Shown: in pieces, positions 1 to 64,000 of the stretch | Layout: each line of letters opens with the position of its first letter | Numbering within the stretch: position 1 is the stretch's first letter | Assembly: GCA_048213135.1 (NCBI GenBank) | Contig: PS015009.1 | Span: 62,001-126,000, forward strand | Length of the DNA stretch: 64,000 nucleotides | From: Reclinomonas americana ATCC 50394 | Lineage: Eukaryota | Direction of reading: 5' to 3' | The notes under the pieces: generated by a model | The model's database searches: none | What the model was told of the DNA's origin: nothing | Seen by the model: the letters and a program-made list of their open reading frames with translations, nothing else | Program-made: the position numbers and the translations under genes

Positions 1-1
1 C

Positions 2-688
2 AATGGTGCCAACAGCGCTGCTGTTTGTTATAATCTTACTGTGAACGCCACCACCGTTACCGGTTGCGCCAGCAGTTACGATGTGTCCACCAACGGTACC
101 ACTTCAGGAGCCGCTACCATTCCGTTCAATACCAATATCACGGGGCTCATCAGTCCGACAGCCGATGTCGACAATTACAAATTCGTGATCACCACAGGTG
201 GTACCATTACTGTTACACTGGGTACACTGCCTGCCGACTACGACCTCAAACTGCTCAACAGCGCGGGTACACAGGCAGGTATTTCGCAGAACGGAAGCAC
301 CACCAGTGAAACCATCAATTACACCGCAGCGGCGGGTACTTACTATGCACAGGTGTATGGTTATAACGGTGCCAACAGTGCCACCACTTGTTATACACTG
401 AAAGTACAATTGGGTACCGCAAGCATCACCGGTACGGAAATGGTGACTGCTGATAAGTTGTCGGTATCTCCCAATCCTGCATCAGGCTTCATCAACATTA
501 CCATACCCGGCAACATCAACGGACGCGGCAGTTTCCGCATCATGGATGCCAAAGGCAATGTGGTATTGCAGCAGGGTGTTACCGGCAAATTGCAGCGGGT
601 GGATGTATCGAAACTGCCCGCAGGCGTTTACCTGGTACAGGTGAACAACAACGGTTACAACAGCAGTACCCGTTTTGTAAAACAATAG
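2..688 (+). CDS. C-terminal part of a secreted T9SS cargo protein (PPC-like domain + type A CTD); 5' end lies outside the window
   Basis: Frame is open from the window edge. Nearly identical to the C-terminus of 939..4217. Ends with CTD motifs SPNPAS...LPAGVYLVQV...STRFVKQ. Confidence 0.85.
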   Translation, partial: NGANSAAVCYNLTVNATTVTGCASSYDVSTNGTTSGAATIPFNTNITGLISPTADVDNYKFVITTGGTITVTLGTLPADYDLKLLNSAGTQAGISQNGSTTSETINYTAAAGTYYAQVYGYNGANSATTCYTLKVQLGTASITGTEMVTADKLSVSPNPASGFINITIPGNINGRGSFRIMDAKGNVVLQQGVTGKLQRVDVSKLPAGVYLVQVNNNGYNSSTRFVKQ

Positions 689-711
689 CGATCAGCCAAC
701 CCTTAAACGAT

Positions 712-742
712 AAACATCCGCCTCCGGGCGGGTGTTTTTTTA
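712..742 (+). terminator. Rho-independent terminator
   Basis: AAACATCCGCC-TCCG-GGCGGGTGTTT hairpin followed by a T-tract, after the stop at 688. Confidence 0.85.
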
Positions 743-938
743 TGCTGAAAATTAAAAGCTTGCACACCGTTTTGTTAACGAAAAAACTTCGGCAGGGATA
801 TTCACACGTAGGAACCCCCGCTAAACATACGCAGGCCGAAACCGTTATTCACAGCGGTTTTACAGAGTGCTTTTACGCTTGTGAAAATTGTTGCTAACGA
901 TTAATTTGTACAACTTTATTAACGCTTAAACTACCATT

Positions 939-3900
939 ATGAAAAGAATTACCGCTACTCTTTGTACGTTGTTTTTTTCCGTCATTGCTTTTTCACAAAA
1001 CTGGGAAAGAACAACAACCGCATCCATAACCGGTGTTACAGACCGCGTGGTCAAACCACAGCAGTTCAACCTCACCAGGCTGGATGTGCCTTCACTGCTC
1101 ACCGTACTCAACAGCAGCCCGCAGGAATTTTCTGACCGGGCAAGGACCAACCCGGTGATCATGCAACTGCCTATGCCAGACGGAAGCCTGAAACGATTCC
1201 GTATTACACAGTCATCTATTATGGAAAAAGGCCTGGCCGACCAGTTCCCCGAAATAAAAACCTATGCGGGTCAGGGCATTGACGATCCGTATGCCACCGT
1301 AAGAATGGATTACAATCCTTACTTCGGTTTCAGCGCACAGATATTGTCATCTTCCGGAACCATCTACGTTGATCCGTACAGCAGGGGCAATACCCAATTC
1401 TATCAAAGCTACTCCGCGAAGGATTACCGCAATACGGCTAAAGAAATGGCGCCCTTTGTGTGCCACTCCGATTTTGCAGCGCCCACCATCAACGATGCAG
1501 CAGGCCCCTGCCGGGGAACACAATTGTTCACCTACCGCCTGGCCGTGGCCTGTACCGGTGAATATGCGGTTGCTGCGACTGGTCTTTCTTCACCGACTGT
1601 CGCTCAAACGCTGGCCAAGATCGTAACGACCGTTAACCGGGTAACCGGCATTTATGAAAATGAAGTAGCTGTAAGACTGTTACTGATATCGAATGAAAGC
1701 GCCATTATTTTTACCAATGCAAGCACCGATCCTTTCAATGGTAATAACGACGCCAATACACTGATCGACGAAAGTCAGTCCGTGATCACCACCAATATCG
1801 GCTCTGCCAATTTTGATGTTGGACACACCTTCAGCACAGGCGGCGGCGGACTGGCCGGCCTGGGCGTGGTTTGTGTAAGCGGACAAAAAGCCAGCGGCAT
1901 TACCGGCAGCGCCAATCCCGTAGGTGACGCGTATGATGTGGATTACGTAGCACACGAACTCGGTCACCAGTTTGGCGGTAACCACACGTTCAACAGCGTT
2001 ACCGGCAGCTGCGGAGGCGGCAACAGGAATGCAGGAACCGCCTATGAAGTGGGCAGCGGCACTACCATTATGGCCTACGCCGGTATTTGCGGTACAGACA
2101 ATATCCAACCCAACAGTGATCCTTTCTTTCACAGTGTGAGTTATGATGAGATCAGTAACTACATCACCACCGGCAGCGGCAATGGTTGCAAAGGCACCAT
2201 CGCCACCGGCAATACACTGCCGCAGATAACCGCCATGAATAACAATGGCGCCAACATTCCGCTGAACACACCATTCACACTCAGCGCTACCGCAACAGAC
2301 GCCAATGGCGACGCCCTTACCTATTGCTGGGAAGAATGGGACCTGGGCACCAGTGGCGCCTGGAACAATGGCGCTTCCAGCACAACAGCACCGCTTTTCA
2401 AATCACGTGTACCCGTTACCAGCGGCAGCCGCACATTCCCCGACATGGCCGTAATACTCGCCGGTTATCCTGCAAGTCCTGCTGCCACCATGGGCGGACT
2501 GAAAGGCGAGACCTTACCCGGCGTGGCCAGGGCCATCAAGTTCAGGCTAACGGTGAGGGATAACCGCTCAGGCGGCGGCGGCGTAGTTACCGGTGGCAGT
2601 GGCTGCCAGACCGGCTTCACTACCGGCTTCCAGGTGAATACCATTACCGGCACAGGGCCCTTTGCCGTTACTTCTCCCAATACCGCCGTATCCTGGGCTG
2701 GAGGTTCTTCACAAACCATTACCTGGAACGTGGCCGGATCAAGCGGCTCACCCATCAGTTGTGCCAATGTGAAAATATCATTGTCAACCGATGGCGGCCT
2801 TACCTATCCAACAATACTCACCGCCAGTACAGCCAATGATGGTACCGAAGCACTTACCATACCCAATACACCTTCCACGCAGGCAAGGGTAAAAATTGAA
2901 GCAGTAGGCAATATCTTCTTTGATATTTCCAATGTCAACTTTACCATCACTGCAGGATCGGGTTGTACAGCGCCTTCCGGCCTCAGTTCATCCGCTGTTA
3001 CCACCACCAGCGCTACCGTAAGCTGGACAGCCGTAAGCGGCGCCGTAAGCTATGATGTGGATTATAAAACCAACGCTTCCGGCACCTGGACCAATGCGGC
3101 TACAGGCACCACTTCTACCTCCGTTAATTTAAGCGGTCTCAGCAGCGGTACCTTATACGACTGGAGAGTAAGGACCAATTGTTCCGGAAGCAGCAGCAGT
3201 TATTCATCCGCTCAATTCACTACCACAACATCCGGCGGTTGCAGCACTGCTTATGAGCCTAATGAAACACAGGCTGCGGCGGCAGCCATCGCTACCAATA
3301 CGGCTATTTCCGCAGCCATCAGTCCAAGCGGTGATGTGGATTACTATTCTGTGAATGTAACCGCCACCAGCAACTTTAACATCACGCTCACCAACCTTCC
3401 CGGCGATTACGACCTGTACTTCTATAACAGTGCAGGCACGCAGATAGGAAGTTCAGAAGCAGGCGGTACTACCAGCGAAACCATCACACTCAGCAACCAG
3501 GCTGCCGGTACATATTACGTTCGTGTGATCGGTTACAACGGTGCCAACAGCGCTGCTGTTTGTTATAATCTTACTGTGAACGCCACCACCGTTACCGGTT
3601 GCGCCAGCAGTTACGATGTGTCCACCAACGGTACCACTTCAGGAGCCGCTACCATTCCGTTCAATACCAATATCACGGGGCTCATCAGTCCGACAGCCGA
3701 TGTCGACAATTACAAATTCGTGATCACCACAGGTGGTACCATCACCGTTACGCTGGGTACACTGCCTGCCGACTACGACCTCAAACTGCTCAACAGCGCG
3801 GGCACACAGGTAGGTATTTCGCAGAACGGAAGTACCACCAGTGAAACCATCAATTACACCGCGGCTGCAGGTACTTACTATGCACAGGTATATGGATACA

Positions 3901-4217
3901 ATGGTGCTAATAACGCTACTACCTGCTATACCCTGAAAGTACAACTGGGTACCGCATCAAGGCCCGAGATGGTGACTGCCGATAAGTTGTCGGTATCTCC
4001 CAATCCTGCATCAGGCTTCATCAACATTACCATACCCGGCGACATCAACGGACGCGGCAGTTTCCGCATCATGGATGCCAAAGGCAATGTGGTATTGCAG
4101 CAGGGTGTTACCGGCAAATTGCAGCGGGTAGACGTATCTAAACTGCCCGCAGGCGTTTACCTGGTACAGGTGAACAACAACGGTTACAACAGCAGTACCC
4201 GTTTCGTGAAACAATAA
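939..4217 (+). CDS. Reprolysin-like (M12B-type) zinc metalloprotease with FN3 and PPC domains and T9SS type A CTD
   Basis: Signal peptide, HELGHQFGGNH zinc motif, GSGTTIMAYAG Met-turn, FN3 (LSSGTLYDWRVR), two PPC-like repeats, CTD. Confidence 0.9.
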   Translation: MKRITATLCTLFFSVIAFSQNWERTTTASITGVTDRVVKPQQFNLTRLDVPSLLTVLNSSPQEFSDRARTNPVIMQLPMPDGSLKRFRITQSSIMEKGLADQFPEIKTYAGQGIDDPYATVRMDYNPYFGFSAQILSSSGTIYVDPYSRGNTQFYQSYSAKDYRNTAKEMAPFVCHSDFAAPTINDAAGPCRGTQLFTYRLAVACTGEYAVAATGLSSPTVAQTLAKIVTTVNRVTGIYENEVAVRLLLISNESAIIFTNASTDPFNGNNDANTLIDESQSVITTNIGSANFDVGHTFSTGGGGLAGLGVVCVSGQKASGITGSANPVGDAYDVDYVAHELGHQFGGNHTFNSVTGSCGGGNRNAGTAYEVGSGTTIMAYAGICGTDNIQPNSDPFFHSVSYDEISNYITTGSGNGCKGTIATGNTLPQITAMNNNGANIPLNTPFTLSATATDANGDALTYCWEEWDLGTSGAWNNGASSTTAPLFKSRVPVTSGSRTFPDMAVILAGYPASPAATMGGLKGETLPGVARAIKFRLTVRDNRSGGGGVVTGGSGCQTGFTTGFQVNTITGTGPFAVTSPNTAVSWAGGSSQTITWNVAGSSGSPISCANVKISLSTDGGLTYPTILTASTANDGTEALTIPNTPSTQARVKIEAVGNIFFDISNVNFTITAGSGCTAPSGLSSSAVTTTSATVSWTAVSGAVSYDVDYKTNASGTWTNAATGTTSTSVNLSGLSSGTLYDWRVRTNCSGSSSSYSSAQFTTTTSGGCSTAYEPNETQAAAAAIATNTAISAAISPSGDVDYYSVNVTATSNFNITLTNLPGDYDLYFYNSAGTQIGSSEAGGTTSETITLSNQAAGTYYVRVIGYNGANSAAVCYNLTVNATTVTGCASSYDVSTNGTTSGAATIPFNTNITGLISPTADVDNYKFVITTGGTITVTLGTLPADYDLKLLNSAGTQVGISQNGSTTSETINYTAAAGTYYAQVYGYNGANNATTCYTLKVQLGTASRPEMVTADKLSVSPNPASGFINITIPGDINGRGSFRIMDAKGNVVLQQGVTGKLQRVDVSKLPAGVYLVQVNNNGYNSSTRFVKQ

Positions 4218-4239
4218 CACAGCCAGAAACCTACCCATA

Positions 4240-4480
4240 AAAAAAACTCCACCGCTCGTGGTAGTTTAGTTTAGTTAGTATAGTAGTAGTAGTAGTAGTA
4301 AGTTAAGTTAAATAACTAACTAATATAATAAATAACTTACTTACGTNNNNNNNNNNNNNNNNNNNNACGTAACGTAACGTACGTACGTACGTTAACGTAA
4401 CGTAACTAACAACAACAACAACCTAACCGTAAACCTAAACCGTAAACCTAAACTAAACGTAACGTACGTCGTGTAGAAGT
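4240..4480. other. Assembly gap (N run 4347-4366) with low-quality flanks
   Basis: 20 Ns flanked by noisy TAG/ACGT/AAC low-complexity sequence. Confidence 0.9.
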
Positions 4481-4608
4481 TTTTTTATGATAATGACTTG
4501 ATGTAAATGTTAAAATATAACCATATGAAAATAATCCTTGTACTTCAGTGGGGCCTGCACCACTTATAAAAATCGCTCACATTTGCTTATCTGCATATTT
4601 GCACATTT

Positions 4609-5175
4609 TCATATTTCTTTCGCACAGTGCCTGCACCTCGGTTCATAAATATCCTTTTCGCCCAGCAGCACCTGTCCTTCCTGCTGGGTTTTACGGTAAG
4701 ATACATTGGCGATATTACCGCAACGGACACAGATAGCATGCAGCTTGGTAATATAATCGGCCTTGGCCAGCAGGTTGGGCATCTGCCCGAAGGGCTTGCC
4801 CAGGTAATCCATATCCAGCCCCGCTACAATAACACGTATCCCCCTGATTGCCAGTTGCTCACACACATCGCCGATCTCAGCATCAAAAAACTGCGCTTCA
4901 TCGATCCCAACCACATCCACATCCTGCGCCAGCAGTAAAATAGATTGCGAACTGTCTACCGGGGTGGAATGAATGGCGTTGGTATCGTGACTTACGATTT
5001 TGGTTTCGTCGTACCGCACATCAATGGCGGGTTTGAATATCTCCACTTTCAGGTTGGCGATCTTCACTCTTTTCAAACGGCGTATCAGCTCCTCTGTTTT
5101 GCCACTGAACATGCTCCCGCAGATCACTTCAATCCAGCCCCTTCTTTCGCCTTTCAGGTTGGGTTCTATAAACAT
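4609..5175 (-). CDS. tdk: Thymidine kinase
   Basis: [12 protein letters not shown]-loop, [10 protein letters not shown], Zn-binding CVRC/CRHC. Confidence 0.95.
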
Positions 5176-5268
5176 TTAAGTATTTTTTTTTAAAAATCCC
5201 TTGTAACTTAGAGATGTATTTCATCATCTCTCCTGAGTTCAAGCAGGGCATCAAAAATATACTTTATC

Positions 5269-6033
5269 ATGGAAAGAGTGGAAACACTCCTGAAAAAATT
5301 ACAGGATCAGTTTGAGCAAAAAGCTCATCCTCACCAGCTTCTCCTGACTGTACAGATGCTTCAGGCCGAGTTACTGCACCTGCAGGGCTCGGGCCAGGGA
5401 TTTGGGGCGGTTGCCGTTACCGTCGATACCCACCGTACGGCCGTAAATGGCGCTCCGCCTGCTGCTGCCGCTGTTGCCCCACCTCCTCCTGTTGCTGAAA
5501 AAAGAGAAGAAGAAAAGATTGTTGAAGTATTACAGGTAGATGAGGCTGAAATAGACGCCGAACTGGAAGAGATCAAACGCAATGCCGAGGCCCTGCAGAA
5601 GATCAGCCACCAAAATAAACCCCATATCGTTTTTGAACCGGAAGAAGAGATACCCACACTTACCCAGCAGAACTCCTATCCCAGGAATGAAGTAAAGAAA
5701 GAGATCAATGAAACCGTGAACAGCAGCAACGGCGCTTCTCTCAATGAAAAACTGAAACAGTCGAAAATAGACCTGGGTGATACCCTGACAGAAACGCCCA
5801 TCCGTGATCTTAAAAAAGCCATCGGCGTTAACGACCGGTTCCTTTTCATCAATGAGCTTTTCCGTGGCGACGAAGCCGCTTATGAAAGAAGCATCAAAAC
5901 CATTAACGGTTTTTCCATTTTACCCGAAGCCGAATACTGGATACAAAGAGAGCTGAAAGTGAAGAATGGCTGGAATGACAGTAATCCCGTTGTACGCCAG
6001 TTTGATCAGCTCGTTAAAAGACGGTTTGCCTGA
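5269..6033 (+). CDS. Conserved Bacteroidota hypothetical protein
   Basis: C-terminal DLKKAIGVNDRFLFINELF...LVKRRFA segment recognised in Bacteroidota hypotheticals. Confidence 0.75.
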   Translation: MERVETLLKKLQDQFEQKAHPHQLLLTVQMLQAELLHLQGSGQGFGAVAVTVDTHRTAVNGAPPAAAAVAPPPPVAEKREEEKIVEVLQVDEAEIDAELEEIKRNAEALQKISHQNKPHIVFEPEEEIPTLTQQNSYPRNEVKKEINETVNSSNGASLNEKLKQSKIDLGDTLTETPIRDLKKAIGVNDRFLFINELFRGDEAAYERSIKTINGFSILPEAEYWIQRELKVKNGWNDSNPVVRQFDQLVKRRFA

Positions 6034-7277
6034 ATATAATCCATAATAGCCGCCGACGCCCCTGCTCCCTGCCGGACAAAATTTCCTGAAGCCTCCCCCG
6101 CTTTCCTCAGTTGTTCCGCATCTCCGAACAATTGCTGCAATACCGCCTCCAGCTTCAACGGCCCTGTGGCCACCAGCCCGCCACCCGATGCCACCAAACC
6201 TACTGCCTCATCATATTTTTCATATACCGGACCGAATACAACCGGTTTGCCATACACCGCGGCCTCCAGCACATTGTGTATACCATCGGCACCAAACCCG
6301 CCACCAACAAAGGTTACCGTAGCATATCGGTATAACCTCGACAACATCCCGATATTATCGATTACCAGTACATGTCCGCCGGACGCGGCACCACTGGCCA
6401 GTGAAGAATACAACACCGTGCCGGGAAACTCCTTTTGGATACTCTCCAGCCGGTCGGCCGATATTTCATGCGGGGCGATGATGAACTGTACTTCGGGATG
6501 CACTTTCACATAATGCAGCAGTTCCACTTCATCTTCATCCCAGGTACTGCCCGCCACCAATACCGGTGCTGTGCCACAGAAGTCGCTGATATGCGGTATA
6601 TCCTCCCCACGCGACGCGATCTCCAGCACCCGATCGAAACGGGTATCACCAGCCTGGCTCACCTGCTCGCGGAAACCGATGCCTGCCAGCAATTCCCTGG
6701 ACTCCTCATTCTGTATAAAAACAAAGGAAAAACAGGACAACATTTTCTTCCAGATAGAACCGTACCAGGCAAAGAAAGGCTGGCTTTTACGGAAGATTCC
6801 TGATACCAGCAGAACCGGAATCTTGCGCTTTTTCAATTCCAACAGGTAATAGAACCAGTATTCATACTTTACCCAGAGTACCAGGGTAGGATTGACTGTA
6901 TCTACAAATCGACGGGCGTTGAAGGGGGAATCCATGGGGAGGTAGCAGATATGGTCAGCGCCGGGGTAGTCCTTCATCACCTCGTATCCCGAAGGGGAAA
7001 AAAAACTCAGCACGATGAAGGCGGAAGGATAGCGTTTTTTCAGTTCTTCCAGCAGCGGGCGCCCCTGCTCAAACTCCCCCAGGCTGGCGCAATGCATCCA
7101 TATCCGCTGACCCGGAGCCCCCTGCATGGCTTTTTCAAGCCTGGGAAACACATCTTTCCTGCCCGACAACCATTTGCGTGCCTTGGGATTGGCGACAGAC
7201 ACCACCCTTATGCCGGCGGAATACAAAAGAAGAAAAAGATTGTAAAATAACTGTCCCACAGGTGAAAGTTTGCTCAA
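6006..7277 (-). CDS. waaA: 3-deoxy-D-manno-octulosonic acid (Kdo) transferase
   Basis: IWMHCASLGEFEQ, GDTRFD, VAGSTW and HNVLEAA motifs; exact start uncertain. Confidence 0.92.
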   Translation of the reverse strand: MSKLSPVGQLFYNLFLLLYSAGIRVVSVANPKARKWLSGRKDVFPRLEKAMQGAPGQRIWMHCASLGEFEQGRPLLEELKKRYPSAFIVLSFFSPSGYEVMKDYPGADHICYLPMDSPFNARRFVDTVNPTLVLWVKYEYWFYYLLELKKRKIPVLLVSGIFRKSQPFFAWYGSIWKKMLSCFSFVFIQNEESRELLAGIGFREQVSQAGDTRFDRVLEIASRGEDIPHISDFCGTAPVLVAGSTWDEDEVELLHYVKVHPEVQFIIAPHEISADRLESIQKEFPGTVLYSSLASGAASGGHVLVIDNIGMLSRLYRYATVTFVGGGFGADGIHNVLEAAVYGKPVVFGPVYEKYDEAVGLVASGGGLVATGPLKLEAVLQQLFGDAEQLRKAGEASGNFVRQGAGASAAIMDYIQANRLLTS

Positions 7278-7424
7278 AAGTAAGGAATGTAGAAATAGGC
7301 GGGCGAAGGAGGGTCATGCACCGTATTCCTGCCGGGAACGGCCCCTTGTTAATGCCCGTCAGCCGTCGTTTATCAATTGAACTTTTCCCTGTTCTCCGGC
7401 CCGTTTTCTCCATTTCTTTTTGAC

Positions 7425-7432
7425 TATCTTTG
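7425..7432 (+). promoter_or_regulatory. Bacteroidota sigma-A -7 box
   Basis: TATCTTTG matches TAnnTTTG, about 20 nt before the ATG at 7452. Confidence 0.65.
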
Positions 7433-7451
7433 CGACGCTAAAAAGAAAGCT

Positions 7452-8582
7452 ATGAGACCATTACAAATGGTAGATACCAGGTCGCAATACCTGAAGATAA
7501 AATCAGAAGTAGATGCCGCGGTGATCGCGGTAATGGAAAGCTCCATGTTCATCGGTGGTAAAGTGGTCAATGACTTTGCCGAACACCTGGCAACCTACCA
7601 CGGCAGTAAGCATTGCATTCCCTGCGCCAATGGTACCGATGCCCTGCAGATTGCCATGATGGCACTGGGGCTGGAACCCGGTGATGAAGTGATCACTCCT
7701 TCTTTTACATATATCGCAACAGTGGAAGTGGCCGCCCTCCTGCGGATCAAACCCATATTCGTGGAAGTGGACCGCCATACTTTTTGTATAGATCCTGCCG
7801 CGATTGAAAAAGCCATCACCCCAAAAACAAAGGCCATTGTACCGGTACACCTGTACGGACAGGCGGCGGATATGGAAAAGATCATGGACATTGCCAAAAG
7901 GCATAACCTGTACGTGATCGAGGACAATGCCCAGGCTATTGGCTGTGACTATACGTTCAGCGACGGTACCGTAAAGAAAACAGGGAACATAGGCCATATT
8001 GGTTGCACCTCCTTTTACCCTTCAAAAAACCTGGGTGCTTTTGGTGATGGCGGCGCCATTTTTACCAATGATGATACCCTGGCGGCGCAATTACGGATGA
8101 TCGCTTCACACGGACAGAGCAAACGCTACTATCATGATGTGGTGGGCTGTAACTCCAGGCTGGATGCCATGCAGGCCGCCATTCTGGACATTAAACTGAA
8201 ACACCTCGACGAATACATCGATGCCCGCCGCAAGGCCGCTGATTTTTATGATAAGGCCTTTTCATATAATAAAAAGATCAATACGCCGTTTAGAGACGGC
8301 AACAATAAACATGTTTTTCACCAGTACACACTGGTGCTTGACGGAGTGGACAGGGATGGCCTGAACCAGTTCCTGGCCGAAAAAGGCGTTCCCTCCATGA
8401 TCTATTATCCCGTACCCGCCCACAAACAGAAAATGTTCGACGCCTTTGGCGGAAGCGCTTATGAGCTGCCGGTTACAGACTGGCTTACTGAAAGAGTGAT
8501 ATCGCTCCCGATACATACGGAACTGGACGAAGAACAACTGCAATTTATTGCAGACCATGTGCTGGAATATGTAAACCGCTGA
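7452..8582 (+). CDS. DegT/DnrJ/EryC1/StrS family sugar aminotransferase
   Basis: ANGTDAL, VHLYGQ, IEDNAQA and SFYPSKNLG (PLP Lys). Start trimmed to MRPLQMVD. Confidence 0.93.
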   Translation: MRPLQMVDTRSQYLKIKSEVDAAVIAVMESSMFIGGKVVNDFAEHLATYHGSKHCIPCANGTDALQIAMMALGLEPGDEVITPSFTYIATVEVAALLRIKPIFVEVDRHTFCIDPAAIEKAITPKTKAIVPVHLYGQAADMEKIMDIAKRHNLYVIEDNAQAIGCDYTFSDGTVKKTGNIGHIGCTSFYPSKNLGAFGDGGAIFTNDDTLAAQLRMIASHGQSKRYYHDVVGCNSRLDAMQAAILDIKLKHLDEYIDARRKAADFYDKAFSYNKKINTPFRDGNNKHVFHQYTLVLDGVDRDGLNQFLAEKGVPSMIYYPVPAHKQKMFDAFGGSAYELPVTDWLTERVISLPIHTELDEEQLQFIADHVLEYVNR

Positions 8583-8613
8583 TACTGATTTAGAACTTTA
8601 ACCCTTAATAATT

Positions 8614-9930
8614 ATGAATATTGCTGTTGTAGGAACAGGATATGTAGGCTTGGTAACCGGTACTTGTTTTGCTGAAACAGGGAACAATGTAACCTGTGTT
8701 GATATTGATGTAAAAAAAGTAGAGAAACTGAATGCCGGTCAGATCACGATTTATGAACCAGGGCTCGAAAAATTATTTCTCCGCAACCAGAAAGAAGGCC
8801 GTCTGCATTTTACCACTTCTCTGAAGGAAGGTATTGCCAATGCACAGGTGATCTTCCTGGCCCTTCCTACCCCGCCCGGTGAAGATGGCAGTGCCGACCT
8901 GAAATATGTTTTGGGTGTTGCTGCCGACCTGGGTAACCTCATCACTGAATACAAAGTCATTATCGATAAAAGTACCGTACCTGTAGGCACTGCCGAAAAA
9001 GTGCATGCCGCCATCGCGAAAAATGCCCGTGTGGGTTTTGATGTTGTATCCAATCCTGAATTTTTACGCGAAGGTGTAGCTGTGGATGATTTCATGAAAC
9101 CCGACAGGGTGGTGATTGGCACCGAATCGGACAAAGCGAAAAAAATACTCAGCGACCTGTACGCACCTTTCGTACGCCAGGGCAACCCCATCATATTCAT
9201 GGATGAGAAAAGTGCTGAGCTTACCAAATATGCCGCCAACGCTTTCCTGGCCACCAAAATCAGTTTCATGAACGAGATCGCACAGCTTTGCGAACGCCTG
9301 GGTGCCGACGTGGACATGGTACGTAAAGGTATCGGCAGCGACGAACGCATTGGTAAACGCTTCCTGTTCCCCGGCATCGGCTATGGCGGAAGTTGTTTTC
9401 CAAAAGATGTGAGCGCCCTGTTCAGATCTGCCAACGAAAGCGGGTATGATTTTAAAATACTCGACGCGGTAATGCAGGTCAATGAGAAACAAAAACTCCA
9501 CCTGCTGCCCCGCATTAAAGCACACTTCAATAATGACATCGCCGGTAAAAAGATAGCGCTGTGGGGACTGGCCTTCAAACCCAATACAGACGATATACGT
9601 GAAGCCCCGGCCCTGTATATCATCAACGAACTGCTGGCTGCCGGAGCCATTATTGAAGCATATGACCCTGAAGCCATGAGTAATGTGAAAGACCTCTTAC
9701 AAGACAAGATCAGTTTTTCCGAACGGCAATATGATGCACTCGAAGGCGCAGACGCCCTTGTGATCGCTACAGAATGGAGCGAATTCCGCACACCCGATTT
9801 TTACCGGATGAGCGGTTTGCTGAAAAATAAACTGATCTTCGACGGAAGGAACCTGTTCGACCTGAAACAAATGGAAGAGCTGGGTTATCATTACGAAAGC
9901 ATCGGCAGGCGGACTGTCGGGAATTCATAA
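8614..9930 (+). CDS. ugd: UDP-glucose 6-dehydrogenase
   Basis: GTGYVGL, SNPEFLREG, GYGGSCFPKD and AFKPNTDD motifs. Confidence 0.95.
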   Translation: MNIAVVGTGYVGLVTGTCFAETGNNVTCVDIDVKKVEKLNAGQITIYEPGLEKLFLRNQKEGRLHFTTSLKEGIANAQVIFLALPTPPGEDGSADLKYVLGVAADLGNLITEYKVIIDKSTVPVGTAEKVHAAIAKNARVGFDVVSNPEFLREGVAVDDFMKPDRVVIGTESDKAKKILSDLYAPFVRQGNPIIFMDEKSAELTKYAANAFLATKISFMNEIAQLCERLGADVDMVRKGIGSDERIGKRFLFPGIGYGGSCFPKDVSALFRSANESGYDFKILDAVMQVNEKQKLHLLPRIKAHFNNDIAGKKIALWGLAFKPNTDDIREAPALYIINELLAAGAIIEAYDPEAMSNVKDLLQDKISFSERQYDALEGADALVIATEWSEFRTPDFYRMSGLLKNKLIFDGRNLFDLKQMEELGYHYESIGRRTVGNS

Positions 9931-9959
9931 TTCACTATTCATAATTTATAATTAGTTCA

Positions 9960-10943
9960 GTGGCTCAGAAAAAAGTACTCATTACCGGGGCAGCCGGTTT
10001 CCTCGGTTCGCATCTTTGTGACCGTTTTATCAAAGAAGGATTCGCGGTTATCGGTATGGACAACCTCATTACCGGCGACCTCAAAAATATTGAACACCTG
10101 TTCAGGCTGGAGCAGTTTGAATTTTATCATCACGATGTTTCCAGGTTCATTCACGTAACCGGCAACCTCGATTATATCCTTCACTTCGCTTCACCGGCGA
10201 GTCCTATCGACTATCTAAAAATACCCATACAAACACTGAAAGTAAGTTCCCTGGGCACACACAACTGCCTGGGTCTTGCCAAAGCGAAAAAGGCAAGAAT
10301 ACTGGTGGCCTCTACCAGCGAAGTATATGGCGACCCGCTGGTACATCCTCAGAATGAAGAATACTGGGGTAACGTGAACCCGGTTGGTCCGCGTGGTGTA
10401 TACGACGAAGCCAAACGTTTCCAGGAAGCCATTACCATGGCCTACCATACTTTTCACCAGGTGGAAACAAGGATCGTACGCATCTTCAATACGTATGGCC
10501 CTAGGATGCGCCTCAACGATGGCAGGGCGCTTCCCGCTTTCATAGGCCAGGCGCTGCGTGGAGAGGACCTCACCGTTTTTGGTGATGGCAGCCAGACCCG
10601 CAGTTTTTGTTTTGTTGACGACCTGGTGGAAGGCATATACCGGCTTCTCATGAGCGATTATGCGCAACCCGTGAACATCGGTAATCCCGATGAGATCTCC
10701 CTGCTTGATTTCGCGGAAGAGATCATCAAACTGACCGGCACCAGCCAGAAGATCATTTTTAAACCACTGCCGGTAGATGATCCGAAACAAAGACAACCCG
10801 ATATCACCCTCGCCAAAAAACTGCTGAACTGGCAACCCACCGTAAGCAGGGCTGAAGGACTGAAGATCACCTATGATTATTTTAAATCTCTTCCCAAAGA
10901 AGAGCTGCTGAAACAACCCAAGGAATTTCAAAGTATTAAATAA
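9960..10943 (+). CDS. UDP-glucuronate decarboxylase (UDP-xylose synthase)
   Basis: [26 protein letters not shown] and YDEAKR motifs. Confidence 0.92.
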
Positions 10944-10963
10944 CCGATAATAAAATTTACTTA

Positions 10964-12256
10964 GTGATGTACCAGGATTTACTCGACAAAAAGAAGAAAC
11001 TGGCCGTAATCGGCCTTGGTTATGTAGGATTGCCCATTGCCCTCGAGTTCGCGAAAAAGATACAAGTGATCGGTTTCGATATCAATGCCGGCCGTGTGGA
11101 AATGATGCGCAACAGGATCGACCCCAGCCAGGAACTGGAACCTGAGGCATTCGATAATTGCGATATTGAGTTCACCAATAACCTTGATGTGCTGAGGCAG
11201 GCCAATTTCTTTATTGTGGCTGTGCCCACACCGGTAGATGAGCATAATGTGCCTGATCTCACGCCTGTACAAAGGGCCAGTGAAACCATCGGCAAAGTGA
11301 TCAAGAAAGGAGATTACGTGGTGTTTGAAAGCACCGTATACCCCGGTTGTACAGAAGAAGACTGTGTTCCCATCATCGAACAACTGTCGGGCCTGAAAAT
11401 GGTAACCGATTATAAGATCGGCTATTCACCCGAGCGCATCAACCCGGGCGATAAAGAGCATACCATCAGCACCATCATAAAAGTGGTGAGCGGCTGCTGT
11501 GAAGAAAGCCTGGATACCATTGCCAAAGTATATGAACTGGTGGTAAAAGCCGGCGTGCACAAAGCCTCTTCCATAAAAGTAGCGGAAGCGGCCAAGATCA
11601 TCGAAAATACACAGCGTGATTTGAACATCGCCCTCATGAACGAGTTGTCCATCATTTTCAATAAAATGAACATCAATACTTACGAAGTACTGGAAGCCGC
11701 CGGCACCAAATGGAATTTCCTGCGCTTCCAGCCCGGTCTTGTAGGCGGCCACTGTATTGGTGTTGATCCTTATTACCTCACGTACAAAGCTAAAAAGCTG
11801 GGCTACAATTCACAGGTCATACTCGCCGGCAGGTTCATCAACGACGGCATGGCTGGTTATGTGGCCCGTAAAGTATTGCAGCACATCATCCGCAATACCG
11901 GCAATGTGAAAGAAGCCAAAGTGCTGGTGATGGGCGCCACTTTCAAAGAGAATGTGAGCGACATCCGCAACAGTAAAGTGGCAGATGTGGTGAAAGAACT
12001 GAAAGCTTTCTCACTGAATGTAGACATCACCGATCCTTATGCCGAAAGCGCTGAGCTGAAACATGAATACGGCTTCGAACTCACACCCGCGATCAGCAAC
12101 GATTACGATGCCGTGATCGTTACGGTACCGCATAATGAATATAAGAAAATGGACGATACCTATTTTGCATCCATCACCAAACCGCATGCTGTGATCGCCG
12201 ACCTGAAAGGTATTTACAGGAACACGATCAGCAGCAGGAGTTACTGGAGTTTATAA
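10964..12256 (+). CDS. UDP-N-acetylhexosamine 6-dehydrogenase (TviB/WbpO-like)
   Basis: GLGYVGLP, YSPERINPGD and PGLVGGHCIGVDPYY motifs. Confidence 0.9.
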   Translation: MMYQDLLDKKKKLAVIGLGYVGLPIALEFAKKIQVIGFDINAGRVEMMRNRIDPSQELEPEAFDNCDIEFTNNLDVLRQANFFIVAVPTPVDEHNVPDLTPVQRASETIGKVIKKGDYVVFESTVYPGCTEEDCVPIIEQLSGLKMVTDYKIGYSPERINPGDKEHTISTIIKVVSGCCEESLDTIAKVYELVVKAGVHKASSIKVAEAAKIIENTQRDLNIALMNELSIIFNKMNINTYEVLEAAGTKWNFLRFQPGLVGGHCIGVDPYYLTYKAKKLGYNSQVILAGRFINDGMAGYVARKVLQHIIRNTGNVKEAKVLVMGATFKENVSDIRNSKVADVVKELKAFSLNVDITDPYAESAELKHEYGFELTPAISNDYDAVIVTVPHNEYKKMDDTYFASITKPHAVIADLKGIYRNTISSRSYWSL

Positions 12257-12265
12257 GCCAACATC

Positions 12266-13249
12266 ATGAACGCATTTCATACCAAAGATATCAGCAGCAA
12301 CAGCTTCCTCATTACCGGGGGAGCTGGTTTCATTGGTGGCCATATCGCCGAATACCTGCTGAAGAATGGCGCTGCCAAAGTAAGGGTAGTCGATAACCTT
12401 GTCAATGGTTTTCACAGCAACCTGGGCATCTTACGGCAATATGCCGCTTTCGAATTTGTGGAAGGAGATATCCGCAACGCCGATACCTGCAGCAATGCCT
12501 GTGAGGGCATCGATTATGTCAGCCACCAGGCAGCCCTGGGTTCTGTACCCCGCAGTATAAAGGAACCGCTTTATTTTAATGAAGTGAATGTAGGCGGCTT
12601 TGCCAATATGCTGAAAGCCGCTGTTGACAGGCAGGTGAAACAATTTGTATACGCTTCTTCTTCTTCCGTATATGGCGATGAGCCTACCCTGCCTAAAAAA
12701 GAAGAACGTATTGGCAACTGTCTCTCTCCTTACGCGGCCACCAAAAAAACAAACGAACTGTACGCACAGGTATTTGCAGATGTGTACGGTTTGAAACTGA
12801 TGGGCTTCCGTTACTTCAATATTTTCGGACCGCGGCAGGATCCCGATGGCCCTTATGCGGCAGTGATACCCTTGTTTGTAAAGGGCATCATGAAAAGGAC
12901 GCCGGTATATATTAATGGCGACGGTGAACAAACCAGGGATTTTACTTTTGTCGACAATGCGGTGCAGATCAATATTAAAGGGATGCTCACCGATAACCCG
13001 GAAGCTTTCAAAAAAGTGTACAATGTAGCCGTAGGCGAACGCTTCACCGTAAACCAGTTGTACAAAGCCTGCCAGGAGCAACTGGGCAGCGATTTTGAGC
13101 CTACTTACCGTGAGCCGCGTGCCGGTGATATCCGCGATTCACTGGCCGATATTTCGCTGGCCCGTACACTGCTGGATTACCAGCCTACCAAAAAATTTGA
13201 AGACGGACTGAAAGAAACCATCAGTTATTTTCAGCAACTTTACGCCTGA
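12266..13249 (+). CDS. UDP-GlcNAc(A) 4-epimerase (WbpP/TviC-like SDR)
   Basis: HQAALGSVPRS, YAATK and RYFNIFGPRQDP motifs. Confidence 0.9.
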   Translation: MNAFHTKDISSNSFLITGGAGFIGGHIAEYLLKNGAAKVRVVDNLVNGFHSNLGILRQYAAFEFVEGDIRNADTCSNACEGIDYVSHQAALGSVPRSIKEPLYFNEVNVGGFANMLKAAVDRQVKQFVYASSSSVYGDEPTLPKKEERIGNCLSPYAATKKTNELYAQVFADVYGLKLMGFRYFNIFGPRQDPDGPYAAVIPLFVKGIMKRTPVYINGDGEQTRDFTFVDNAVQINIKGMLTDNPEAFKKVYNVAVGERFTVNQLYKACQEQLGSDFEPTYREPRAGDIRDSLADISLARTLLDYQPTKKFEDGLKETISYFQQLYA

Positions 13250-13266
13250 TCATACGACCTGAACAT

Positions 13267-13827
13267 ATGCCATTCCATACAACTGATATCCCCGGCCTGC
13301 TGGTATTTGAGCCTAAGGTGTTTGAAGATGAACGCGGCTATTTCTTTGAAAGCTACAATGAGCAGCTTTTTAGCGTGGAAGGTGTTTCTATGCGCTTCGT
13401 CCAGGATAACCAATCCTCTTCCGTTTACGGCGTTATAAGAGGTTTGCATTACCAGCTGGCGCCCTATGCACAAACCAAACTGGTAAGGGTGCTCAGCGGT
13501 TCTGTACTGGACGTAGCTGTTGATATCAGGAGAAATTCGCCCACCTATGGCAAAGTATTCAGCATTGAATTATCAGGAACCAATAAAAAACAACTGCTGA
13601 TCCCCAAAGGATTCGCCCATGGTTTTTCTGTGCTGAGCGAACAGGCGGAAGTGATGTATAAATGCGATGCTTTTTATAACAAGGCATCTGAAGCAGGTAT
13701 ACGCTACAATGATTCTTCACTTGCTATAGACTGGCAGGTGCCTGAAGCTGCGGCAATTGTTTCAGATAAAGACCAGCAGCTACCTTCCTTCAGCGATTGT
13801 CAAAATAATTTTGTCTTTGAAAACTGA
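13267..13827 (+). CDS. rfbC: dTDP-4-dehydrorhamnose 3,5-epimerase
   Basis: DERGYFFE, QDNQS, RGLHYQ and GFAHGF motifs. Confidence 0.95.
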   Translation: MPFHTTDIPGLLVFEPKVFEDERGYFFESYNEQLFSVEGVSMRFVQDNQSSSVYGVIRGLHYQLAPYAQTKLVRVLSGSVLDVAVDIRRNSPTYGKVFSIELSGTNKKQLLIPKGFAHGFSVLSEQAEVMYKCDAFYNKASEAGIRYNDSSLAIDWQVPEAAAIVSDKDQQLPSFSDCQNNFVFEN

Positions 13828-14683
13828 TCTTCCCGTCATATTGATAACAGGTGCCAACGGGCAGCTGGGCAGCGAATTCCGTGCATTGAGTGCCAGGTAT
13901 CCCGGGTATCATTTCCTCTTCACTTCCCGGGCAGAATTACCGGTAGAGGATGAAAGTGCCGTGGATGATTTTTTCTCAAAGCATAATATCGCCTGTTGTG
14001 TTAACTGTGCCGCCTACACTGCTGTAGACAGGGCCGAAACAGAACGGGAGCAAGCCTACCTGGTTAATGCCACTGCAGCCGGCAACCTGGCCAAAGCCTG
14101 CAACCGGCATCATGCCCGGCTCATCCATATTTCAACAGATTATGTTTTCGACGGAACTGCGAATACACCTTACCGTGAGGATACACCGGTAGACCCTGTT
14201 AATACCTACGGCGGTTCTAAATTGAAGGGGGAAGAACTGGTGATGCAGTATGATCCCTCAGCTACAATCATACGCACCTCCTGGGTCTATTCCACTTTCG
14301 GTAATAATTTTGTAAAAACGATGCTGAGGCTGATGAAAGAAAAAGAAGGCATTGGTGTCGTGAATGATCAGTCCGGTTGTCCAACCTACGCCGCCGACCT
14401 GGCAGAAGCCATCATGCAGATCATTCCGGCACATCCGCAGCCCGGTATTTATCACTATTGTAACCAGGGCGCCATCACCTGGTTCGATTTCGCTACTGCC
14501 ATACGTGATATCACCGGCAGTTCCTGCCGGGTAGACGCCATTACCACTGCCGATTATGTAACGCCGGCCAAAAGGCCCGTCTATTCTGTACTGGACACCA
14601 AAAAAATCGGGGACGTGTTTGGTATCACGCCCCCGCAATGGAGAACCAGTCTGGAGAAATGCCTTCGCCTCCTGGGTTACTGA
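13817..14683 (+). CDS. rfbD: dTDP-4-dehydrorhamnose reductase
   Basis: TGANGQLG, AAYTAVD, ISTDYVFDG and YGGSK motifs; probable TTG start at 13817. Confidence 0.93.
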   Translation: MKTDLPVILITGANGQLGSEFRALSARYPGYHFLFTSRAELPVEDESAVDDFFSKHNIACCVNCAAYTAVDRAETEREQAYLVNATAAGNLAKACNRHHARLIHISTDYVFDGTANTPYREDTPVDPVNTYGGSKLKGEELVMQYDPSATIIRTSWVYSTFGNNFVKTMLRLMKEKEGIGVVNDQSGCPTYAADLAEAIMQIIPAHPQPGIYHYCNQGAITWFDFATAIRDITGSSCRVDAITTADYVTPAKRPVYSVLDTKKIGDVFGITPPQWRTSLEKCLRLLGY

Positions 14684-15792
14684 TTGATGTCTTTCCCGGT
14701 TTCCAGTGTTTTGATAAATCCTTCCACCGCGTCTTTATTGGGTTTATCAGGGGCCTGTGGCAATGCTGCTTTCGCATATTTCAATGCATTCTTAAAATCC
14801 CCGTTGGCAGAGTAACCTCTCATCAGGCCCATATTGGTGGTGAAAATGTTCGGGTTTTTCTGTCCGTTCATTTTAAATACCTCCAGCGCTTCCGCCGGTT
14901 TCTTTTCCCTGAGCAGGCGACGGCCGTAATTGTGGAGTTCCTGCATGGTGGCCAGGGGCAGGGCGTCTTTCATCAGCTGCTCTGCTTCAGCATTCCTGCC
15001 CAGTTTGGCAAGCACATTGGCTTTGGTGCTTAATGTCCTGAAATTTTTCTGCCCAACAAAAACGGCGTTGATGGCATAATCACTCCATTGCAGCGCCTCA
15101 TCGAGATTGGTATTGCGCTGCAGGCAGAAATCAACGGCTTCCAGCCAGGCTTCCCAGCGAAAACCCTTATCTGTACGCAGTTCCCTGCGGAATGATTCCA
15201 GTTGTGTTTTTTCATAATCCACCTGTACTTTAAAAGGTATACGCAGTTTTTCCCACAGCAGGTTAACCGTTGCGCTGTTATCCGTCTGATCCATGAACTC
15301 GAATTTGAGCCGCTCTGTTGAAACAGGCTGCGGGATCGTTTTTACATCCACGCGTAACGCATCTTCTTCCGGTTTGTAAAAGAAGGATCCCCATGAAGTA
15401 GAATTATTACTGAAGATGACAGTGGCTCCTCCCTCGCTCATGGCCATGAACAGGGCATAAGTACCCGCAGCCAGTGGTTTGCCTTCCACAGTTACGTCTG
15501 TTGAAAAACTGATGGTGGTATTTTCGTTGGCGCCCGCTCTCCAGGGAGCGGCTTTACTGGTGCCGAAGCCTTCATCATTGAACCCGTACTGAACCAGTTG
15601 CCCCCATATTTTACCTTCTCTTCCTTTAACGGCCGGGCGGTCATAATGAATGGTAACATCAGTGATGCCGATGCGTTCGGATACGGATGCTTTTTTATTG
15701 CCCCCGTCGGGTGGTGTGATTAATCCTTGTGCATGGGCAGCGCAATACAGCGCAATGGCCACAATAAGGGCCGTAATTTTTTTGGTGATCAT
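14677..15792 (-). CDS. DUF2911 domain protein with C-terminal TPR-like helices
   Basis: Signal peptide, Y-x-RPAVKGR...WRAGANENT motif, helical C-terminus. Confidence 0.8.
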   Translation of the reverse strand: MITKKITALIVAIALYCAAHAQGLITPPDGGNKKASVSERIGITDVTIHYDRPAVKGREGKIWGQLVQYGFNDEGFGTSKAAPWRAGANENTTISFSTDVTVEGKPLAAGTYALFMAMSEGGATVIFSNNSTSWGSFFYKPEEDALRVDVKTIPQPVSTERLKFEFMDQTDNSATVNLLWEKLRIPFKVQVDYEKTQLESFRRELRTDKGFRWEAWLEAVDFCLQRNTNLDEALQWSDYAINAVFVGQKNFRTLSTKANVLAKLGRNAEAEQLMKDALPLATMQELHNYGRRLLREKKPAEALEVFKMNGQKNPNIFTTNMGLMRGYSANGDFKNALKYAKAALPQAPDKPNKDAVEGFIKTLETGKDINQ

Positions 15793-15944
15793 GGCGGTAG
15801 TTTTAGTTTTTAAAATTAGAAAAGTAATGCAGGTATAACTTGGTAAGAAGGATGAGCGGCAGGGCGCTTTTACATAAGCTGTTGTGTACGGAAAGAGTTG
15901 GCGGTTATTTACAGCGGAGGGGTGTTATGTGCGGGATACGGCTT

Positions 15945-16021
15945 ACCAGCGTTCCGACGGGGTCTTCGTGCAAACAAGACCCGATGATTGGCAACCGTTG
16001 TTAAAGATGCGGGAAACGGAT
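15945..16021 (+). repeat. Degenerate copy of the ~120-bp dispersed repeat
   Basis: CGTTCCGACGGG-TCTTCGTGCAAACAAGACCC...GTTGTTAAAGATGCGGGAAACGGAT aligns to the units at 50560-50900. Confidence 0.7.
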
Positions 16022-16080
16022 CATAAAAAAAGCCCGGCAGCAGTGCGCCACCGGACTTTGTCTATCTACTGATAAAAAAA

Positions 16081-17418
16081 CTATTGCATCTGGAAGGTCT
16101 CCAGGAACTTGGTCGTAAAGTTGCCTTTCCTGAAATCCTCGTTGCGCATGAGTTGCTGGTGGAAAGGAATAGTGGTCTTCACCCCTTCAATCACGTATTC
16201 GCTGAGGGCACGGCTCATGGTATTGATGGCCTCTTCGCGGGTTTGCGCCACAGCGATCAGCTTGGCGATCATACTGTCGTAATAAGGAGGTATTACATAG
16301 CCGGCATATACGTGGCTGTCTACCCTTACTCCATGTCCGCCCGGCTGGTGCAGTACGGTGATCTTACCCGGTGATGGGCGGAAATCATTATACGGGTCTT
16401 CCGCGTTGATGCGGCATTCGATCGCGTGCATTACCGGGTAATAGGATTTGCCGGTAATACGTTCGCCCATGGCTATCTTGATCTGTTCTTTGATAAGATC
16501 GTAGTTGATCACTTCTTCCGTTACACAGTGTTCCACCTGTATACGGGTATTCATTTCCATGAAATAGAAGTTGCGGTGTTTATCTACCAGGAACTCGATC
16601 GTTCCCACACTTTCATAATTAATGGCTTCCGCCGCTTTAATGGCCGCGTTACCCATAGCTTCGCGTAATTCCGGCGTCATGAAAGGAGAAGGCGATTCTT
16701 CCACCAGTTTCTGGTGACGGCGCTGGATAGAGCAATCCCTTTCGCTCAGGTGGCAGACATTACCGTACTGGTCGCCGGCGATCTGTATTTCGATGTGGCG
16801 TGGTTCTTCCACAAATTTTTCCATATAGATACCGTCGTTCTTGAAAGAAGCGGCGGCTTCTGCCTTGGCATTATCATAATTCCTCTCCAGTTCACTTTCT
16901 TCCCAAACCACACGCATACCTTTTCCGCCGCCACCGGCAGTTGCTTTAAGGATAACGGGGTAACCAATCTGTTGTGCTGAACGTTTGGCATGCTCAACGC
17001 TTTCCAGCAATCCTTCCACACCGGGCACCACAGGCACGCCGGCTTTGATCATGGTTTCCTTGGCGGTTACTTTATCACCCATGGAATTGATCATATCGGG
17101 TGTGGGGCCGATGAATTTGATACCGTGGTCGGCACATATTTTGGCGAATTTGGCATTTTCCGCAAGGAAGCCGTAACCGGGGTGTATGGCATCGGCATTG
17201 GTGATCTCGGCTGCCGCCATAATGTTGACTACATTAAGGTAGCTGTCGGCACTGGCGGGTTTACCGATACAAACGGCTTCATCCGCGAATTTCACATGCA
17301 GGCTGTCTTTATCGGCGGTAGAATATACAGCGACCGTTTTGATACCCATTTCACGACAGGTGCGTATAACACGAAGGGCGATTTCTCCACGGTTAGCAAT
17401 CAGTATTTTGTTGAACAC
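16081..17418 (-). CDS. accC: Acetyl-CoA carboxylase biotin carboxylase subunit
   Basis: [28 protein letters not shown] and [11 protein letters not shown] motifs. Confidence 0.97.
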
Positions 17419-17505
17419 GATAATTTGAATTAAAAATTAAAAATTAAAAATTAAAAATTCAACCGGGCAGGCGCCCCTTTTTACTTTTGAATTTTTAATT
17501 TTTAT

Positions 17506-17991
17506 TTAGGAAGGATCTACTAAGAATAACGGCTGATCATACTCCACCGGGCTGGCGTCGTCTATCAGCACTTTCACGATCTTGCCTTTTACTTCACTTT
17601 CTATTTCATTGAACAGCTTCATGGCCTCAATGATACATACCACTTTACCGGGTGTAACTTCATCGCCCACGTTTACAAAAAGCGGTTTGCCGGGGCCTGC
17701 CTGGCGGTAAAAAGTACCGATCATCGGGCTTTTAATGGTGATGAGGTTGTCCGCTTTGGGCTCTTCCGCTTTGGCAGCGGGCGGAGGTGTTGCGGCCGCA
17801 GGGGCCTGCTGTGCTGCGGGGGCAGCCTGGTAAACCGGGGCTGCGGCTCCGGGCGCTGCGGCAACTATATGCTGTACGGGGTCTTTCTTCTGCTTAACTG
17901 TAATCTTGATACCTTCTTCTTCAATAGTGATTTCGCCAATATTCGTTTTGTTGATGAGTTTTACCAACTCCTGGATTTGCTTGATGTCCAT
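17506..17991 (-). CDS. accB: Acetyl-CoA carboxylase biotin carboxyl carrier protein
   Basis: SPMIGTFY, EAMKLFN biotinylation site, Ala/Pro linker. Confidence 0.96.
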   Translation of the reverse strand: MDIKQIQELVKLINKTNIGEITIEEEGIKITVKQKKDPVQHIVAAAPGAAAPVYQAAPAAQQAPAAATPPPAAKAEEPKADNLITIKSPMIGTFYRQAGPGKPLFVNVGDEVTPGKVVCIIEAMKLFNEIESEVKGKIVKVLIDDASPVEYDQPLFLVDPS

Positions 17992-18234
17992 GGTTAATAG
18001 TTAAGTTGTTTAGATGAATCGGGAAACGGGCTGCTAAGATAAGATTTACTTACCCAAACTACCAAGCAATACATCTGAAAAAAGCAAAAAATCGACCATT
18101 TTTGCCCAAAAAACGACTAAAACAGGGTTAAAAATGGCAAAAAATAGTAAAATCCGAAGGAAATGAAAAATGGGTAATGAACTTATTCCATTACCCATTT
18201 TTCTATGTTATTCCCGGTCATGGCCGGTAAAAAA

Positions 18235-18801
18235 TCAGGCTTTCACCCTTTCCACATATTCACCGGTTTTGGTGTTGATACGGATCAGTTCACCTTCATC
18301 CACAAAAAGCGGAACGTTTACAGTGGCGCCAGTCTCTACTGTAGCGGGTTTCAGCGTTTTGGTAGCGGTATCGCCCCTCATGCCGGGTTCGCTGTAGGTT
18401 ACCAGCAATACAATCTTATCGGGCAGCTCCACACCCATCGGCAGTTCGGTTTCGCCATTGATCAGTACGGATACTTCCTGTCCTTCTTTCAGGAATTTAG
18501 GCGCATCCACCATATTTTCAGCTACTGTGATCTGTTCAAAAGTTTCATTATCCATAAAACTGTAACCGGTATCATCTTTATACAGGTACTGGAAGGTTTT
18601 CTTCTCCACCCTTACCGGGTAAATGGTTTCGCCGCTGTTCCAGGTAACCTCAATGGTACGGGAGTTGTCCACACCTTTCAGTTTGGCCCACACTTTCGCT
18701 GCGGCACGGGCGGTTTTGTTCTGTCCGAATTCGATTACGGTATACAGGCTGCCATCCACTTTGATGATGAGCCCGGAACGCATATCTGCTGTAGTTGCCA
18801 T
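18235..18801 (-). CDS. efp: Elongation factor P
   Basis: PGMRGDT, KPATVETG and VPLFV motifs; efp-accB-accC context; atypical loop KTARAAA. Confidence 0.93.
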   Translation of the reverse strand: MATTADMRSGLIIKVDGSLYTVIEFGQNKTARAAAKVWAKLKGVDNSRTIEVTWNSGETIYPVRVEKKTFQYLYKDDTGYSFMDNETFEQITVAENMVDAPKFLKEGQEVSVLINGETELPMGVELPDKIVLLVTYSEPGMRGDTATKTLKPATVETGATVNVPLFVDEGELIRINTKTGEYVERVKA

Positions 18802-18825
18802 TGTAATGATTTTTTAAAGTGGTTG

Positions 18826-18833
18826 CAAAAGTA
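18826..18833 (-). promoter_or_regulatory. Sigma-A -7 box for efp
   Basis: TACTTTTG on the minus strand, about 25 nt upstream of the start. Confidence 0.6.
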
Positions 18834-18956
18834 GGTCAAATTTCCGGTTTTACACCAGCGGAGAGGCTTGTGGAAAAAGTTTTATTGCAGGCGGACAGGC
18901 CCCTCTGATGGCCTTAACATCCTGTTATGATGCAAAAAAATTAGCTTTGAAAAAAA

Positions 18957-19475
18957 TTGATCTTGAAAAAACTGTCCGCTCTCATCATATTACTGGTTTT
19001 GGCACAACTGTCATGGGCTCAGCAGGATACGAGCCTGCTTTACCTGCGGTTCCCCTTTGTTCCTTCGTTCAAACTGACCAAAATATCGGACAGTACCTAT
19101 TTTACCAAGAACGACCTGAAAAAGAACAAGCCAACCATCATCATGATCTTCAGCCCCGATTGTGAGCACTGCCAGGAGGAGACCAAAGCGCTGACAGCGA
19201 ATATTCAACTCTTCAAAAAAGCGCAGATCGTGATGTCCTCACCACTTGAATACAGTTACCTGCGGAAGTTTTATGATGAATATGGTATTGCCGGTTACCC
19301 GCAGATCACCATGGGCCGCGATCCTACTTATTTTCTGGGCACCTTTTATAAAGTGCGGTCTTTCCCCGCCATTTTTGTTTACGATAAAAAAGGTAACCTC
19401 ATCACTTCCTTCACCGGCAGTGTTCCTGTGCAGCAGGTAGCCGAGGCGATGAGCATGCCATCCCCATACAAATAA
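18957..19475 (+). CDS. Exported thioredoxin-like (TlpA/redoxin) protein
   Basis: Signal peptide, FSPDCEHC motif, cis-Pro-like SFPA. Confidence 0.8.
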   Translation: MILKKLSALIILLVLAQLSWAQQDTSLLYLRFPFVPSFKLTKISDSTYFTKNDLKKNKPTIIMIFSPDCEHCQEETKALTANIQLFKKAQIVMSSPLEYSYLRKFYDEYGIAGYPQITMGRDPTYFLGTFYKVRSFPAIFVYDKKGNLITSFTGSVPVQQVAEAMSMPSPYK

Positions 19476-20005
19476 TGAAAGTTTTACTATTCAGCCTCTG
19501 CATCCTTTTCTGTGCTCCGCTCTGCAGGGCACAGCAGTACGATACCACGCCTCCTTACTTAAGGACCAGGCAGTTACCGGCATTCACCCTGTACAATACA
19601 GATTCTGTGGCATTCCATGAATTGGTGCTGGAAAAAGGCAAGCCCACCATTATCATGCTGTTTAACCCCGAATGCGGTCATTGCAAGGAACAACTGGAGC
19701 TGCTGCTGAAGATCCCGGAAGTGACACAATCTGCCCGGCTGGTGATGGCCACTACCGAAACCCTGGCGAAGATCAGGGCGTTCAGTGAACAGTATGGCTT
19801 GTCGAAATATCCCGGCATCTATATAGGTAAAGACCGTACTTCGTTTTTTGGAGGGTATTTCAAGCCGCGGACCATACCGGTACTGGCTTTTTACGACCGC
19901 AACGGCAGGTTCGTTGTGTTGCACCAGGGCAATGTGAAGAAGAAGCAGGTGCTCGAAGCATTGGGGAAACAGATGCCAGGTACAGGATACCGGATGCAAG
20001 ATTAA
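19475..20005 (+). CDS. Exported thioredoxin-like (TlpA/redoxin) protein, paralog
   Basis: Signal peptide, FNPECGHC motif, TIPV; TAATG stop/start overlap with the previous gene. Confidence 0.8.
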   Translation: MKVLLFSLCILFCAPLCRAQQYDTTPPYLRTRQLPAFTLYNTDSVAFHELVLEKGKPTIIMLFNPECGHCKEQLELLLKIPEVTQSARLVMATTETLAKIRAFSEQYGLSKYPGIYIGKDRTSFFGGYFKPRTIPVLAFYDRNGRFVVLHQGNVKKKQVLEALGKQMPGTGYRMQD

Positions 20006-20073
20006 TGACCCGGTATCTGGCACCTTCAGCCTGCTATTCATAATTAGTAATTCGTAATTAGTAATTGATCAAT

Positions 20074-20081
20074 TACCTTTG
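20074..20081 (+). promoter_or_regulatory. Sigma-A -7 box for mdh
   Basis: TACCTTTG upstream of the ATG at 20120. Confidence 0.65.
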
Positions 20082-20119
20082 CCCCGCAAATCAATTTTCC
20101 ATTCTAAATATTTTTTTCA

Positions 20120-21055
20120 ATGAAAGTAACTGTAGTTGGAGCCGGTGCCGTTGGAGCTACCTGCGCCGATAATATTGCCCGTAAAGAATTATGCGACGAA
20201 CTGGTATTACTCGATATCAAGGAAGGTGTTGCGGAAGGAAAGGCCATTGATATGATGCAAACCGCTACCCTGCTGGGCTTCGATACCCGTATCACCGGTT
20301 GCACCAACGATTATTCCAAAACTGCGGGCACCGACGTGGCAGTGATCACTTCCGGCATTCCCCGTAAACCGGGTATGACCAGGGAAGAACTGATCGGCAT
20401 CAATGCAGGCATCGTTAAAACAGTTACCAAAAATATACTGGAACATTCTCCCAACGCCATCATCATTGTGATCAGCAACCCGATGGACACCATGACCTAC
20501 CTGGCGCTGAAATCAAGCGGCCTGCCCAAGAACCGCATCATTGGCATGGGTGGTATTCTCGACAGCAGCCGTTTTAAATATTATCTCTCTACCGCTATCG
20601 GTTGCCCCGCCAGCGATCTGCAGGGATTCGTGATCGGCGGACACGGCGACACCACCATGATCCCCCTCACCCGCCTGGCCACTTACCAGGGTGTTCCGGC
20701 CAGCCAGTACCTCGATGCTGAAGCGCTGAAAAAAGTAGCTGCCGACACGATGGTGGGTGGTGCTACCCTTACCGGCCTGCTTGGCACCAGTGCCTGGTAC
20801 GCACCCGGTGCTGCGGGAGCCGCACTGGTGGAAGCCATTGTAAGGGATGAGAAAAAACTGTTTACCTGCTGCGTAAGCCTGGAAGGCGAATATGGCCAGA
20901 ACGACATCTGCATTGGCGTTCCCGTGATCATCGGCCGCGGCGGCTGGGAAAAAATTGTGGATTACAAACTGAATGAAGAAGAACAGGCAGCCTTTGCAAA
21001 AAGCGCTGACGCTGTGCGCAATATGAACCAGGTATTAAGCACCCTGGACGTATAA
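20120..21055 (+). CDS. mdh: Malate dehydrogenase (LDH-like)
   Basis: GAGAVG, GIPRKPGMTREEL, SNPMD and GGHGD motifs. Confidence 0.95.
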   Translation: MKVTVVGAGAVGATCADNIARKELCDELVLLDIKEGVAEGKAIDMMQTATLLGFDTRITGCTNDYSKTAGTDVAVITSGIPRKPGMTREELIGINAGIVKTVTKNILEHSPNAIIIVISNPMDTMTYLALKSSGLPKNRIIGMGGILDSSRFKYYLSTAIGCPASDLQGFVIGGHGDTTMIPLTRLATYQGVPASQYLDAEALKKVAADTMVGGATLTGLLGTSAWYAPGAAGAALVEAIVRDEKKLFTCCVSLEGEYGQNDICIGVPVIIGRGGWEKIVDYKLNEEEQAAFAKSADAVRNMNQVLSTLDV

Positions 21056-21076
21056 GATCTTGCTCAAAGCAGTACA

Positions 21077-21104
21077 GGGCCGGGTTGATAACCCGGCCTT
21101 TTTA
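21077..21104 (+). terminator. Rho-independent terminator
   Basis: GGCCGGGT-TGATA-ACCCGGCC followed by a T-tract. Confidence 0.85.
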
Positions 21105-21170
21105 TTTGCCTTTTTTTGGGTCAGGCAGCATTTTGCTTTTTTTTGTATCTTTCATCTCAACTGCTCTAAG

Positions 21171-24023
21171 ATGAAAGTTCTGCTCAAACCCTTCCTGCTG
21201 GTTGGCTTTACGCTTGTGCTATGTCTCTGTACAAAAGCACAGTTAAAGATCACCAACGAAACCAGTGCGCAGGCATTGGTACAAAAACTGCTCGGCGAGG
21301 GCGTGGTAGTCAGCAACATCAGTTTCACCGGCAACAGCCTCATGGCCGGTCATTTCAATAATATCGCCAACACCAAAATCGGTATCGACAGCGGCATCGT
21401 GCTTACATCCGGGAGAGCCGCGACAGACAGGACTGCAGGCCTGCGCATTGGTATGGACTGGGATGGTACCGCTACCGCCAACACCAAGATAGCCAATACA
21501 CCATGGGCATTACCCGGTGACGCCGACCTCGCCAACGCGATCGGCGCCACGGTCTCCGACCTTGAAGATGCCTGTGTGCTGGAATTTGATTTTATTCCAC
21601 TGGGCGATACCATACGCTTTAATTATGTTTTCAGTTCCGAGGAATATACACCGGCATATGTATGCCAGTTCAATGATGCTTTCGCGTTTTTTATTACAGG
21701 CCCTGGTTTTCCTGCGCCAACCAATATTGCCCTTGTGCCCGGTACCACAACACCTGTATCGATCTTCAATGTAAATGATGTAAAGTTCCCCGATCCCGCG
21801 GATGCCTGCCCCAATAACCCCATCTATTACTGGGACAACGAGAGCAACAAATATTTTACACATGATGGCCATACCAAAGTATTTACCGCCATTGCCAAAG
21901 TACAACCCTGCGAAACGTATCACCTGAAACTGGTGATTTCCGATGTTGGTGACGACCTGTTCGACAGCGGCGTTTTTCTTGAAGCCAAAAGTCTCAGCTC
22001 CAATGCCATCAAGATCCAGAACCTGACACAACTCGATCCCTCGGGCAACAGTTACCTCGTGGAAGGCTGTGTTACCGGTTCCATCAAAATAAAAAGGCCG
22101 AAGGTAGAAACCACCCCGCTGAATATTACTTTATCATATGGCGGTACAGTTACCAATGGCGTTGACATACAACCCCTGCCCACTTTTGTGACCATACCCG
22201 CCAACCAGACAGAAGTGGAGGTTTTCCTGCTGCCGCTGATCGACTTCGTTCCGGAAGGCATTGAAACACTGAAAATTTATGCGCTGGCAGGATGTGCTTC
22301 CGGTCTGCCAACAGACAGCGCCGTTATCCAGCTGAGGGACTACGATATACTTGGCATCAACCCGGATACCATGTCCATCTGCAAAAAAGGATCCTTCCAG
22401 TTGCAGGCCACAACAGGATATACCACTTATCAATGGGACGCCAACCCCACACTGAGCAGCACCACCATCAGCAATCCTATTGCCACCCCGGTGAATAATG
22501 AGACTACCTATTATTGTACCGCTACCATTGGTACCTGCAATGCCCGCGACTCGGCATTCCTGAAATGGCAGGAACTGGAACTGGTGTCGAAAAAAGATAT
22601 TTTCTGCAAAGGAGGTTCCAATGGTGAGATCATCGTTTCCGGTATCGGGTGGGTAAACCCCGTACAATTCAGCATCAATAACGGGCCTTTGCAAACCAGC
22701 AGCACATTCAGCAATCTGCCCGTGGGACACTATGTGATCAAGATCCATGATCCCATATCAGGATGTATCGACAGCGTGGAAACGAACCTGGTACAGGCTT
22801 TCCCGGACCTGTCGGTGTCGAATGCAATGGCACAGTCTACCTGCTCCGGCACTCCCGATGGTGTAATTACAGCAACAGCAGTGGGTGGCAACAGCAGTTA
22901 CCTGTTCTCGTTAGACGGTTTGAATTTCCAAACCAGTAATTTATTTAATGTGCTCGCAGGCACGTATGTTATTACAGTAAAAGACGGCAACGGTTGTACC
23001 AATACCGCACCGGCTACCATTACGCTGAATAATTCCGTAACGCTTGATGCCGGTCCAGACCCTACTATATGTGAAGGCAAAAGCACGGCATTACTGGCCG
23101 CGTCCAACAGCAGTAATTTTATGTGGACACCTTCTACCGGGCTGAGCAGCGCTACCACAGCCAATCCTACCGCATCGCCTGTAATAACTACCAAATATTA
23201 TGTAACCGCTACAACAGGCATCTGCAGCCGTCTTGATTCTGTTACCGTACTGGTTAACCCGGCTCCGCTCGCTGAAGCAGGACCTAATAAAGAAGTATGT
23301 TATGGCGGGCAGGTCAGACTGAGCGGATCGGGAGGCGTCGGCTATTTCTGGGCACCGGCCATATACCTCAGCAATCCCAATGCGCCAGACCCGCTGGTGA
23401 GAAAACCGTTGAGCACGCTTACTTATTCCCTCTCGGTTATTGATGCCAATGGCTGCGCTTCGCTGAAATCCGATATAGTAACAGTTACGGTTACACGCCC
23501 AACCGTGGTAAAGACCAACAACGATACCAGCATTGCCATTGGTCAGCCTTTGCAGCTTTTTGCGCAGGACGTAAACCGGGCTGGCTTCGTGAACTTTGCC
23601 TGGGACCCGCCAACAGGGCTCAACAGTGCATCCATTCAGTATCCCGTGGCCGTGCTTAACCGCGATACCCGTTTCATTGTTACCGCCAGTACCGCCATCG
23701 GCTGCGAAGCCTCTGATACCGTGTATGTAAAAGTGTACAAAGGACCGGATATTTATATCCCCAATGCTTTCAGTCCCAACAACGACGGGCTGAATGATAT
23801 TCTTCACGCCATCCCCATTGGTACGAAGGAATTTCATTACCTGCGCCTCTATAACCGTTATGGACAGCTGGTATTCAGCACTACCGAACCCAGGAGAGGA
23901 TGGGATGGAAAGATCAACGGCAACCCGCAGGACCCCGGTACTACTTTTGTGTGGATAGCCGAAGCCGTTGACTACACCGGTAAACTGATGATCAAAAAAG
24001 GCACCGTTACCATCGTTAAATAA
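21171..24023 (+). CDS. T9SS type B CTD (gliding motility-associated) surface protein with choice-of-anchor L-like N-terminus
   Basis: LEFDF...FNYVFSSEEY...FNDAFAF domain, SprB-like repeats, C-terminal IPNAFSPNNDGLND...YNRYG...WDG. Start trimmed to MKVLLKP. Confidence 0.88.
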   Translation: MKVLLKPFLLVGFTLVLCLCTKAQLKITNETSAQALVQKLLGEGVVVSNISFTGNSLMAGHFNNIANTKIGIDSGIVLTSGRAATDRTAGLRIGMDWDGTATANTKIANTPWALPGDADLANAIGATVSDLEDACVLEFDFIPLGDTIRFNYVFSSEEYTPAYVCQFNDAFAFFITGPGFPAPTNIALVPGTTTPVSIFNVNDVKFPDPADACPNNPIYYWDNESNKYFTHDGHTKVFTAIAKVQPCETYHLKLVISDVGDDLFDSGVFLEAKSLSSNAIKIQNLTQLDPSGNSYLVEGCVTGSIKIKRPKVETTPLNITLSYGGTVTNGVDIQPLPTFVTIPANQTEVEVFLLPLIDFVPEGIETLKIYALAGCASGLPTDSAVIQLRDYDILGINPDTMSICKKGSFQLQATTGYTTYQWDANPTLSSTTISNPIATPVNNETTYYCTATIGTCNARDSAFLKWQELELVSKKDIFCKGGSNGEIIVSGIGWVNPVQFSINNGPLQTSSTFSNLPVGHYVIKIHDPISGCIDSVETNLVQAFPDLSVSNAMAQSTCSGTPDGVITATAVGGNSSYLFSLDGLNFQTSNLFNVLAGTYVITVKDGNGCTNTAPATITLNNSVTLDAGPDPTICEGKSTALLAASNSSNFMWTPSTGLSSATTANPTASPVITTKYYVTATTGICSRLDSVTVLVNPAPLAEAGPNKEVCYGGQVRLSGSGGVGYFWAPAIYLSNPNAPDPLVRKPLSTLTYSLSVIDANGCASLKSDIVTVTVTRPTVVKTNNDTSIAIGQPLQLFAQDVNRAGFVNFAWDPPTGLNSASIQYPVAVLNRDTRFIVTASTAIGCEASDTVYVKVYKGPDIYIPNAFSPNNDGLNDILHAIPIGTKEFHYLRLYNRYGQLVFSTTEPRRGWDGKINGNPQDPGTTFVWIAEAVDYTGKLMIKKGTVTIVK

Positions 24024-24042
24024 CAACCAACTCATCTTTAAT

Positions 24043-24078
24043 AAAAAAAGAGACAGGTGATCATCTGTCTCTTTTTTA
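24043..24078. terminator. Bidirectional terminator
   Basis: A-tract-GAGACAGGTGATCATCTGTCTC-T-tract between convergent genes. Confidence 0.85.
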
Positions 24079-24104
24079 TTCGTAATTAGTAATTCGTAAT
24101 TAAT

Positions 24105-24995
24105 TTAACTCACCCCATCCACCTGCGCAGCACTCTCAATTTTCAGCACAAGTCCCTGCAATACTTTTCCGGGCCCTGCTTCGGTGAAACGTCCCGCGCC
24201 TCCTGCAACCATGGCTTGTACACTTTGCGTCCACCTTACCGCACCGGTGAGCTGGTCCACAAGATTTTTTTTGATGATGGCCGGGTCTGAAACCGCTTCT
24301 GCCACAACGTTCTGGTAAACAGGGCAACTGGGCGTATTGAACGTGGTGGCCTCAATAGCAGCCGCGAGTTCTTCTTTGGCAGGCAGCATCAATGGTGAAT
24401 GAAAGGCACCGCCAACAGGCAACACCAGCGCTCTTTTGGCTCCGGCAGCTTTCATCTGTTCGCAGGCAATGTCGATACCCTTTAAAGATCCGCTGATCAC
24501 CAGCTGACCAGGGCAGTTATAATTGGCAGCCACTACTACTTCGCCGGTTTCCTGCTGTACAGCAGCGCAGATCTCTTCTACTTTTTCATCAGCCAGTCCC
24601 AATACGGCGGCCATGGTAGAAGGATTCAGTTCGCAGGCTTTCTGCATAGCGCCAGCCCTTATGGCCACCAGTTTTAACGCGTCGGTAAAAGAAAGGGTTT
24701 GATTGGCTACCAGCGCGGAAAACTCTCCGAGTGAGTGCCCCGCCACCATATCAGGCATCGCTTCCGGTATTGTGGAATAAGCGATCACGGAATGCAGGAA
24801 TACAGCAGGCTGGGTAACCTTCGTTTGTTTCAGTTCCTCGGCAGTGCCTCCGAACATAATATCTGAAATCCGGAAACCCAGTATCTCATTCGCTTCCTCC
24901 ACCAGCTGGCGGGCGACAGTGTTAGATTCATAGAGCGCTTTGCCCATACCGGTGAACTGAGAGCCCTGCCCGGGGAAAACATAAGCATGTTTCAT
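24105..24995 (-). CDS. fabD: Malonyl CoA-ACP transacylase
   Basis: FPGQGSQ, GHSLGE and GAFHS motifs. Confidence 0.96.
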   Translation of the reverse strand: MKHAYVFPGQGSQFTGMGKALYESNTVARQLVEEANEILGFRISDIMFGGTAEELKQTKVTQPAVFLHSVIAYSTIPEAMPDMVAGHSLGEFSALVANQTLSFTDALKLVAIRAGAMQKACELNPSTMAAVLGLADEKVEEICAAVQQETGEVVVAANYNCPGQLVISGSLKGIDIACEQMKAAGAKRALVLPVGGAFHSPLMLPAKEELAAAIEATTFNTPSCPVYQNVVAEAVSDPAIIKKNLVDQLTGAVRWTQSVQAMVAGGAGRFTEAGPGKVLQGLVLKIESAAQVDGVS

Positions 24996-25049
24996 ATAGT
25001 TAGTCGTTAGTATTGAGAAGTTAGTCGTTAGGCATTAACCCGGATATAC

Positions 25050-25646
25050 TTAATGCAATTGCGCACTGATCAGTTTTACAAACTCGCTGCGGGTGGTATT
25101 CTTCATGAACTCACCGTCAAAAGCAGAAGTAGTGGTTACTGAATTTTGTTTCTGTACGCCACGCATCATCATACACAGGTGCGATGCTTCTATCACCACG
25201 GCCACGCCATGCGGTTGCAGGCTTTCCTTGATCGCATTCAGTATCTGGTGGGTAAGCCTCTCCTGTACCTGCAGCCTGCGGCTGTACACATCCACCACAC
25301 GGGCTATTTTGCTGAGGCCGGTGATCCAGCCGTTGGGAATATAGGCTACATGTGCCTTGCCATAAAAAGGCAGCATATGGTGTTCGCACATGCTGTACAG
25401 TTCAATATCCTTTACGATCACCATTTCACTCACATCTTCATGAAACTTGGCGGAATCCAGTATGGCTTTCGCATCCTGCTGGTAACCCTGCGTAAGGTAT
25501 TGCATGGCTTTGGCGAGACGTTCGGGTGTTTTTACCAGTCCCTCTCTCCCGCTGTCCTCACCCAACAGTTCTATCACATTTTTGTAACTGCCGATGAGTC
25601 CTTCAGTAGCCTGTTCGTCGTAATGTTCGGTCTTTTTGTATGCCAT
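25050..25646 (-). CDS. folE: GTP cyclohydrolase I
   Basis: [26 protein letters not shown] and HLCMMMRG motifs. Confidence 0.96.
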
Positions 25647-25660
25647 TTTCTCATTTGTTA

Positions 25661-26071
25661 TTATCCAAAATACTCAACATATATCCTGGGCGTTTCATAG
25701 AGTTTTACACAATGCAGTTCTACTCCTTCGCTGTGCAGTACAGGTTGCAGTTGCTCCCATATGGCGATGGTAAGGTTTTCCGCCGTTGTGAATTTCCCTT
25801 TCATGAACTCCACGTCAATATTCAGGTTCCTGTGATCGATCTTGTTGCAAACGTATTCATTGATGATCACGCTCAGTCTTTTCGCGTTGAAGATAAAACC
25901 GGTATCGGATCCTGTTTCCCCTTTAATGGTCACATGTACTTCGTAATTGTGCCCGTGCCAGTTCTCGTTGGCACATTTACCGAATACTTCCTTGTTCTGT
26001 TCCACACTCCACGAATCATTCCATAATTTATGGGCGGCATTGAAATGTTCCACCCTGGTGAGATAAACCAT
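25661..26071 (-). CDS. queD: 6-carboxytetrahydropterin / 6-pyruvoyl-tetrahydropterin synthase
   Basis: FNAAH, GKC...HGHNY, DHRNLN, TAENL and ETP motifs. Start trimmed to MVYLTR. Confidence 0.88.
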
Positions 26072-26151
26072 TGTCTTTTTTTTGCAAAGGTACAATTTAG
26101 CGTTCAAAGGCTGAAGAACAGCGTTTACACAAAAAGGTTCAAATTTGCCAT

Positions 26152-26787
26152 ATGAAAATACTCATCCTGTCGGCCACCGGAATGGAAATAGCGCCTGCCC
26201 GTGATGCCAACCCGCCCGTCACCTGGCTGGAGGGTGGTGTAGGGGTTCCGTCCACCATTTTCCGGCTGACCAGCCACCTGCAACATCAGCCCTGTGACCT
26301 GGTGATACAGGCGGGCATTGCCGGGGTATTCGGTAACCGCTTTAGTTTAGGCGAGACGGTATTGGTGGAAAACGACTGTTTTGCCGACCTGGGTATTGCC
26401 GAAAAAGGGAAGCTGTCCGGTATTTTTGATATGGGTTTTGCCGATGCCAATGAATTTCCGTTTTTAGACAGCCGTTTACCTAATGATCACCCAATTTTGC
26501 AGAAGCAACCACTTCCGCTGGTAAAAGCAGTAACGGTGAACCTGGTATCTGACGATCCTGCCCGGTCCCGGTTGTTACAGGAAAGATACCCCGCGGATAT
26601 CGAGAGTATGGAAGGCGCCGCCCTGCATTATGTATGCCGGCAACTGAAAGTACCGTTTCTCCAACTGCGCAGCATCAGCAACGTGGTAGGCGAACGCGAT
26701 AAAAGCAAATGGCTGATGAAAGAAGCCGTCGGTAACCTGAACCGGGAGTTGCTGCAATTCATTCACAGATTTATACCAACAACATGA
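26152..26787 (+). CDS. mqnB: Futalosine hydrolase
   Basis: PNP/MTAN-fold motifs AGIAG, ESMEGAA and LRSISNVVGERDKSKW; overlaps mqnD. Confidence 0.88.
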   Translation: MKILILSATGMEIAPARDANPPVTWLEGGVGVPSTIFRLTSHLQHQPCDLVIQAGIAGVFGNRFSLGETVLVENDCFADLGIAEKGKLSGIFDMGFADANEFPFLDSRLPNDHPILQKQPLPLVKAVTVNLVSDDPARSRLLQERYPADIESMEGAALHYVCRQLKVPFLQLRSISNVVGERDKSKWLMKEAVGNLNRELLQFIHRFIPTT

Positions 26788-27620
26788 GCCACAAGCTGAC
26801 CCTCGGTTTTTCTCCCTGCCCCAACGATACATTTATTTTCGATGCCCTCGTAAACGGCAAAATAGATACGGAAGGACTTTCTTTCGAGGTAATGCTGGAA
26901 GATGTACAAACGCTTAACCAATGGGCTATAGATGGCCGGCTCGACATTACCAAACTGAGTTACGGCGTACTTCCTCTTGTACTTGAGGAATACTGCGTGC
27001 TCAACAGCGGCAGCGCCCTGGGCAGAGGTGTTGGCCCCCTGCTCATCAGCAAAGGTGGCAACACCCCTGAAGAAGAAGTGAACCGGTCGCTCATCGCCAT
27101 ACCCGGACAAAATACAACAGCACATTTACTTTTTTCACGTGCCTACCCCAACGCTGCCAATAAAATATTTCTCCGTTACGACGAGATCGAAGATTTTGTA
27201 CTTGCCGGAAAAGGCCTGGGCGTCATCATTCACGAAAACCGTTTTACCTATGCGCAAAAGGGTTTGCATAAGATCGTTGACCTGGGCGATTACTGGGAAA
27301 AAACAACAGGAAGCGCTATTCCATTGGGCGGTATCGTAACCCGGAAAAGATTTGATACGGAATTGCAGCGTAAAATCGACAGGCTGATCAAACAAAGCAT
27401 CAGCGTTTCCTTTGCAGGCTATCCCCACCTTACCGATTATATCCGCCTGCATGCGCAGGAGATGAGTGAAGATGTAATGCGCAGCCATATCGACCTGTAT
27501 GTAAATGATTATTCCATTGACCTGGGCCCTGAAGGCAAAGCCGCCATCAATACACTGCTGAAAGTTTATGAACAGGCAAATGGCGTTTCTTCAACAGCCG
27601 GGTGGTCGGTGGATGATTAA
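26784..27620 (+). CDS. mqnD: 1,4-dihydroxy-6-naphthoate synthase
   Basis: SPCPNDTFIF, GSALGRGVGP, IIHENRF and HIDLYVN motifs. Confidence 0.93.
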   Translation: MSHKLTLGFSPCPNDTFIFDALVNGKIDTEGLSFEVMLEDVQTLNQWAIDGRLDITKLSYGVLPLVLEEYCVLNSGSALGRGVGPLLISKGGNTPEEEVNRSLIAIPGQNTTAHLLFSRAYPNAANKIFLRYDEIEDFVLAGKGLGVIIHENRFTYAQKGLHKIVDLGDYWEKTTGSAIPLGGIVTRKRFDTELQRKIDRLIKQSISVSFAGYPHLTDYIRLHAQEMSEDVMRSHIDLYVNDYSIDLGPEGKAAINTLLKVYEQANGVSSTAGWSVDD

Positions 27621-27701
27621 GAGAAGATGCTGGATACCAGATACGAGATACAGGATAAAATCTCTTCCTGGTCAAAGACATTCGTAATTTGTAATTGGTA
27701 A

Positions 27702-29012
27702 TTAGTAATTTCTCTTCAACGCTTTCCCATACACTTCCAAACACCTCTTCCTCGCTATTTCGTGTTCGACTACCGGTGATGGATACCCGAATTCATCCAG
27801 CTCCGGCACCCATTTTTTTATATACTTCAACTCGGGATCGAATTTTTTTGTCTGCAGGTAAGGATTGAATATCCTGAAATAAGGCGCAGCATCACAGCCA
27901 CTGCCTGCCGCCCATTGCCAACCGCCATTATTCGCAGCCAGGTCAAAATCGAGCAGCTTTTCAGCAAAGTAAGCCTCGCCCAGCCGCCAGTCGAGCAGCA
28001 GGTGCTTGGCCAGGAAAGACGCCACTATCATTCTTACACGATTGTGCATATAGCCGGTGGCGTTGAGTTCCCGCATACCGGCATCTACAATCGGGTAGCC
28101 CGTTTGCCCCTGGCACCATCTTTCAAATTCGCCGTCATCTCTCCGCCATTCAATACGGTCATACTCCGGCTTAAAAGCCTTGCCCTGCCCCACCTGCGGA
28201 AAATGCCACAATATCATCTGGTAAAATTCCCGCCAGATCAGTTCATTTAAATACACGGCGGATAAAGGCTGGGCATGCTTTGCCAGCTGGCGGATACTGA
28301 TAATACCAAAACGCAGGTGCACACCCAGCCGCGATGTCCCCTCTTTCGCGGGATAATCCCGGTGGTCACCATATTGTTTCAGCAACCCGTCTTCCGTTTC
28401 CGGCGGCGGAAAATTGTTGTCGGTTCTTTCAAACCCTATCGACTGCAGGGAAGGCAATTGTTGTTCTGCCTGTTTAAAAAAAGAAGCGACATATTTTTTA
28501 TTGGGGTAAGGGCGCAGGTGAAAATCCGTAAGCACCGATTTCCATTTGCGGCTGTATGGTGTGAACACGGTATAAGGTTTGCCATCATCTTTCAGCACCT
28601 CATCTTTTTCCAGCAATACCTGGTCTTTAAAAGAACGGAACATTATTTTTTCTGATGCCAGCCACTCCGCAACCGCGGCATCCCTTTCCCTGGCATAGGG
28701 TTCGTAATCATGGTTGGTAAAGACAGTGCCTATCTCATACTTTCCGGCCAGTTGCTGAAACGCCTCCCCGGGTGTAGTGTAAAAAACTTCAAGCGACGAA
28801 CCCAATCCAACCAGCTCCTTTTGCATATTCGTTAATGCCTCATGTATAAAACTCACCCGCCTGTCTTTTTTATCCGGCAGCAGGTCAAGGATATTTTTAT
28901 CAAAAATGAAGATGGGCACTACCGGCCGGTCAGACCGAAGCGCATGGTAAAGGCCGGCATTATCAAAAAGCCTGAGGTCACGCCTGAACCAGAAAATGTT
29001 TACAGGTTGCAT
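27702..29012 (-). CDS. phrB: Class I CPD DNA photolyase
   Basis: WFRRDLRLFDN, ELIWREFY, GYMHNRVRM, NNGGWQW and RIFNP motifs. Start trimmed to MQPVNIF. Confidence 0.93.
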   Translation of the reverse strand: MQPVNIFWFRRDLRLFDNAGLYHALRSDRPVVPIFIFDKNILDLLPDKKDRRVSFIHEALTNMQKELVGLGSSLEVFYTTPGEAFQQLAGKYEIGTVFTNHDYEPYARERDAAVAEWLASEKIMFRSFKDQVLLEKDEVLKDDGKPYTVFTPYSRKWKSVLTDFHLRPYPNKKYVASFFKQAEQQLPSLQSIGFERTDNNFPPPETEDGLLKQYGDHRDYPAKEGTSRLGVHLRFGIISIRQLAKHAQPLSAVYLNELIWREFYQMILWHFPQVGQGKAFKPEYDRIEWRRDDGEFERWCQGQTGYPIVDAGMRELNATGYMHNRVRMIVASFLAKHLLLDWRLGEAYFAEKLLDFDLAANNGGWQWAAGSGCDAAPYFRIFNPYLQTKKFDPELKYIKKWVPELDEFGYPSPVVEHEIARKRCLEVYGKALKRNY

Positions 29013-29031
29013 GTGCAAACTAACAACAGGT

Positions 29032-29871
29032 TTATGAAATGGTTGTAATAATGCGGTTGTAAATTTCAAGGGATAATTGATTCCCGTAGGTGTTATTGCC
29101 GGCGGATTTTACCCATCGCAACGGGTGAATGGAATTGGTAAGAAAAACCTCATCTGCATTCATAAGTTCGTCAACCGTTATTTCTTTTTCCTTAACGGTA
29201 TAGCCATTCGCTTCCAGCCCGGCTATCACCTGCCTGCGCATCACCCCGGCAATGCAGCCTTCCTGTAATGACGGTGTTGCAACCACGGCATCTTTCACCA
29301 GGAAAATATTGGCCACGGTGCTGTCACAAACGCGGCCGTAACTGTTCAGTACAATGGCGTCGTTCCATTTTTGCTTTTTGGCTTCCAGGGAAGCGATCAC
29401 GTAAGGCAGGAAGTTGCTGTGTTTGAGATTGGACAGCACGTCGCAGCTTTTTTGCACTTCACGGCAAATACCCACTTCCAGCCCGTTGCTGTTAAAGCCG
29501 CCATAACCCTGCGGCAGTCCCCAGGTTTGTATCAAATGGTTGGGGTAATGATTTTGCGGATCGTACAAACCGCCATCACCACGAAAGACTGAAAGCCTGA
29601 TCCTTGCCCCGGAAGTATGACCGTTCTTTTGCAGCAGCGTTTCTATATGCTGCAGGAAATATTCCGGCGTGATTTGTTTGGGAATGTCGAACCTGAGCAC
29701 AGACATACCTTTCCACAGGCGGGCAAAGTGTTCGTCGGCAAACTGTACTGTTCCGTTATGGTACCGGATGGTTTCAAAAAGTCCGTCGCCGTAACGAAGC
29801 CCCCGGTTGTGCGGGCCTGCAACAGCTTCGCTTTCCCTGAATAATTTTCCGTTGAAACTGTAATAGCTCAT
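29032..29871 (-). CDS. Class IV aminotransferase (aminodeoxychorismate lyase / BCAT family)
   Basis: RGLRYGDGLFET, NLKH, ANIF, GVMR and EVFLTNS motifs. Start trimmed to MSYYSF. Confidence 0.88.
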   Translation of the reverse strand: MSYYSFNGKLFRESEAVAGPHNRGLRYGDGLFETIRYHNGTVQFADEHFARLWKGMSVLRFDIPKQITPEYFLQHIETLLQKNGHTSGARIRLSVFRGDGGLYDPQNHYPNHLIQTWGLPQGYGGFNSNGLEVGICREVQKSCDVLSNLKHSNFLPYVIASLEAKKQKWNDAIVLNSYGRVCDSTVANIFLVKDAVVATPSLQEGCIAGVMRRQVIAGLEANGYTVKEKEITVDELMNADEVFLTNSIHPLRWVKSAGNNTYGNQLSLEIYNRIITTIS

Positions 29872-29920
29872 GCTGCAAATATGGTGTTTTTTGAATTGAC
29901 CGGAAACAACACCGGCCCAT

Positions 29921-29956
29921 AAAAAGAGATCCCACCGCATGGGTGGGATCTCTTTT
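29921..29956 (-). terminator. Rho-independent terminator of the response regulator gene
   Basis: AAAAAGAGATCCCAC-CGCATGG-GTGGGATCTCTTTT hairpin. Confidence 0.85.
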
Positions 29957-29973
29957 CAAATTCATATAGGGGG

Positions 29974-30660
29974 TTACAGTTCTTCGTTGAGGATGTTGTG
30001 TTTCACCGCGTACATAATAAGCCCGGCTGTGCTTTTGGCGCCCGTCTTTACTTTCAGCTTATCGCGTATGGCTTCCACCGTACGGGGGCTCAGGTCTACC
30101 AGGTCGGCAATCTCCTTGGTGCTTTTTTCTTCGCACATCAGTTTCAGTATAAGCGTTTCCTTTTCGTTGAGGTGCGCTTCCTGCTGCATCAGTTTTTGCG
30201 GTGTTACCACATTGCGTTGCTTCAGGTTGGTGAGCAGGGCTTTGTTGGTAAGCGAGTTGAAATAATATTCCTGTTCGAAGCAGGTCTTGATGGCTTCGTA
30301 AATGATCTCGCTGTCGCTTGTTTTGGTAAGATAGCTGTTGGCGCCCAGTTCCATCAGTTTGGTGATCATACTGTGATCGTCAACCATGGTCAGCATGATC
30401 ACTTTGGCATCGGGGCAAATCTTTTTGATCTCGGGGAGGGTGGTGATGCCATCCATAATCGGCATCTGTATATCCAGCAGGATCACGTCCGGCGGGATCA
30501 TTTTGATCATGTTCAGCAGGTGCATTCCGTTATCGGCTTCCGCCACCACTTTTACATCCTTTTTTGCGCTCAGGGCAGTTTTAACTCCCGCCCGGTATAG
30601 TACATGGTCATCAGCAATAATCACCTTTATCGGTTCTTTCATGTCAGCGTCTGGCATCAT
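29974..30660 (-). CDS. NarL/FixJ-family response regulator (RR1)
   Basis: IADDH, LLDIQMP receiver Asp, LuxR HTH LSPRTVEAIR. Confidence 0.93.
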   Translation of the reverse strand: MMPDADMKEPIKVIIADDHVLYRAGVKTALSAKKDVKVVAEADNGMHLLNMIKMIPPDVILLDIQMPIMDGITTLPEIKKICPDAKVIMLTMVDDHSMITKLMELGANSYLTKTSDSEIIYEAIKTCFEQEYYFNSLTNKALLTNLKQRNVVTPQKLMQQEAHLNEKETLILKLMCEEKSTKEIADLVDLSPRTVEAIRDKLKVKTGAKSTAGLIMYAVKHNILNEEL

Positions 30661-31004
30661 AATGGGTCATTTTGGGGTATTACAGGATTAGTTTAACCCT
30701 ATAATAACGACAAGTGCAAGTTCAAATTATCCGGAAATATAAATACGAGTGTAATTACCCTATGTTACGGATGGGGATTTTACGATTAAGTCTGCGGATA
30801 GCCCCCGAATTGACCCAATCAGCACCTTATCAGCTACTTATAAAAATAAAAAAAATTGAAGAACAGCGATTTATGAAAAACCGGGAATAAAATACCGGCT
30901 GAGCGGGCAGCATAAAGAAAGCTTTCCCTCATTCCCCTGGCAAAGTCATTGCCATCCCGGGCAGACACCGGGCCGGGTGATGGTCTTTTTATCGGGCAGA
31001 GGTA

Positions 31005-31014
31005 GTAAAACTAC
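31005..31014. promoter_or_regulatory. GTA-N4-TAC box upstream of RR1
   Basis: GTAAAACTAC, identical to the boxes at 35067 and 35532. Confidence 0.45.
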
Positions 31015-31040
31015 ACAGGAATTACCCCGTCGCGGGCAGA

Positions 31041-33407
31041 TTACTCAATAATCCTCTCTATATGTATCAGCCTGCCCAGGGCATCTATCCCTTCAATGGT
31101 CAGGAGAAGACGGCCGGATATATCATTATTGTAATACTCGATCTTCAGTTTCCGGTTTTCTTTGTCGGCAACCAGGTAGGGGTTCCAGTACAGGGTGGTG
31201 CGGGTGTCGGGCTGGGCGGCTGTCCGTTTATCACTGTAATCCGGGTTGAAGAACTCCTTAGGCAAATCATACCCCCTTACCATGGCCGAGCGCATGCTGC
31301 CGGGAGCGGTGGAAGGTTCGTCGCCCTTTTTTGTATAAATATATATGACACCGTTTCCTGTAGCGAAAGAGGAACCGGCCACAATACCCGGGATGTACTT
31401 TACATAAGCCACCGACGAAAGCTGGATGGTTTCCACCATTTCGCCGGGTATTACGGATTCGTTCAAAAAGACCATCACAGGATCACAGGTATATTTACCG
31501 ATCATAGGACAGGGATACAGCATGCGGCTGCCGTACGCACCCGCATAGCCCAGCCCCGGAAACCTGTTCCTGAGGTAACTGAACAGGTCAGGCATTACTT
31601 CAGCATAGGGATCGTCCAGCACATTCAACTGGTATCCCCTGGCAATACCGCTGAAAGTACCACTGGTATATTTATTCTCCAGCTCCAGGGTCCGTTTCGT
31701 AATGGGGTTCATATACTTACCCTTTACCACCACTTCCCGTATGGTTTGCACATCATTGAATTGGCGATGGCGGTTGTAAAAACTGTCGATATAATATCGT
31801 TGTGATACAGGCCGTTCCCACTGCTGCACTGTTGTTTGCACCAGCGGCGGTAATGATGCCGGTACCTGTACGCCTTCATTTCTTTTTACTTCAAGCAGGT
31901 CGGCAAGCCGTTCATCTTTGGACAGGCGGAAATACACTTTAGCAGAATCATAAAAAACAAGGCCGTTCTTTTCAAAACGTGTTTGCCCGATGGGGTCCAG
32001 TATAAAGAACTGGTTACCCGCCACTTTATCTTTTATGATCATCTTCAGGCTTTCCTTTTTATTAAAGCCATGCTCTCCTTCCTTATAGTCTACTTTCAGT
32101 GAGAGGTAGTTGTCGGCCGCAAGGATCTCCTCCCCTGTCTTTTTTACGGGCAGACTGTAACGCCGCCAGCCATGTGTCATTAATATCAGATCTGCCAGTT
32201 CCTCATTCCTGCCACGCTGCAGTTCTCTGAGTACAGTTTCGGGTAATGCCTTTACCTGTTCGGCAAACCATAGATTTTCCCTGATGGCGGGCTGGCTTTT
32301 ATCCCGGTCATAAAAGTTGATATCCGCAATGGATGCCGACATATTGGCAAAAACGGTATCGGGCATCAATACCTCTATAGTATTCTTTGCCCTTGAAGCG
32401 GTTGTCCGCCCTTCGCCATTTATTGCCGGTATATTTTCTTTCCGTGGTGGTACTAAAATAACCCGTTCCTGCAAGGGGTTCCACTTTTCCCCGAAAAGGG
32501 TAAGTTGTACGATGCCGGCCGGCAATGAATCACGGGGTATACTTCCTACCCAGTCCATACGGTCACCTACCGAGAGGCTGGCCCGGTAGAGTTCTTCATT
32601 GTCCATGCGGGCCATCAGGTGAAGGGTTTTGAAATTATCCGCCCCGGTATTTTTGGTAATGTGATAATACAATCCTGTTTGGTTCAGCTCCGCATGCAAC
32701 GCGATACCGTAAGGCTGCACTTCTGGCAATGGGGTTTTCTGCGGCAGGCCACCCGTTGTTTTCCAGCGTGCGGTATAGCTGGTATGCCCCGGTGTCACCT
32801 GCAACCTGCCCATACCCATGGCAGTGGTGTGAAAGGAATCCGTTACCGATCCTGTCCGGTCATCTTCGAGCACACCGCTTATTTCCGCCGGGGTGCCATT
32901 GGCATACCATGCTTTAAAAGCCAGGTAATTGTTGATGCCCGCGATCCAGTTACCGCCTTCGGGAAAGAATTGCAGGTATACGGTATTGGCCGCCATGCCG
33001 CCGGTATTTGCCGGATCGGCCTGCCCTTTCCGGTAAACAGTCAGTATTTTTTCCCACTGGTTGACGCTGTCGGCCGCCAGTATGTTCCTGGTAAACCCCC
33101 TGAACCTGATCTGCCTGGCGGTAATGGTATCGGCGATAAGGAAATCACCATTGCAGGTACCGCCGGATACGGGATAGGTCTTTTGCTCCAGCAGCCTGCC
33201 TTCCTCATCATAAATGGCCGCGTAAAAATTGGTGCTCAGGGAAGAAAGCGCTCCTCCATTATACAGGTAGGCCTTGAACCAGATGGTTTCGCCGGGAAGG
33301 TAAATGTCTTTATCAAAATGGATATGCAACCGTTCCACCGGTTGCGCAAACGAACCCGTTGCTGAAAGCAGGAGTAAACATAACAGGTAAAGGCCTGGTC
33401 TCATCAT
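31041..33407 (-). CDS. Exported MG2/macroglobulin-like protein with TonB-plug-like C-terminal region
   Basis: Signal peptide, HIHFDKDIYLPGETIWFKAY, FFPEGG, LILMTHGWRR and RTTLYWNP motifs. Start trimmed to MMRPGLY. Confidence 0.75.
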   Translation of the reverse strand: MMRPGLYLLCLLLLSATGSFAQPVERLHIHFDKDIYLPGETIWFKAYLYNGGALSSLSTNFYAAIYDEEGRLLEQKTYPVSGGTCNGDFLIADTITARQIRFRGFTRNILAADSVNQWEKILTVYRKGQADPANTGGMAANTVYLQFFPEGGNWIAGINNYLAFKAWYANGTPAEISGVLEDDRTGSVTDSFHTTAMGMGRLQVTPGHTSYTARWKTTGGLPQKTPLPEVQPYGIALHAELNQTGLYYHITKNTGADNFKTLHLMARMDNEELYRASLSVGDRMDWVGSIPRDSLPAGIVQLTLFGEKWNPLQERVILVPPRKENIPAINGEGRTTASRAKNTIEVLMPDTVFANMSASIADINFYDRDKSQPAIRENLWFAEQVKALPETVLRELQRGRNEELADLILMTHGWRRYSLPVKKTGEEILAADNYLSLKVDYKEGEHGFNKKESLKMIIKDKVAGNQFFILDPIGQTRFEKNGLVFYDSAKVYFRLSKDERLADLLEVKRNEGVQVPASLPPLVQTTVQQWERPVSQRYYIDSFYNRHRQFNDVQTIREVVVKGKYMNPITKRTLELENKYTSGTFSGIARGYQLNVLDDPYAEVMPDLFSYLRNRFPGLGYAGAYGSRMLYPCPMIGKYTCDPVMVFLNESVIPGEMVETIQLSSVAYVKYIPGIVAGSSFATGNGVIYIYTKKGDEPSTAPGSMRSAMVRGYDLPKEFFNPDYSDKRTAAQPDTRTTLYWNPYLVADKENRKLKIEYYNNDISGRLLLTIEGIDALGRLIHIERIIE

Positions 33408-33609
33408 TTTGTACAGGGTTGTCTGTTTATGACAGCAATTATTACCCGGAAGTTGCAGGAACATTGTTTTTAATGATCCGCTTACCCCGGGAATACAAAT
33501 TTCATGAACGTTTCGCAGTAATCTGGAAGAAAAAAAACTTTTGTTCCGGGTATTTTCCGAATATGACCGTGTACCGGTATGGTTTATTGTTGCAGTAAAT
33601 ACGCTGTTT

Positions 33610-34263
33610 ATGAAAAGATACAATATTGTTGTAGCGGATGACCATATTGTTCTCCGCGATGCTTTGTGCAGCCTGGTGAATTCATTCGACGACTTCCGGG
33701 TGTCGGATGCCGCCGGCAACGGCCGGGAACTGATCCGTATTATTGAGATGGGGCCGGTGCCTGATATTATCCTGCTTGACCTGAACATGCCGCAGATGGA
33801 CGGATACGCCGTGGTGGAGTGGCTGCACCGGCACCGACCGCTGGTAAAGGTACTGGTGCTGACGATGTACGATTCGGAGATCGCCATGATTCGCCTGCTG
33901 AAACTGGGCGTAAAGGGTTTCCTGAAAAAGGATGTGCATCCTGCGGAGCTGAAAACCGCCCTGCTCTGTATCGCCGAAAACGGCTGCTACTATTCGCACA
34001 GTACCACCGGGCGGCTGGCAGCCTTCTTCCAGCGGGTGGAAGATATGCAGTTGTCTTTTCACAAAGCCCTGCTCTCGGATGCGGAACTGCGTTTCCTGAG
34101 GCTGGCGAGTACCGAACTTACGTATAAGGAGATTGCCCATGCCATGGGTACCACACCCCGTACCATTGACGGGTACCGGGATGACCTTTTTGAGAAACTG
34201 AATGTAAAAAGCCGCGTGGGTCTGGCTATTTATGCGGTAAAGAACGGGATTTCCACCTTCTGA
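33610..34263 (+). CDS. NarL/FixJ-family response regulator (RR2)
   Basis: VADDH, LLDLNMP, HTH TPRTIDGYRDDL. Start trimmed to MKRYNIV. Confidence 0.92.
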   Translation: MKRYNIVVADDHIVLRDALCSLVNSFDDFRVSDAAGNGRELIRIIEMGPVPDIILLDLNMPQMDGYAVVEWLHRHRPLVKVLVLTMYDSEIAMIRLLKLGVKGFLKKDVHPAELKTALLCIAENGCYYSHSTTGRLAAFFQRVEDMQLSFHKALLSDAELRFLRLASTELTYKEIAHAMGTTPRTIDGYRDDLFEKLNVKSRVGLAIYAVKNGISTF

Positions 34264-34264
34264 C

Positions 34265-34930
34265 CTACTCAATCAGTTTGTTGCGCATCCCGTACATGAT
34301 AAGGCCCCCGATGGTTTTGGCATCCACCTTGGTCTTCATATTCTGGCGAATGGTCTCGATCGTACGCGGACTCAGGAAGATGATCTTGGATATTTCCTCC
34401 GTGGTTTTGTCCTCGGCCAGGAGGCGGAGTATTTTCAGTTCTTTTTCGTTGAAACTCACCGGGGTATTGGTACCATAATGCTGTCGGACATTCTTTTTCT
34501 GCATCAGTTTGCCCATTACCGCCTTGTTTACCAGTTCATTAAAGTAAAAATCATCATTCATGCAGGTGAGTATGGCTTCGTAGATCTCTTCGGGGTCGGT
34601 GGTTTTGGTGAGGTAGGCATTGGCGCCCATTTCCATCATTTTGCTGATCATTTGCTGGTCGTCGTACATGGTAAGGACAATGATCTTGATGTCTTCGTAT
34701 TCTTTCCGGATGAGCTGGATGGCGTTGATCCCGTCTATTTCTGGCATCCGGATGTCCATCAGCAGTACTTCGGGCTTTTTAATGGCGATCTTGTGCATCA
34801 TGTCCTTGCCATCTTCGGCCTCCCACAGCATTTTCAGGTTGTCTTTGTTGGCGAGGGCCATTTTGATGCCATCCCGGAAGATTTTATGGTCATCGGCAAT
34901 GGCGATCTTGATAACGTGGTTATTACTCAT
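34265..34930 (-). CDS. NarL/FixJ-family response regulator (RR3)
   Basis: IADDH, LMDIRMP, HTH LSPRTIETIR. Confidence 0.93.
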   Translation of the reverse strand: MSNNHVIKIAIADDHKIFRDGIKMALANKDNLKMLWEAEDGKDMMHKIAIKKPEVLLMDIRMPEIDGINAIQLIRKEYEDIKIIVLTMYDDQQMISKMMEMGANAYLTKTTDPEEIYEAILTCMNDDFYFNELVNKAVMGKLMQKKNVRQHYGTNTPVSFNEKELKILRLLAEDKTTEEISKIIFLSPRTIETIRQNMKTKVDAKTIGGLIMYGMRNKLIE

Positions 34931-35066
34931 AGCGGTTTGATAATGGGTTAGTATAAAACTGGTTCTAAGTTACAATATTCAACATAAAAACACCCCTAAG
35001 GTTGTTCATATGCTGTGGATTTTTATGGGTCATTCTACAGCAAAAACAAGGCCGGGAAATCACTAC

Positions 35067-35100
35067 GTAAAACTACTAGTTAAAATACTCGTTGTTTTAC
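35067..35100. promoter_or_regulatory. Three tandem GT(A/T)-N4-TAC boxes, 12-bp period
   Basis: GTAAAACTAC (35067), GTTAAAATAC (35079), GTTGTTTTAC (35091). Confidence 0.55.
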
Positions 35101-35191
35101 GTACACACCCCGCATTACTACTCGATCGGGGGTAAATTCGGAAACCCCGAAAAAGGGAGTTTATGCGCTTGTGCAAGCCTGGTATCCTTTC

Positions 35192-35199
35192 TATTTTTG
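35192..35199 (+). promoter_or_regulatory. Sigma-A -7 box for the candidate sRNA
   Basis: TATTTTTG ending 5 nt before the 5' arm of the hairpin. Confidence 0.55.
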
Positions 35200-35203
35200 T
35201 ACC

Positions 35204-35329
35204 AGTTGATTGACATTGGTTCACATAATTAATGTTCTATCCAAAAAAATCCAATAAACCTAAGAGTTTCCAATTATCCAACGAAGAACCTGTTTGTGCT
35301 TGTGTTGCCATTGTCAATCAACTCTTTTT
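35204..35329 (+). ncRNA. Candidate small RNA with paired ends and a UCCAA-repeat loop
   Basis: Perfect 12-bp terminal stem (35204-15 with 35312-23) extended by TGG/CCA and CACA/TGTG, then a T5 tract. TCCAA occurs at 35240, 35250, 35269 and 35277. Confidence 0.6.
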
Positions 35330-35471
35330 GAATTTGCCCGACTTTAAATCCAATATCCCGTACACTGATCAACCGGCACAGGAATAGCCCTGTTCAGCAG
35401 CAGAAATGCCAGCTAACCGACAACCACCCGCGACCGGACTTACCACTTTAGGTAAGAAAAAGACTGGAATA

Positions 35472-35564
35472 GTAGATTTACTAACGTAAACTCACGAGGT
35501 TTATTGATAGTAAATTTACTATTTTTTATTCGTAAAACTACCCAAATATACTACGTTAATCTAC
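35472..35564. promoter_or_regulatory. Array of five GTA-N4-TAC-like boxes
   Basis: Boxes start at 35472, 35486, 35510 (inside the perfect palindrome ATAGTAAATTTACTAT), 35532 and 35555. Confidence 0.6.
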
Positions 35565-35596
35565 GTGCCATTATTTCATAACTACTTGACTGTCTT

Positions 35597-35604
35597 TACT
35601 TTTG
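35597..35604 (+). promoter_or_regulatory. Sigma-A -7 box for the peptide transcript
   Basis: TACTTTTG downstream of the box array. Confidence 0.5.
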
Positions 35605-35708
35605 ACTTTCGGCACCCTTTTTGAATCCATTTTAGCCGGTTGTGAGGCTTAGCGTTTTGAAGGAAGTTTACACCTCAAATTCAAATCGTAAACCACAAAA
35701 GCTAAATC

Positions 35709-35753
35709 ATGGTAATCAACTTTATTGAAGCGCTCGCTGAGTTTTTCTGCTAA
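35709..35753 (+). CDS. Candidate 14-aa small peptide MVINFIEALAEFFC
   Basis: ATG...TAA with an A-rich Bacteroidota-type initiation region (CACAAAAGCTAAATC-ATG, A at -3), directly upstream of the 7-TM/HK/RR genes. Confidence 0.55.
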   Translation: MVINFIEALAEFFC

Positions 35754-35773
35754 TTCTGTCCGGTTATTCTATT

Positions 35774-35804
35774 TTTGATTTTGGTAGATTTATAAGTATT
35801 TTTG
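35774..35804 (+). promoter_or_regulatory. Sigma-A promoter (-33 TTTG, 19-nt spacer, -7 TATTTTTG)
   Basis: Consensus spacing, immediately upstream of the open frame starting at 35815. Confidence 0.6.
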
Positions 35805-35814
35805 AAAAAACTAA

Positions 35815-36531
35815 GTACTTATCCTACAAACTCTTAAATACATAACCTATTTCACAGAGGTATTACCTTTTGTCTTTTATCTAATCTTTCTCCGGAAAGT
35901 TATTTCAAAAGATAGAAAGGTATTTTTTTTATATACACTTGTCATTGCTCTTCTTATACTGGTAGCGTTCACTTTCCGCTACGTTTTTGTCCAGTACGAT
36001 AAATACTTCCTCACGGTACGTATTTACAACTTCGTGGAATACGCCCTCTTATCGTATTTCTTCTCGCTCCAGATCAGGAACAGGATCATCCGTAAGGCAT
36101 TGTGGTTTTCTACCATCCCCTTCGCCCTCTTCTGCCTGTTTGACTTTATACGGTCCTCAGGCCCCGAATTGCCGTTTGGCCCCCTGGCGGTGGAGTATGT
36201 AATGCTGCTGATCTTTATTATTTACTTCTTCTTTGAGGTAATGGACAATACCAAGTCGGAGCCCATATACCAGAAACCGGTATTCTGGATATCGTCTGCT
36301 TTCATATTGAACTTCTCAGGTAATTTCTTCCTGTTCCTGTATTCAAAGAACAGTTACAGCGACAATGAAGTATTCCAGCAGCATTATACTATCATATACG
36401 GAACCATCACTATACTGAAAAATATCTTACTTTGCATTTCGGCCTACCAGTCCGAAGAAATACCTAATACGCCCAATCATTCTATTGACGTAAACCTAGA
36501 TTCCTTTTACCCACATATCAAAAAGCAATAA
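35815..36531 (+). CDS. Polytopic (~7-TM) membrane protein, probable co-sensor of the downstream kinase; start codon uncertain
   Basis: Frame of ORF 36034..36531 stays open back to 35815 and adds hydrophobic helices; seven hydrophobic segments in total. Confidence 0.75.
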   Translation, partial: VLILQTLKYITYFTEVLPFVFYLIFLRKVISKDRKVFFLYTLVIALLILVAFTFRYVFVQYDKYFLTVRIYNFVEYALLSYFFSLQIRNRIIRKALWFSTIPFALFCLFDFIRSSGPELPFGPLAVEYVMLLIFIIYFFFEVMDNTKSEPIYQKPVFWISSAFILNFSGNFFLFLYSKNSYSDNEVFQQHYTIIYGTITILKNILLCISAYQSEEIPNTPNHSIDVNLDSFYPHIKKQ

Positions 36532-36540
36532 CGGCAAAAG

Positions 36541-37365
36541 ATGTTCTTTTTACAAATAACAGAATCCTCTGGAATCACTCCTTTTATGCTGCTGGGTATA
36601 TTGGGAATGCTGACGCTGGCGATGTCCATCGTAGGGTTCGTTATTTTTCACCAGCGAAAGGTGATCCGTTATAATAACCAGCTCAAAAAACTGGAAGAAG
36701 AGAAACAACAGATATTACTGAACGCGTCTATCCGTTTCCAGGAAGAAGAAAGGAACCGTATCGCGGCCGACCTGCATGATGATGCCGGTCCCCTGCTGGC
36801 CACTGCCCGCCTTTACCTTAATGAGAACCTGGTGAACCAGGAAAAAAGCCAGCAACTCCAGAGCATCTACAGCGCCAAACAAATACTCGACGACGCCATC
36901 CTGCTGATCCGCAACATCAGCCACAGCCTGATGCCGCCCACTTTAAAGAACTTCGGGCTGGAGAGTGCCGCCACTGACCTTTTTCAGAAGATCGGCGCCA
37001 GCGGCAGCCTCAACGCCAGCGCCCGTTTCCACGATTATCGTATACGCCTGAAGGTTGAACAGGAACTGCTGGTATTCCGCATCATCCAGGAGCTGGTGAA
37101 CAATATCATCAAACACAGCAATTCGGGATTCATCCATCTTACCCAGAATAACAGCGGCAACAACATGTATTTCCGCATACATCATGATGGTACCGGCATT
37201 GTGCAGGCCGACTTTGAAAAACTCAACCAAAGCACGCTGGGACTGGGTTTGAAGAATATTGCCAGCCGTATCCGCGTACTCAAGGGAAGGATATTTTTCG
37301 AGATCGATCCCAGCCATACCTATTATAAGATCACGCTCGAAATTCCCAGGGAACCCGCCATCTGA
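36541..37365 (+). CDS. Sensor histidine kinase (HisKA_3 type) with a single N-terminal TM
   Basis: EERNRIAADLHDDAG H-box, RNISHSL, QELVNNIIKHS N-box, HDGTG and GLGLKNI motifs. Confidence 0.92.
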   Translation: MFFLQITESSGITPFMLLGILGMLTLAMSIVGFVIFHQRKVIRYNNQLKKLEEEKQQILLNASIRFQEEERNRIAADLHDDAGPLLATARLYLNENLVNQEKSQQLQSIYSAKQILDDAILLIRNISHSLMPPTLKNFGLESAATDLFQKIGASGSLNASARFHDYRIRLKVEQELLVFRIIQELVNNIIKHSNSGFIHLTQNNSGNNMYFRIHHDGTGIVQADFEKLNQSTLGLGLKNIASRIRVLKGRIFFEIDPSHTYYKITLEIPREPAI

Positions 37366-37463
37366 TCCTTATCATTTCCTTCATCACCATACGGCAAACG
37401 AACATTAAAAACAGATTTTCAATTCAATATTCCTTTTTGTAATTTTACGACAGCCCCCAGTTT

Positions 37464-38114
37464 ATGAACGAAATAAAAGTCGCCATCGCAGATGATCATA
37501 AAATCTTCAGGAAAGGTGTGATCCTGTCCATGAGGTCCTATACCAATATCAAATTTGTTATGGAGGCCGACAACGGAGATGACCTGCTGGCCAAGATACC
37601 CGAATTTGAACCAGACGTGATCCTGTGCGACCTGAAGATGCCTGTACGTGATGGCATCGATACCACCAAACTCATTACCAAGAATTACCCCGGTATACGC
37701 GTTATCATCCTCACCATGTATGAGGACGAGCGCTTTGTGGGGCACCTGATGGATTGCGGCGCCGCCGGTTACCTCCTCAAAAGTACCGAGCCCGCCGAGA
37801 TCAAAAAAGCGATCATGGACGTGATGCGCACCGGTTTCTACCTCAACCCGTTCGTGAATAAAGTACTCATCAAGAAAAATTACTCCAAGCAGAAATTCAA
37901 CCCCACCCTCACTACGGAAGTAGTACTGAGCGAAAGGGAAAAAGAAGTGCTTACCCTGGTGTGTATGGAGTTTACCGCCGCTGAGATCGCCGCTAAAATG
38001 GACATCAGCGCCCGTACGGTAGAAGCCATCAAAGACAGGCTGATGGAGCGTTTTGGTGTAAAGAACTCGGTGGGACTGGTATTTTACGCGATGAAGAATT
38101 CGCTGATCGATTAA
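37464..38114 (+). CDS. NarL/FixJ-family response regulator (RR4)
   Basis: IADDH, LCDLKMP, HTH ISARTVEAIK. Confidence 0.93.
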   Translation: MNEIKVAIADDHKIFRKGVILSMRSYTNIKFVMEADNGDDLLAKIPEFEPDVILCDLKMPVRDGIDTTKLITKNYPGIRVIILTMYEDERFVGHLMDCGAAGYLLKSTEPAEIKKAIMDVMRTGFYLNPFVNKVLIKKNYSKQKFNPTLTTEVVLSEREKEVLTLVCMEFTAAEIAAKMDISARTVEAIKDRLMERFGVKNSVGLVFYAMKNSLID

Positions 38115-38261
38115 GGCAGTGACCATGCTCGACAGACAACAGACGACAGTATGCTGCGGTATCAATCAGGCTGATAACCACCTGCCTCCTTCTATAATCA
38201 GTTGAATAAATATTGTTGGTGAAAACAGCAGGAACCAGGTGGTCGCGTGGTCCGTCGTCTT

Positions 38262-38897
38262 TTAAAACAACCCAAACAAAGTGGAGTCTATCTTCGTGAT
38301 GATCTGCCCCAGGTGTTCCTCATTTTCAGCAAACTTGTTTTTGTCTGCATCAATGATCAGTAGCGGACCTTCTTTATAATTATCGATCCAGTTGTTGTAG
38401 AATTCGTTGAGTTTTTTCAGGTAGTCGAGGCGGATGTTCTCTTCATATTCCCTTCCCCTTTTCTGTATCTGGGCTACCAGTGTGGGTACCGACGCTTTAA
38501 GATAGATCAGCAGGTCGGGCGGCTGTACCATCGATTTAAGCGTCTCGAAAAATTTATAGTAGTTATCGAAGTCCCTTTTACCCATCAGCCCCATATCATG
38601 CAGGTTGGGCGCAAAAATATTGGCATCCTCGTAAATGGTACGGTCCTGTATAACGGTTTCGGTACCACGATGTATTTCCAGCAACTGGTTCAGGCGGCTG
38701 TTCAGGAAAAATATCTGCAGGTTGAAACTCCACCGGGGCATATCCTCGTAAAAGTCGTTCAGGTAGGGGTTGTGGTCAACATCTTCAAACTGCGGTATCC
38801 ATTTGTAATGCTTGCTCAGCATTTCGGTCAGCGTGGTCTTTCCTGCACCTATGTTGCCGGCCACTGCTATATGTTTGGGTTTCTTGTTCTTTGCCAT
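38262..38897 (-). CDS. Deoxynucleoside kinase (dCK/dGK family)
   Basis: AGNIGAGKTT, QDRTIYED and RGREYE motifs. Confidence 0.92.
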   Translation of the reverse strand: MAKNKKPKHIAVAGNIGAGKTTLTEMLSKHYKWIPQFEDVDHNPYLNDFYEDMPRWSFNLQIFFLNSRLNQLLEIHRGTETVIQDRTIYEDANIFAPNLHDMGLMGKRDFDNYYKFFETLKSMVQPPDLLIYLKASVPTLVAQIQKRGREYEENIRLDYLKKLNEFYNNWIDNYKEGPLLIIDADKNKFAENEEHLGQIITKIDSTLFGLF

Positions 38898-38990
38898 GTT
38901 GCGATTATATTCCGGTAAGTTCTGGTTCCCCCGGGCAGAAGGTCAATTTATACAATCTTTCCGGGATTTGGGAAACAGCCCTGCTTTTTT

Positions 38991-39995
38991 TTAAAAATAG
39001 TTAAGACCCATTGCCGTCCTTACTTCTTTCATGGTAGCGGCGGCGCTGGCATTGCCTTTTTCGGCTCCCTTACGCATGACATCCGACAGGTATTTTTCGT
39101 CCTGCAGAATATCATTCACCTTACGGCGGATAGGGCTGATGAAGTTCACCATATCCTCACCCAGTTGCTTTTTCATATCACCATAACGTATCGTACAGTT
39201 GTTGAAATCGGCCTCGAATTTCTGAACGGTATCTTCGGCGCTTACGAGTTTCATGAGGGTGAACAGGTTTTCGATATAATCAGGTTTGATGGAGTTCATT
39301 TCCGTTGGACCACTGTCGGTTTTGGCTTTCATCACTTTTTTCCTGATCTGGTCGTCTTCATCGGCCAGGTATAAAGTAGCTACACCATTTTCGCTCTTGC
39401 TCATTTTTCCGGAGCCGTCGAGGCTTGGCACTTTCACCAGTTCTCCGCCAAAATTGAAGGCCACTGGTTCGGGAAATACTTCACCATAGCGGTGATTGAA
39501 ACGGTTGGCAAAAGTGCGGGCCATTTCCAGGTGCTGCTCCTGGTCCTTACCCACGGGTACATATTTGGCCCGGTGCAGAATGATGTCGGCGGTTTGCAAC
39601 ACAGGATAGGTCAGCAGGCCGGCATTCACATTCTCAGGGTGCTGCCTTACCTTATCCTTAAAGGTCACTGTTTTTTCCAGTTCGCCCTTATAGGCCAGCA
39701 TATTGAGATAGAGATAGAGTTCAGATGTTTCCCGTAAATGGCTCTGGCAATAGAAAGCCGCTTTTTCGGGATCGAGTCCGCAGGCGATATTTTCAGCCAG
39801 CACGCGGTGTACATTGGCCTTAAGCTCTTTCGTGTCGGGATGGGTAGTGAGTGAGTGCAGGTCGGCCACCATAAAATAGCATTCAAATTCTTCCTGCATT
39901 TTCACGTAGTTGCGGATGGCCCCGAAATAGTTGCCCAGGTGTAAAAAACCCGTGGGACGGATGCCGCTCATAACGATGTCGCGTTTCTTTTCCAT
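38991..39995 (-). CDS. trpS: Tryptophan--tRNA ligase
   Basis: SGIRPTG, HLGN, VPVGKDQEQH and KMSKS motifs. Confidence 0.97.
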   Translation of the reverse strand: MEKKRDIVMSGIRPTGFLHLGNYFGAIRNYVKMQEEFECYFMVADLHSLTTHPDTKELKANVHRVLAENIACGLDPEKAAFYCQSHLRETSELYLYLNMLAYKGELEKTVTFKDKVRQHPENVNAGLLTYPVLQTADIILHRAKYVPVGKDQEQHLEMARTFANRFNHRYGEVFPEPVAFNFGGELVKVPSLDGSGKMSKSENGVATLYLADEDDQIRKKVMKAKTDSGPTEMNSIKPDYIENLFTLMKLVSAEDTVQKFEADFNNCTIRYGDMKKQLGEDMVNFISPIRRKVNDILQDEKYLSDVMRKGAEKGNASAAATMKEVRTAMGLNYF

Positions 39996-40060
39996 AAGAC
40001 GGCGAAGTTAATAATTACGAATTACGAATTACGAATTTGGCTGGCTTTTATCCTGTATTC

Positions 40061-40197
40061 TGCATCTTTGACAACCTTTGCCTGGCACCGGGGTCTCGCT
40101 TACGCGAAGACACCCGGCGGAACGAAGATGTCACTGGTCGAAGATGTCACTGGTCGAAGACCAAGCGACGGAATCTGGTATCTGGCATCCTGTATCC
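40061..40197 (-). repeat. Inverted copy of the ~120-bp dispersed repeat with an internal 16-nt duplication
   Basis: Reverse complement matches the 50560-50900 units; GAAGATGTCACTGGTC is duplicated. Confidence 0.85.
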
Positions 40198-40234
40198 CTC
40201 CTCCCGCATCCTTAAATTGCCTACATTTGTTATC

Positions 40235-40525
40235 ATGGAAGTAAATGACGCATTGATCGATAAACTGGCTCACCTTTCGAGGTTGCAGTTTAATGAGGCG
40301 GAAAAGGGGCAGATCAGGGAAAAGCTGCAGCGGATGATCGTATTCGTGGAAAAGCTGAATGAATTGGACACAACCGGTGTTGAACCCCTCCTGCATATGA
40401 GCGAAAACACCAATGTACTGCGGGATGACGAGTTGAAAGGCAGCATCAGCCGTGCCGAAGGACTGCAGAACGCACCTTTGAAAGACGATCATTTCTTCAA
40501 AGTTCCGAAAGTGATCAAAAAATAA
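40235..40525 (+). CDS. gatC: Asp-tRNA(Asn)/Glu-tRNA(Gln) amidotransferase subunit C
   Basis: [22 protein letters not shown] and FFKVPKVI motifs; -7 box TACATTTG at 40222. Confidence 0.92.
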
Positions 40526-40538
40526 ACTGTACAGCAGT

Positions 40539-41252
40539 ATGGAAAGCATCATCCGCCTGGAAGGCATCCGCAAAAGTTATTACCTGGGTAAGCAGGAGTT
40601 GCCGGTGCTTAAAGGCATCAGCACAGATATTGCCCGGAATGAATACGTGGCGCTGATGGGGCCCAGCGGCTCGGGTAAATCCACCCTGATGAATATCCTC
40701 GGCTGCCTCGACTCTCCCACCGGCGGTAAATATATCCTCAACGGCAAAGATGTAAGCCGTATGGCCGATAATGACCTGGCCGATGTACGCAACAAAGAAA
40801 TTGGCTTTGTTTTCCAGCAATTCAACCTGCTGGCCCGCCTTACCGCCCTTGAAAATGTGGCCCTGCCCCTGGTGTACAGTGGCGTTGGCCGTAAGGAGCG
40901 TATGGACAGGGCGATGGATGTATTGAAAAAAGTAAAGCTGGAAGACCGCAGTCATCACAAACCCAACGAACTCAGCGGCGGGCAGTGCCAGCGTGTGGCG
41001 ATCGCCCGGGCACTCATCAATAATCCTTCTATCATTCTCGCGGACGAACCTACGGGTAACCTGGATACCAAGACTTCCTACGAGATCATGGACATCCTGG
41101 GAAAGATACACGCCGACGGCAATACCGTGGTACTGGTAACCCACGAAGAAGATATTTCGCAATATGCCCGCCGGGTAGTGCGCCTGCGTGACGGACTGAT
41201 CGAAAGCGATAAACTGAATGCAACTCCCCAAACCGGGCAGGTAACCGCCTGA
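40539..41252 (+). CDS. ABC transporter ATP-binding protein (LolD/MacB family)
   Basis: [13 protein letters not shown] and ADEPTGNLD motifs. Confidence 0.92.
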
Positions 41253-41277
41253 TCCGGCTCATTTCAAAGCAACAGCA

Positions 41278-41844
41278 ATGGCCAGTAAGATATATACCAA
41301 AACAGGCGACCTGGGCAAGACCAGCCTGATAGGTGGTACCAAAGTGCCCAAAAGCCATATCCGTATAGAAGCCTACGGCACGGTAGATGAGCTGAACTCC
41401 TACATCGGCCTCACCAGTGATCTTATACCGCATGACGAGTCCCGGGCCATGCTGAACGAGATACAGGACCGCCTGTTTACCGTGGGTTCGTCGCTGGCCT
41501 GCGACCCCGATAAGGAACCCCTTATGAAGATCCCCGACCTGAAAGAAGAGGACATCAGTTTACTGGAGCAGGAGATTGATAAAATGAACACGGAACTACC
41601 TGTGATGAAGTCCTTTATACTTCCCGGGGGACATCCCGCCGTTTCTACCGCACACATCACCCGTTGTGTTTGCCGCCGTGCCGAACGGCTTTGCGTAAAT
41701 ATGCAGGTACAGGAAATATTCGTAGATCCGCTTGTGATCAAATACCTGAACCGGTTAAGCGATTATTTATTCGTGCTGGCCCGTTATGCAGGGCATATTC
41801 TTGGAATAGCGGAACTGGCCTGGAAACCGAGAATAAACAAATAG
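41278..41844 (+). CDS. PduO-type cob(I)alamin adenosyltransferase
   Basis: KIYTKTGD, YGTVDELN, RRAER and YLNRLSDYLF motifs. Confidence 0.93.
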   Translation: MASKIYTKTGDLGKTSLIGGTKVPKSHIRIEAYGTVDELNSYIGLTSDLIPHDESRAMLNEIQDRLFTVGSSLACDPDKEPLMKIPDLKEEDISLLEQEIDKMNTELPVMKSFILPGGHPAVSTAHITRCVCRRAERLCVNMQVQEIFVDPLVIKYLNRLSDYLFVLARYAGHILGIAELAWKPRINK

Positions 41845-41941
41845 TGTGAATATGGCTCAATATGAAAATTTGAAAATCAGGATGATTCTTCCAATCATGT
41901 AAAGCCTCCTTTCATTTTCACATTGTCAAATCTTCAAATTT

Positions 41942-42595
41942 TCAAATTAACATCTTCCCATCCTTCATCTGCAATACCCTGTCGCTCATTTTTGCGAGTT
42001 CTTCATTGTGTGTAACGATAAGAAAAGCCTGGTTGAACTGCTGCCGCAGGTTAAAAAACAGCTGGTGAAGTTCTTTGGCATTGGCGCTGTCGAGGTTGCC
42101 GGTAGGCTCGTCGGCCATAACAATGGAGGGATTATTGATGAGCGCCCTGGCCACGGCCACCCGTTGCTGTTCGCCGCCCGATAATTGCTGGGGCTTGTTT
42201 TCCAGCCTTTCGCCCAGTCCGAGTGTTTGCAGCAGGTTCACCGCCCGGTCCTGCACGTCTTTTTTACGTGTACCCGCTATCCAGCCAGGAATACATACGT
42301 TTTCCAGGGCGGTAAACTCGGGCAGCAGGTGGTGGAACTGGAATACAAAGCCGATATGTTTATTGCGGAATGCAGCCAGGCCTGATCCTTCCAGCCGGTC
42401 GATACGCTTGCCGGCGAGGCTGATCTGCCCCTGGTCGGCCTTATCGAGGGTACCCAGGATATGCAGCAGGGTGCTTTTACCGGCGCCGGAAGAGCCTACA
42501 ATACTGACGATCTCGCCCGGGTTTACGGTAATATCGACCCCCCTGAGCACCGGGAGACGGCCATAATTTTTTTGTATGCCTGTGGCTGATAACAT
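41942..42595 (-). CDS. lolD: Lipoprotein-releasing ABC transporter ATP-binding protein
   Basis: GSSGAGKSTLLH, FQFHHLLPEFTALEN and LSGGEQQR motifs. Confidence 0.85.
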   Translation of the reverse strand: MLSATGIQKNYGRLPVLRGVDITVNPGEIVSIVGSSGAGKSTLLHILGTLDKADQGQISLAGKRIDRLEGSGLAAFRNKHIGFVFQFHHLLPEFTALENVCIPGWIAGTRKKDVQDRAVNLLQTLGLGERLENKPQQLSGGEQQRVAVARALINNPSIVMADEPTGNLDSANAKELHQLFFNLRQQFNQAFLIVTHNEELAKMSDRVLQMKDGKMLI

Positions 42596-42742
42596 GCCCC
42601 GAAAGTAATTAATAATTGTAAATTCCGGTTATACGCTAAAAGTGGTCATTTTGTTAAAATATTCCCTTGTTACGACCGTTGAAAAAACACTTTTGGTTAT
42701 TTCGTACGAACTTATACATTTGCAAAAAATAAACCGCATAGA

Positions 42743-42964
42743 ATGTTTTGGACACTAGAACTGGCTTCGCATCTTGAAGATGCCCCATGGCCCGCAACAA
42801 AAGACGAACTGATCGACTATTCCATCCGCAGCGGAGCTCCCATTGAGGTAGTGGAGAACCTGCAGGAACTGGAAGATGAAGGTGAGATCTATGAGGGCCT
42901 TGAAGACATATGGCCGGATTATCCCAGCCAGGAAGATTTCTTTTTTAATGAAGACGAATACTGA
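42743..42964 (+). CDS. DUF2795 family small acidic protein
   Basis: MFWTLELASHLEDAPWPATKDELID; -7 box TACATTTG at 42715; terminator at 42994-43026. Confidence 0.88.
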   Translation: MFWTLELASHLEDAPWPATKDELIDYSIRSGAPIEVVENLQELEDEGEIYEGLEDIWPDYPSQEDFFFNEDEY

Positions 42965-43128
42965 TCGTTGATAAAAAGATTATACCCTACGCAAAAGAGG
43001 TTGCCGTTCAGCAACCTCTTTTTTTATGTGGTTATGAGCCTCCCCTGCCGGGATGACCGCAGTGAAGGATCTGTTTGTATCAGAAGAACTTAATTTTTAA
43101 ATCGAGCCATCTTCAAATTTTCACATCA

Positions 43129-43941
43129 TTATTTCTCCATCTGGTTCACCACTTCTTCCGTTACACCGGTATAAGAGAAGCCCCCATCGTGGAAGAGGTT
43201 TTGCATGGTTACCATCCTGGTCATATCACTGAACATCATTACGCAGTAATTGGCACAGTCCTCGGAGCTGGCATTTCCCAGCGGGCTCATTTTTTCGGCA
43301 TAGGTCATAAACCCGTCGAAGCCTTTTACACCGCTGCCTGCTGTAGTGCGTACAGGCGATTGAGAGATCGTATTGACACGTACATGTTTTTTCACGCCAT
43401 AATGATAACCGAAACTGCGGGCGATACTTTCCAAAAGCGATTTGGCGTCGGCCATTTCATTGTAGTCGGGGAACACACGCTGGGAAGCTATATAACTCAG
43501 CGCTACCACGCTGCCCCATTCATTGATGGCATCCATCTTCATAGCAGTGGCCAGTACGCGGTGCAGGCTGGTGGCCGATATGTCGAGTGACTTGGCATTA
43601 AAGCCGTAGTCGATCTCCGTATAATGTTTTCCCTTGCGTACGTTAATGCTCATACCAATGGAGTGAAGAATAAAATCAACACCACCGCCAAAATGTTCCA
43701 TGGTTTTGGTGAACAGGTTGGCCACATCTTCATTCAGGCTCACGTCACAGGCTATAACGGGAGCATTCACTATTTCGGCGAGTTTATTGATCTCTCCCAT
43801 ACGCATGGCCACCGGCGCATTGCTGAGCACCAGTTCCGCTCCTTCTTCATGACATTTTAAAGCGGTTTTCCAGGCAATGGACCGATCATCCAGCGCCCCG
43901 AATATGATTCCTTTTTTCCCTTTGAGGAGGTTGTACGACAT
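43129..43941 (-). CDS. fabI: Enoyl-ACP reductase
   Basis: GKKGIIFG...SIAW, YNEMADAK and RVNTISQSP motifs. Confidence 0.92.
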   Translation of the reverse strand: MSYNLLKGKKGIIFGALDDRSIAWKTALKCHEEGAELVLSNAPVAMRMGEINKLAEIVNAPVIACDVSLNEDVANLFTKTMEHFGGGVDFILHSIGMSINVRKGKHYTEIDYGFNAKSLDISATSLHRVLATAMKMDAINEWGSVVALSYIASQRVFPDYNEMADAKSLLESIARSFGYHYGVKKHVRVNTISQSPVRTTAGSGVKGFDGFMTYAEKMSPLGNASSEDCANYCVMMFSDMTRMVTMQNLFHDGGFSYTGVTEEVVNQMEK

Positions 43942-43981
43942 ATGAATGTGTTTAGTGAATTGAGTGGTAAAAATAATACTC

Positions 43982-44191
43982 TTATCCTTTAAAGAAAAAC
44001 TCTTTGTACTGAAATATCACCAGTCCCGCAACCAGGCTCAGCACAAAAACCAGCAACAGGTGCAGGCCCACAAAAAGCAGGAAATGGCCGAATGAGCGAC
44101 GGGGGTCAATATAACGCTTCATCAACTGACGCGGATACCAGGCGGCAGCCATAAGGAGCAGGATCAGTAAAAGCAGGGCAATTTTTCCCAT
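43982..44191 (-). CDS. Small membrane protein (2 TM), hypothetical
   Basis: Hydrophobic 69-aa ORF, co-oriented between recN and fabI. Confidence 0.65.
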   Translation of the reverse strand: MGKIALLLLILLLMAAAWYPRQLMKRYIDPRRSFGHFLLFVGLHLLLVFVLSLVAGLVIFQYKEFFFKG

Positions 44192-44205
44192 ATCATCGCG
44201 GTTTA

Positions 44206-45873
44206 TCAGTTGCCCAGCATTTCCCTGGCGTTCTGTAAAGCAGCGGCAGTAGGCTTTTCGCCGCTCAGCATCTGGGCGATGGCATTGATGCGCTCGTCAT
44301 TATTGAGCAGTTTCACCGCGGTAACGATCCTGTCTTTTTGTATGCTTTTGTAAACAAAATAATGGGCGTCGGCACGTGCCGCTATCTGTGGCTGGTGCGT
44401 AATGGCAATGAGCTGGTGACTGCCGGCGAGGTCTTTCATGATTTGTCCCACCTGTCGGGCCGCTTCCCCGCTGATGCCGGTATCGATCTCATCGAATATA
44501 AGGGTAGGCAATTGCAGACTTTTGGCCACCAGCGATTTGATGCACAGCATCAGCCTGCTCAGTTCACCACCACTGGCTACCTTACGCAGCGGTTCAAAGC
44601 GATCGCTTTTATTGCCGTCGAATAAGAAGTCGATATCATCGGCACCGGTATAGTGAAAGCCTGTGGCAGTTGACAACGATACTTTAAAACGTGCATTGGG
44701 CATGCCCACCTGCGCCAGTAACCGGTTTACGCTGGTTTCAAAACCAGGCACAGCTTTGTTCCTGCGTTTGGACAATTGTCCCGACAGCTCTTTCACCTGT
44801 TGCAATAACGCGGCAACTTCTTTTTCCTGGGCGGTAATACTTTCGCCAATGTTGAGGATATTATCGAGTTGCTCCTGCAGGTTATTCTTTATACCGATCA
44901 GCTCATTCGTTGTGGTAACACCGTGCTTCTTCTGCAGTTTATAACCTGCGGACAGGCGTTCGTTGATGAGTTGTATGCGATCGGGATTGTATTGTACCGT
45001 ATCGTTGATGTGTTCCAGTTCCGCGGCAATATCTTTCAGTTCCAGCTGCGCACTCTGCATGCGTGTGGTAAGGCCTTCAATGGCGCCGTGGTAAGGTGCT
45101 AATGCCTGCAACTTGCCCGTCAGTGACCGCAGTTGCTGTACAATGGGCTGCTCGGCTTCGGAGAGTTCGAAACACACGGCCGACAACTGCTGCTTTACCG
45201 ATTCGGCATTGCTCAGCAGTTTCAGTTCCGCGTCCATGTTCTCCAGTTCATTTTCCTGCAGGTTCAGCTCTTCCAGTTCATCGAAAAGAAAACGGTTATA
45301 ATCCAGTGTGGCATTGGCCTCCGCCTGCCGTTTGCGTTGCGTTTCCAGTTCCTTTTCTGCCCGCTGGTATTGATTATAAACCTGCTGGTAATTACTGAGC
45401 ACAGTTTCATTGTCAGCCAGCGCATCCAGTACTTCCTGCTGAAAATCCGAGTCGCCCAGTTCGAGCGTATCGAATTGCTGGTGCAGGTCAACCAGCAAAC
45501 CTGCCAGTTGTTTCAACTGCGACAGGTTCACGGGTGTATCATTCACAAACGCCCTCGATTTTCCGGTAGCGGATATCTCCCGCCTGATCAGCAGTTCTTC
45601 TTCCCATTCCAGTTCATGTTCTTCAAAAAAAGAACGGATCGCTTTCCTGCCCTGTAATGCTGCCGCATTAAAACTTCCTTCCACCACGCATTTCTTTTCC
45701 TTGTCCTGCAGGATGCTGGTATCGGCCCTTTCGCCGAGGATAAGACTGAGTGCTCCCATGAGTATACTTTTCCCCGCGCCGGTTTCACCGGTAATGATGT
45801 TGAGCTGCGGAGCAAAGTCAATGGTCAGCTCTTCAATAATGGCGTAGTGCAGTATGTGTAATCGCGTTAGCAT
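44206..45873 (-). CDS. recN: DNA repair protein RecN
   Basis: TGETGAGKS, ASGGELSR, FDEIDTGISG and ITHQPQIA motifs. Confidence 0.96.
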   Translation of the reverse strand: MLTRLHILHYAIIEELTIDFAPQLNIITGETGAGKSILMGALSLILGERADTSILQDKEKKCVVEGSFNAAALQGRKAIRSFFEEHELEWEEELLIRREISATGKSRAFVNDTPVNLSQLKQLAGLLVDLHQQFDTLELGDSDFQQEVLDALADNETVLSNYQQVYNQYQRAEKELETQRKRQAEANATLDYNRFLFDELEELNLQENELENMDAELKLLSNAESVKQQLSAVCFELSEAEQPIVQQLRSLTGKLQALAPYHGAIEGLTTRMQSAQLELKDIAAELEHINDTVQYNPDRIQLINERLSAGYKLQKKHGVTTTNELIGIKNNLQEQLDNILNIGESITAQEKEVAALLQQVKELSGQLSKRRNKAVPGFETSVNRLLAQVGMPNARFKVSLSTATGFHYTGADDIDFLFDGNKSDRFEPLRKVASGGELSRLMLCIKSLVAKSLQLPTLIFDEIDTGISGEAARQVGQIMKDLAGSHQLIAITHQPQIAARADAHYFVYKSIQKDRIVTAVKLLNNDERINAIAQMLSGEKPTAAALQNAREMLGN

Positions 45874-45993
45874 GATGAGCAGGCAAATTAGTCAATTAAT
45901 GGACAGTTCACAACGGGTAATCCGACAATTAACGACAAAAAAATTACCAATGAGTTCATCATTGGTAATTCGTAATCAATAATTCGTAATTAT

Positions 45994-46749
45994 TTATTTC
46001 ACCTCTACAGAGTCATTCAAATCGCTGTCAACAAGAATACGTCCGCAGTTCTCACACACCATTACTTTCTTGCGCAGTTTAATCTCGCTCTGTTTTTGAG
46101 GAGGAATAGCGTGGAAGCAACCACCGCAGCTGTCCCTTTCTACCGGTACTACGGCCAAGCCGTTGCGGTAGTTCTTGCGGATGCGGTCGTAGCTCAGCAG
46201 CAGGCGTTCATCTACCTGTTTGCGGGCATCTTCTTCCTGCTTGCGGTAGTCTTTTTCTTCTTTTTCGGTTTCGCCGATGATCTTTTCCAGTTCGCCTTTT
46301 TTACCGCTCAGGTTGCCTTCTTTATTGGCAACAGCTTTCTTGGCAATTTCCAGTTGACGTGCTTTTTCAGCGATCTCTTCTGTGGCGTCCTTAATATGTT
46401 TTTCGCAAAGTTTCACTTCCAGCGTTTGCATTTCGATCTCTTTGTTGATCGCTTCAAATTCGCGGTTGTTCTTTACGTTTTCGCTTTGTTTTTCGTATTT
46501 TTTGATCAGGGCTTCCGCTTCCTTGATACCTTCTTTCTTCTGCTCAATGAATTCCTGTATACCATTGATCTCTTCTTCCACGCGGGTTTGCCTGGCATGT
46601 AACCCTTCAATCTCATCTTCCAGGTCCTTTACTTCCATGGGCAGTTCGCCTTTGAGGATCTGGATCTCATCCAGCTTGCAATCCACTTTCTGTAACCTGA
46701 CCAGTGCGCTTAATTTTTCTTCAACGGAGAAATCTTTTACTGAAGCCAT
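45994..46749 (-). CDS. Coiled-coil protein with C4-type zinc ribbon (CT398/HP0958-like)
   Basis: Long coiled coil followed by CGGC...CENCGRIL; downstream of the Nif3 gene. Confidence 0.88.
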   Translation of the reverse strand: MASVKDFSVEEKLSALVRLQKVDCKLDEIQILKGELPMEVKDLEDEIEGLHARQTRVEEEINGIQEFIEQKKEGIKEAEALIKKYEKQSENVKNNREFEAINKEIEMQTLEVKLCEKHIKDATEEIAEKARQLEIAKKAVANKEGNLSGKKGELEKIIGETEKEEKDYRKQEEDARKQVDERLLLSYDRIRKNYRNGLAVVPVERDSCGGCFHAIPPQKQSEIKLRKKVMVCENCGRILVDSDLNDSVEVK

Positions 46750-46758
46750 ATGTGTTTG

Positions 46759-47856
46759 TTATTTAAAGTATTGAACAGGATTGGTAGACAGCCCTGTTTT
46801 TAGGACGGCAAAGTTAAGGAATTTTTCCCGCAAAACATCAACCAGCAGGTCTATGCTGAACTGCTCGCTCTCGTAGTGGCCTATATCGGCGATCACCAGC
46901 TGGTTGTTGGCGTCAAAGAACTCGTGGTATTTCACGTCACCGGTGATGTAAAAGTCAGCCCCGGCAGCCACTGCCGCCCCCGTAAGGAAGCTCCCGGCAC
47001 CCCCGCAAAGGGCTACTTTCCGCACTTTTTTACCTGTCAGGGGGGTATGGCGGATCACCTGCAGGTCAAAAGCCGTCTTCAGCTGCTGTAAAAAGGCGGT
47101 TTCTTCCACATTTTCAGGCAGTTCGCCCACCAGCCCACTACCCGTTTGGGCATAGGAATTGTCGATGCCGATGACCTCGTACGCCACTTCCTCGTAAGGA
47201 TGGCTCGCCAGCAGGGCTTTCAGTATGGCCCTTTCCTTCCAGCTTTCAAATACCAGTTCCAGCTTCATTTCCTTTTCATAGTGCCGCTCCCCTTCTTTAC
47301 CAACAAAAGGATTAGTGCCGGGCCCGGGTTTAAAGCTGCCTTCGCCCCCGGTGCTGAAACTGCATTCGGTATAGTTACCAATACCTCCCGCCCCGGCGGC
47401 AAAAAGCGCTTCCCGCACCTTATCCAATTGTTCCACCGGCACATAGGTATACAGTTTTTTCAGCATGCCTTTTTTGGGCAGCAGCACTTGCCTGTTCTGC
47501 AATCCCAGCCGGTCGGCCATGGTAGCGCTTACCCCGTCGATCACATTATCGAGGTTGGTATGTATGGCATAAATGGCGATGTCGTTTTTAATGGCGGCAA
47601 TGATGGTCTTTTCCACGTAATTGCGCCCGGTGATCTTTTTCAGTCCCCCGAAAATGATGGGGTGATGGGCCACCACCAGGTTGCAGCCCCTGGCCACGGC
47701 TTCCATAACGATCGCCTCCGTGGCATCAAGACTTACCAGCACGCCTGTACATCCGGCATGGGGATTGCCCGTCAACAAACCGGCATTGTCGTAACTTTCC
47801 TGCAAAACCGGCGGCGCCATGGCTTCCAGATGGGAAATGATGTCCTGGATGATCAT
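46759..47856 (-). CDS. Nif3-like dinuclear metal centre protein
   Basis: YDNAGL, HHPIIF, HTNLD, HPYEEVAY and GHYESE motifs. Start trimmed to MIIQDII. Confidence 0.92.
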   Translation of the reverse strand: MIIQDIISHLEAMAPPVLQESYDNAGLLTGNPHAGCTGVLVSLDATEAIVMEAVARGCNLVVAHHPIIFGGLKKITGRNYVEKTIIAAIKNDIAIYAIHTNLDNVIDGVSATMADRLGLQNRQVLLPKKGMLKKLYTYVPVEQLDKVREALFAAGAGGIGNYTECSFSTGGEGSFKPGPGTNPFVGKEGERHYEKEMKLELVFESWKERAILKALLASHPYEEVAYEVIGIDNSYAQTGSGLVGELPENVEETAFLQQLKTAFDLQVIRHTPLTGKKVRKVALCGGAGSFLTGAAVAAGADFYITGDVKYHEFFDANNQLVIADIGHYESEQFSIDLLVDVLREKFLNFAVLKTGLSTNPVQYFK

Positions 47857-47873
47857 AAAATAAACAATTGAAG

Positions 47874-49373
47874 ATGAACAGCAACGAACTGTACAACGAG
47901 TATAAGACAAAGATGCAAAAAATAGCCGACGTAAAATATGCTTCGGCCGTATTGCAATGGGACCAGGAAACCTACCTGCCACCCAAAGGCGCTGAAGCCA
48001 GGGGACGGCAACTGGCCACCCTCAGCGAGATCGCCCATGAACAATTTACCGATGAAAAACTCGGCGACCTGCTTCGCCGGCTGAACGACAGTCCTGATCT
48101 TGATATTCCTTCGAAAAAGAATGTACAGCTGAGCCTGGAAGATTATGACCGCAATAAAAAATTCAAAAGCGATTTCGTGCGCAAAATGACCGAAGCGGTG
48201 AACCGCAGCTTTCACGCGTGGATACAAGCCCGCAAGGAAAATAATTTCGCCGTTTTTCAGCAACCACTCGATGAACTGGTGACACTCAAAAAACAGGAGG
48301 CTGATATTCTCGGTTATGAACGCCATCCCTACGATGCACTGATGAATGACTATGATAAAGGCCTTACCGTATCTGCCACCGATGCACTCTTCGCTAACTT
48401 ACGACCACGGCTGAGTGAATTGCTGGATAAAGTGATGAACCAACCTCAGGCTGATAACAGTTTTCTCCACCAACATTTTGGCAAAGACAAACAATGGAGC
48501 TTTGGCACCGGTATTCTTAAACGCATGCATTTTGACTGGGAAGCAGGGCGGCAGGACATCAGCGAACATCCTTTCACTACTAATTTCAGCAACAACGATG
48601 TAAGGGTGACCACCCGCATAGATGAGAATGATTTTGGCAACATGACCTGGAGCTGCATTCACGAAGGCGGACATGCTTTATATGAGCAGGGCCTGCCATC
48701 GGAACAATACGGCCTCCCGCTCGGTGAATACTGCAGCCTGAGCATTCATGAAAGCCAGAGCCGGCTGTGGGAGAATAATGTAGGCCGCGGACTCCCTTTC
48801 TGGCAATACAACTATGGCCTGTTACAGGAAACATTTCCCGATCCTTTTCATGACCTGCCCGTGGAAGATTTTTACAAAGGCATCAACAAAGTGGAACCGT
48901 CGCTCATCCGCACCGAGGCCGATGAACTTACGTATCATTTCCATGTCATGATCCGGTACGAGATCGAGAAAATGCTGATCGACGGCAGCATCAGCACCCG
49001 CGATATTCCCGCTTACTGGAATGAGCATTACCTGCGTTACCTGCGGGTTACCGTGCCCGACGACAAACGGGGTTGCCTGCAGGACGTACACTGGAGCCAC
49101 GGCAGCTTTGGTTACTTTGCCACTTACAGCCTGGGCAGCCAGTATGCCGCCCAGTTTTATGCCGCCGCCCAACGCGATCTTCCGCTGCTGGAGCAACAGA
49201 TCGCTTCAGGAGATAACCATACTTTGTTGTTGTGGCTGAGGGAGAACATTCACCAGTACGGCCGCTTGTACACATCGGAAGCGTTGTGCAGGAAACTGAC
49301 CGGCGAAGCGCTCAACAGTGATCATTTTATGAATTACGCGGTGAACAAATACAGCCGCATTTACGGTTTATAA
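47874..49373 (+). CDS. M32 family carboxypeptidase
   Basis: WDQET, HPF, HEGGH, HESQS, IRTEADE and GCLQDVHW motifs. Confidence 0.95.
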   Translation: MNSNELYNEYKTKMQKIADVKYASAVLQWDQETYLPPKGAEARGRQLATLSEIAHEQFTDEKLGDLLRRLNDSPDLDIPSKKNVQLSLEDYDRNKKFKSDFVRKMTEAVNRSFHAWIQARKENNFAVFQQPLDELVTLKKQEADILGYERHPYDALMNDYDKGLTVSATDALFANLRPRLSELLDKVMNQPQADNSFLHQHFGKDKQWSFGTGILKRMHFDWEAGRQDISEHPFTTNFSNNDVRVTTRIDENDFGNMTWSCIHEGGHALYEQGLPSEQYGLPLGEYCSLSIHESQSRLWENNVGRGLPFWQYNYGLLQETFPDPFHDLPVEDFYKGINKVEPSLIRTEADELTYHFHVMIRYEIEKMLIDGSISTRDIPAYWNEHYLRYLRVTVPDDKRGCLQDVHWSHGSFGYFATYSLGSQYAAQFYAAAQRDLPLLEQQIASGDNHTLLLWLRENIHQYGRLYTSEALCRKLTGEALNSDHFMNYAVNKYSRIYGL

Positions 49374-49377
49374 AAAA

Positions 49378-49408
49378 AGAAAGGGACGTAAATTTTACGT
49401 CCCTTTCT
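49378..49408. terminator. Terminator between convergent genes
   Basis: AGAAAGGGACGTAAA/TTTACGTCCCTTTCT inverted repeat. Confidence 0.8.
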
Positions 49409-49427
49409 GCCATATTTTTTGATCCGG

Positions 49428-49685
49428 TTATCCTTTCAGTTTGCCTACCAGGTCAATGTATTCCTGCATGGCAGCATCTTTGGTTTTGCCTTTAAGGGAT
49501 GACCAGGCTTCGTACTTTGCTTTATTGACAAAATCGAAAGGATTGGAAGGGGCTTCGCCATTCACATCGCCTTCGGTGGATTGTTTATACAGAGAGTACA
49601 ATTGAAGGAGAGTTTCATTGCTGGGTTTTTCGCTCAGGGTCTTGCTTTCCGCCGCAGCTTTCTCAAACAGTTCTTTTAGTTCCAT
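49428..49685 (-). CDS. Acyl-CoA-binding protein (ACBP)
   Basis: LYSLYKQSTEGD and KAKYEAW motifs. Confidence 0.92.
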   Translation of the reverse strand: MELKELFEKAAAESKTLSEKPSNETLLQLYSLYKQSTEGDVNGEAPSNPFDFVNKAKYEAWSSLKGKTKDAAMQEYIDLVGKLKG

Positions 49686-49852
49686 GTGTAATTTTTTGCT
49701 AAACTACACATAAGAAAGGGAACGGCGTAATAATTTCGGGTGTGAACCGTTGTAAACCAGGCTGGCTGGTCTTTCTCCGGAAATTAACAACCCCGGAAAA
49801 GAAGAAGTCGTAATTTTAATTCAGGAGATATATCTCCGTCAACCTTCAGAAG

Positions 49853-50542
49853 ATGAAAAACGTACATAAAATATTACTTGCCGCGTTGTTATGCACTGGC
49901 CTGTATACCACGGGCAGGGCACAATCCAAATACAAGAGCTTCAACCTCACTTCCGATGGCGACACCATCAATGCTGTGAACCAGGCCGGCGACCGGGTTG
50001 GCAAATGGGTGACACGTGTGGAAGAGGTACGCGGCGAACCGGGATATGAAGAAGAAGGCTTGTATGAAAAAGGTAAGAAAGAAGGCATCTGGAGAAAATA
50101 TACATTGGGCGGCGATATTATTGCCGTAGAGTTTTACCGTTTTGGCGGCAAGGACGGCGTACAGCAATACTATACCTTCCTGGGCGACCTGGTAAGGGAA
50201 GAATCCTGGCGCAGTTATAACCCGGATGCGCCTTATGACACCATCCCTGTATATGGCGATGGCAATGGCGAGATCATCGACTACAAGATTGTTAAAGCCG
50301 AGCAGTACAGCGTTAAACACGGCGAATGGAAATACTTCGAACCCGGAACAGGCCGCATCGTTAAAACCGAAACCTACAACCGGGGCCACCTCGAAAAACC
50401 CGGCACACCCACCGCCCAGGTAGTGGCACCTTCCGCTACTGAAAAACCCAAGGAAGTAAAAAAGACCGCTGAAATGCTGGAATGGGAAAAGAAGAACAAG
50501 GGTAAGAAGAAAGCGTGGAGAGACGGAAGGACGGGGATGTAG
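49853..50542 (+). CDS. Exported protein with MORN-like (YwqK-type) repeats
   Basis: Signal peptide; repeats GKKEGIWRKY, GGKDGVQQYY and KHGEWKYF. Confidence 0.7.
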   Translation: MKNVHKILLAALLCTGLYTTGRAQSKYKSFNLTSDGDTINAVNQAGDRVGKWVTRVEEVRGEPGYEEEGLYEKGKKEGIWRKYTLGGDIIAVEFYRFGGKDGVQQYYTFLGDLVREESWRSYNPDAPYDTIPVYGDGNGEIIDYKIVKAEQYSVKHGEWKYFEPGTGRIVKTETYNRGHLEKPGTPTAQVVAPSATEKPKEVKKTAEMLEWEKKNKGKKKAWRDGRTGM

Positions 50543-50559
50543 GATACCGGATGCCGGAC

Positions 50560-50900
50560 GCCGTCGCCTGGTCTCCGATCAGCGACATCTTCGTTCCGAC
50601 GGGTGTCTTCGCGTATACGAGACCCGGTGACAGACAAAGGTTGCCAAAGATGTGAGATAACGGATACCAGGCACGATATGCCGTCGCCCGGTCTCCAACC
50701 AGCGACATCTTCGTTCCGACGGGTGTCTTCGTGTATACGAGACCCCGGTGACAGGCAAAGGTTGCCAAAGATGTGAGATAACGGATACCAGGCACGATAT
50801 GCCGTCGCCCGGTCTCCGACCAGCGACATCTTCGTTCCGACGGGTGTCTTCGCGTAAGCGAGACCCCGGTGACAGGCAAAGGTTGCCAAAGATGCGGATA
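50560..50900 (+). repeat. Tandem array of three ~120-bp structured repeat units
   Basis: Units start at 50560, 50680 and 50801 and are nearly identical. Confidence 0.92.
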
Positions 50901-50955
50901 TAAAAAAAGGACGCACCGTTTCCGGCACATCCTTCATATAACTTATCATTTTATT

Positions 50956-51095
50956 TTACTATACTACCGTCAGCTTTTAGGTTACGGCATCTCCTGTACG
51001 GTTATTGGTGATCTTCACCAGGTAAATACCTCTTTGTAAACCCGGCACTGAATAGTATTACCTGTATTGAGCGGAAGCGTTTTCACAATAATTTC
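50956..51095 (-). pseudogene. Decayed T9SS type A CTD fragment
   Basis: Reads IVKTLPLNTGNTI /frameshift/ SVPGLQRGIYLVKITNNRTGDAVT*KLTVV*, with an internal TAA at 50977-79. Confidence 0.6.
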
Positions 51096-51101
51096 TGCAA
51101 C

Positions 51102-51134
51102 AAAAAAAGCGAGAGCCGTTGCCGACTCTCGCTT
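51102..51134 (-). terminator. Terminator of the M1 peptidase gene
   Basis: AAGCGAGAG/CTCTCGCTT hairpin with a T-tract on the minus strand. Confidence 0.8.
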
Positions 51135-51168
51135 AACAATGTGGTTTTCAACCAGTATTACAATAAAA

Positions 51169-53550
51169 TTATTTTATTTCTTTCTGCATCGGGTTACCGC
51201 TACCGGTAGCGCCGCCACGGGCACCCCCCGTCCTGGTTTTGAATAACTGGAACTTGCTGGGTGTTGCGCCAGCGGTTGGCCAGGTGTTGTTGCCGGTATT
51301 GATGTCGGCAGTTTCCTTCATCGGGTCCAGCTGTATAGAAACCACTTCTTTATCCTTCATGAAGGTTTTCACCACTTTATTTTCATTCCTGCGCCAAACC
51401 TGTACCGGTATCCTGTCCACTTCTTTGGTGCCATCTTTAAATGTCCATTCGATAATGATCGGCATAACCAGGCCACCTTTATTGCTGAAAGTGATCTCGT
51501 ACAGGTTTTTGCTTCCCGCAATATAGAAACGTTCAGCCTGTGTAAAGGTATCAATGGACTGTGCGGGTACATTGATCTCGAAAGGCGTTGAATCTACCTT
51601 GGCCAGGCCACGGTCGTACCTCCAGTAGAAATCACGGAGAGAAGGATCGGCATCTGTTGCGAATACGATCTTTTTATCTTCCCTGTTCCTGATCTTGGAG
51701 ATGTCATCAAATGTATTGAGCTGTGGTTTGGCCACCGGCATTTTACGGGTAGTAGCGGCATTGTTGTTGCCTGCAGTTGCGCTTTCTGTTGACAGTACCG
51801 ACCATTTTACGGTATCGATAGCAATGTCGCAGGGTTCAGTTCCGTAGAACCATCCCCGCCAGAACCAGTCGAGGTCTTCGGCGCTGGCATCTTCCATGGT
51901 GCGGAACAGGTCGGCAGGTGTTGGGTGTTTGAACGCCCACCTGCGGGCATATTCACGGAAAGCGTAGTCAAAAGACTCACGGCCCATGATGGTTTCCCTG
52001 AGGATGTTGAGACCGGTTGCCGGTTTGCTGTACGCGTTAGGGCCAAACTGGATGATGTTCTCACTGTTGGTCATGATCGGCTCCAGCTGGTCTTTCGGCA
52101 GTTTCATATAATCCACGATCTTATAGGCAGGGCCTTTGCTTACAGGGTATTTATTATCCCACAGTTCTTCAGACAGGTATTCTACGAAAGAGTTCAGGCC
52201 TTCATCCATCCAGGTCCACTGGCGTTCGTCGCTGTTGATGATCATGGGGAAGAAATTATGTCCCACTTCGTGGATCACCACACCCAGCATACCGTTCTTA
52301 GTGCCTTCACTGTAGGTACCGTCTTTCTCGCAACGGCCGAAGTTGAAGCAGATCATGGGGTATTCCATACCGTTAGCGGCTTCCAGGCTCTGGGCTACAG
52401 GGTAAGGATAAGGGATGGTAAAATTCGAATACGTTTTAATGGTATGGGCTACGGCCTTGGTGCTGTACTTGCGGTACAGGTTGTAGGCTTCTTTGCCATA
52501 GGCGCTCATACACATTACTTTTTTGCCGGAAACGGTGGTGGGCATAGCGTCCCAAACGAATTTGCGGGAAGAACCCCAGGCAAAATCCCTCACCATATTG
52601 GCTTTGAAGATCCAGGTCTTCTTTTCTTTTGATTTTTGTTTTTCCCTGGCGGTGGCTTCATCCAGTGTAACGATCTCGGTTACATCGGTAGCGGTTTGCG
52701 CTTTCTGCCAGCGGGCGAACTGTGCAGGAGTGAGTACCTGCTGGTAGTTCTGTCCTTCGCCGGTTGACATTACCACGTGATCGGCGGGTACGGTCATGGC
52801 TACTTTAAAGTTGCCGAAAGTAAGGGCGAATTCGCCTGAACCCACAAACTGGTGGTTCTGCCATCCCTGGAAATCGCTGTATACGCAAAGACGGGGATAC
52901 CATTGTGTCATGGTATAGAGGTCGTTGCCGTCTTCGGGGAAGAATTCGAAACCACCACGGCCGCCGAACTTGGTACGTTCGATGATGTTGTAGTTCCAGT
53001 CTACCCTGAAAATGAACTGCTGACCGGGTTTGAGCGGTTGCGGCAGTTCAATGCGCATCATGGTTTTGTTGATGGTATAGTTCAGCAGTTTACCGGCAGC
53101 ATCAGCCACGCGGGTAATGTTATCGCCGTATTCAATGTTCTTTTCTTTCTTCCCGCTGTATGTAACAATGTCCTGTTCGGTGATGGACCGGGGCATGGAG
53201 TTACTGTTCTGGTAACCGGAGTTGTTCACAGAACTGTGCTGGTTCTCGTCGAGTTGCAGCCACAGGTAAGTAAGCACATCGGGGGAGTTGTTGAAATAAG
53301 TGATGGTTTCTTTGCCGATCAGCCTGCGGTTGGGTTCATCCAGTTCGCAGGTGATATCGTAATCACAACGTTGCTGCCAGTACTTGGGGCCGGGGGCGCC
53401 GCTGGCGGTGCGGTACTCGTTGGGCGTAGGCAGAATAGTGCCCAGTTGCTCAAAACGGTTACCATGGTTGCTGCCGGGGTTGTTTTTGATGTCCTGGGCC
53501 ATGGCAGCGGTACCACAGGTCATACAAAGCAGAAGGAAGAGATTTCTCAT
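51169..53550 (-). CDS. M1 family zinc aminopeptidase
   Basis: GMEYP, HEVGH...WMDEG motifs, signal peptide. Start trimmed to MRNLFLL. Confidence 0.93.
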   Translation of the reverse strand: MRNLFLLLCMTCGTAAMAQDIKNNPGSNHGNRFEQLGTILPTPNEYRTASGAPGPKYWQQRCDYDITCELDEPNRRLIGKETITYFNNSPDVLTYLWLQLDENQHSSVNNSGYQNSNSMPRSITEQDIVTYSGKKEKNIEYGDNITRVADAAGKLLNYTINKTMMRIELPQPLKPGQQFIFRVDWNYNIIERTKFGGRGGFEFFPEDGNDLYTMTQWYPRLCVYSDFQGWQNHQFVGSGEFALTFGNFKVAMTVPADHVVMSTGEGQNYQQVLTPAQFARWQKAQTATDVTEIVTLDEATAREKQKSKEKKTWIFKANMVRDFAWGSSRKFVWDAMPTTVSGKKVMCMSAYGKEAYNLYRKYSTKAVAHTIKTYSNFTIPYPYPVAQSLEAANGMEYPMICFNFGRCEKDGTYSEGTKNGMLGVVIHEVGHNFFPMIINSDERQWTWMDEGLNSFVEYLSEELWDNKYPVSKGPAYKIVDYMKLPKDQLEPIMTNSENIIQFGPNAYSKPATGLNILRETIMGRESFDYAFREYARRWAFKHPTPADLFRTMEDASAEDLDWFWRGWFYGTEPCDIAIDTVKWSVLSTESATAGNNNAATTRKMPVAKPQLNTFDDISKIRNREDKKIVFATDADPSLRDFYWRYDRGLAKVDSTPFEINVPAQSIDTFTQAERFYIAGSKNLYEITFSNKGGLVMPIIIEWTFKDGTKEVDRIPVQVWRRNENKVVKTFMKDKEVVSIQLDPMKETADINTGNNTWPTAGATPSKFQLFKTRTGGARGGATGSGNPMQKEIK

Positions 53551-53657
53551 CGCGGTTATTTTTATATCCGTTAAAAATAAATCAAAAGGATGTGCCTGCA
53601 AAAACGTGCGGTTGGAATTTGATGAACGGTTGGAACTTGTCTGTTTTGTACAGGCTA

Positions 53658-54236
53658 CTAAAACGCCCAGCGCTCATATATCATTTTAAATGCCATCATA
53701 ATGCTGATGAAAGACAAAGCGGCCACCCACCACCTGCGGGCAAGGCCCAGTTTATTAACAGCGATATAGCTCAGCAGCAGGATGCCGGCTACCACTATGA
53801 CCTGGCCGGCTTCCAGTCCCAGGTTAAAACTGAACAGCCCCCAGCCAATACTGTCCTCTCCCATTAGTAAAAATCGTATGGTGTTGGCAAAGCCCAGTCC
53901 GTGTATGAGGCCAAAACAAAGGGCGATCAGGTAATTGAAGCGAAGGCCTTTTTTATCGAATTTGTTCTGAAAGAGATTGAAAATACCAGTAACGGCAATG
54001 GTGCAGGGAATAAGAAATTCGACTATGTCGGGTTTGATGCGGATGATATCATATACGCTCAGTGCAAGTGTAAGCGAATGACCAATGGTAAAGGCGGTAA
54101 CCAGCACGAGTACCTGCTTCCAGTCGCTGAGCAGGTAAATGGCCGACAGGGCGATCACGAAAAGGATATGATCCAGGGCATCCCAGCTGATGATGTGATG
54201 CCATCCCATATCAAAATAAATGCTAAAATCACCCAT
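53658..54236 (-). CDS. HupE/UreJ family membrane protein
   Basis: GWHHI...DHILF, TAFTIGHSLTL, FGLIHGLGFA and FNLGLEAGQ motifs. Start trimmed to MGDFSIY. Confidence 0.9.
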   Translation of the reverse strand: MGDFSIYFDMGWHHIISWDALDHILFVIALSAIYLLSDWKQVLVLVTAFTIGHSLTLALSVYDIIRIKPDIVEFLIPCTIAVTGIFNLFQNKFDKKGLRFNYLIALCFGLIHGLGFANTIRFLLMGEDSIGWGLFSFNLGLEAGQVIVVAGILLLSYIAVNKLGLARRWWVAALSFISIMMAFKMIYERWAF

Positions 54237-54319
54237 TGGTAACGGAGTTGGTGGTTTGTGATTAACTTCGTGTTTCAAATATCAACATTCCGTTTCAGAA
54301 TATTTAATACGATTGTCAA

Positions 54320-54826
54320 ATGGCAGGTATCTTATTTAAGTGGTTATGCGCTATCATGATTTTTTCAGCTCCTGCTGTGAAAGAACATCATCCCATTTTT
54401 GTAAGTGTTACAGAGATCGAACACAACAGCGCCGAGAAAACACTTGAGATCAGCTGCAAAATATTTACGGATGATTTTGAAAAAACATTGCGGCAATACA
54501 ATAAAGGCACTATCGACCTGCTTAACCCGAAGTACAAAACAGCCATGTCGCCGCTGGTGAGTAATTATGTGCAGCAACATCTCCAGTTGAAAGTGGATAA
54601 TAAAGCCGCAGCGCTCCAGTTCCTGGGTTATGAACAACAGGAAGAAGGCATCATCAGTTATTTCCAGGTGAACAATGTGGCGGGTTTCAGCAAACTCGAC
54701 ATCACCGACAATATTCTTTTCGATTATAAAAAAGAACAGATCAGTTTACTCCACGTGATCGTAAAAGGAGAAAGAAAAAGTACCAAGCTGGTGAACCCGG
54801 AGGATAAAGTAAGTTTTAGTTATTGA
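54320..54826 (+). CDS. DUF6702-like exported protein
   Basis: Signal peptide followed by HPIFVSVTEI...KIFTDDFE. Confidence 0.75.
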   Translation: MAGILFKWLCAIMIFSAPAVKEHHPIFVSVTEIEHNSAEKTLEISCKIFTDDFEKTLRQYNKGTIDLLNPKYKTAMSPLVSNYVQQHLQLKVDNKAAALQFLGYEQQEEGIISYFQVNNVAGFSKLDITDNILFDYKKEQISLLHVIVKGERKSTKLVNPEDKVSFSY

Positions 54827-54901
54827 TGTGTGGATATGCGGATATGAAAATTTGAAAATATGCAAATGGAAGAAATTCGTAATTAATCATTCGTAATTCA
54901 A

Positions 54902-56197
54902 CTACCCTTCCATCTCTTCCCTTATCTCTTCCGAAGCTTTTACGAGTAACTTATCAATGCGCTGCCCGTCCATATCGATGATCTCGAAATGAAAACCTCT
55001 CCATTCAAAGTTTTCACCGGTATGCGGAATATGTTCCAGTTCGTGTAATACGAAACCAGCCAGTGTATCAAAGTCGTGTTCATCTTCATTCATCCATTCC
55101 GTCTTTTCAAAACGGGCGAGGAAATCATAAAAAGGTATTTGCGCATCTACCAGGAAAGAGCCATCGGGCCTTTCCACGATCTCATACTCATCCTGCCCTG
55201 TCTGTGGTACATCACCTACAATGGCTTCCAGGATATCATTAAGCGTGATCAGTCCTTCCAGTGTGCCGTACTCGTTTACGATAAAGCAACTGTGTATCTT
55301 GGTCTCTTTGAATTTTTCCAGCAACTGGTAAGCCGTATTGTTTTCGGGAACAAACAAAGCCGGTTTCGCCAGGTCTTTCAGCAGGGTGCCGGGCGCCGCC
55401 ATCAGCAGGTCTTTGATGTGTACCGTTCCGCGTATGTTATCGATGGTTTCGTCGCAAACAGGATAGGAAGAATAAATGATGTCCTCCATTTTTTCTTTGA
55501 TCTCCTGCACAGTGGCGTCAGACCTGAACCAGGCAATATCCGTGCGGTGCGTCATCAATGAAGTGATGTTACGGTCGCCCAGGTGGAATATCCTTTCAAT
55601 AATATCTTTCTCTTCTTCTTCAATAGCCCCGTGTTCGCTGCCCTCGGTGATCATGGCTTTGATCTCTTCCTCCGTTACCTGGTTGTCCTTCACTTTTATA
55701 TTCAGGAGTTTTACAATAAGATTGGTGGAGTTGGTCAGCAGCCAGATGAACGGGAACGTGATCCTGCTCAGCCAGCTCATGGGTTGCGCAAAGCTTTTGG
55801 CGATGGCTTCCGGCCGGGCCAGGCCGATCCTTTTGGGTACCAGTTCGCCCAGCACGAGTGAAAAATAAGTGATGATCACTACGATCACCGCGGTGGCAAT
55901 ACCATTGCTGTAGGGCCTGGACCAGTCGTACCGGCTGAAGAATTCAATAATGGGCGCTTTCAATTTTTCGCCGGAAAAAATACCGGTGAGGATGCCGATA
56001 AGCGTGATGCCCACCTGTACAGTAGAGAGGAACACATCCGGGTGATTGGCCAGTTTCAGCGCCGCTTTGGCTTTTTCATCGCCTTTATTGGCCTGGGCTT
56101 CCAGCCGGGCTTTACGGGCTGATACAAGGGCGATCTCGGCCATGGAAAAAATGCCATTGATGAGGATAAGGCCGAGTATGATAAATATCTCTGTCAA
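54902..56197 (-). CDS. HlyC/CorC (CNNM + CBS) family transporter
   Basis: FSMAEIAL, LSTVQVGIT, GELVPK, tandem CBS domains, CorC_HlyC C-terminus. Confidence 0.93.
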   Translation of the reverse strand: MTEIFIILGLILINGIFSMAEIALVSARKARLEAQANKGDEKAKAALKLANHPDVFLSTVQVGITLIGILTGIFSGEKLKAPIIEFFSRYDWSRPYSNGIATAVIVVIITYFSLVLGELVPKRIGLARPEAIAKSFAQPMSWLSRITFPFIWLLTNSTNLIVKLLNIKVKDNQVTEEEIKAMITEGSEHGAIEEEEKDIIERIFHLGDRNITSLMTHRTDIAWFRSDATVQEIKEKMEDIIYSSYPVCDETIDNIRGTVHIKDLLMAAPGTLLKDLAKPALFVPENNTAYQLLEKFKETKIHSCFIVNEYGTLEGLITLNDILEAIVGDVPQTGQDEYEIVERPDGSFLVDAQIPFYDFLARFEKTEWMNEDEHDFDTLAGFVLHELEHIPHTGENFEWRGFHFEIIDMDGQRIDKLLVKASEEIREEMEG

Positions 56198-56206
56198 GTA
56201 TATATA

Positions 56207-56770
56207 TTATTGTAAGGAATACTGCCGGTTAAAGGCTTTGCCGGACAAATATCCGACACAAATTCCAATTATGGCACCGCAGGTGATATCAAGTGGATAA
56301 TGTACCCCCACATATACCTGGGCGAAAGAGATGCCGAAAGCCCACACAAAGAACAATACAGGCCAGCCTTTGAAGCGTTCTCTCAGGGTCAGGTATATAT
56401 AAGTGGCCAATCCAAAGTGTGTGGTGGCGTGGGATGAGGTAAAACTGGAGCTCTGCGGGCGGTAACCCACCAGTACCCTTACCCAGTCCGCAATAGCGGG
56501 TTCGTTGCAGGGGCGCAGGCGGATAACATTATGTTTGATGAGGCTGCTGCTGACAAAATCGGTGAGCATGGCCGTACCGGCAGCCAGCAATACCCACCAG
56601 AAACCGGTTTTGCGGTAGTTGATGGTAACCAGCAGTAGTAAAAAAAGATACAGCGGCATCCATACATTGGAGTTGCGCAACCAGGGCATCAGCCAGTCGA
56701 AAAAATTGTTGTGCCATTCATAATTGACCAGGCGGAAAAGATACTTGTCGAAACCAAGAAGCTGCTGCAT
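56207..56770 (-). CDS. PAP2 family membrane phosphatase
   Basis: K...RLRP, SFTSSHA and QVYVGVHYPLD motifs. Confidence 0.9.
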   Translation of the reverse strand: MQQLLGFDKYLFRLVNYEWHNNFFDWLMPWLRNSNVWMPLYLFLLLLVTINYRKTGFWWVLLAAGTAMLTDFVSSSLIKHNVIRLRPCNEPAIADWVRVLVGYRPQSSSFTSSHATTHFGLATYIYLTLRERFKGWPVLFFVWAFGISFAQVYVGVHYPLDITCGAIIGICVGYLSGKAFNRQYSLQ

Positions 56771-56828
56771 GAATTAACTGTTCCTTCAAAAATAATTAAA
56801 CTAATTTAGCAGTCGTTAAAATTATTGC

Positions 56829-58811
56829 ATGGCATTCCTCCAGCGTATTCCCCGCACATTAAGATGGATACTGTCAGTGGTATTGATATTACTGGCATTG
56901 ATGACCCTTTTCAGGCTGGGGTTTTACTGGAAATACAACCCGCCTGGCAAAGCATTCTCCGGCTCCGCGTTTATACTGGGGCTGCGCTATGATGCCCGCA
57001 TCGCCTGCATTGCGGGTGTGGTAATGCTGCTGCTCTGTGCTATCCCTTTTCTCAATCCCTTCCGCAACCCGAAAGCTTCAACTTTCTGGAATATCCTGTT
57101 ACCGCTGGCTATGCTGGTACTGGTGATCGTATACGCGGCGGATTATTACCATTTCGATTACCTGCACCAGCGGCTGAACGCGACCGTGCTCAATTACCTG
57201 CAGGATGCGCAGATCTCTTTCGGGATGATGTGGCAAACCTACCCGCTGGTGAAGATCAGCATCGGCATCATCATCCTGCTGATCCTGTCTGCCTGGTTCT
57301 TTAAGAAATTATTATCCCGTTACCGGCAAAAGCTGCCCTCACCCCGTAAGATGATCGGCGCTTATATACTGGTGTTCCTGCTGTTCGGCTTTTGCATCGT
57401 GGGCAGGGTGATCTATAAAACGGGCCAGTTCCCTTTACGCTGGAGCGATGCTTATTCTTTAAGCGACGATTTCAAAGCCAACCTTGCCCTCAATCCTTTT
57501 CAGAGTTTTTTCAGCAGTCTCAAGTTCCGGAATTCAGGTTTCAATATTAAAGAAGTTAAAGCAGGCTACCCGCTGATGTCGGCCTATCTTGGTGTACAGC
57601 AACCCGACAGTGCAAAACTCACATTCGACAGGTTCACCAGCTTTCCGCAGGGTAATACCCCACCCAATGTGGTACTGGTCATCTGCGAAAGTTTCAGCGC
57701 CTATAAAAGCAGCATGTACGGCAACCCGCTCAACACCACGCCTTTCTTTAATGAGCTATGCAGCCAGGGCGTGTTCTTCGACAGGTGCTTTACACCTTCT
57801 TATGGCACCGCCAGGGGTGTATGGGCTACCGTTACCGGCGTACCTGATGTGGAAAGCCCGAAAACAGCCAGCCGCAATCCCAATGCGGTGGATCAGCAAT
57901 GCATCATCAACAGCTTTTCAGGATTATCCAAATATTATTTCCTGGGTGGCAGCGCTGCCTGGGCCAATATCAGGGGATTGCTCACCAATAATATTTCCGG
58001 GCTGCAACTCTATGAGCAGGAGAAGTATAAAGCGCAGACGATTGACGTGTGGGGCATCAGCGATAAAAACCTTTTCCTGGAAGCCAACAATGTGCTGAAG
58101 CAGGAAACCAAGCCCTTCTTTGCTGTAATACAGACGGCCGACAACCACCGCCCTTATACCATCCCTACTGAAGACCTGACGGAATTTAAAAAAGTAAGCA
58201 TACCGCAGGACAGCCTGTTGCGCTATGGTTTTGAGAACAACGACGAACTGAACGCCTTCCGTTATACCGATTTCTGTTTCCGCAAATTCATGGAGGCGGC
58301 GAAGAAAGAAAAATATTTCAGCAACACCCTCTTTGTTTTTGTTGGCGACCATGGCATCAAAGGCAATGCAGGCGATATGTTCCCGCGGAGCTGGACGCAG
58401 CAAAGCCTCACTTCCGAGCATGTGCCGCTGCTGTTCTATGCACCCGGATTGTTACAACCCCGCCGTGTTTCTACCGTATGCTCGCAGCTGGATGTGCTGC
58501 CTTCCATAGCCGGGGTTACCCGCACCAGTTTCCGCAATACAGCCATGGGCAGGAACCTGTTCGACAGCAGCCATAACGAACATTTTGCTTTTATCTTCGA
58601 CCCCGACCTGGCCACCATCGGGCTGGTGGGCGAACAATATTATTATATCCGCAATCTTAAATCGGGAAAAAAAGAACTGGTGTCCGTTACCGGCAACGAA
58701 CCGCTTATTCCCGGCCCGCAAAGCGACAGCGCCCGCAACAGGTATGAATCGCTGACCAACGCCTGGTACGAAACGGCCAAATATCTCTTACTGAACAATA
58801 AGAAGCAATAA
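56829..58811 (+). CDS. LTA synthase family membrane sulfatase/phosphoglycerol transferase
   Basis: N-terminal TMs, NVVLVICESF, GTARG catalytic Thr, GDHG and SQLDVLPS motifs. Confidence 0.9.
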   Translation: MAFLQRIPRTLRWILSVVLILLALMTLFRLGFYWKYNPPGKAFSGSAFILGLRYDARIACIAGVVMLLLCAIPFLNPFRNPKASTFWNILLPLAMLVLVIVYAADYYHFDYLHQRLNATVLNYLQDAQISFGMMWQTYPLVKISIGIIILLILSAWFFKKLLSRYRQKLPSPRKMIGAYILVFLLFGFCIVGRVIYKTGQFPLRWSDAYSLSDDFKANLALNPFQSFFSSLKFRNSGFNIKEVKAGYPLMSAYLGVQQPDSAKLTFDRFTSFPQGNTPPNVVLVICESFSAYKSSMYGNPLNTTPFFNELCSQGVFFDRCFTPSYGTARGVWATVTGVPDVESPKTASRNPNAVDQQCIINSFSGLSKYYFLGGSAAWANIRGLLTNNISGLQLYEQEKYKAQTIDVWGISDKNLFLEANNVLKQETKPFFAVIQTADNHRPYTIPTEDLTEFKKVSIPQDSLLRYGFENNDELNAFRYTDFCFRKFMEAAKKEKYFSNTLFVFVGDHGIKGNAGDMFPRSWTQQSLTSEHVPLLFYAPGLLQPRRVSTVCSQLDVLPSIAGVTRTSFRNTAMGRNLFDSSHNEHFAFIFDPDLATIGLVGEQYYYIRNLKSGKKELVSVTGNEPLIPGPQSDSARNRYESLTNAWYETAKYLLLNNKKQ

Positions 58812-58894
58812 CCGCACAACAGGGTAATTCGTAATTAGTAATTCGTAATTGCTATATTCGCTTTCTTTTTACAAGCAAAGGAAAATACCCAGGC

Positions 58895-60877
58895 ATGCTC
58901 ATCAGGTGGCGAGTTCCCAAAACCATACAATGGATAGTCAAACTATTCCTGGTCTACCTGTGCATATTCACCGCCTTCCGTATTGCCACTGTCATTTGCT
59001 TTAAACCCAAATCGATCCCTTATTGGGAACTGGGGCCTTCTTTCTGGCTGGGCCTGAAATATGACCTGCGCTGGATCGCCATCCTGTTACTGCCCATAGC
59101 GCTGCTGTCCCTTTTCCCGAAACTGTCGCCATTTGACAGTGAGCGTTCCAAAAAAGTGTGGACCATTTACCTGGGCATACTCACCCTGCTGGTTCTGTTT
59201 TTTTATGGGGCCGACTTTGGCCAGTTCGCCTACATCAATGCCCGGCTGAATGCCGATGCCCTCATCTTTGCCGAAGACCCGAGGGAGAGCCTGCAGATGA
59301 TCTGGCAGAGCTACCCGGTGGTGTGGATACTGGTGGGCCTTGTGGGCGCCGTGCTGATGATGGTGTGGATGTTTCGCCGTACTCATGTAGATGTGCACGA
59401 AAAAAACCAGAACATACACAAGTTTGCCTACCGCCGCCGCTGGCATGCAGCCGCCATCCTGTTGCTGGGCTGGTTCATTTACGGCTTTTTGATGATCAGG
59501 CCGCTCAATTTTTTCAAGGCCTTCAGTCTTAATGACGAATTCAAAAGCAACCTGGCCCTTAACCCGTTACAGAACTTCTTTACCACGCTGCGGTTCCGCG
59601 ACCCCGATCACAACACCCGGGCAAAAGAATATTACCCCGTTATTACCGACTTCCTGCAATTACAGCAATTCAATAATAAACCCAAAGGCTACCGCCGCCT
59701 GGTATACCCCGGCAGCCAGGCCCTGGAATGTCAACCCAATATTGTACTGGTGATCTGCGAAAGCTTCAGCATGTACAAAAGCAGTATGAGCGGCAACCCG
59801 CTCAACAGCACACCTTATTTTAATGAACTGTGTAAACAGGGTATCTTCTTCGACCGTTGCTTCTCTCCCACTTTCGGCACGGCCCGTGGTGTATTTGCCA
59901 CCATTACCGGCATACCCGATGTGCAGTTGTCAAAATTCGCCACCCGCAACGAAGAGAGCGTTAACCAGCATACCATCATCAATGAATTCGATGGTTATGA
60001 AAAATTCTATTTCATCGGCGGCAGGAGCCAGTTCAATAATTTCGGCGGACTCATCTCCAATATCAAAGGTGTACAGATGTATGAGGAAGGCGATTACAAA
60101 GCCGATAAACTGAATGTATGGGGCATCAGTGATAAGAACCTTTTCCTGGAGGCCAACAAAGTAATGGCAGCGCAGAAAAAACCATTCTTTGCCATTATAC
60201 AAACAGCCGATAACCATCGCCCCTTTAATTTACCTGAAGAAGACGTGGACTTTGTCCGCCGCAATGTGCCCGATGAAGAACTGAAGAAGTACGGGTTTGA
60301 ATCGCTGAAAGAATTCAATGCGTTCGCTTACACCGATTATTGTTATAAAAAATTCATAGAGGCCGCTTCCAAAGAGGATTACTTTGACAACACCATTTTT
60401 GTCTTTACCGGCGACCATGGCGTGGAAGGAAACGCGGAAGCAGTATATCCCAAAGCCTGGACAGAACAACGCCTGAGCGATGAACACATTCCCCTTCTTT
60501 TTTATTCCCCATCGCTGCTGGCACCGCAACACCGTACCGAAACCGTTTCGCAGATTGACATACTGCCCACCATTGCCGGCCTCATTCAGCAACCTTACCT
60601 GAACACCACGCTGGGCCGCGATCTTCTCGATCCCGGCAAAAAAAATAATGCCGCCTTTATTATCTATCATGCCCCGGGCTGGATTGGCGTGGTGACCGAC
60701 GATTATTTTTACAGGAAGAACATCCGGATCAATAAAGAAGAACTGGTTCCGGTAAAAGAAGGACTACCGGCATTGACACCACAGAGAGAGCAGGATCTGA
60801 AAAAAGAATTATCACAACTCACCAGCGCTATGTACGAGACCAGCCGCTGGATGCTGGTCAACAACAAGAATTACTAA
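58895..60877 (+). CDS. LTA synthase family membrane sulfatase, paralog
   Basis: Same architecture: NIVLVICESF, GTARG, GDHG and SQIDILPT motifs. Confidence 0.9.
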   Translation: MLIRWRVPKTIQWIVKLFLVYLCIFTAFRIATVICFKPKSIPYWELGPSFWLGLKYDLRWIAILLLPIALLSLFPKLSPFDSERSKKVWTIYLGILTLLVLFFYGADFGQFAYINARLNADALIFAEDPRESLQMIWQSYPVVWILVGLVGAVLMMVWMFRRTHVDVHEKNQNIHKFAYRRRWHAAAILLLGWFIYGFLMIRPLNFFKAFSLNDEFKSNLALNPLQNFFTTLRFRDPDHNTRAKEYYPVITDFLQLQQFNNKPKGYRRLVYPGSQALECQPNIVLVICESFSMYKSSMSGNPLNSTPYFNELCKQGIFFDRCFSPTFGTARGVFATITGIPDVQLSKFATRNEESVNQHTIINEFDGYEKFYFIGGRSQFNNFGGLISNIKGVQMYEEGDYKADKLNVWGISDKNLFLEANKVMAAQKKPFFAIIQTADNHRPFNLPEEDVDFVRRNVPDEELKKYGFESLKEFNAFAYTDYCYKKFIEAASKEDYFDNTIFVFTGDHGVEGNAEAVYPKAWTEQRLSDEHIPLLFYSPSLLAPQHRTETVSQIDILPTIAGLIQQPYLNTTLGRDLLDPGKKNNAAFIIYHAPGWIGVVTDDYFYRKNIRINKEELVPVKEGLPALTPQREQDLKKELSQLTSAMYETSRWMLVNNKNY

Positions 60878-61614
60878 CCTTTTTTCCTGGCTATCATGAT
60901 CAGCCGCGGCGACTTCCTGATGTCATAGTTGGTGAAAGCATAGTCGCCAAACACCTCTTGTATCTGCATTCCCTGGTAAGCAAACATTTCGGTAAAATCG
61001 CCCAGCGAGAATTTCGCCACTTTTTCCGTGAATATCATCGGCTCATTGTGGTTTTCATCTTCCACGATCACTTTCTTGTAAAAATGAGTTTCATCGTACC
61101 ATTTGGTGATGAGGAAGTTGATGCCATCGATCTCTTTCTCCGACTGGTGAATGGTATGGTCCTCGGCATAATGGACATTAAGATAGTCCATCACAAAGTA
61201 GCCGCCCGGCTTCACCGATTGGGCAATGCTGCGTATGGCATTGTCATGCTCACGCCGGGTATTGAAATAACCAAAGCTGGTGAAAAAGTTAAACGCGTAG
61301 TCGAAATAATTGATGCGGAAAGGCAGGCGCATATCATGCCTGTAAAAATGCAGGTACTCGTCCTGGTACTGTAAAGCCTCCTCTATACTGTCCTCGCTGA
61401 GGTCGATGCCGGTAACATCAAAACCTTTGCCCGCCAGTTGTATGGAGTGACGGCCTTTGCCGCAGGCCACATCGAGCATACGGCTGCCGGCAGGAGGCTG
61501 CAGGTAGGCGATCAGCTTGTCGATGAAAGCAGCTGCTTCATTCTCATCACGTTTAAAATACAACTGGTGATAGTAAGGTGAGTTGAACCAGTCTTTGAAC
61601 CAGGGGACTTGCAT
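60874..61614 (-). CDS. Class I SAM-dependent methyltransferase
   Basis: LDVACGKGRH, GIDLS and FTSFGYF motifs. Confidence 0.9.
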   Translation of the reverse strand: MQVPWFKDWFNSPYYHQLYFKRDENEAAAFIDKLIAYLQPPAGSRMLDVACGKGRHSIQLAGKGFDVTGIDLSEDSIEEALQYQDEYLHFYRHDMRLPFRINYFDYAFNFFTSFGYFNTRREHDNAIRSIAQSVKPGGYFVMDYLNVHYAEDHTIHQSEKEIDGINFLITKWYDETHFYKKVIVEDENHNEPMIFTEKVAKFSLGDFTEMFAYQGMQIQEVFGDYAFTNYDIRKSPRLIMIARKKG

Positions 61615-61747
61615 GCAGCAAATGTAGAATTATAATACCGGATTCCGGATACCAGGTGCCGGATTTTGGGCAGGATACAGGACCTGGTATCCGGCATATC
61701 GTATCCGTATTTACACTTATCTTTGCAGCCGTTAAATTTGAGAGGCA

Positions 61748-63127
61748 ATGGCACTGATAAAAAGTATTTCCGGAATACGTGGCACCATTGGAGGGAGAAC
61801 AAATGATAATCTTACCCCCGTTGACATCGTAAAATTCGCAGCGGCATACGGCACCTGGCTGATGCAGCAGGGCGATAATAAAAAAATAGTGATAGGCAGG
61901 GATGGAAGGATCAGCGGTGAAATGGTAAGCCAGCTGGTGGTGCATACACTCACCGGACTTGGCCTGGATATCATCGACCTGGGACACAGCACCACACCCA
62001 CCGTTGAAATGGCGGTTAAGTTCGAAGATGCCGCAGGAGGCATCATACTCACGGCCAGCCATAATCCCAAAGAATGGAATGCGCTCAAACTGCTCAACAG
62101 CAAAGGAGAGTTCATCAGTGGTGAAGAAGGCAAACTGATACTGGATATCGCCGCTAAAGAAGAATTTGATTTTGCCACGGTCGATAAACTGGGCGCCTGT
62201 ACTAATAATGACACCGCTTTGCAGCAGCATATCGACGCAATCCTACAGCATGAATGGGTAGATGCGGCCGCTATCAAAAAAGCGAAATTCAAAATTGTGG
62301 TGGATGCCGTTAACAGTACCGGCGCCATTGCGGTACCCGCGCTGCTGAAGGCACTCGGTATTAAAGACGTGACCGTACTCAATGCCGAAGTGAACGGTAA
62401 ATTCGCCCACAATCCCGAACCCCTGCCCGAGCACCTTACCGGCCTCAGCAATGAAGTCGTAAAACAGGGAGCGCACCTGGGCATTGCGGTTGACCCCGAC
62501 GTGGACAGGCTTTGCTTTGTGTGTGAAGATGGCAGTATGTTCGGCGAAGAGTATACCCTGGTAGCCGTTGCCGATTATGTACTCGGCAAACGCAAGGGCA
62601 ACACGGTTTCCAATATGTCGTCGACCAGGGCCCTGAAAGACGTCACCCTGAAACACGGCGGTGAATATTTCCCCAGCATGGTAGGTGAAGTGAACGTGGT
62701 GAATAAGATGAAAGCCGTTGACGCGGTGATCGGTGGAGAAGGTAACGGTGGTATCATTGTGCCGGACCTGCATTACGGCAGGGATGCGCTCATCGGCATT
62801 GCCCTGTTTCTCACGCACCTGGCCGCTAGCGGAAAAACGATCAAACAGTTACGCAGTACCTACCCCGATTATTTCATCAGCAAGAACAAGATCACGCTGG
62901 AAGGAGGTACCGACGTAAAAGCTATTTTTGAAAAGATCACAAAAAAATACAAGAACCAGCCCATCAACAGCGAAGACGGTCTGAAGATCGAATTCGACAA
63001 CGACTGGGTACACCTGCGCACCAGCAACACCGAGCCTATTATCCGCATATACGCCGAAAGTAATTTCGAGACCACCGCAGATAATATCGCCAAACGATTG
63101 ATGCAGGATATTGGAGAACTCATGTAA
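61748..63127 (+). CDS. glmM: Phosphoglucosamine mutase / phosphohexomutase
   Basis: TASHNP, DPDVDR, GGEGNGG and RTSNTEP motifs; -7 box TATCTTTG at 61718. Confidence 0.88.
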   Translation: MALIKSISGIRGTIGGRTNDNLTPVDIVKFAAAYGTWLMQQGDNKKIVIGRDGRISGEMVSQLVVHTLTGLGLDIIDLGHSTTPTVEMAVKFEDAAGGIILTASHNPKEWNALKLLNSKGEFISGEEGKLILDIAAKEEFDFATVDKLGACTNNDTALQQHIDAILQHEWVDAAAIKKAKFKIVVDAVNSTGAIAVPALLKALGIKDVTVLNAEVNGKFAHNPEPLPEHLTGLSNEVVKQGAHLGIAVDPDVDRLCFVCEDGSMFGEEYTLVAVADYVLGKRKGNTVSNMSSTRALKDVTLKHGGEYFPSMVGEVNVVNKMKAVDAVIGGEGNGGIIVPDLHYGRDALIGIALFLTHLAASGKTIKQLRSTYPDYFISKNKITLEGGTDVKAIFEKITKKYKNQPINSEDGLKIEFDNDWVHLRTSNTEPIIRIYAESNFETTADNIAKRLMQDIGELM

Positions 63128-63153
63128 TTCAAAAAAACGAATATTGCCAGCAT

Positions 63154-64000
63154 ATGGACAGGATCTACTTTGACAACGCCGCCACCACATCGCTCGACCC
63201 GCAGGTACTCGATGCCATGATGCCTTATCTCACCGAGAAATTCGGTAACCCCTCTTCTATCTATTCTTATGGCAGGGAAAGCCGTATGGCCATTGAAGCC
63301 GCACGTAAAAGCGTGGCGAAGATCCTGAATGCGCATCCCGCGGAAATTTTCTTTACCAGTGGTGGTACGGAAAGCAGCAACACGGCCATAACAGCCGCCA
63401 TCCGCGACCTGGGCTGCCGTCACATCATCACTTCACCAATAGAACACCACGCCGTATCCCATACGGTTGAGCATCTCGACAACCTGGATGTGGCCAAAGT
63501 TAGTTTTGTAAAACTGCTGCCCAATGGTCATATCGACCTCGAAGACCTGGAACGCCTGCTGGCCTCCAGTGACGACAAAACACTGGTTACGCTGATGCAT
63601 GCCAACAACGAGATTGGCAATATCCTCGACATGAACGCGGTGGGTGAACTCTGTAAATTATACAACGCCATCTTCCACAGCGATACGGTTCAAACCGTTG
63701 GCCATTTTCCTTTCGACCTTCGCAAAACACCAATACATTTCATCACCGGCGCATCGCATAAATTCCACGGACCAAAAGGCGTGGGCATTCTCTACATCAA
63801 CGAAAATGTGAAAATCAAACCATTCGTACACGGCGGCGCACAGGAACGCAACATGCGTGCGGGAACCGAGAACCTGTATGGCATTGTAGGTTTTGCCAAA
63901 GCGCTGGAATTGGCTACTGCCAATCATGAAACCGACAGCGCCCATATCGGCACACTGAAATATTATATGATGGATGAGCTGAAGAAAAATATCAAAGGCG
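63154..64000 (+). CDS. iscS: Cysteine desulfurase (IscS/NifS), runs off the window end
   Basis: MDRIYFDNAATT, FGNPSS, FTSGGTES, MHANNEIG, HKFHGPKG and RAGTEN motifs. Confidence 0.92.
   Translation, partial: MDRIYFDNAATTSLDPQVLDAMMPYLTEKFGNPSSIYSYGRESRMAIEAARKSVAKILNAHPAEIFFTSGGTESSNTAITAAIRDLGCRHIITSPIEHHAVSHTVEHLDNLDVAKVSFVKLLPNGHIDLEDLERLLASSDDKTLVTLMHANNEIGNILDMNAVGELCKLYNAIFHSDTVQTVGHFPFDLRKTPIHFITGASHKFHGPKGVGILYINENVKIKPFVHGGAQERNMRAGTENLYGIVGFAKALELATANHETDSAHIGTLKYYMMDELKKNIKG

Follow-up and report, generated by a model that had tools for sequence, protein, structure and literature searches.

What do a very short peptide gene, a membrane protein, a histidine kinase, several response regulators, and a structured RNA gene have to do with one another when all of them lie within a single interval? 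Positions 29974 to 38114 of the window, the whole 64 kb stretch of DNA analysed here, hold four NarL-type regulators, a HisKA_3 kinase, a seven-helix membrane (7TM) protein, a 14-codon ORF, an sRNA gene, and a set of palindromes. The host of the locus is a Chitinophagaceae bacterium of soil and water, from a family abundant in soil, freshwater, and wastewater, and all of these parts are kept across up to 58 Chitinophagaceae loci among the relatives compared. No description of a Chitinophagaceae peptide/7TM/kinase/sRNA locus was found in the literature, and the locus looks like an undescribed signalling circuit, in agreement with an earlier sequence-only reading that had not recognised it as described. 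The answer favoured here, with a confidence somewhat short of even, is a conserved Chitinophagaceae regulatory locus in which a split sensor kinase has a peptide partner and NarL regulators drive an sRNA family. Bacteroidota signalling and post-transcriptional control are largely unmapped outside gut Bacteroides.

The larger genes of the interval are as follows.

29974-30660, minus strand: RR1, orphan NarL-type response regulator (Pfam Response_reg 3e-26, GerE 8.8e-9)
33610-34263 (approximate), plus strand: RR4, NarL-type response regulator (Response_reg 2.5e-23, GerE 2e-9)
34265-34930, minus strand: RR2, orphan NarL-type response regulator, divergent from the sRNA gene (REC and GerE, Pfam)
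35821-36531, plus strand (frame open from 35815): 7TM protein gene (no Pfam match)
36541-37365, plus strand: HisKA_3 histidine kinase of 274 aa (Pfam HisKA_3 and HATPase_c only)
37464-38114, plus strand: RR3, the NarL-type response regulator of the operon (REC and GerE, Pfam; nearest structure VraR)

The four NarL/LuxR regulators claimed by the sequence-only reading are thus confirmed by Pfam as four REC+GerE proteins, and all of them retain the acid pocket, the phospho-acceptor Asp, Thr, and Lys (D10, D11, D56, T84, and K106 are invariant). In relatives, the order RR2, a spacer of about 900 nt, 7TM gene, kinase, and RR3 is retained. A kinase gene begins at most 150 nt from the 7TM gene in 59 of 61 loci, an RR3 orthologue is at its place in 55 of 57, and an RR2 orthologue is at its place in all 54 loci that extend far enough upstream. 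Median identity to orthologues is 94% for RR2 and 93% for RR3, compared with 81% for TrpRS, which together with an aminotransferase and a deoxynucleoside kinase makes up the conserved housekeeping flank; RR1 orthologues have a median identity of 87% (34 loci). Since these regulators are better conserved than a tRNA synthetase, they are probably core regulators of Chitinophagaceae. RR4 is hidden beneath an over-extended antisense ORF (31041-33887) and was seen once the plus strand was tested. Its orthologues (51-64% identity) come after a 25-32%-identical kinase in relatives; this second kinase pairs with RR4 in about half of the relatives and is missing from the present locus.

The operon's kinase had been described as lacking a sensor domain, and its N-terminus indeed consists of a short variable outer stub and one hydrophobic membrane helix. 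Among solved structures, the kinase is nearest to DesK and VraS, and RR3 matches VraR at an E-value of 1e-28. The 7TM protein placed just upstream of the kinase is likewise borne out: its gene ends 9 nt short of the kinase gene, and an AlphaFold model contains seven helices (mean pLDDT 70). Neither this protein nor its homologues have a Pfam domain, and their Atlas clusters are unnamed; by these sequence criteria, it belongs to a stand-alone family. A Foldseek search with the model returned GPCR-like 7TM bundles, the best at an E-value of 7e-3 and none significant. No fused 7TM-kinase proteins were found, including among the top 150 homologues listed, which is weak evidence. A complex prediction for the 7TM protein with kinase residues 1-140 gave a score of 0.24, which counts neither for nor against contact. 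On the favoured reading, the kinase would sense through the 7TM protein encoded 5′ of it, as LiaS/VraS-type kinases need an accessory membrane protein, and would phosphorylate RR3; its targets may extend to the orphan paralogues RR2 and RR1. LiaFSR and VraTSR resemble the locus in three respects: their HisKA_3 kinase is of the intramembrane type and lacks a sensor domain, an accessory membrane protein is encoded immediately 5′ of it, and a NarL-type regulator is encoded downstream. However, the 7TM accessory protein belongs to an unnamed family and lacks the DUF2154 domain of the LiaF/VraT family, and those systems have neither a peptide ORF nor a hypervariable cassette.

Translation of the 7TM protein likely starts at an Ile codon, ATC, at 35821. 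The earliest canonical start, GTG at 36034, lies within the conserved protein, and the ORF is without a canonical start in 49 of 63 loci. A programmed frameshift or pseudogene at the 5′ end was considered and rejected: the frame between the ATGGTTATTTTTGAT motif and the ORF varies by locus, the motif itself is the 5′ arm and loop of a hairpin, and a near-identical DNA sequencing run contains no indel at that place.

Upstream of this start, the leader contains three conserved elements.

35655-35708, plus strand: conserved block E (GGAAGTTTACA ... AAACC..AAAA), directly 5′ of the small ORF (alignment of relatives)
35709-35753, plus strand: small ORF of 14 codons and a stop, MVINFIEALAEFFC (conserved ATG, coding signature)
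35784-35827, plus strand: hairpin with its 3′ arm over the first 7TM codons (52 of 58 loci)

Block E may serve as a promoter or as translation-start context. The 14-codon ORF that the sequence-only reading had placed 5′ of the 7TM gene withstood comparison: an ORF of 12-20 codons runs from the aligned ATG in 56 of 58 loci (exactly 14 codons in 27), with a pN/pS of 0.40 compared with 1.01 and 1.18 in the other two frames. Amino-acid constraint is seen within clades, and the peptide sequence is not conserved across them; in a distant genus, whose 7TM protein is 28% identical, a small ORF is also present and encodes an unrelated 23-residue peptide. The peptide has no signal sequence, no double-glycine leader, and no evident pro-region or processing motif. 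The hairpin (at most -6 kcal/mol, ending between -9 and +5 nt from the Ile codon) has arms that differ in sequence from clade to clade. Main-clade loci have a run of 6-7 T after its inner stem, and in the distant locus L083 the small ORF is followed by a 14-bp stem and a T-run.

It is proposed that the leader of the operon encodes a 12-20-residue peptide and ends in the hairpin over the 7TM start, an arrangement that would yield an excess of peptide, with the membrane proteins produced through read-through. The peptide would be a dedicated partner of the 7TM/kinase sensor, acting as a ligand or modulator. Since a hairpin is conserved between the small ORF and the 7TM start, a cis-acting leader-peptide or attenuator reading has to be weighed as well, and we consider it a possible though less probable account. 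In that case the small ORF would be only a leader peptide whose translation or pausing controls the hairpin, either attenuating transcription or exposing the 7TM start; an envelope or membrane cue would be sensed by the 7TM/kinase pair, in the manner of LiaFSR/VraTSR and without a peptide ligand, with the sRNA part unchanged. This is favoured by the hairpin and by the T-runs that follow it in the main clade and L083, by the rarity of canonical 7TM starts, which would fit tight translational control, by the divergence of the peptides between clades, and by the kinship of the kinase with DesK/VraS and of RR3 with VraR. The within-clade constraint on the peptide points the other way, but weakly, as arrest peptides would show the same constraint. 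Genes for peptide products, for example in lantibiotic operons, are also usually laid out with the structural gene ahead of a leaky terminator, which likewise speaks against this account.

The variation in the operon bears further on this choice. Mean pairwise distances are 0.54 for the 7TM protein and 0.64 for the peptide, next to 0.165 for the kinase, 0.11 for RR3, 0.08 for RR2, and 0.18 for TrpRS. Peptide divergence follows the 7TM protein (r = 0.82) more closely than it follows the kinase or TrpRS, with partial correlations of 0.76 given TrpRS and 0.66 given the kinase, either value reached by 0 of 1000 permutations; Mantel-type tests are liberal on related sequences, and the correlation is inflated by linkage alone because the genes lie about 60 nt apart. 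Pairs of loci reveal exchange of the region. Between L054 and L061, dS is 0.04 for the kinase and 0.02 for RR3, compared with 0.68 for the 7TM gene, and sliding identity is 95-100% except from about 7TM residue 35 to its end, where it falls to 66-91%. The peptide is identical in this pair while the 7TM body has been exchanged, thus the two do not always move together. Between L021 and L024, with a dS of 0.12 for TrpRS and 1.27 for the 7TM gene, the variable block takes in the leader, the small ORF, the 7TM gene, and roughly 90 nt at the start of the kinase gene. These patterns support a recombining hypervariable cassette, made up of the peptide, the 7TM protein, and the N-terminal helix of the kinase, between nearly invariant genes. 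The three would co-vary as one cassette, whereas the catalytic and regulator parts stay nearly invariant. Such variation resembles the specificity regions of comQXP or agr, and the cassette is comparable to those of Gram-positive pheromone loci, comQXP being known to be polymorphic. Both the tracking of the 7TM protein by the peptide and the cassette itself, which would be unexpected for an inner-membrane stress sensor, speak against a purely cis-acting leader peptide.

The same parts could be assigned differently, with the 7TM protein as an AgrB-like maturation and export protein and the kinase sensing the product through its outer stub and helix. The gene order of peptide, membrane protein, kinase, and regulator would suit this arrangement, as would the invariant polar residues within the helices of the 7TM family (R69, E75, C107, E127, E141, N166, N170, and K202), the Cys near the C-terminus of many main-clade peptides, and the restriction of kinase variability to the stub and helix. 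However, neither the sequence nor the fold of the 7TM protein resembles AgrB or any peptidase, the stub, at about 12-16 residues, would be very small for a receptor, and the peptides of other clades lack the Cys. We therefore regard this assignment as improbable and keep to the 7TM protein as part of the sensor.

The output side of the favoured reading lies in the spacer between RR2 and the 7TM gene, where an sRNA gene is flanked by palindromic boxes.

35064-35105, no strand: box block B between RR2 and the sRNA promoter, with GTAAAACTAC exact at 35067 and GTTGTTTTAC degenerate at 35092
35170-35199, plus strand: sRNA promoter, TTG, about 19 nt, TATTTTTG (conserved in relatives)
35204-35332 (end approximate), plus strand: sRNA of about 125 nt (nhmmer; covariance model, 135 bits)
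35472-35564, no strand: box array D, five GTA-N4-TAC-like palindromes about 22 nt apart (35472, 35486, 35510, 35532, and 35555)

The structured sRNA candidate of the sequence-only reading is upheld by a fold of -29.2 kcal/mol (z -3.58) and by nhmmer homologues in 49 loci. Its closing helix pairs 35204-35219 with 35309-35325 and is followed by a T-run, which is found after the 3′ arm in 42 of 44 loci, and the loops bear UCCAA repeats and an invariant UGUUUGUGCUUGUGUUGCC stretch. Across the 14 pairs of the helix, 96% of cells are paired and six pairs have changes on both sides, values reached by 0 of 500 shuffles; the helix is mostly invariant, so the covariation support is modest. In 47 of 49 loci, TAnnTTTG lies no more than 22 nt from the helix, and 31 of these 47 have TTG 15-25 nt farther 5′, a consensus that we take to be the Bacteroidota sigma-A promoter. 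A scan for sigma-70-type promoters and terminators gave nothing useful, the promoter type of the organism being different. An Rfam search of 29000-39500 at E-values up to 1 returned two chance matches to eukaryotic families, both outside the sRNA. A 51-codon ORF across the sRNA (35232-35387) was discarded, as it is not conserved and its homologues hold stops.

Paralogues of the sRNA were found in five of five genomes. They have the helix, AUCCAAUAUC-like repeats, and a box about 125 nt 5′ of the -7 box in common, and the helix shows a compensatory change from GACA/UGUC to GAUA/UAUC. In four paralogous sRNA genes, the box lies at the distance seen for block B. Among 11 loci fetched from a sample of the family, six have the sRNA match adjoining an RR1- or RR2-like gene. 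The sRNAs would thus constitute the post-transcriptional output, with three to five AUCCAAUAUC-like repeats in single-stranded loops, and the repeated motif points to a yet-unnamed binder. When RNA duplexes were predicted between the sRNA and the translation starts of the ten local genes, no pairing had a z-score beyond -1.24, and the complement of the repeat (ATATTGGA) is present in four copies against 2.8 expected, which is no enrichment.

About nine palindromic GTA-N4-TAC boxes had been claimed for the interval, and that count stands. The window holds 21 copies of GTANNNNTAC, compared with an expectation of 8.5 ± 2.7, and none of 100 shuffles attains 21. Ten of the 21 copies fall within 31005-37439, six of them intergenic (31005, 35067, 35472, 35510, 35532, and 37439), and degenerate boxes at 35092, 35486, and 35555 bring the total to about nine. 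Spacers of the 58 loci contain a mean of 4.53 exact boxes, compared with 0.28 in shuffles. Peptide, sRNA, and boxes are all conserved near orthologous 7TM/kinase genes in Chitinophagaceae, a check that the sequence-only reading had itself put forward. Two of the claimed sites fare less well. An exact box 5′ of RR1, as at 31005, is found in one of 35 loci, and the 37439 site, an exact palindrome in 23 of 56 loci, is more likely a -7 promoter element to judge from its variants in relatives. This site and the conserved motif upstream of RR1 are as follows.

30751-30758, no strand: GTAATTAC palindrome inside the conserved RR1 upstream motif GGGTAATTACAC (read in the sequence)
37439-37448, plus strand: GTAATTTTAC, 16 nt 5′ of the RR3 start (TAAnTTTG-like variants in relatives)

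The box palindrome in general resembles the -7 promoter element. The GGGTAATTACAC motif is visible by eye, without a count, in most of 35 RR1 upstream regions, and a similar motif (AGTAATTACT) lies about 65 nt 5′ of the -7 box of sRNA genes. Counted over one complete genome, the strict box shows no enrichment (56 sites compared with 92 for a control pattern), and three of the 56 GTAAWWTTAC sites fall inside 2.5 kb of the locus. It is predicted that phosphorylated NarL regulators bind the GTAA-N2-TTAC and GTAATTAC palindromes, which would result in autoregulation of the locus and switch on the sRNA family (about 125-150 nt).

These parts could also be neighbours by descent only, in which case the regulators would act independently, the sRNA would be unrelated to them, and the upstream ORF would have no function. 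The linkage between the parts does rest on sequence, and box binding and 7TM-kinase contact are predictions. However, order and spacing are retained across dozens of species, the pairing of sRNA and regulator recurs with paralogues in other genera, unlinked paralogous sRNA genes bear the same upstream motifs, and the small ORF has a coding signature. This makes mere adjacency very improbable, and the favoured reading of one regulatory locus is retained.

The sequence-only reading had combined the logic of agr/com systems with that of Gac/Rsm. The parts are real and conserved together, and the cassette and the multi-copy sRNA have parallels in those systems; by sequence classification, the locus is neither agr/com nor Gac/Rsm by family membership, a HisKA_3 kinase and a GerE-domain regulator setting it apart from the former. 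The agr (AgrBDCA) and comCDE loci are similar in their clustered peptide, membrane protein, kinase, and regulator, in a hypervariable recombining peptide/receptor region, and in repeated regulator boxes in a divergent promoter region. In contrast to the present locus, their kinase is of the HPK10 type and carries a 6-7 TM sensor within the same protein, and their regulator has a LytTR domain. In place of their precursor peptide there is a conserved coding small ORF without a leader or processing motif. In line with the sequence-only reading, which saw no exporter or processing enzyme in the window, the conserved neighbourhood has no exporter gene and no AgrB- or ComAB-like processing protein, and the 7TM protein is unlike AgrB.

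ComQXPA of Bacillus subtilis likewise has a HisKA_3 kinase (ComP), a NarL-type regulator (ComA), a small peptide gene 5′, and a polymorphic peptide/sensor/kinase-N-terminus cassette beside a conserved catalytic part and regulator. The multi-helix sensor is fused to the kinase in ComP, whereas here it is a separate 7TM protein. The locus also differs in having no ComQ-like isoprenyl transferase in the conserved neighbourhood, a 12-20-residue peptide without an evident pro-region, and a Gram-negative Bacteroidota host. ComQXPA has also been the subject of a census paper (PMC4008528).

The GacA box and the divergent luxO-qrr1 layout are familiar features of the Gac and LuxO systems. GacS/GacA-RsmX/Y/Z resembles the locus in that a regulator gene lies beside or controls paralogous sRNA genes with an upstream palindrome and a motif repeated in the loops, regulator control being a prediction here. 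However, the repeat is UCCAA or AUCCAAUAUC-like rather than GGA, the loop motif through which Rsm sRNAs bind CsrA/RsmA, the palindrome is GTAA-N2-TTAC, and a protein-sponge role would follow by analogy only. Very small proteins that modulate sensor kinases are exemplified by MgrB and SafA. A response regulator gene next to or controlling an sRNA is also seen in LuxO-qrr1. QseEGF-glmY is a further case, as far as the available part of its source goes (PMC8745638). According to the available part of the source, FopS and GibS are multi-copy Bacteroides sRNAs with canonical sigma-A-type promoters, and FopS, which is in Rfam, consists of a single-stranded 5′ seed and a terminator (PMC11697453). The present family is similar in copy number and promoter type but, on that account, differs in its long-range closing helix, repeated loop motifs, linkage to NarL genes, and absence of an Rfam match. 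SamT, a small protein tied to a sensor kinase (PMC13425233), and cbrX, an upstream ORF at a two-component system (PMC6591292), join MgrB and SafA as very small ORFs associated with two-component systems. As far as the available parts of these sources go, the examples comprise longer proteins of the membrane or periplasm and an ORF that acts in translational coupling, and none lies in a hypervariable cassette with a separate 7TM protein.

A bolder version of the favoured reading, which we hold to be doubtful, is that the locus is the first Bacteroidota peptide-pheromone system. In this version, a leaderless ribosomal peptide of 12-20 residues would be released, and the 7TM protein would join the HisKA_3 kinase, with its single helix, as a split receptor for it. 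Recombination of the peptide/7TM/kinase-N-terminus cassette would maintain specificity groups, and NarL output would pass to multi-copy sRNAs, which would titrate an RNA-binding protein or a group of mRNAs by means of their AUCCAAUAUC repeats. To our knowledge, no peptide-based cell-cell signalling has been described in Bacteroidota. If true, the pheromone version would place ComQXPA or agr logic and Gac/Rsm logic within one circuit. The locus offers a compact, testable model, with a new 7TM family and sensor-less kinase, a conserved micro-peptide, an apparent Ile-start gene, and a new sRNA family, and the mosaic cassette would provide natural specificity variants ready for experiments.

A hint of transcription in the spacer comes from contigs of a related strain, 95-99% alike, that belong to two RNA libraries of a single study. 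One set covers 33600-35423 and 34035-35472, including the sRNA, and another spans 35522-36224 and 35506-35921, including the leader, the small ORF, and the 7TM start, with no cover between the two sets. Their depths are 225 and 84, 124 and 29, and about 4-10 over the kinase, figures that cannot rank expression or show transcript ends or strand. One of the contigs terminates in adapter letters at 35423.

The regulatory locus at 29974-38114, for which a sequence-only reading had proposed a circuit of small peptide, sRNA and two-component proteins, is real and richer than was visible from sequence alone. Annotation of the window including the + strand bore out the tally of parts, with four regulators, a kinase and a seven-helix membrane protein (7TM) among them, in the following arrangement:

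29974-30660, - strand: RR1, a REC+GerE response regulator
31041 to ~33407, - strand: gene of ~780 codons for a large secreted-type protein (only a weak MG2 match, below cut-off)
~33610-34263, + strand: RR4, a REC+GerE response regulator
34265-34930, - strand: RR2, a REC+GerE response regulator
between RR2 and the 7TM gene: spacer of ~860 nt
35815-36531 (open frame), + strand: 7TM gene
36541-37365, + strand: HisKA_3/HATPase_c kinase gene
37464-38114, + strand: RR3, a REC+GerE response regulator
38262-38897, - strand: deoxynucleoside kinase gene, downstream of RR3
after the deoxynucleoside kinase gene, - strand: TrpRS gene

RR4 is visible on the + strand only, since it is masked by an antisense ORF that extends too far (31041-33887). 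Residue comparison found the phospho-acceptor pocket intact in all four regulators.

Scanning one genome per species yielded 67 loci, all labelled Chitinophagaceae, Ferruginibacter or wider Bacteroidota bins. The order kept among them is aminotransferase, RR1, an optional second kinase with RR4, RR2, a spacer of ~900 nt, 7TM, kinase, RR3, deoxynucleoside kinase and TrpRS, with 7TM directly followed by the kinase in 59/61 loci and RR3 and RR2 in their expected positions in 55/57 and 54/54, respectively. Median identity of the relatives to the window is 94% for RR2, 93% for RR3, 88% for the kinase, 87% for RR1 and 81% for TrpRS, but only 51% for the 7TM protein. The latter represents a stand-alone family lacking a Pfam domain, with 245 homologous proteins at E <= 1e-3 in a word-based search and 1091 cluster representatives in a full profile search; its Atlas neighbours are unnamed Bacteroidota clusters. 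Conservation of the adjoining deoxynucleoside kinase is unusually high (median 95% identity versus the TrpRS value). RR4 is preceded by the second kinase (25-32% identical) in roughly half of the relatives; this kinase is absent from the window, where the large secreted-type gene sits between RR1 and RR4; one relative (L004) has a gene related to the latter at 51% identity. The 7TM gene of L041 and L051, and the kinase and aminotransferase genes of L045, each lie in two pieces in different frames, and these splits may reflect misassembly instead of genuine interruption, as the contig names suggest long-read assemblies.

Conservation of peptide, sRNA and palindromes near the 7TM and kinase genes across Chitinophagaceae, the check that the sequence-only reading had proposed, emerged from the alignment of 58 spacers. 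Seven conserved blocks run from the RR2 side to the 7TM side: an RR2-start block, palindromic box block B, the sRNA gene, box array D, block E, the small ORF and a hairpin region. The ATG of the small ORF, at 35709 in the window, is aligned in 57/58 spacers, the exception (L042) having its ATG three bases downstream. From the aligned ATG, an ORF of 12-20 codons is open in 56/58 loci, with exactly 14 codons in 27. The main-clade peptide reads M-x-x-G-I-I-D-L-L-V-E-C-F-A/S, and those of other clades are unrelated (e.g., MQQWELTMFVND and MYGTLVNLPHGTRLF). In a comparison of 26 distinct versions of 14 codons, the in-frame pN/pS of 0.40 contrasts with 1.01 and 1.18 for the alternative frames, and variability peaks at third codon positions, so the small ORF is coding.

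The sRNA block (35150-35360) was detected in 49 loci. In 47 of these, TAnnTTTG, the -7 element of Bacteroidota sigma-A promoters, lies within 22 nt of the sRNA helix, accompanied by a TTG further upstream in 31. The long-range helix pairs AGUUGAUUGACAUUGG with CCAUUGUCAAUCAACU, and a T-run follows its 3′ arm in 42/44 loci. Across its 14 pairs, 96% of cells are paired and six pairs are changed on both sides, values reached by 0/500 shuffles; pairing is 96.0% on the + strand versus 90.7% on the - strand. Since the helix is mostly invariant, this constitutes moderate support rather than proof. The loops carry UCCA-type repeats (mean 3.3), and the sRNA contains an invariant UGUUUGUGCUUGUGUUGCC stretch. 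No Rfam match was found for the sRNA. A 51-codon ORF overlapping the block was rejected as not conserved.

A covariance model built from the sRNA alignment gave, in each of five related genomes, one strong match at the syntenic place and one to three weaker matches elsewhere. The four weaker matches compared share with the syntenic copy its promoter and AUCCAAUAUC-like repeats as well as the helix, in which GACA/UGUC is replaced by GAUA/UAUC in a compensatory change; a GTANNNNTAC box lies ~125 nt and a AGTAATTACT-like motif ~65 nt upstream of their -7 box. A GAGC-N7-GCTC-like palindrome also covers the -33 region of syntenic and paralogous sRNA promoters, the four weaker matches included (window 35150-35185; L072-L075 ~1440-1475), which suggests a further regulator beside the GTA-type boxes. 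Under stricter filters, 15/61 genomes of a family sample contain sRNA matches at E <= 0.01; among 11 loci examined from this sample, four matches adjoin an RR1-like gene and two an RR2-like gene. One locus (L083) repeats the entire order of RR2, sRNA, small ORF, 7TM gene and kinase. Thus, the association of a NarL gene with a divergent sRNA and shared palindromes predates this clade.

The clustering of GTA-N4-TAC-like boxes held up, with two sites corrected. The window holds 21 copies of GTANNNNTAC versus 8.5 +/- 2.7 expected, 10 of them in 31005-37439, and exact boxes number 4.53 per spacer versus 0.28 in dinucleotide shuffles. As a consensus, the boxes form a GTAA-N2-TTAC palindrome; five copies, spaced ~22 nt, make up array D. 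The strict box is not enriched genome-wide in one complete related genome (56 sites versus 92 for a control pattern), where 3/56 sites lie within 2.5 kb of the locus. The box proposed at 31005 is not conserved among relatives, and the region upstream of RR1 carries a conserved GGGTAATTACAC motif in its place. The box proposed before RR3 aligns with TAAnTTTG variants in relatives and is probably a -7 promoter element. A conserved GAATTTTCTTTT...TAAnTTT(G/A) block at 37366-37463, ahead of RR3, suggests that this regulator has its own promoter within the operon.

Between the small ORF and the 7TM ORF, 52/58 loci contain a hairpin of <= -6 kcal/mol whose 3′ arm ends -9 to +5 nt from the first conserved 7TM codon. 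Its arm sequences differ from clade to clade; the main clade has an inner stem ATGGTTATTT...AAATAACCAT followed by six or seven T, and L083 has a 14-bp stem and T-run at the same place. An in-frame ATG, GTG or TTG occurs near the 7TM 5′ end in only 14/63 loci, so that gene callers truncate the protein (165 aa in the window), and an Ile codon occupies the aligned first position in 55/63. Purifying selection acts on the first 28 codons (pN/pS 0.28). A family that mostly lacks canonical starts but has constrained 5′ codons implies that the window copy is not an exceptional, decayed gene; initiation in this family seems to occur at a non-canonical codon embedded in a hairpin. Under the main rival explanation, the small ORF is a cis-acting leader controlling this hairpin, with all else unchanged. 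The data are compatible both with such a leader and with a peptide that acts as partner of the sensor, as is a leaky terminator downstream of a small structural gene.

The locus contains a variable cassette. Over 34 loci, mean pairwise distance is 0.64 for the peptide and 0.54 for the 7TM protein, next to 0.18 for TrpRS, 0.165 for the kinase, 0.11 for RR3 and 0.08 for RR2. Peptide and 7TM distances correlate (r = 0.82; partial correlation 0.76 given TrpRS and 0.66 given the kinase, neither reached in 1000 permutations), which is read as co-inheritance and not proven co-evolution, as linkage and shared ancestry inflate such tests. Synonymous distances are clearer: between L054 and L061, dS is 0.29 for TrpRS, 0.04 for the kinase, 0.02 for RR3 and 0.68 for 7TM, and between L021 and L024 it is 0.12, 0.33, 0.16 and 1.27, respectively. 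Where dS is estimable, 7TM omega is 0.07-0.30, indicating purifying selection far weaker than on the kinase. Sliding identity reveals mosaic blocks in both pairs. L054 and L061 are 95-100% alike except in 7TM from about residue 35 to its end, and the variable block of L021 and L024 takes in the leader, small ORF and 7TM gene and extends ~90 nt into the kinase gene. Among the aligned kinases, variation is confined to about the first 36 residues (outer stub and membrane helix). This peptide/7TM/kinase-N-terminus cassette resembles the specificity regions of comQXP and agr, where a variable block lies beside conserved parts.

The closest solved structures are DesK/VraS for the kinase and VraR for RR3. 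Kinases of this group sense within the membrane or via accessory proteins, and the 7TM protein is therefore read as a candidate sensing partner of the kinase. From anatomy and conservation, we infer that the peptide would be a dedicated partner of this 7TM/kinase sensor, and that the NarL paralogues may bind the GTAA-N2-TTAC and GTAATTAC palindromes, through which they would autoregulate the locus and drive the sRNA family. By membership, the locus is not agr/com, ComQXPA, LiaFSR or Gac/Rsm, though it would work like a combination of them. Literature searches found no account of the locus, of peptide pheromones in Bacteroidota or of a Chitinophagaceae sRNA. We regard the locus as a variation on known system types, and there is a substantial chance that it is more novel than this.

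Transcription data consist of contigs from two RNA libraries of one study, from a strain 95-99% alike. These cover the sRNA and, separately, the leader, small ORF and start of the 7TM gene, hinting at transcription of both regions. At 35423, one contig (run X15) runs into Illumina adapter sequence, possibly a defined end, of whatever kind, of an RNA from either strand, ~90 nt beyond the sRNA T-run. Both strands of the 64 kb are poor in ATCCAAT, the sRNA repeat core (4 versus 12.6 +/- 3.2 expected); two of the four matches fall in or just after the sRNA, and the rarity may reflect avoidance of a functional motif.

Follow-up and report, generated by a model that had tools for sequence, protein, structure and literature searches.

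A multicopy small RNA family of Chitinophagaceae with repeated UCCAA-type motifs and a proposed decoy function beside a NarL-type two-component system

Introduction

CsrB, RsmY/Z and CrcZ are multi-motif decoy RNAs under the control of two-component systems, and it is the BarA-UvrY or GacS-GacA systems that drive the CsrB/CsrC and RsmX/Y/Z RNAs. Short motifs can also serve for base pairing, as in Firmicutes, where the C-rich motifs of RsaE/RoxS or of RNAIII pair with G-rich mRNA sites. Bacteroidota are, to our knowledge, reported to be without both Hfq and ProQ, and post-transcriptional control in this phylum outside the gut Bacteroides is almost unexplored.

Within Bacteroides, GibS and FopS are multicopy sRNAs with canonical promoters that are associated with the RRM protein RbpB, and the seeds of both act on translation initiation regions (PMC11697453). 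The same source places the base-pairing seed of Bacteroides sRNAs typically at the 5′ end and describes FopS, which is in Rfam, as an RNA of 65-70 nt in which one single-stranded seed at the 5′ end precedes a short terminator hairpin (PMC11697453). Full-text literature searches yielded no described Chitinophagaceae sRNA and no Bacteroidetes decoy RNA.

Here, we describe an intergenic element at positions 35204-35329 of a 64,000-nucleotide stretch of DNA (hereafter the window). A first-pass annotation of the sequence had proposed a stand-alone sRNA at this position, with repeated single-stranded UCCAA motifs that would titrate an RNA-binding protein by analogy with the GGA repeats of CsrB/RsmZ. 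We compared the element with orthologous and more distant loci, with Rfam and with public sequencing data, and weighed the proposed function against other explanations.

Results

Genomic setting and architecture of the element

The element sits in a 1.1-kb gap. On one side lies the divergent gene of a NarL/FixJ-type response regulator (34265..34930, minus strand; Response_reg and GerE by Pfam). On the other side, and co-directional with the element, are the genes of a membrane protein without a Pfam family (36034-36531, plus strand) and of a HisKA_3 histidine kinase (36541-37365, plus strand; Pfam). The membrane-protein and kinase genes (36034..37365) are presumed to form the partner kinase operon of the regulator. 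The regulator falls under every NCBIfam equivalog cut-off, and a closer name is therefore impossible. The membrane protein is also detectable in a distant locus (L100, E 2e-12), so that the order regulator, RNA, membrane protein, kinase is old.

The span drawn by the first-pass annotation runs from the first base of the helix to the end of the T-run, and every sequence feature listed for it is present. A −7 promoter box (TATTTTTG, of the form TAnnTTTG) stands on the plus strand at 35192..35199, 4 nt ahead of the first helix base. The 5′ arm of the closing helix, AGTTGATTGACA (35204-35215, or 35204..35219 with its TTGG extension), contains the predicted 5′ end of the RNA and matches the reverse complement of the 3′ arm, TGTCAATCAACT (35312..35323), at every base. 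The 12-bp stem claimed earlier is thus confirmed in the sequence, as is its extension, which is possible via TTGG/CCA past one mismatch. The T-run behind it (35324..35330, with five T at 35325-35329) is the presumed site of intrinsic termination.

Between the arms lies an open loop (35220..35288) that is G-poor and A-rich, is unpaired in the consensus fold and in centroid folds, and bears the motifs that had been reported, namely ATCCAA at 35239, 35249 and 35276 and TTCCAA at 35268. The segment TTTCCAATTATCC..GAAGAACC at 35267-35290 represents one copy of a longer family unit. A G/U-rich block, CCTGTTTGTGCTTGTGTTGCC (35289..35309), follows on the plus strand; in the orthologue and family alignments, it is almost unchanging among the 40 close orthologues and missing in distant family members. 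Past the T-run, the sequence CCCGnnTTTAAA plus TCCAATATCC (35337..35358, plus strand) is again conserved in the orthologue alignment. This module adds a fifth copy of the family motif, full-length and outside the closed loop, with TCCAATATCC present as an exact 10-mer at 35349, 20 nt beyond the T-run and inside the conserved CCCGnnTTTAAATCCAATA block.

The 129-nt RNA is predicted to fold at −28.7 kcal/mol with its ends paired, compared to −17.3 ± 3.1 kcal/mol for dinucleotide shuffles (z = −3.68), and 0 of 200 shuffles were as stable. ATCCAA is rarer than expected in the window (15 matches on both strands vs 47.5 ± 7.5), and four of the 15 fall within the 115 nt of 35239-35353, for which about 0.02 would be expected at the window's own rate. 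The ATCCA at 35625, pointed out in the first-pass annotation as lying in a peptide leader, is a lone 5-mer and carries no weight. The window holds a single copy of the family, together with a weak 22-bit match at 35471-35528.

Orthologous loci

Using the regulator protein as query, 80 loci were collected from species-level genomes labelled Ferruginibacter, Chitinophagaceae or Chitinophagales. Regulator identity across these loci was 89-96%, and the kinase and membrane-protein genes were syntenic in most of them. An nhmmer search identified the element in 40 of the 80, at about 250-400 nt from the regulator start codon except in L017, where the distance is 950 nt. One of these loci (L030) is truncated by a contig end, leaving 39 full-length orthologues. 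No other stretch of the 1.1-kb gap is as well conserved as the element: mean column identity to the window was 0.59-0.87 over 35191-35330 vs 0.20-0.50 in the flanks (25 of the 40 loci aligned).

The remaining 40 loci gave no match with either of the covariance models introduced below, three of them having less than 320 nt of upstream sequence and being beyond judgement. The close relatives thus divide into a set with the element and a set without it, and the element is dispensable beside this two-component system. Among the 22 element-less loci with 1300 nt of upstream sequence, 17 keep the window's downstream block (35472-35549), which stands nearer the regulator gene there.

Covariation in the closing helix

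RNAalifold on the 40 orthologues predicted the closing helix alone (12 + 3 pairs) and left the loop open. The covariation analysis that the first-pass annotation had suggested was run on an alignment of 73 sequences, comprising the 40 orthologues and 33 distant members, and showed a conserved helix with compensatory changes. Over the 12 pairs, 98.2% of 876 cells form standard pairs. Compensatory change occurs at four pairs (26 cells), for example from C-G to U-A in 20 sequences. A further 37 cells are G-U, every single-sided change being G-U or U-G. None of 500 column shuffles matched the observed pairing or covariation score, and sliding the partner by 1-3 columns brought pairing down to 15-44%. 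Because the single-sided changes are all G-U, which would be C-A on the opposite strand, the covariation points to pairing in the plus-strand transcript.

Five helix pairs never vary and both arms are nearly invariant in sequence, which helix pairing alone fails to explain; the decoy model discussed below leaves this near-invariance unexplained as well. The arm-to-arm length is 86-141 nt with a median of 116 nt in the 73 members, a span far beyond the usual terminator loop, and 61 of the 73 have at least five T among the 8 nt that follow the 3′ arm.

Promoter and candidate operator

The −7 box matches TAnnTTTG, which we take to be the Bacteroidota −7 promoter consensus. Its presence upstream of the stem, already remarked on in the first-pass annotation, turned out to be a family-wide trait: the strict form occurs in 66 of the 73 members and a one-mismatch form in the other seven, and the box ends 3-8 nt before the first helix base in all 73. 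A TTG lies 15-25 nt ahead of the box in 51 of the 66 members with the strict form. In the window, the TTG at the −33 position (35169-35171) belongs to a conserved promoter-upstream block on the plus strand at 35133..35174 (GTAAAT..GGAA, A-run, GGGAG, TGCGCTTGT), whose consensus, GTAAATACcGAA..AAAAAgGGCAAT..TGCTCTTGT, is common to family members in unrelated genomic contexts. Judged by these sequence features, the element has its own conserved, predicted promoter of the Bacteroidota type.

Further upstream are two near-palindromic CGTA-N4-TACG boxes with one mismatch each (35066-35077 and 35090-35101), lying 138 and 114 nt ahead of the RNA start in the window. With up to one mismatch allowed, the density of this palindrome is 4.06 per kb across the 250-nt upstream regions of the 73 members vs 0.61 per kb in all loci, and 54 of the 73 have at least one copy upstream, including members away from the regulator gene. 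Most of the upstream matches (66 of 74) fall between −150 and −75. The palindrome is also enriched in the 250 nt downstream, at 5.0 per kb. These boxes are a candidate operator for a dimer of the GerE/LuxR type. From the adjacency of the regulator gene and the shared palindrome, and from these two observations only, we infer that the neighbouring NarL-type regulator may control the RNA through them.

Distribution of the family

Two covariance models were used, R1 built from the orthologues and R2, which is broader, from the 73 sequences. On the orthologues, R1 scored 66-138 bits on the expected strand and 20-37 bits on the reverse strand. Each of five related whole genomes contained the regulator-adjacent copy plus one or two more (42-55 bits), and one pair of paralogues stands in tandem, 708 nt apart. 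R1 matched 29 of 121 genomes sampled from the taxonomic family. With R2, matches at E ≤ 1e-4 were obtained in 53 of the 151 Chitinophagaceae genomes sampled (1-7 per genome) and in none of 150 other genomes sampled across the class; both models were run on samples with Infernal's stricter filters, and a genome without a match is to be read as one where the family was not found in the search rather than as one that lacks it. About a third of the sampled genomes of the family can accordingly be annotated with 1-7 genes each by means of the covariance model.

Rfam 15 returned only chance-level rows in 33500-37500 (E up to 10) and no match in nine paralogue loci (E up to 0.1). The Rfam comparison called for in the first-pass annotation therefore assigns neither the window locus nor these nine paralogue loci to a known family. 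We conclude that the element belongs to a multicopy sRNA family that is uncatalogued in Rfam and, in the samples searched, confined to Chitinophagaceae.

Among 32 distant loci, 14 have the arrangement of the window, with a divergent Response_reg + GerE gene. Another 11 lie behind the gene of a PALP + CBS enzyme and/or before a Peripla_BP_2 gene, three lie beside a short-chain dehydrogenase gene and four are miscellaneous. The family thus has three recurrent genomic contexts, with positions that are syntenic across genera.

The repeated motif

The family motif is UCCAAU[A/G]UCC, often followed by GAAAAACC, and the UCCAA noted in the first-pass annotation is its core; distant members additionally bear ACCGUCC. 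The motif is strongly strand-specific. Within the 73 elements, WTCCAA has 176 sense occurrences and a single antisense one; the corresponding counts are 82 vs 5 in the 300 nt downstream of them and 8 vs 5 in the 250 nt upstream, the background being 0.83 per kb per strand. Each element carries 1-4 WTCCAA, and both number and spacing differ between members. In many paralogues, the units run on for 150-300 nt beyond the T-run, and one locus has tandem repeats of 54 and 57 nt, each with CCAATATCC; in all, the motif is repeated 3-12 times per locus. The loop is G-poor across the 73 members (A 0.37, U 0.29, C 0.22, G 0.13) and stayed unpaired in the centroid folds of six of them. Repeated UCCAA-type motifs in a loop predicted to be single-stranded, as had been suggested for the window, are hence a conserved, strand-specific and family-wide property.

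In distant members, the last motif copy forms part of the 3′ arm (AUCCAAUGUCAAUCAACU), which makes the 5′ arm an anti-motif. GACAUUGG and CCAAUGUC are exactly complementary in the window's clade.

The exact 10-mer or its complement was also searched for in two genomes, with 25 occurrences in G001 (control 7) and 13 in G002 (control 6). The inspection covered G001, with 21 matches in 20 loci and 20 of its 25 sites. Nine are antisense in ORFs, where they correspond to D-I-G codons, and about ten are intergenic and in sense orientation; the genes beside these intergenic matches in the loci inspected have no common function. In a relative, two other small units that bear terminators have the 10-mer at their predicted 5′ end, where base-pairing seeds of Bacteroides sRNAs typically lie, and the module also directly follows GC hairpins of unrelated genes in a relative's genome. 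Both placements count against a decoy.

Coding potential

The first-pass annotation found no convincing ORF, having overlooked a 51-aa ATG ORF that overlaps the element (35232-35387). Its statement holds nevertheless, because none of the 39 full-length orthologues keeps this ORF and because a relative has a deletion that shifts its frame. The window's ATG is found in no other orthologue. Across the 40 orthologous sequences, the longest ORF that covers the element has a different start, frame and length each time, with sizes of 14 to 81 codons. Different species read through the conserved 3′ block in different frames, all three being represented, and gap lengths in the orthologue alignment are not multiples of three. 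The frameshift is a 1-nt deletion at 35243 in the contigs of a relative with an identity of about 97-98%. The 51-aa ORF has no Pfam family. The element is non-coding; given this record, it is hardly credible that it encodes the 51-aa peptide or another small protein, the existence of the ATG ORF in the window being the one point in favor.

Coverage in public RNA libraries

Public RNA-library runs contain about 0.6 of the sampled window words. Over the region compared (34600-36400), the contigs of three RNA-library runs from one study cover 34600-35490 as one piece that includes the regulator gene, and separate contigs cover 35544-35892 and 35621-35862. The RNA-library contigs extend about 160 nt beyond the T-run. 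A probable DNA run covers all of 34600-36400. Assembled contigs convey no ends, strand or local depth and such libraries may contain DNA; gaps between the RNA contigs (e.g. 35893-36277) and the shared contig end at 35490 carry no weight. The coverage agrees with transcription but reveals no discrete RNA.

Discussion

The element is very probably a real conserved sRNA gene of roughly 125 nt. What the first-pass annotation had described as a stand-alone sRNA with single-stranded motif repeats is supported by the promoter, by the helix with its T-run and by the conserved motifs, whereas the likeness to CsrB/RsmZ drawn there extends to logic only.

For its function, we propose the following course. 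The kinase would signal to the NarL-type regulator, which would act at the CGTA-N4-TACG palindromes shared by the paralogues to drive transcription of the sRNA. The first 12 transcribed bases would pair with the last 12 before the T-run, so that the ends close a G-poor and unstructured loop, and this terminal helix would both shield the two RNA ends and double as terminator. The loop would present 3-4 copies of a strand-specific motif (UCCAA in the window), and the repeated motifs may bind and titrate a motif-specific single-strand RNA-binding factor, making the RNA a multivalent decoy that would relay the two-component signal post-transcriptionally. The titrated factor would most likely be a protein, for example one of the small RRM proteins. 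Three RRM_1 genes are present per genome in all five related genomes, and an RRM protein, one of the binders suggested in the first-pass annotation, stays a candidate that may fill this role. As a matter of speculation, a dimeric binder could fit the twofold UCC-N4-UCC motif.

We favor the decoy because each locus has 3-12 copies of one motif, whose number and spacing vary, because this motif lies in unstructured RNA and in several paralogues and tandem genes, and because known decoy RNAs are built in this way and driven by two-component systems. Taken as a whole, that is, an sRNA gene, its transcription by the regulator and a multivalent decoy mechanism together, the statement has in our estimate a probability of about 0.4.

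The main rival is that the same sRNA acts by base pairing, its motifs serving as redundant C-rich, G-poor seeds against G-rich mRNA sites (~GGAUAUUGGA), to which the G/U-rich block at 35289-35309 could add a further seed in the window's clade. The motifs are conserved and unpaired, block CCTGTTTGTGCTTGTGTTGCC is nearly constant in the 40 orthologues, the identical 10-mer at the predicted 5′ ends of two other terminator-bearing units would be in place for pairing, and Bacteroides GibS and FopS act via single-stranded seeds (PMC11697453). However, 3-12 copies of variable number and spacing, in arrays that continue past the terminator, are unusual for seeds. The search for targets gave no base-pairing target class; the sole complement site in the window, at 63106, lies at the 3′ end inside a coding gene, and the nine coding-region matches in the relative's genome are all explained by D-I-G codons. 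We regard base pairing as possible but rather unlikely. The extension of the motif units past the T-run, together with RNA-library contigs that do the same, would also fit a cis-acting leader or attenuator, in which helix and T-run form a conditional terminator and readthrough is set by a motif-binding factor or by an alternative hairpin. In the window, the element is co-directional with the membrane-protein/kinase operon, paralogues are co-directional with the Peripla_BP_2 gene, and in about 11 paralogues a proximal ..AUCAAUCA could replace the distal arm as partner of the 5′ arm. The window copy has no such proximal competitor, though, and the next gene 3′ of it is 700 nt away, with further −7-like boxes and palindromes in front of it. 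A leader is further weakened because 17 of the 22 tested element-less relatives retain the downstream regulatory block and the operon, and in some distant loci the nearest long downstream ORF is on the opposite strand (script picks, unchecked, without a Pfam family). On balance, a leader function is improbable.

An explanation at the DNA level, as an iteron- or operator-like repeat array or a mobile element resembling a MITE or REP, would account for near-invariant terminal inverted repeats of 10-12 bp around a variable interior, for 1-7 copies per genome with presence and absence among close relatives, and for the motif beside repeated GC hairpins. Against it, all 37 single-sided helix changes are G-U, which pair in the transcript of one strand only, although G-T mismatches in single-stranded DNA are conceivable, and the motifs are strictly strand-specific and downstream of a promoter. 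The unit shared by paralogues reaches 90-150 nt upstream and includes the promoter and operator, so what was duplicated does not end at the inverted repeats. In three contexts, synteny of the positions holds across genera, and no target-site duplication was seen by eye in the alignment. We consider a DNA-level element very improbable.

Extended to the family, the decoy reading raises the tentative and rather doubtful prospect that Chitinophagaceae run an independently arisen Csr-like switch, in which a NarL-type system would drive a regulon of closed-loop decoys whose UCC-N4-UCC..GAAAAACC units, along with the additional arrays that follow some paralogues, would titrate a sequence-specific RNA-binding protein. 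The motif copies beside terminators and at the 5′ ends of other sRNAs would then mark the natural targets of that protein. If the partner is a protein, the titration system would be convergent with Csr/Rsm in a phylum without CsrA. The proposed circuit, from kinase to NarL-type regulator to CGTA-N4-TACG box to sRNA, is testable, and the 10-nt RNA motif can be used as bait for an RNA-binding partner.

Several described RNAs share single traits with the family. Like GibS and FopS, its members are paralogous multicopy Bacteroidota sRNAs with canonical promoters; unlike FopS and GibS (PMC11697453), they have a paired 5′ end, a repeated motif and no Rfam match. A dCas12f guide RNA was rejected as an identity, the locus having no rpoE-dcas12f neighbor and an architecture other than the one given in PMC13472631. 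RsaE/RoxS of Firmicutes likewise present several unpaired copies of a C-rich motif in one sRNA, but those motifs (UCCC/CCCC) are in hairpin loops and pair with Shine-Dalgarno sequences, whereas the family has UCCAAU as its motif, and the target search gave no class of complementary sites.

Y RNA and YrlA, partners of Ro60/Rsr, are similar in outline: about 100-130 nt in length, with 5′ and 3′ ends that form a conserved helix closing a large pyrimidine-containing loop, a trait that is present here. Unlike them, the element has no tRNA-like module, no rsr neighbor and no Rfam match. TROVE/Ro (PF05731) gave no match in any of the five related genomes, and a Y RNA was rejected on account of this result; the neighbors here are two-component genes.

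CrcZ and CrcY of Pseudomonas, decoys of Hfq/Crc driven by CbrAB, resemble the element as unstructured multi-motif RNA genes beside a two-component system. CrcZ is about 400 nt long, with A-rich motifs and an RpoN promoter, and the RNA described here differs in its length of about 125 nt, its C-containing motif, its promoter of the −7/−33 type and its paired ends.

With CsrB/CsrC and RsmX/Y/Z, the family shares many short single-stranded motif copies of variable number and spacing and several paralogous genes per genome, and a NarL/FixJ-type regulator, like those that drive CsrB/RsmZ, is the candidate driver here. The motif, however, is UCCAAU[A/G]UCC and not GGA, and it is repeated in one open loop, whereas the GGA motifs of CsrB/RsmZ are mostly in hairpin loops. 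CsrA (PF02599) was found in none of the five related whole genomes, while the control genomes gave the expected matches, and Rfam models of the CsrB/RsmZ type did not match at the window locus or the nine paralogue loci. Membership of CsrB/RsmZ was rejected on the missing GGA motifs, the missing CsrA in these five genomes and the missing Rfam match, and the comparison made in the first-pass annotation fails beyond the level of logic for the same want of CsrA and for the position of the motifs in an unstructured loop. The RNA is a member of none of these families; it is nearest to CsrB/RsmZ or CrcZ in its logic and to Y RNA in its outline.

Sequences surrounding the RNA gene in the window

The hexamer ATCCAA was found to be about threefold rarer than expected in the whole window, with 15 matches on both strands compared to 47.5 ± 7.5 in dinucleotide shuffles, and 13 of these 15 matches are on the + strand. 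The window also harbors a second NarL-type response regulator gene with Response_reg and GerE domains (29974-30660, - strand), located 4 kb away, and no family RNA was present beside this gene.

Downstream of the RNA gene, positions 35471-35560 form a conserved block with further CGTA/TACG boxes, housing a perfect AT-rich hairpin (ATAGTAAA/TTTACTAT) with a T-run behind it. This block is kept in 17 of the 22 tested relatives that lack the RNA gene, and its match to R2, the 73-sequence covariance model of the family, was weak (22 bits). A second -7-like box, TACTTTTG, is present at 35596-35603, with conserved blocks downstream at 35651-35710 and 35791-35930. RNA-library contigs extend over 35544-35892 and, separately, over 35621-35862. 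A second small transcript or the leader of the operon may be represented by the stretch 35596-35892. It includes a 14-codon ORF (35709-35753), the start region of which, GGTAATCAACTTTATTGAA, resembles the 3′ arm and tail of the window RNA.

Repeated elements at related loci

At locus L086, which carries two tandem family copies, a tandem repeat array was identified behind each copy (L086:500-790 and 1250-1410, - strand), with periods of 57 and 54 nt and copy numbers of 3.8 and 2.7. Every repeat contains CCAATATCC and then GCCTATGCC..GCGATGATGGC, and the repeats have a PALP+CBS gene on one side and a Peripla_BP_2 gene on the other. Both periods are divisible by three, yet stops break the frames on hand reading.

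In the related genome G001, an intergenic module of ~75 nt is repeated at loci L121, L124, L125, L129 and L130, at about position 960-1030 of each, and consists of a GC hairpin (GGGGCYGGATAGAMATCCWGCCCC) followed by GTTTTAAAA, TCCAATATCC and TATGAAAAACC. The flanks of the module are unrelated among these loci, as are the preceding genes (UvrC, QueA, lactonase and CHAD). The 3′ half of the module is also found after the window RNA gene (compare 35337-35358).

Finally, L128:960-1380 of the same genome contains two ~130-nt units in tandem. In both, a -7-like box is present, the predicted 5′ end carries TCCAATATCC, and a C/A-rich leader is accompanied by a canonical GC hairpin with a T-run. These units may constitute a second sRNA type sharing this motif with the family.

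Follow-up and report, generated by a model that had tools for sequence, protein, structure and literature searches.

A short reading frame of 14 codons (sORF), located directly upstream of the genes for a seven-helix membrane protein (7TM), a histidine kinase (HK) and a response regulator (RR), very probably yields a real gene product that is tied to this sensor module, as judged from the comparison of related loci. We propose that the sORF is a genuine protein-coding micro-gene translated in vivo, and that its micropeptide would be the cognate partner, either ligand or modulator, of the 7TM protein acting as a co-sensor, with a logic like that of ComX/ComP or agr. For this explanation as a whole we estimate a probability of about one half. 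The locus lies in a 64-kb stretch of DNA, which as a whole is called the window here; its features are listed in Table 1.

Table 1. Features of the sORF locus in the window
Feature	Position	Strand	Description
Conserved block 5' of sORF	35638..35708	+	GGTTG, TTTTG, GGAAGTTTACAC, CGTAAACCAC, then A-rich translation-initiation region
sORF	35709..35753	+	14 codons and TAA; translation MVINFIEALAEFFC, then stop
Spacer, unconserved	35754..35769	+	between sORF stop and first T-rich box; length varies among loci
R1 box	35770..35777	+	TATTTTTG; matches Bacteroidetes -7 promoter consensus TAHHTTTG; putative function
Conserved hairpin	35792..35822	+	5' arm 35792-35801, 3' arm 35813-35822
7TM gene	35821..36531	+	236 aa if starting at ATC 35821; fast-evolving putative partner of sORF
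Histidine kinase	36541..37365	+	one N-terminal TM helix, HisKA_3 (PF07730) and HATPase_c (PF02518)
Response regulator	37464..38114	+	receiver (PF00072) and GerE/LuxR-type DNA-binding (PF00196) domains

The sORF and its peptide

The first-pass annotation had described a 14-residue frame with an A-rich start context about 60 nt in front of a 7-TM frame. This description was confirmed: the stop codon of the sORF is followed after 61 nt by the opening of the 7TM frame at 35815, and after 67 nt by the conserved first codon of the 7TM gene, ATC at 35821. An in-frame TAA is present two codons 5' of the ATG; hence, the ATG at 35709 is the sole possible start of the sORF. Adenines occupy positions -3, -11, -12 and -14 in the window, and among 40 relatives the frequency of A at positions -14 to -11 was 0.82, 0.95, 1.00 and 0.95, and 0.68 at position -3. 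This context matches the Bacteroidetes initiation signature as given in passages of Baez et al. 2019 (PMC6847099).

The encoded peptide has a net charge of -2 with two acidic residues in its middle part. Its helical hydrophobic moment exceeded that of 99.9% of its own shuffles, and the peptide had therefore rightly been called amphipathic. A signal sequence, a double-glycine leader or a basic N-terminus was not found in it. No pheromone precursor and no small protein modulating a kinase is known to us that has as few as 14 residues. Within the window alone, the sORF is no more than expected by chance: the window contains 687 ATG-initiated frames of at least 14 codons and 218 of 12-20 codons, and the 890-nt intergenic stretch holding the sORF contains 10 of at least 10 codons. 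It is conservation together with a coding-type substitution pattern which lifts the sORF above this background.

Conservation and coding signature

Forty-two sequences were compared, comprising 41 Chitinophagaceae-type MAG loci and the window. All 42 sequences had an ATG-initiated frame of 12-20 codons at the equivalent position upstream of the 7TM gene. Between its stop codon and the first 7TM codon lie 53-82 nt (median 68), and in 31 sequences it encodes exactly 14 residues. The window sORF is a divergent member of this micropeptide family, for which the consensus M-x-x-G-[IV]-[IL]-[DE]-L-L-[VI]-E-C-F-[ACS] was derived. Among the 30 distinct 14-residue forms, ATG and TAA were invariant, D/E7 and F13 occurred in all 30, L9 in 29 and E11 in 27. 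Tryptophan was found at position 2 of a few of the 42 peptides and at the C-terminus of none. The terminal Cys of the window peptide had been highlighted as a key feature, a view which the relatives did not bear out: Cys occupies position 12 in 26 of the 30 forms, and it is wholly absent from 4 of the 42 peptides (L019, L023, L026 and L035), so that a Cys-based modification cannot be essential.

The pattern of substitutions was that of a coding sequence. For the 30 distinct 14-residue DNAs, pN/pS was 0.38 in frame as compared to 1.38 and 1.34 in the shifted frames, and synonymous variation was observed at Leu, Glu, Cys and Phe codons. Entropy was 1.22 at third codon positions as compared to 0.76 at first and 0.52 at second positions. 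Codon-level conservation upstream of orthologous 7TM genes, which the first-pass annotation had proposed as a check, is thereby established.

These data bear on the possibility that the sORF is untranslated and that its conservation reflects an overlapping DNA or RNA element, such as a promoter -33 region, an operator or a small RNA, the open frame being incidental. The leader around the sORF is indeed full of conserved nucleotide motifs, and the last sORF codons often read TTTG, like the reported -33 element. However, variation is concentrated at third positions and synonymous codons, pN/pS rises to about 1.35 only out of frame, the start and stop codons do not vary, and the frame is open throughout the set. 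Furthermore, a mini-ORF of five codons inside the downstream hairpin, which is truly nucleotide-constrained, lacks synonymous variation, unlike the sORF, and a search of Rfam with window positions 35000-36200 gave no match at E-values up to 1. We thus consider an untranslated element very improbable.

Apart from this mini-ORF, no other recurrent small ORF was found in the 330 nt upstream. The core motif of the peptide occurred once per locus, at the sORF only (36 sequences), and was absent elsewhere in the 64-kb window. A conserved block at 35290-35330, read in the window as a Cys-rich peptide, was rejected, as neither start codon nor frame is conserved.

The 7TM-kinase-regulator module

The locus is a syntenic core-genome site of Ferruginibacter-like Chitinophagaceae; its syntenic neighbours comprise a gene for a second regulator, along with genes resembling those for a deoxynucleoside kinase and a Trp/Tyr-tRNA synthetase. 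Within the syntenic locus, no gene for an exporter, a peptidase or a modifying enzyme was found. The 7TM protein matched no family in Pfam or NCBIfam. Its AF2 model (pLDDT 86.6) has seven helices, and a Foldseek comparison with the PDB returned generic GPCR/rhodopsin-like bundles only (best E 0.034), with no match at E 1e-3 or better and none that was enzyme-like. In the ESM Atlas, the model matched only 'hypothetical' Bacteroidota clusters. The closest relative of the window protein is the metagenomic protein P0002 with 67% identity. Variability differed modestly between the predicted outer and inner halves of the protein (0.57 and 0.67, respectively).

The kinase gene starts 10 nt past the 7TM stop codon, and its product has no sensor domain of its own. 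Identity among kinases was 0.66 over the first 20 residues and 0.85-1.00 over the remainder; thus, the extracytoplasmic tail (first ~15 codons) varies with the peptide and 7TM genes, the rest being near-invariant. For both kinase and regulator, NCBIfam gave only sub-threshold NarL-family matches. Fused, longer 7TM-kinase homologues were not found, which is weak evidence, and a predicted complex of 7TM with kinase residues 1-110 scored 0.10 as compared to a mark of 0.34, which speaks neither for nor against such a complex.

A canonical start codon is absent from the 7TM gene in 32 of 41 loci. Apparently, translation of this gene starts at a conserved AUH codon behind the covarying hairpin; codons 1-24 gave a pN/pS of 0.22, as compared to 0.72 and 3.09 in the shifted frames. 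Programmed frameshifting, read-through of a stop, ribosome hopping from the hairpin ATG and a pseudogene confined to the window were rejected as explanations, since nearly all loci share the missing start. In addition, the hairpin ATG stands in different frames relative to the 7TM gene among loci (same frame with a stop, +1 or -1), and 13 of 41 loci have TTG, ATA or TTA in its place.

DNA and RNA elements around the sORF

Several alignment columns of the block 5' of the sORF were at least 90% conserved (41 sequences), and we regard this block as a candidate for a regulated promoter and 5' UTR. The consensus TAHHTTTG is given as the Bacteroidetes -7 promoter element in parts of PMC6847099. The -7-like element of the relatives, TACTTTTA, lacks the near-invariant G of this consensus, to which R1 conforms in 25 of 41 sequences. 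The strict motif TAnnTTTG was not enriched upstream of window ORFs (0.33 per kb, 0.28 expected); therefore, the R1 and R2 boxes cannot be called promoters on that ground. As to the earlier proposal of a promoter and operator array dedicated to the sORF, conserved blocks and palindromes are present upstream of it, but any promoter there is putative, and gene starts in the window are not marked by the strict -7 consensus. The only terminator-like site found lies ~290 nt upstream of the sORF on the opposite strand.

The hairpin between sORF and 7TM gene includes the R2 box, TATTTTTG, at 35797-35804, which was found in 40 of 41 sequences. In the window, its 3' arm runs into the first 7TM codon, ATC; in the relatives, this arm corresponds to the A-rich stretch at positions -15 to -11 of the first 7TM codon, where the frequency of A is 0.93 at -15, 0.85 at -14 and 0.93 at -11. 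The segment folded in 41 of 41 sequences with a mean dG of -9.1 kcal/mol and a mean z of -3.4. The RNAalifold consensus comprises nine pairs, four of them with compensatory changes; 95% of cells were paired, and 16 double-change cells were counted as compared to 4.8 in shuffles (0 of 500 as high). A T-run of at least five follows the hairpin in 23 of 41 sequences. It is missing in the other 18, including the window, which makes an intrinsic terminator a doubtful reading of the hairpin.

The main rival to a trans-acting peptide is a cis-acting leader peptide: translation of the sORF, or stalling on it, would control expression of the 7TM, kinase and regulator genes via the hairpin, and the peptide itself would be functionless. 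Leader and arrest peptides such as trpL, ermCL and tnaC are of similar size, lie directly upstream of the regulated genes and are separated by a hairpin from the first structural gene; arrest peptides also show amino acid conservation over the whole short peptide. The sORF resembles them in size, upstream position and intervening hairpin. In every sequence it directly precedes the 7TM gene in the same orientation, the covariation-supported hairpin would sequester the A-rich stretch for 7TM initiation, the T-run is present in more than half of the loci, and the very unusual start of the 7TM gene suggests tight translational control. On the other hand, the T-run is inconstant, the distance from sORF stop to hairpin varies by ~30 nt with an unconserved spacer sequence, and no conserved pairing joins the sORF to downstream segments (RNAalifold, 0 pairs over the whole 354-column leader alignment). 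The end of the peptide also shifts relative to the conserved core, from two residues shorter to six longer (42 sequences), so that the core moves relative to the stop codon in a way that is hard to fit with stalling at a fixed position. Runs of regulatory codons, as in attenuator leaders, do not occur in the sORF. Furthermore, a peptide directed at the ribosomal tunnel should not diversify with the 7TM protein, although hitch-hiking could mimic this. Because its end is not fixed and the spacer varies, a free peptide fits better than a ribosome-positioning leader, and we regard the leader peptide as unlikely, yet as an explanation to be taken seriously.

Rates, co-variation and mosaicism

Mean pairwise identity among 32 loci was 0.58 for 7TM and 0.60 for the sORF, as compared to 0.91 for HK and 0.94 for RR. 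Distances of sORF and 7TM were correlated (Mantel r 0.41, p 1e-4; partial on HK+RR r 0.37, p 1e-4). Residue 3 of the peptide (N/S) required two changes on the 7TM tree and eight on the HK+RR tree; counts as low as these arose in 0 and 160 of 500 shuffles, respectively. Thus, the peptide type tracks the 7TM tree and not that of kinase and regulator. With only ~67 nt between them, sORF and 7TM may co-segregate simply because they are linked in a single recombination block, and these Mantel and tree tests do not tell such linkage from functional co-evolution.

The genealogy of the locus is mosaic. Loci L011 and L017 were 0.4-0.78 identical from the sORF to about HK codon 15 and 0.95-1.00 identical for a further 1.5 kb. 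The contig of L011 measures 2.5 kb, and its breakpoint may reflect mis-binning or assembly chimerism. The opposite pattern was found for L029 and L038, with a dS of 0.13 for 7TM, 0.51 for HK and 0.60 for RR. In AU tests on groups picked after viewing the trees, HK+RR data rejected 7TM clades (p 8e-4 and 2e-5). Support for the split of the 7TM tree into two halves is weak (74). One HK+RR clade was rejected on 7TM data (p 6e-23), and the pair L011+L017 was not rejected by 7TM data (p 0.34). Together, sORF, 7TM and the first ~15 kinase codons appear to form a fast-evolving, recombining 'specificity cassette' in a near-invariant kinase/regulator background.

A trans-acting peptide might also have a target other than 7TM or kinase, being for example membrane-active or metal-binding, with its position and co-variation resulting from linkage and co-regulation. 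A strongly amphipathic acidic helix would suit such a role, co-segregation is expected for elements 67 nt apart, and contact with 7TM is itself putative. Nevertheless, all 42 loci carry the sORF at the same position, and the core motif is confined to this single site. Moreover, the hairpin adjoining the 7TM gene stays conserved even where cassette types differ in their sORF: between L005 and L029, sORF and 7TM have diverged and the intervening hairpin is still 0.92 identical. We judge another target to be decidedly unlikely.

Proposed function

In the explanation we favor, the micro-gene has an A-rich initiation site of its own, of the Bacteroidetes type, from which a peptide of 14 residues would be made, forming an acidic, amphipathic helix. 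The most likely function of this peptide would be that of a trans-acting, cognate partner of the 7TM co-sensor, either a ligand, i.e. an autocrine or intercellular signal, or a feedback modulator of the 7TM-kinase complex. This complex would phosphorylate the GerE-type regulator, which may in turn autoregulate the locus. We infer the 7TM protein as partner, and likewise the side of the membrane on which both would meet. Co-segregation of the peptide type with a fast-evolving 7TM protein inside a near-invariant kinase/regulator background indirectly supports both roles. Accepting this indirect support, the signal or pheromone and the kinase modulator raised in the first-pass annotation both stand as candidates; an MgrB-like transmembrane form of the latter is at odds with a peptide of 14 residues, which is too short to span a membrane.

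A more specific version, which we consider unlikely, is a leaderless 14-residue pheromone of diderm Bacteroidota with a split receptor, consisting of a GPCR-like 7TM protein and a one-TM HisKA_3 kinase, and with cassette-defined pherotypes, i.e. signalling groups that do not communicate with each other. If true, peptide quorum sensing of the ComX/agr type would occur beyond Gram-positive bacteria.

Comparison with known systems

In the ComQXPA system of Bacillus (ComX peptide, ComP kinase, ComA regulator), kinase and regulator belong to the same families as here; according to passages of PMC4008528, ComP consists of PF07730 and PF02518, and ComA of PF00072 and PF00196. Both loci have the peptide gene directly upstream of a polytopic membrane sensor. 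Both also combine a highly variable peptide and membrane sensor part with a conserved cytoplasmic kinase part and regulator, as described for ComQXPA in the same census. The term 'Bacteroidetes' occurs 0 times in that paper. The systems differ in that no ComQ-like isoprenyl transferase was found here in the sORF-7TM-HK-RR unit and its flanking genes, the neighbours being syntenic elsewhere. The ComX precursor comprises 52-73 aa with a Trp near the C-terminus, in contrast to 12-20 aa without a conserved Trp in the present peptides; the sensor of ComP is the kinase's own N-terminal domain, here it is a separate seven-helix protein; and the host, unlike Bacillus, is a diderm member of the Bacteroidota.

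In staphylococcal agr (AgrD, AgrB, AgrC, AgrA), a peptide gene likewise lies next to genes for a membrane protein, a kinase and a regulator, with a hypervariable block over peptide and sensor. The present locus is similar in that a small, mostly Cys-containing peptide gene adjoins a polytopic membrane protein, a kinase and a regulator, and in its sharp-bordered hypervariable block over peptide and sensor part, flanked by a conserved kinase core and regulator. However, the 7TM protein has neither an AgrB family match nor an enzyme-like fold, the kinase is of HisKA_3 and the regulator of GerE type instead of HPK10 and LytTR, and the peptide lacks an N-terminal amphipathic leader and a cleavable C-terminal tail. 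The thiolactone Cys/Ser of agr is located five residues from the mature C-terminus; here, Cys is third from the end, terminal or absent.

As with MgrB and PhoQ, a very small unannotated product is tied to a sensor kinase, and it may belong to its own regulon. MgrB is described in part of 10.1101/438515 as a 47-aa membrane protein; the present peptide is acidic, too short to cross the membrane, and co-varies with the accessory 7TM protein and not with the near-invariant kinase.

A type I toxin had been suggested as well, and it was considered here together with other small membrane peptides that are toxic and countered by an antisense RNA. Although the peptide is small and hydrophobic, it is too short for a bilayer-spanning segment and negatively charged, and a simple scan revealed no convergent or antisense promoter or terminator feature over the sORF. 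Toxin loci are mobile or multi-copy, but the sORF occupies a single fixed core-genome locus in every relative, always paired with the sensor module. The suggestion is unsupported, and its probability is next to negligible.

Biological meaning

Cell-cell signalling by peptides and control of kinases by small proteins are textbook knowledge in Firmicutes and enterobacteria. A full-text literature search returned no description of either in Chitinophagaceae or other Bacteroidota, and nothing on the sORF-7TM-HK-RR system. The sORF, at 14 codons, lies under every annotation cut-off, and the comparative evidence that it is probably translated is unusually clean. The 7TM protein would represent an uncharacterised family of seven-helix co-sensors for a sensor-less kinase. 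A hypervariable, recombining cassette of peptide and sensor combined with a near-invariant core would be the population-genetic signature of specificity diversification. If the peptide is a signal, a new phylum would be added to the range of quorum sensing by peptides with pherotypes; if it acts as a modulator, it would rank with the smallest regulators known for two-component systems.

Conservation and coding signature of the sORF

The 14-codon sORF (ATG GTA ATC AAC TTT ATT GAA GCG CTC GCT GAG TTT TTC TGC TAA) encodes MVINFIEALAEFFC*; its ATG is the sole possible start because an in-frame TAA is located two codons 5' of it. About 780 nt without long ORFs separate it from a divergent regulator gene, and genes for a seven-helix membrane protein (7TM), a histidine kinase and a response regulator follow downstream. 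Judged from the window alone the sORF means little: 687 ATG-ORFs of at least 14 codons were counted in six frames, 218 ATG-ORFs had 12 to 20 codons, and the intergenic stretch alone contained ten of at least 10 codons.

Features of the sORF locus (window positions)
Feature	Position	Strand	Remarks
Further GerE-type response regulator	29974-30660	-	
948-aa protein	31041-33887	-	weak MG2 (macroglobulin-like) domain
Second GerE-type regulator	34265-34930	-	divergent from sORF, upstream
GTAAA/TTTAC half-site arrays	35060-35110, 35470-35545		between divergent regulator and sORF; conserved across loci
Long-range inverted repeat	35205-35219, 35308-35322		GTTGATTGACA..TGG / CCA..TGTCAATCAAC; conserved in 36 sequences
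Perfect 14-bp palindrome	35508-35521		TAGTAAATTTACTA; conserved across loci
sORF	35709-35753	+	
T-rich box R1	35770-35777	+	matches TAHHTTTG in 25/41
T-rich box R2	35797-35804	+	TATTTTTG in 40/41
Hairpin	35792-35822	+	abuts/overlaps 7TM ATH codon; covariation-supported
7TM region without canonical start	35812-36033	+	first codon ATC at 35821; same place in L001-L042 (related loci)
7TM frame	35815-36531	+	same strand as sORF, downstream
Histidine kinase	36541-37365	+	HisKA_3 and HATPase_c, one N-terminal TM helix
Response regulator	37464-38114	+	receiver and GerE

We found 245 homologues of the 7TM protein at E 1e-3 or better; none of them carried a Pfam domain, and the few named by their source are called 'hypothetical protein'. 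A single scan of a species-representative genome collection with the 7TM protein yielded 44 loci, 43 of them from Chitinophagaceae, Ferruginibacter or related Bacteroidota MAGs with 48-58% protein identity, the exception being one weak match. The 5' end of the 7TM gene was present on the contig in 41 loci (L040 and L043 are truncated, L044 is an unrelated sequence, L003 is a duplicate of L002). An ATG-ORF of 12 to 20 codons was located upstream of the 7TM gene in all 42 sequences, i.e. these loci and the window, with 53-82 nt (median 68) between its stop and the conserved first 7TM codon. It comprised 14 codons in 31 sequences, 12 in two, 13 in one, 15 in three, 17 in two, 19 in two and 20 in one, and ended with TAA in 41 of 42. 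Peptides typical of the relatives are MLNGIIDLLVECFA, MMSGIIDLLVECFC and MWSGIVELLVECFS; that of the window is the most divergent (mean identity to the others 0.36) and retains M1, I6, an acidic residue 7, L9, E11 and F13. A core-motif search gave one match per locus, at the sORF alone, in 36 sequences, the window among them, and no match elsewhere in the six frames of the 64-kb window.

The 14-codon form is represented by 30 distinct DNAs, which were used to analyze codon usage. ATG and TAA were invariant, and mean entropy was 0.76, 0.52 and 1.22 at codon positions 1, 2 and 3. Leu9 was encoded by CTG, TTA, TTG, CTC or CTA, Glu11 by GAG or GAA, Phe13 by TTT or TTC, and Cys12 equally often by TGC and TGT. 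Nei-Gojobori pN/pS was 0.38 in frame as compared to 1.38 and 1.34 in the shifted frames; the codon-level conservation upstream of 7TM orthologues which the first-pass annotation had proposed as a check was therefore found, and this substitution pattern contradicts the idea of an untranslated motif. The A-rich initiation context described for the window is shared by the relatives, with A frequencies of 0.82, 0.95, 1.00 and 0.95 at -14 to -11 and of 0.68 at -3; A at these upstream positions is a positive initiation determinant in Flavobacterium johnsoniae (PMC6847099). Hence, translation of the sORF is very likely, as far as can be judged from these sequence patterns.

The peptides are strongly amphipathic as helices, as had been noticed for the window, since the same moment was reached by just 0.0-3.3% of their own shuffles; most carry a net charge of -2. 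The earlier suggestion of a type I toxin is unlikely, since it agrees with neither the length nor the charge nor the genomic behaviour of the peptide.

Start of the 7TM gene and candidate regulatory elements

The first codon of the 7TM gene was ATC in 19, ATT in 19 and ATA in three of 41 loci, and ATG in none. An in-frame stop is located 2-6 codons 5' of this ATH codon in nearly all loci, and 32/41 have no ATG, GTG or TTG between that stop and codon 24. Codons 1-24 show a coding-type evolution (pN/pS 0.22 vs 0.72 and 3.09 in the shifted frames). The earliest canonical start in the window is GTG at 36034, use of which would delete about three helices. A broken gene in the window is ruled out by the family-wide ATH start and the coding-type evolution of codons 1-24.

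Downstream of the sORF, an unconserved spacer is followed by the boxes R1 and R2, which were compared with the -7 promoter consensus TAHHTTTG (PMC6847099). A hairpin contains R2 in its 5' arm and loop, where the almost invariant TTATTTTTGA matches this consensus. The hairpin folds in 41/41 sequences (mean -9.1 kcal/mol); 95% of cells are paired, double-change cells number 16 vs 4.8 in shuffles (0/500), and 8-9 G-U pairs occur at one position on the sense strand. The A-rich stretch at -15 to -11 of the first conserved 7TM codon forms its 3' arm; therefore, the hairpin probably masks the 7TM initiation region. A T-run of at least 5 follows in 23/41 sequences and is absent in the window. Initiation in the 7TM family seems to take place at a non-canonical AUH codon preceded by a regulatory hairpin. 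In most relatives the hairpin also contains stop codons in each of the three frames and a 5-codon mini-ORF (MVIFD) in which no synonymous variation occurs.

The main rival explanation, that the sORF is a leader peptide acting in cis, is weakened by these alignments: the spacing to the downstream elements is variable, the conserved peptide core shifts relative to the stop codon, and no conserved RNA pairing with the sORF was found.

The half-site arrays and the palindrome upstream of the sORF are candidate regulator binding sites. The arms of the long-range inverted repeat are separated by about 90 nt, in which four ATCCAAT-like repeats occur; RNAalifold gave energies of -14.6 for the plus strand and -7.6 for the other. 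The element had no Rfam match and no conserved ORF, and may represent an RNA of no known family or a DNA regulatory element.

A variable cassette in a conserved locus

Synteny was kept in tblastn comparisons of the window proteins with the loci. Identities were 77-92% for the kinase, 88-97% for the regulator, 91-96% for the divergent regulator, 92-98% for a deoxynucleoside-kinase-like and 72-80% for a Trp/Tyr-tRNA-synthetase-like gene, and just 48-58% for the 7TM protein. Among 32 loci with all four parts, 7TM and peptide reached mean pairwise identities of 0.58 and 0.60, as compared to 0.91 and 0.94 for kinase and regulator. Kinase variability is confined to the first 20 residues (0.66), a short tail preceding the TM helix, the remainder reaching 0.85-1.00. 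Kinase, regulator and divergent regulator are unusually conserved (88-97% protein identity), yet the tRNA-synthetase-like neighbour reaches 72-80%, and entire 20-residue windows of the kinase are identical across loci. On the upstream side, where the window has the further GerE-type regulator and the 948-aa protein, many relatives carry another kinase/regulator pair.

A confident AlphaFold model of the 7TM protein (pLDDT 86.6, pTM 0.79) showed seven helices and a disordered tail. Foldseek returned generic GPCR and rhodopsin bundles only (best E 0.034), and Pfam, NCBIfam and ESM Atlas gave no family assignment. We infer that the 7TM protein serves the sensor-less kinase as its sensor partner. 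A search for fused forms of 7TM and kinase found none, which is weak evidence.

Peptide distance correlated with 7TM distance (Mantel r 0.41, p 1e-4) and still did so once kinase+regulator distance had been removed (partial r 0.37, p 1e-4). The correlation with kinase+regulator distance was weak (r 0.28, p 0.03; partial r 0.21, p 0.075). Peptide residue 3 (N in 11, S in 18; window, L011 and L017 omitted because of other residues) required two changes on the 7TM tree (shuffles mean 9.1, 0/500 as low) and eight on the kinase+regulator tree (mean 9.0, 160/500). That sORF and 7TM gene travel together could be linkage alone, because they are so close.

Kinase dS was unsaturated in six locus pairs. 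For L011/L017 it was 0.12, with a regulator dS of 0.014, a 7TM dN of 0.32 and saturated 7TM dS; L029/L038 showed the reverse pattern (7TM dS 0.13 vs kinase 0.51 and regulator 0.60). In sliding windows, identity of L011:1-2504 and L017:2881-5380 was 0.38-0.78 between the sORF and approximately kinase codon 15 and, past this sharp border, 0.95-1.00 over the next 1.5 kb of kinase and regulator. This break could reflect recombination, strain polymorphism or mis-binning; the two contigs are assigned to different taxa, and the loci in general are MAG contigs. The divergent block of L005 and L029 comprises the sORF, at 0.70-0.78 identity, and the 7TM gene, at 0.38-0.77, with the intervening hairpin region at 0.92 and identity back to 0.97 at +787. 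Furthermore, one group of loci with uniform core identity (0.85-0.91) holds two 7TM types which are 0.67-0.69 identical to each other: L029 and L038 (0.97; peptides MWSGIVELLVECF..) and L005, L041 and L018 (0.79-0.87; peptides MLNGII..).

In AU tests of groups chosen after inspection of the trees, kinase+regulator data rejected 7TM-tree clades (p 8e-4 and 2e-5), and 7TM data rejected the core clade L007+L028 (p 6e-23) and did not reject L011+L017 (p 0.34). Support for the deep split of the 7TM tree was only 74.

Discussion

The data show that the micropeptide gene is conserved and, apparently, translated, and that it belongs to a recombining, fast-evolving cassette in an almost frozen signalling core. 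This cassette consists of the peptide, the 7TM sensor and the kinase tail. We give a probability of about one half to the reading that the peptide acts in trans as cognate partner of the 7TM co-sensor, which is favoured because the pattern of variable cassette and frozen core matches ComQXP and agr. In agr, a variable peptide and sensor part are likewise found next to a conserved kinase core and regulator. In ComQXP, variability is seen in ComX and the ComP membrane domain, and conservation in the kinase core and ComA; the locus described here resembles it in this division and in the Pfam families of kinase and regulator (PMC4008528).

Such a partner peptide could either be exported as a signal or act as a modulator, intracellularly or at an interface. 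For export, the predicted outward halves and loops of 7TM are somewhat less conserved (0.57, 0.45) than the inward ones (0.67, 0.58), and the predicted extracytoplasmic kinase tail varies together with the cassette; both points argue weakly, with topologies taken from the positive-inside rule only. Against it, the peptide has no leader, none of the genes at the locus codes for an exporter, a peptidase or a modifying enzyme, and the host cell possesses an outer membrane.

Peptide partners of two-component sensors are known as a kind; a full-text search, covering the literature in part, returned no description of this peptide, of the 7TM family or of peptide signalling in Chitinophagaceae. In a bolder reading, the cassette may belong to a genuine pheromone system of Bacteroidota, complete with pherotypes.
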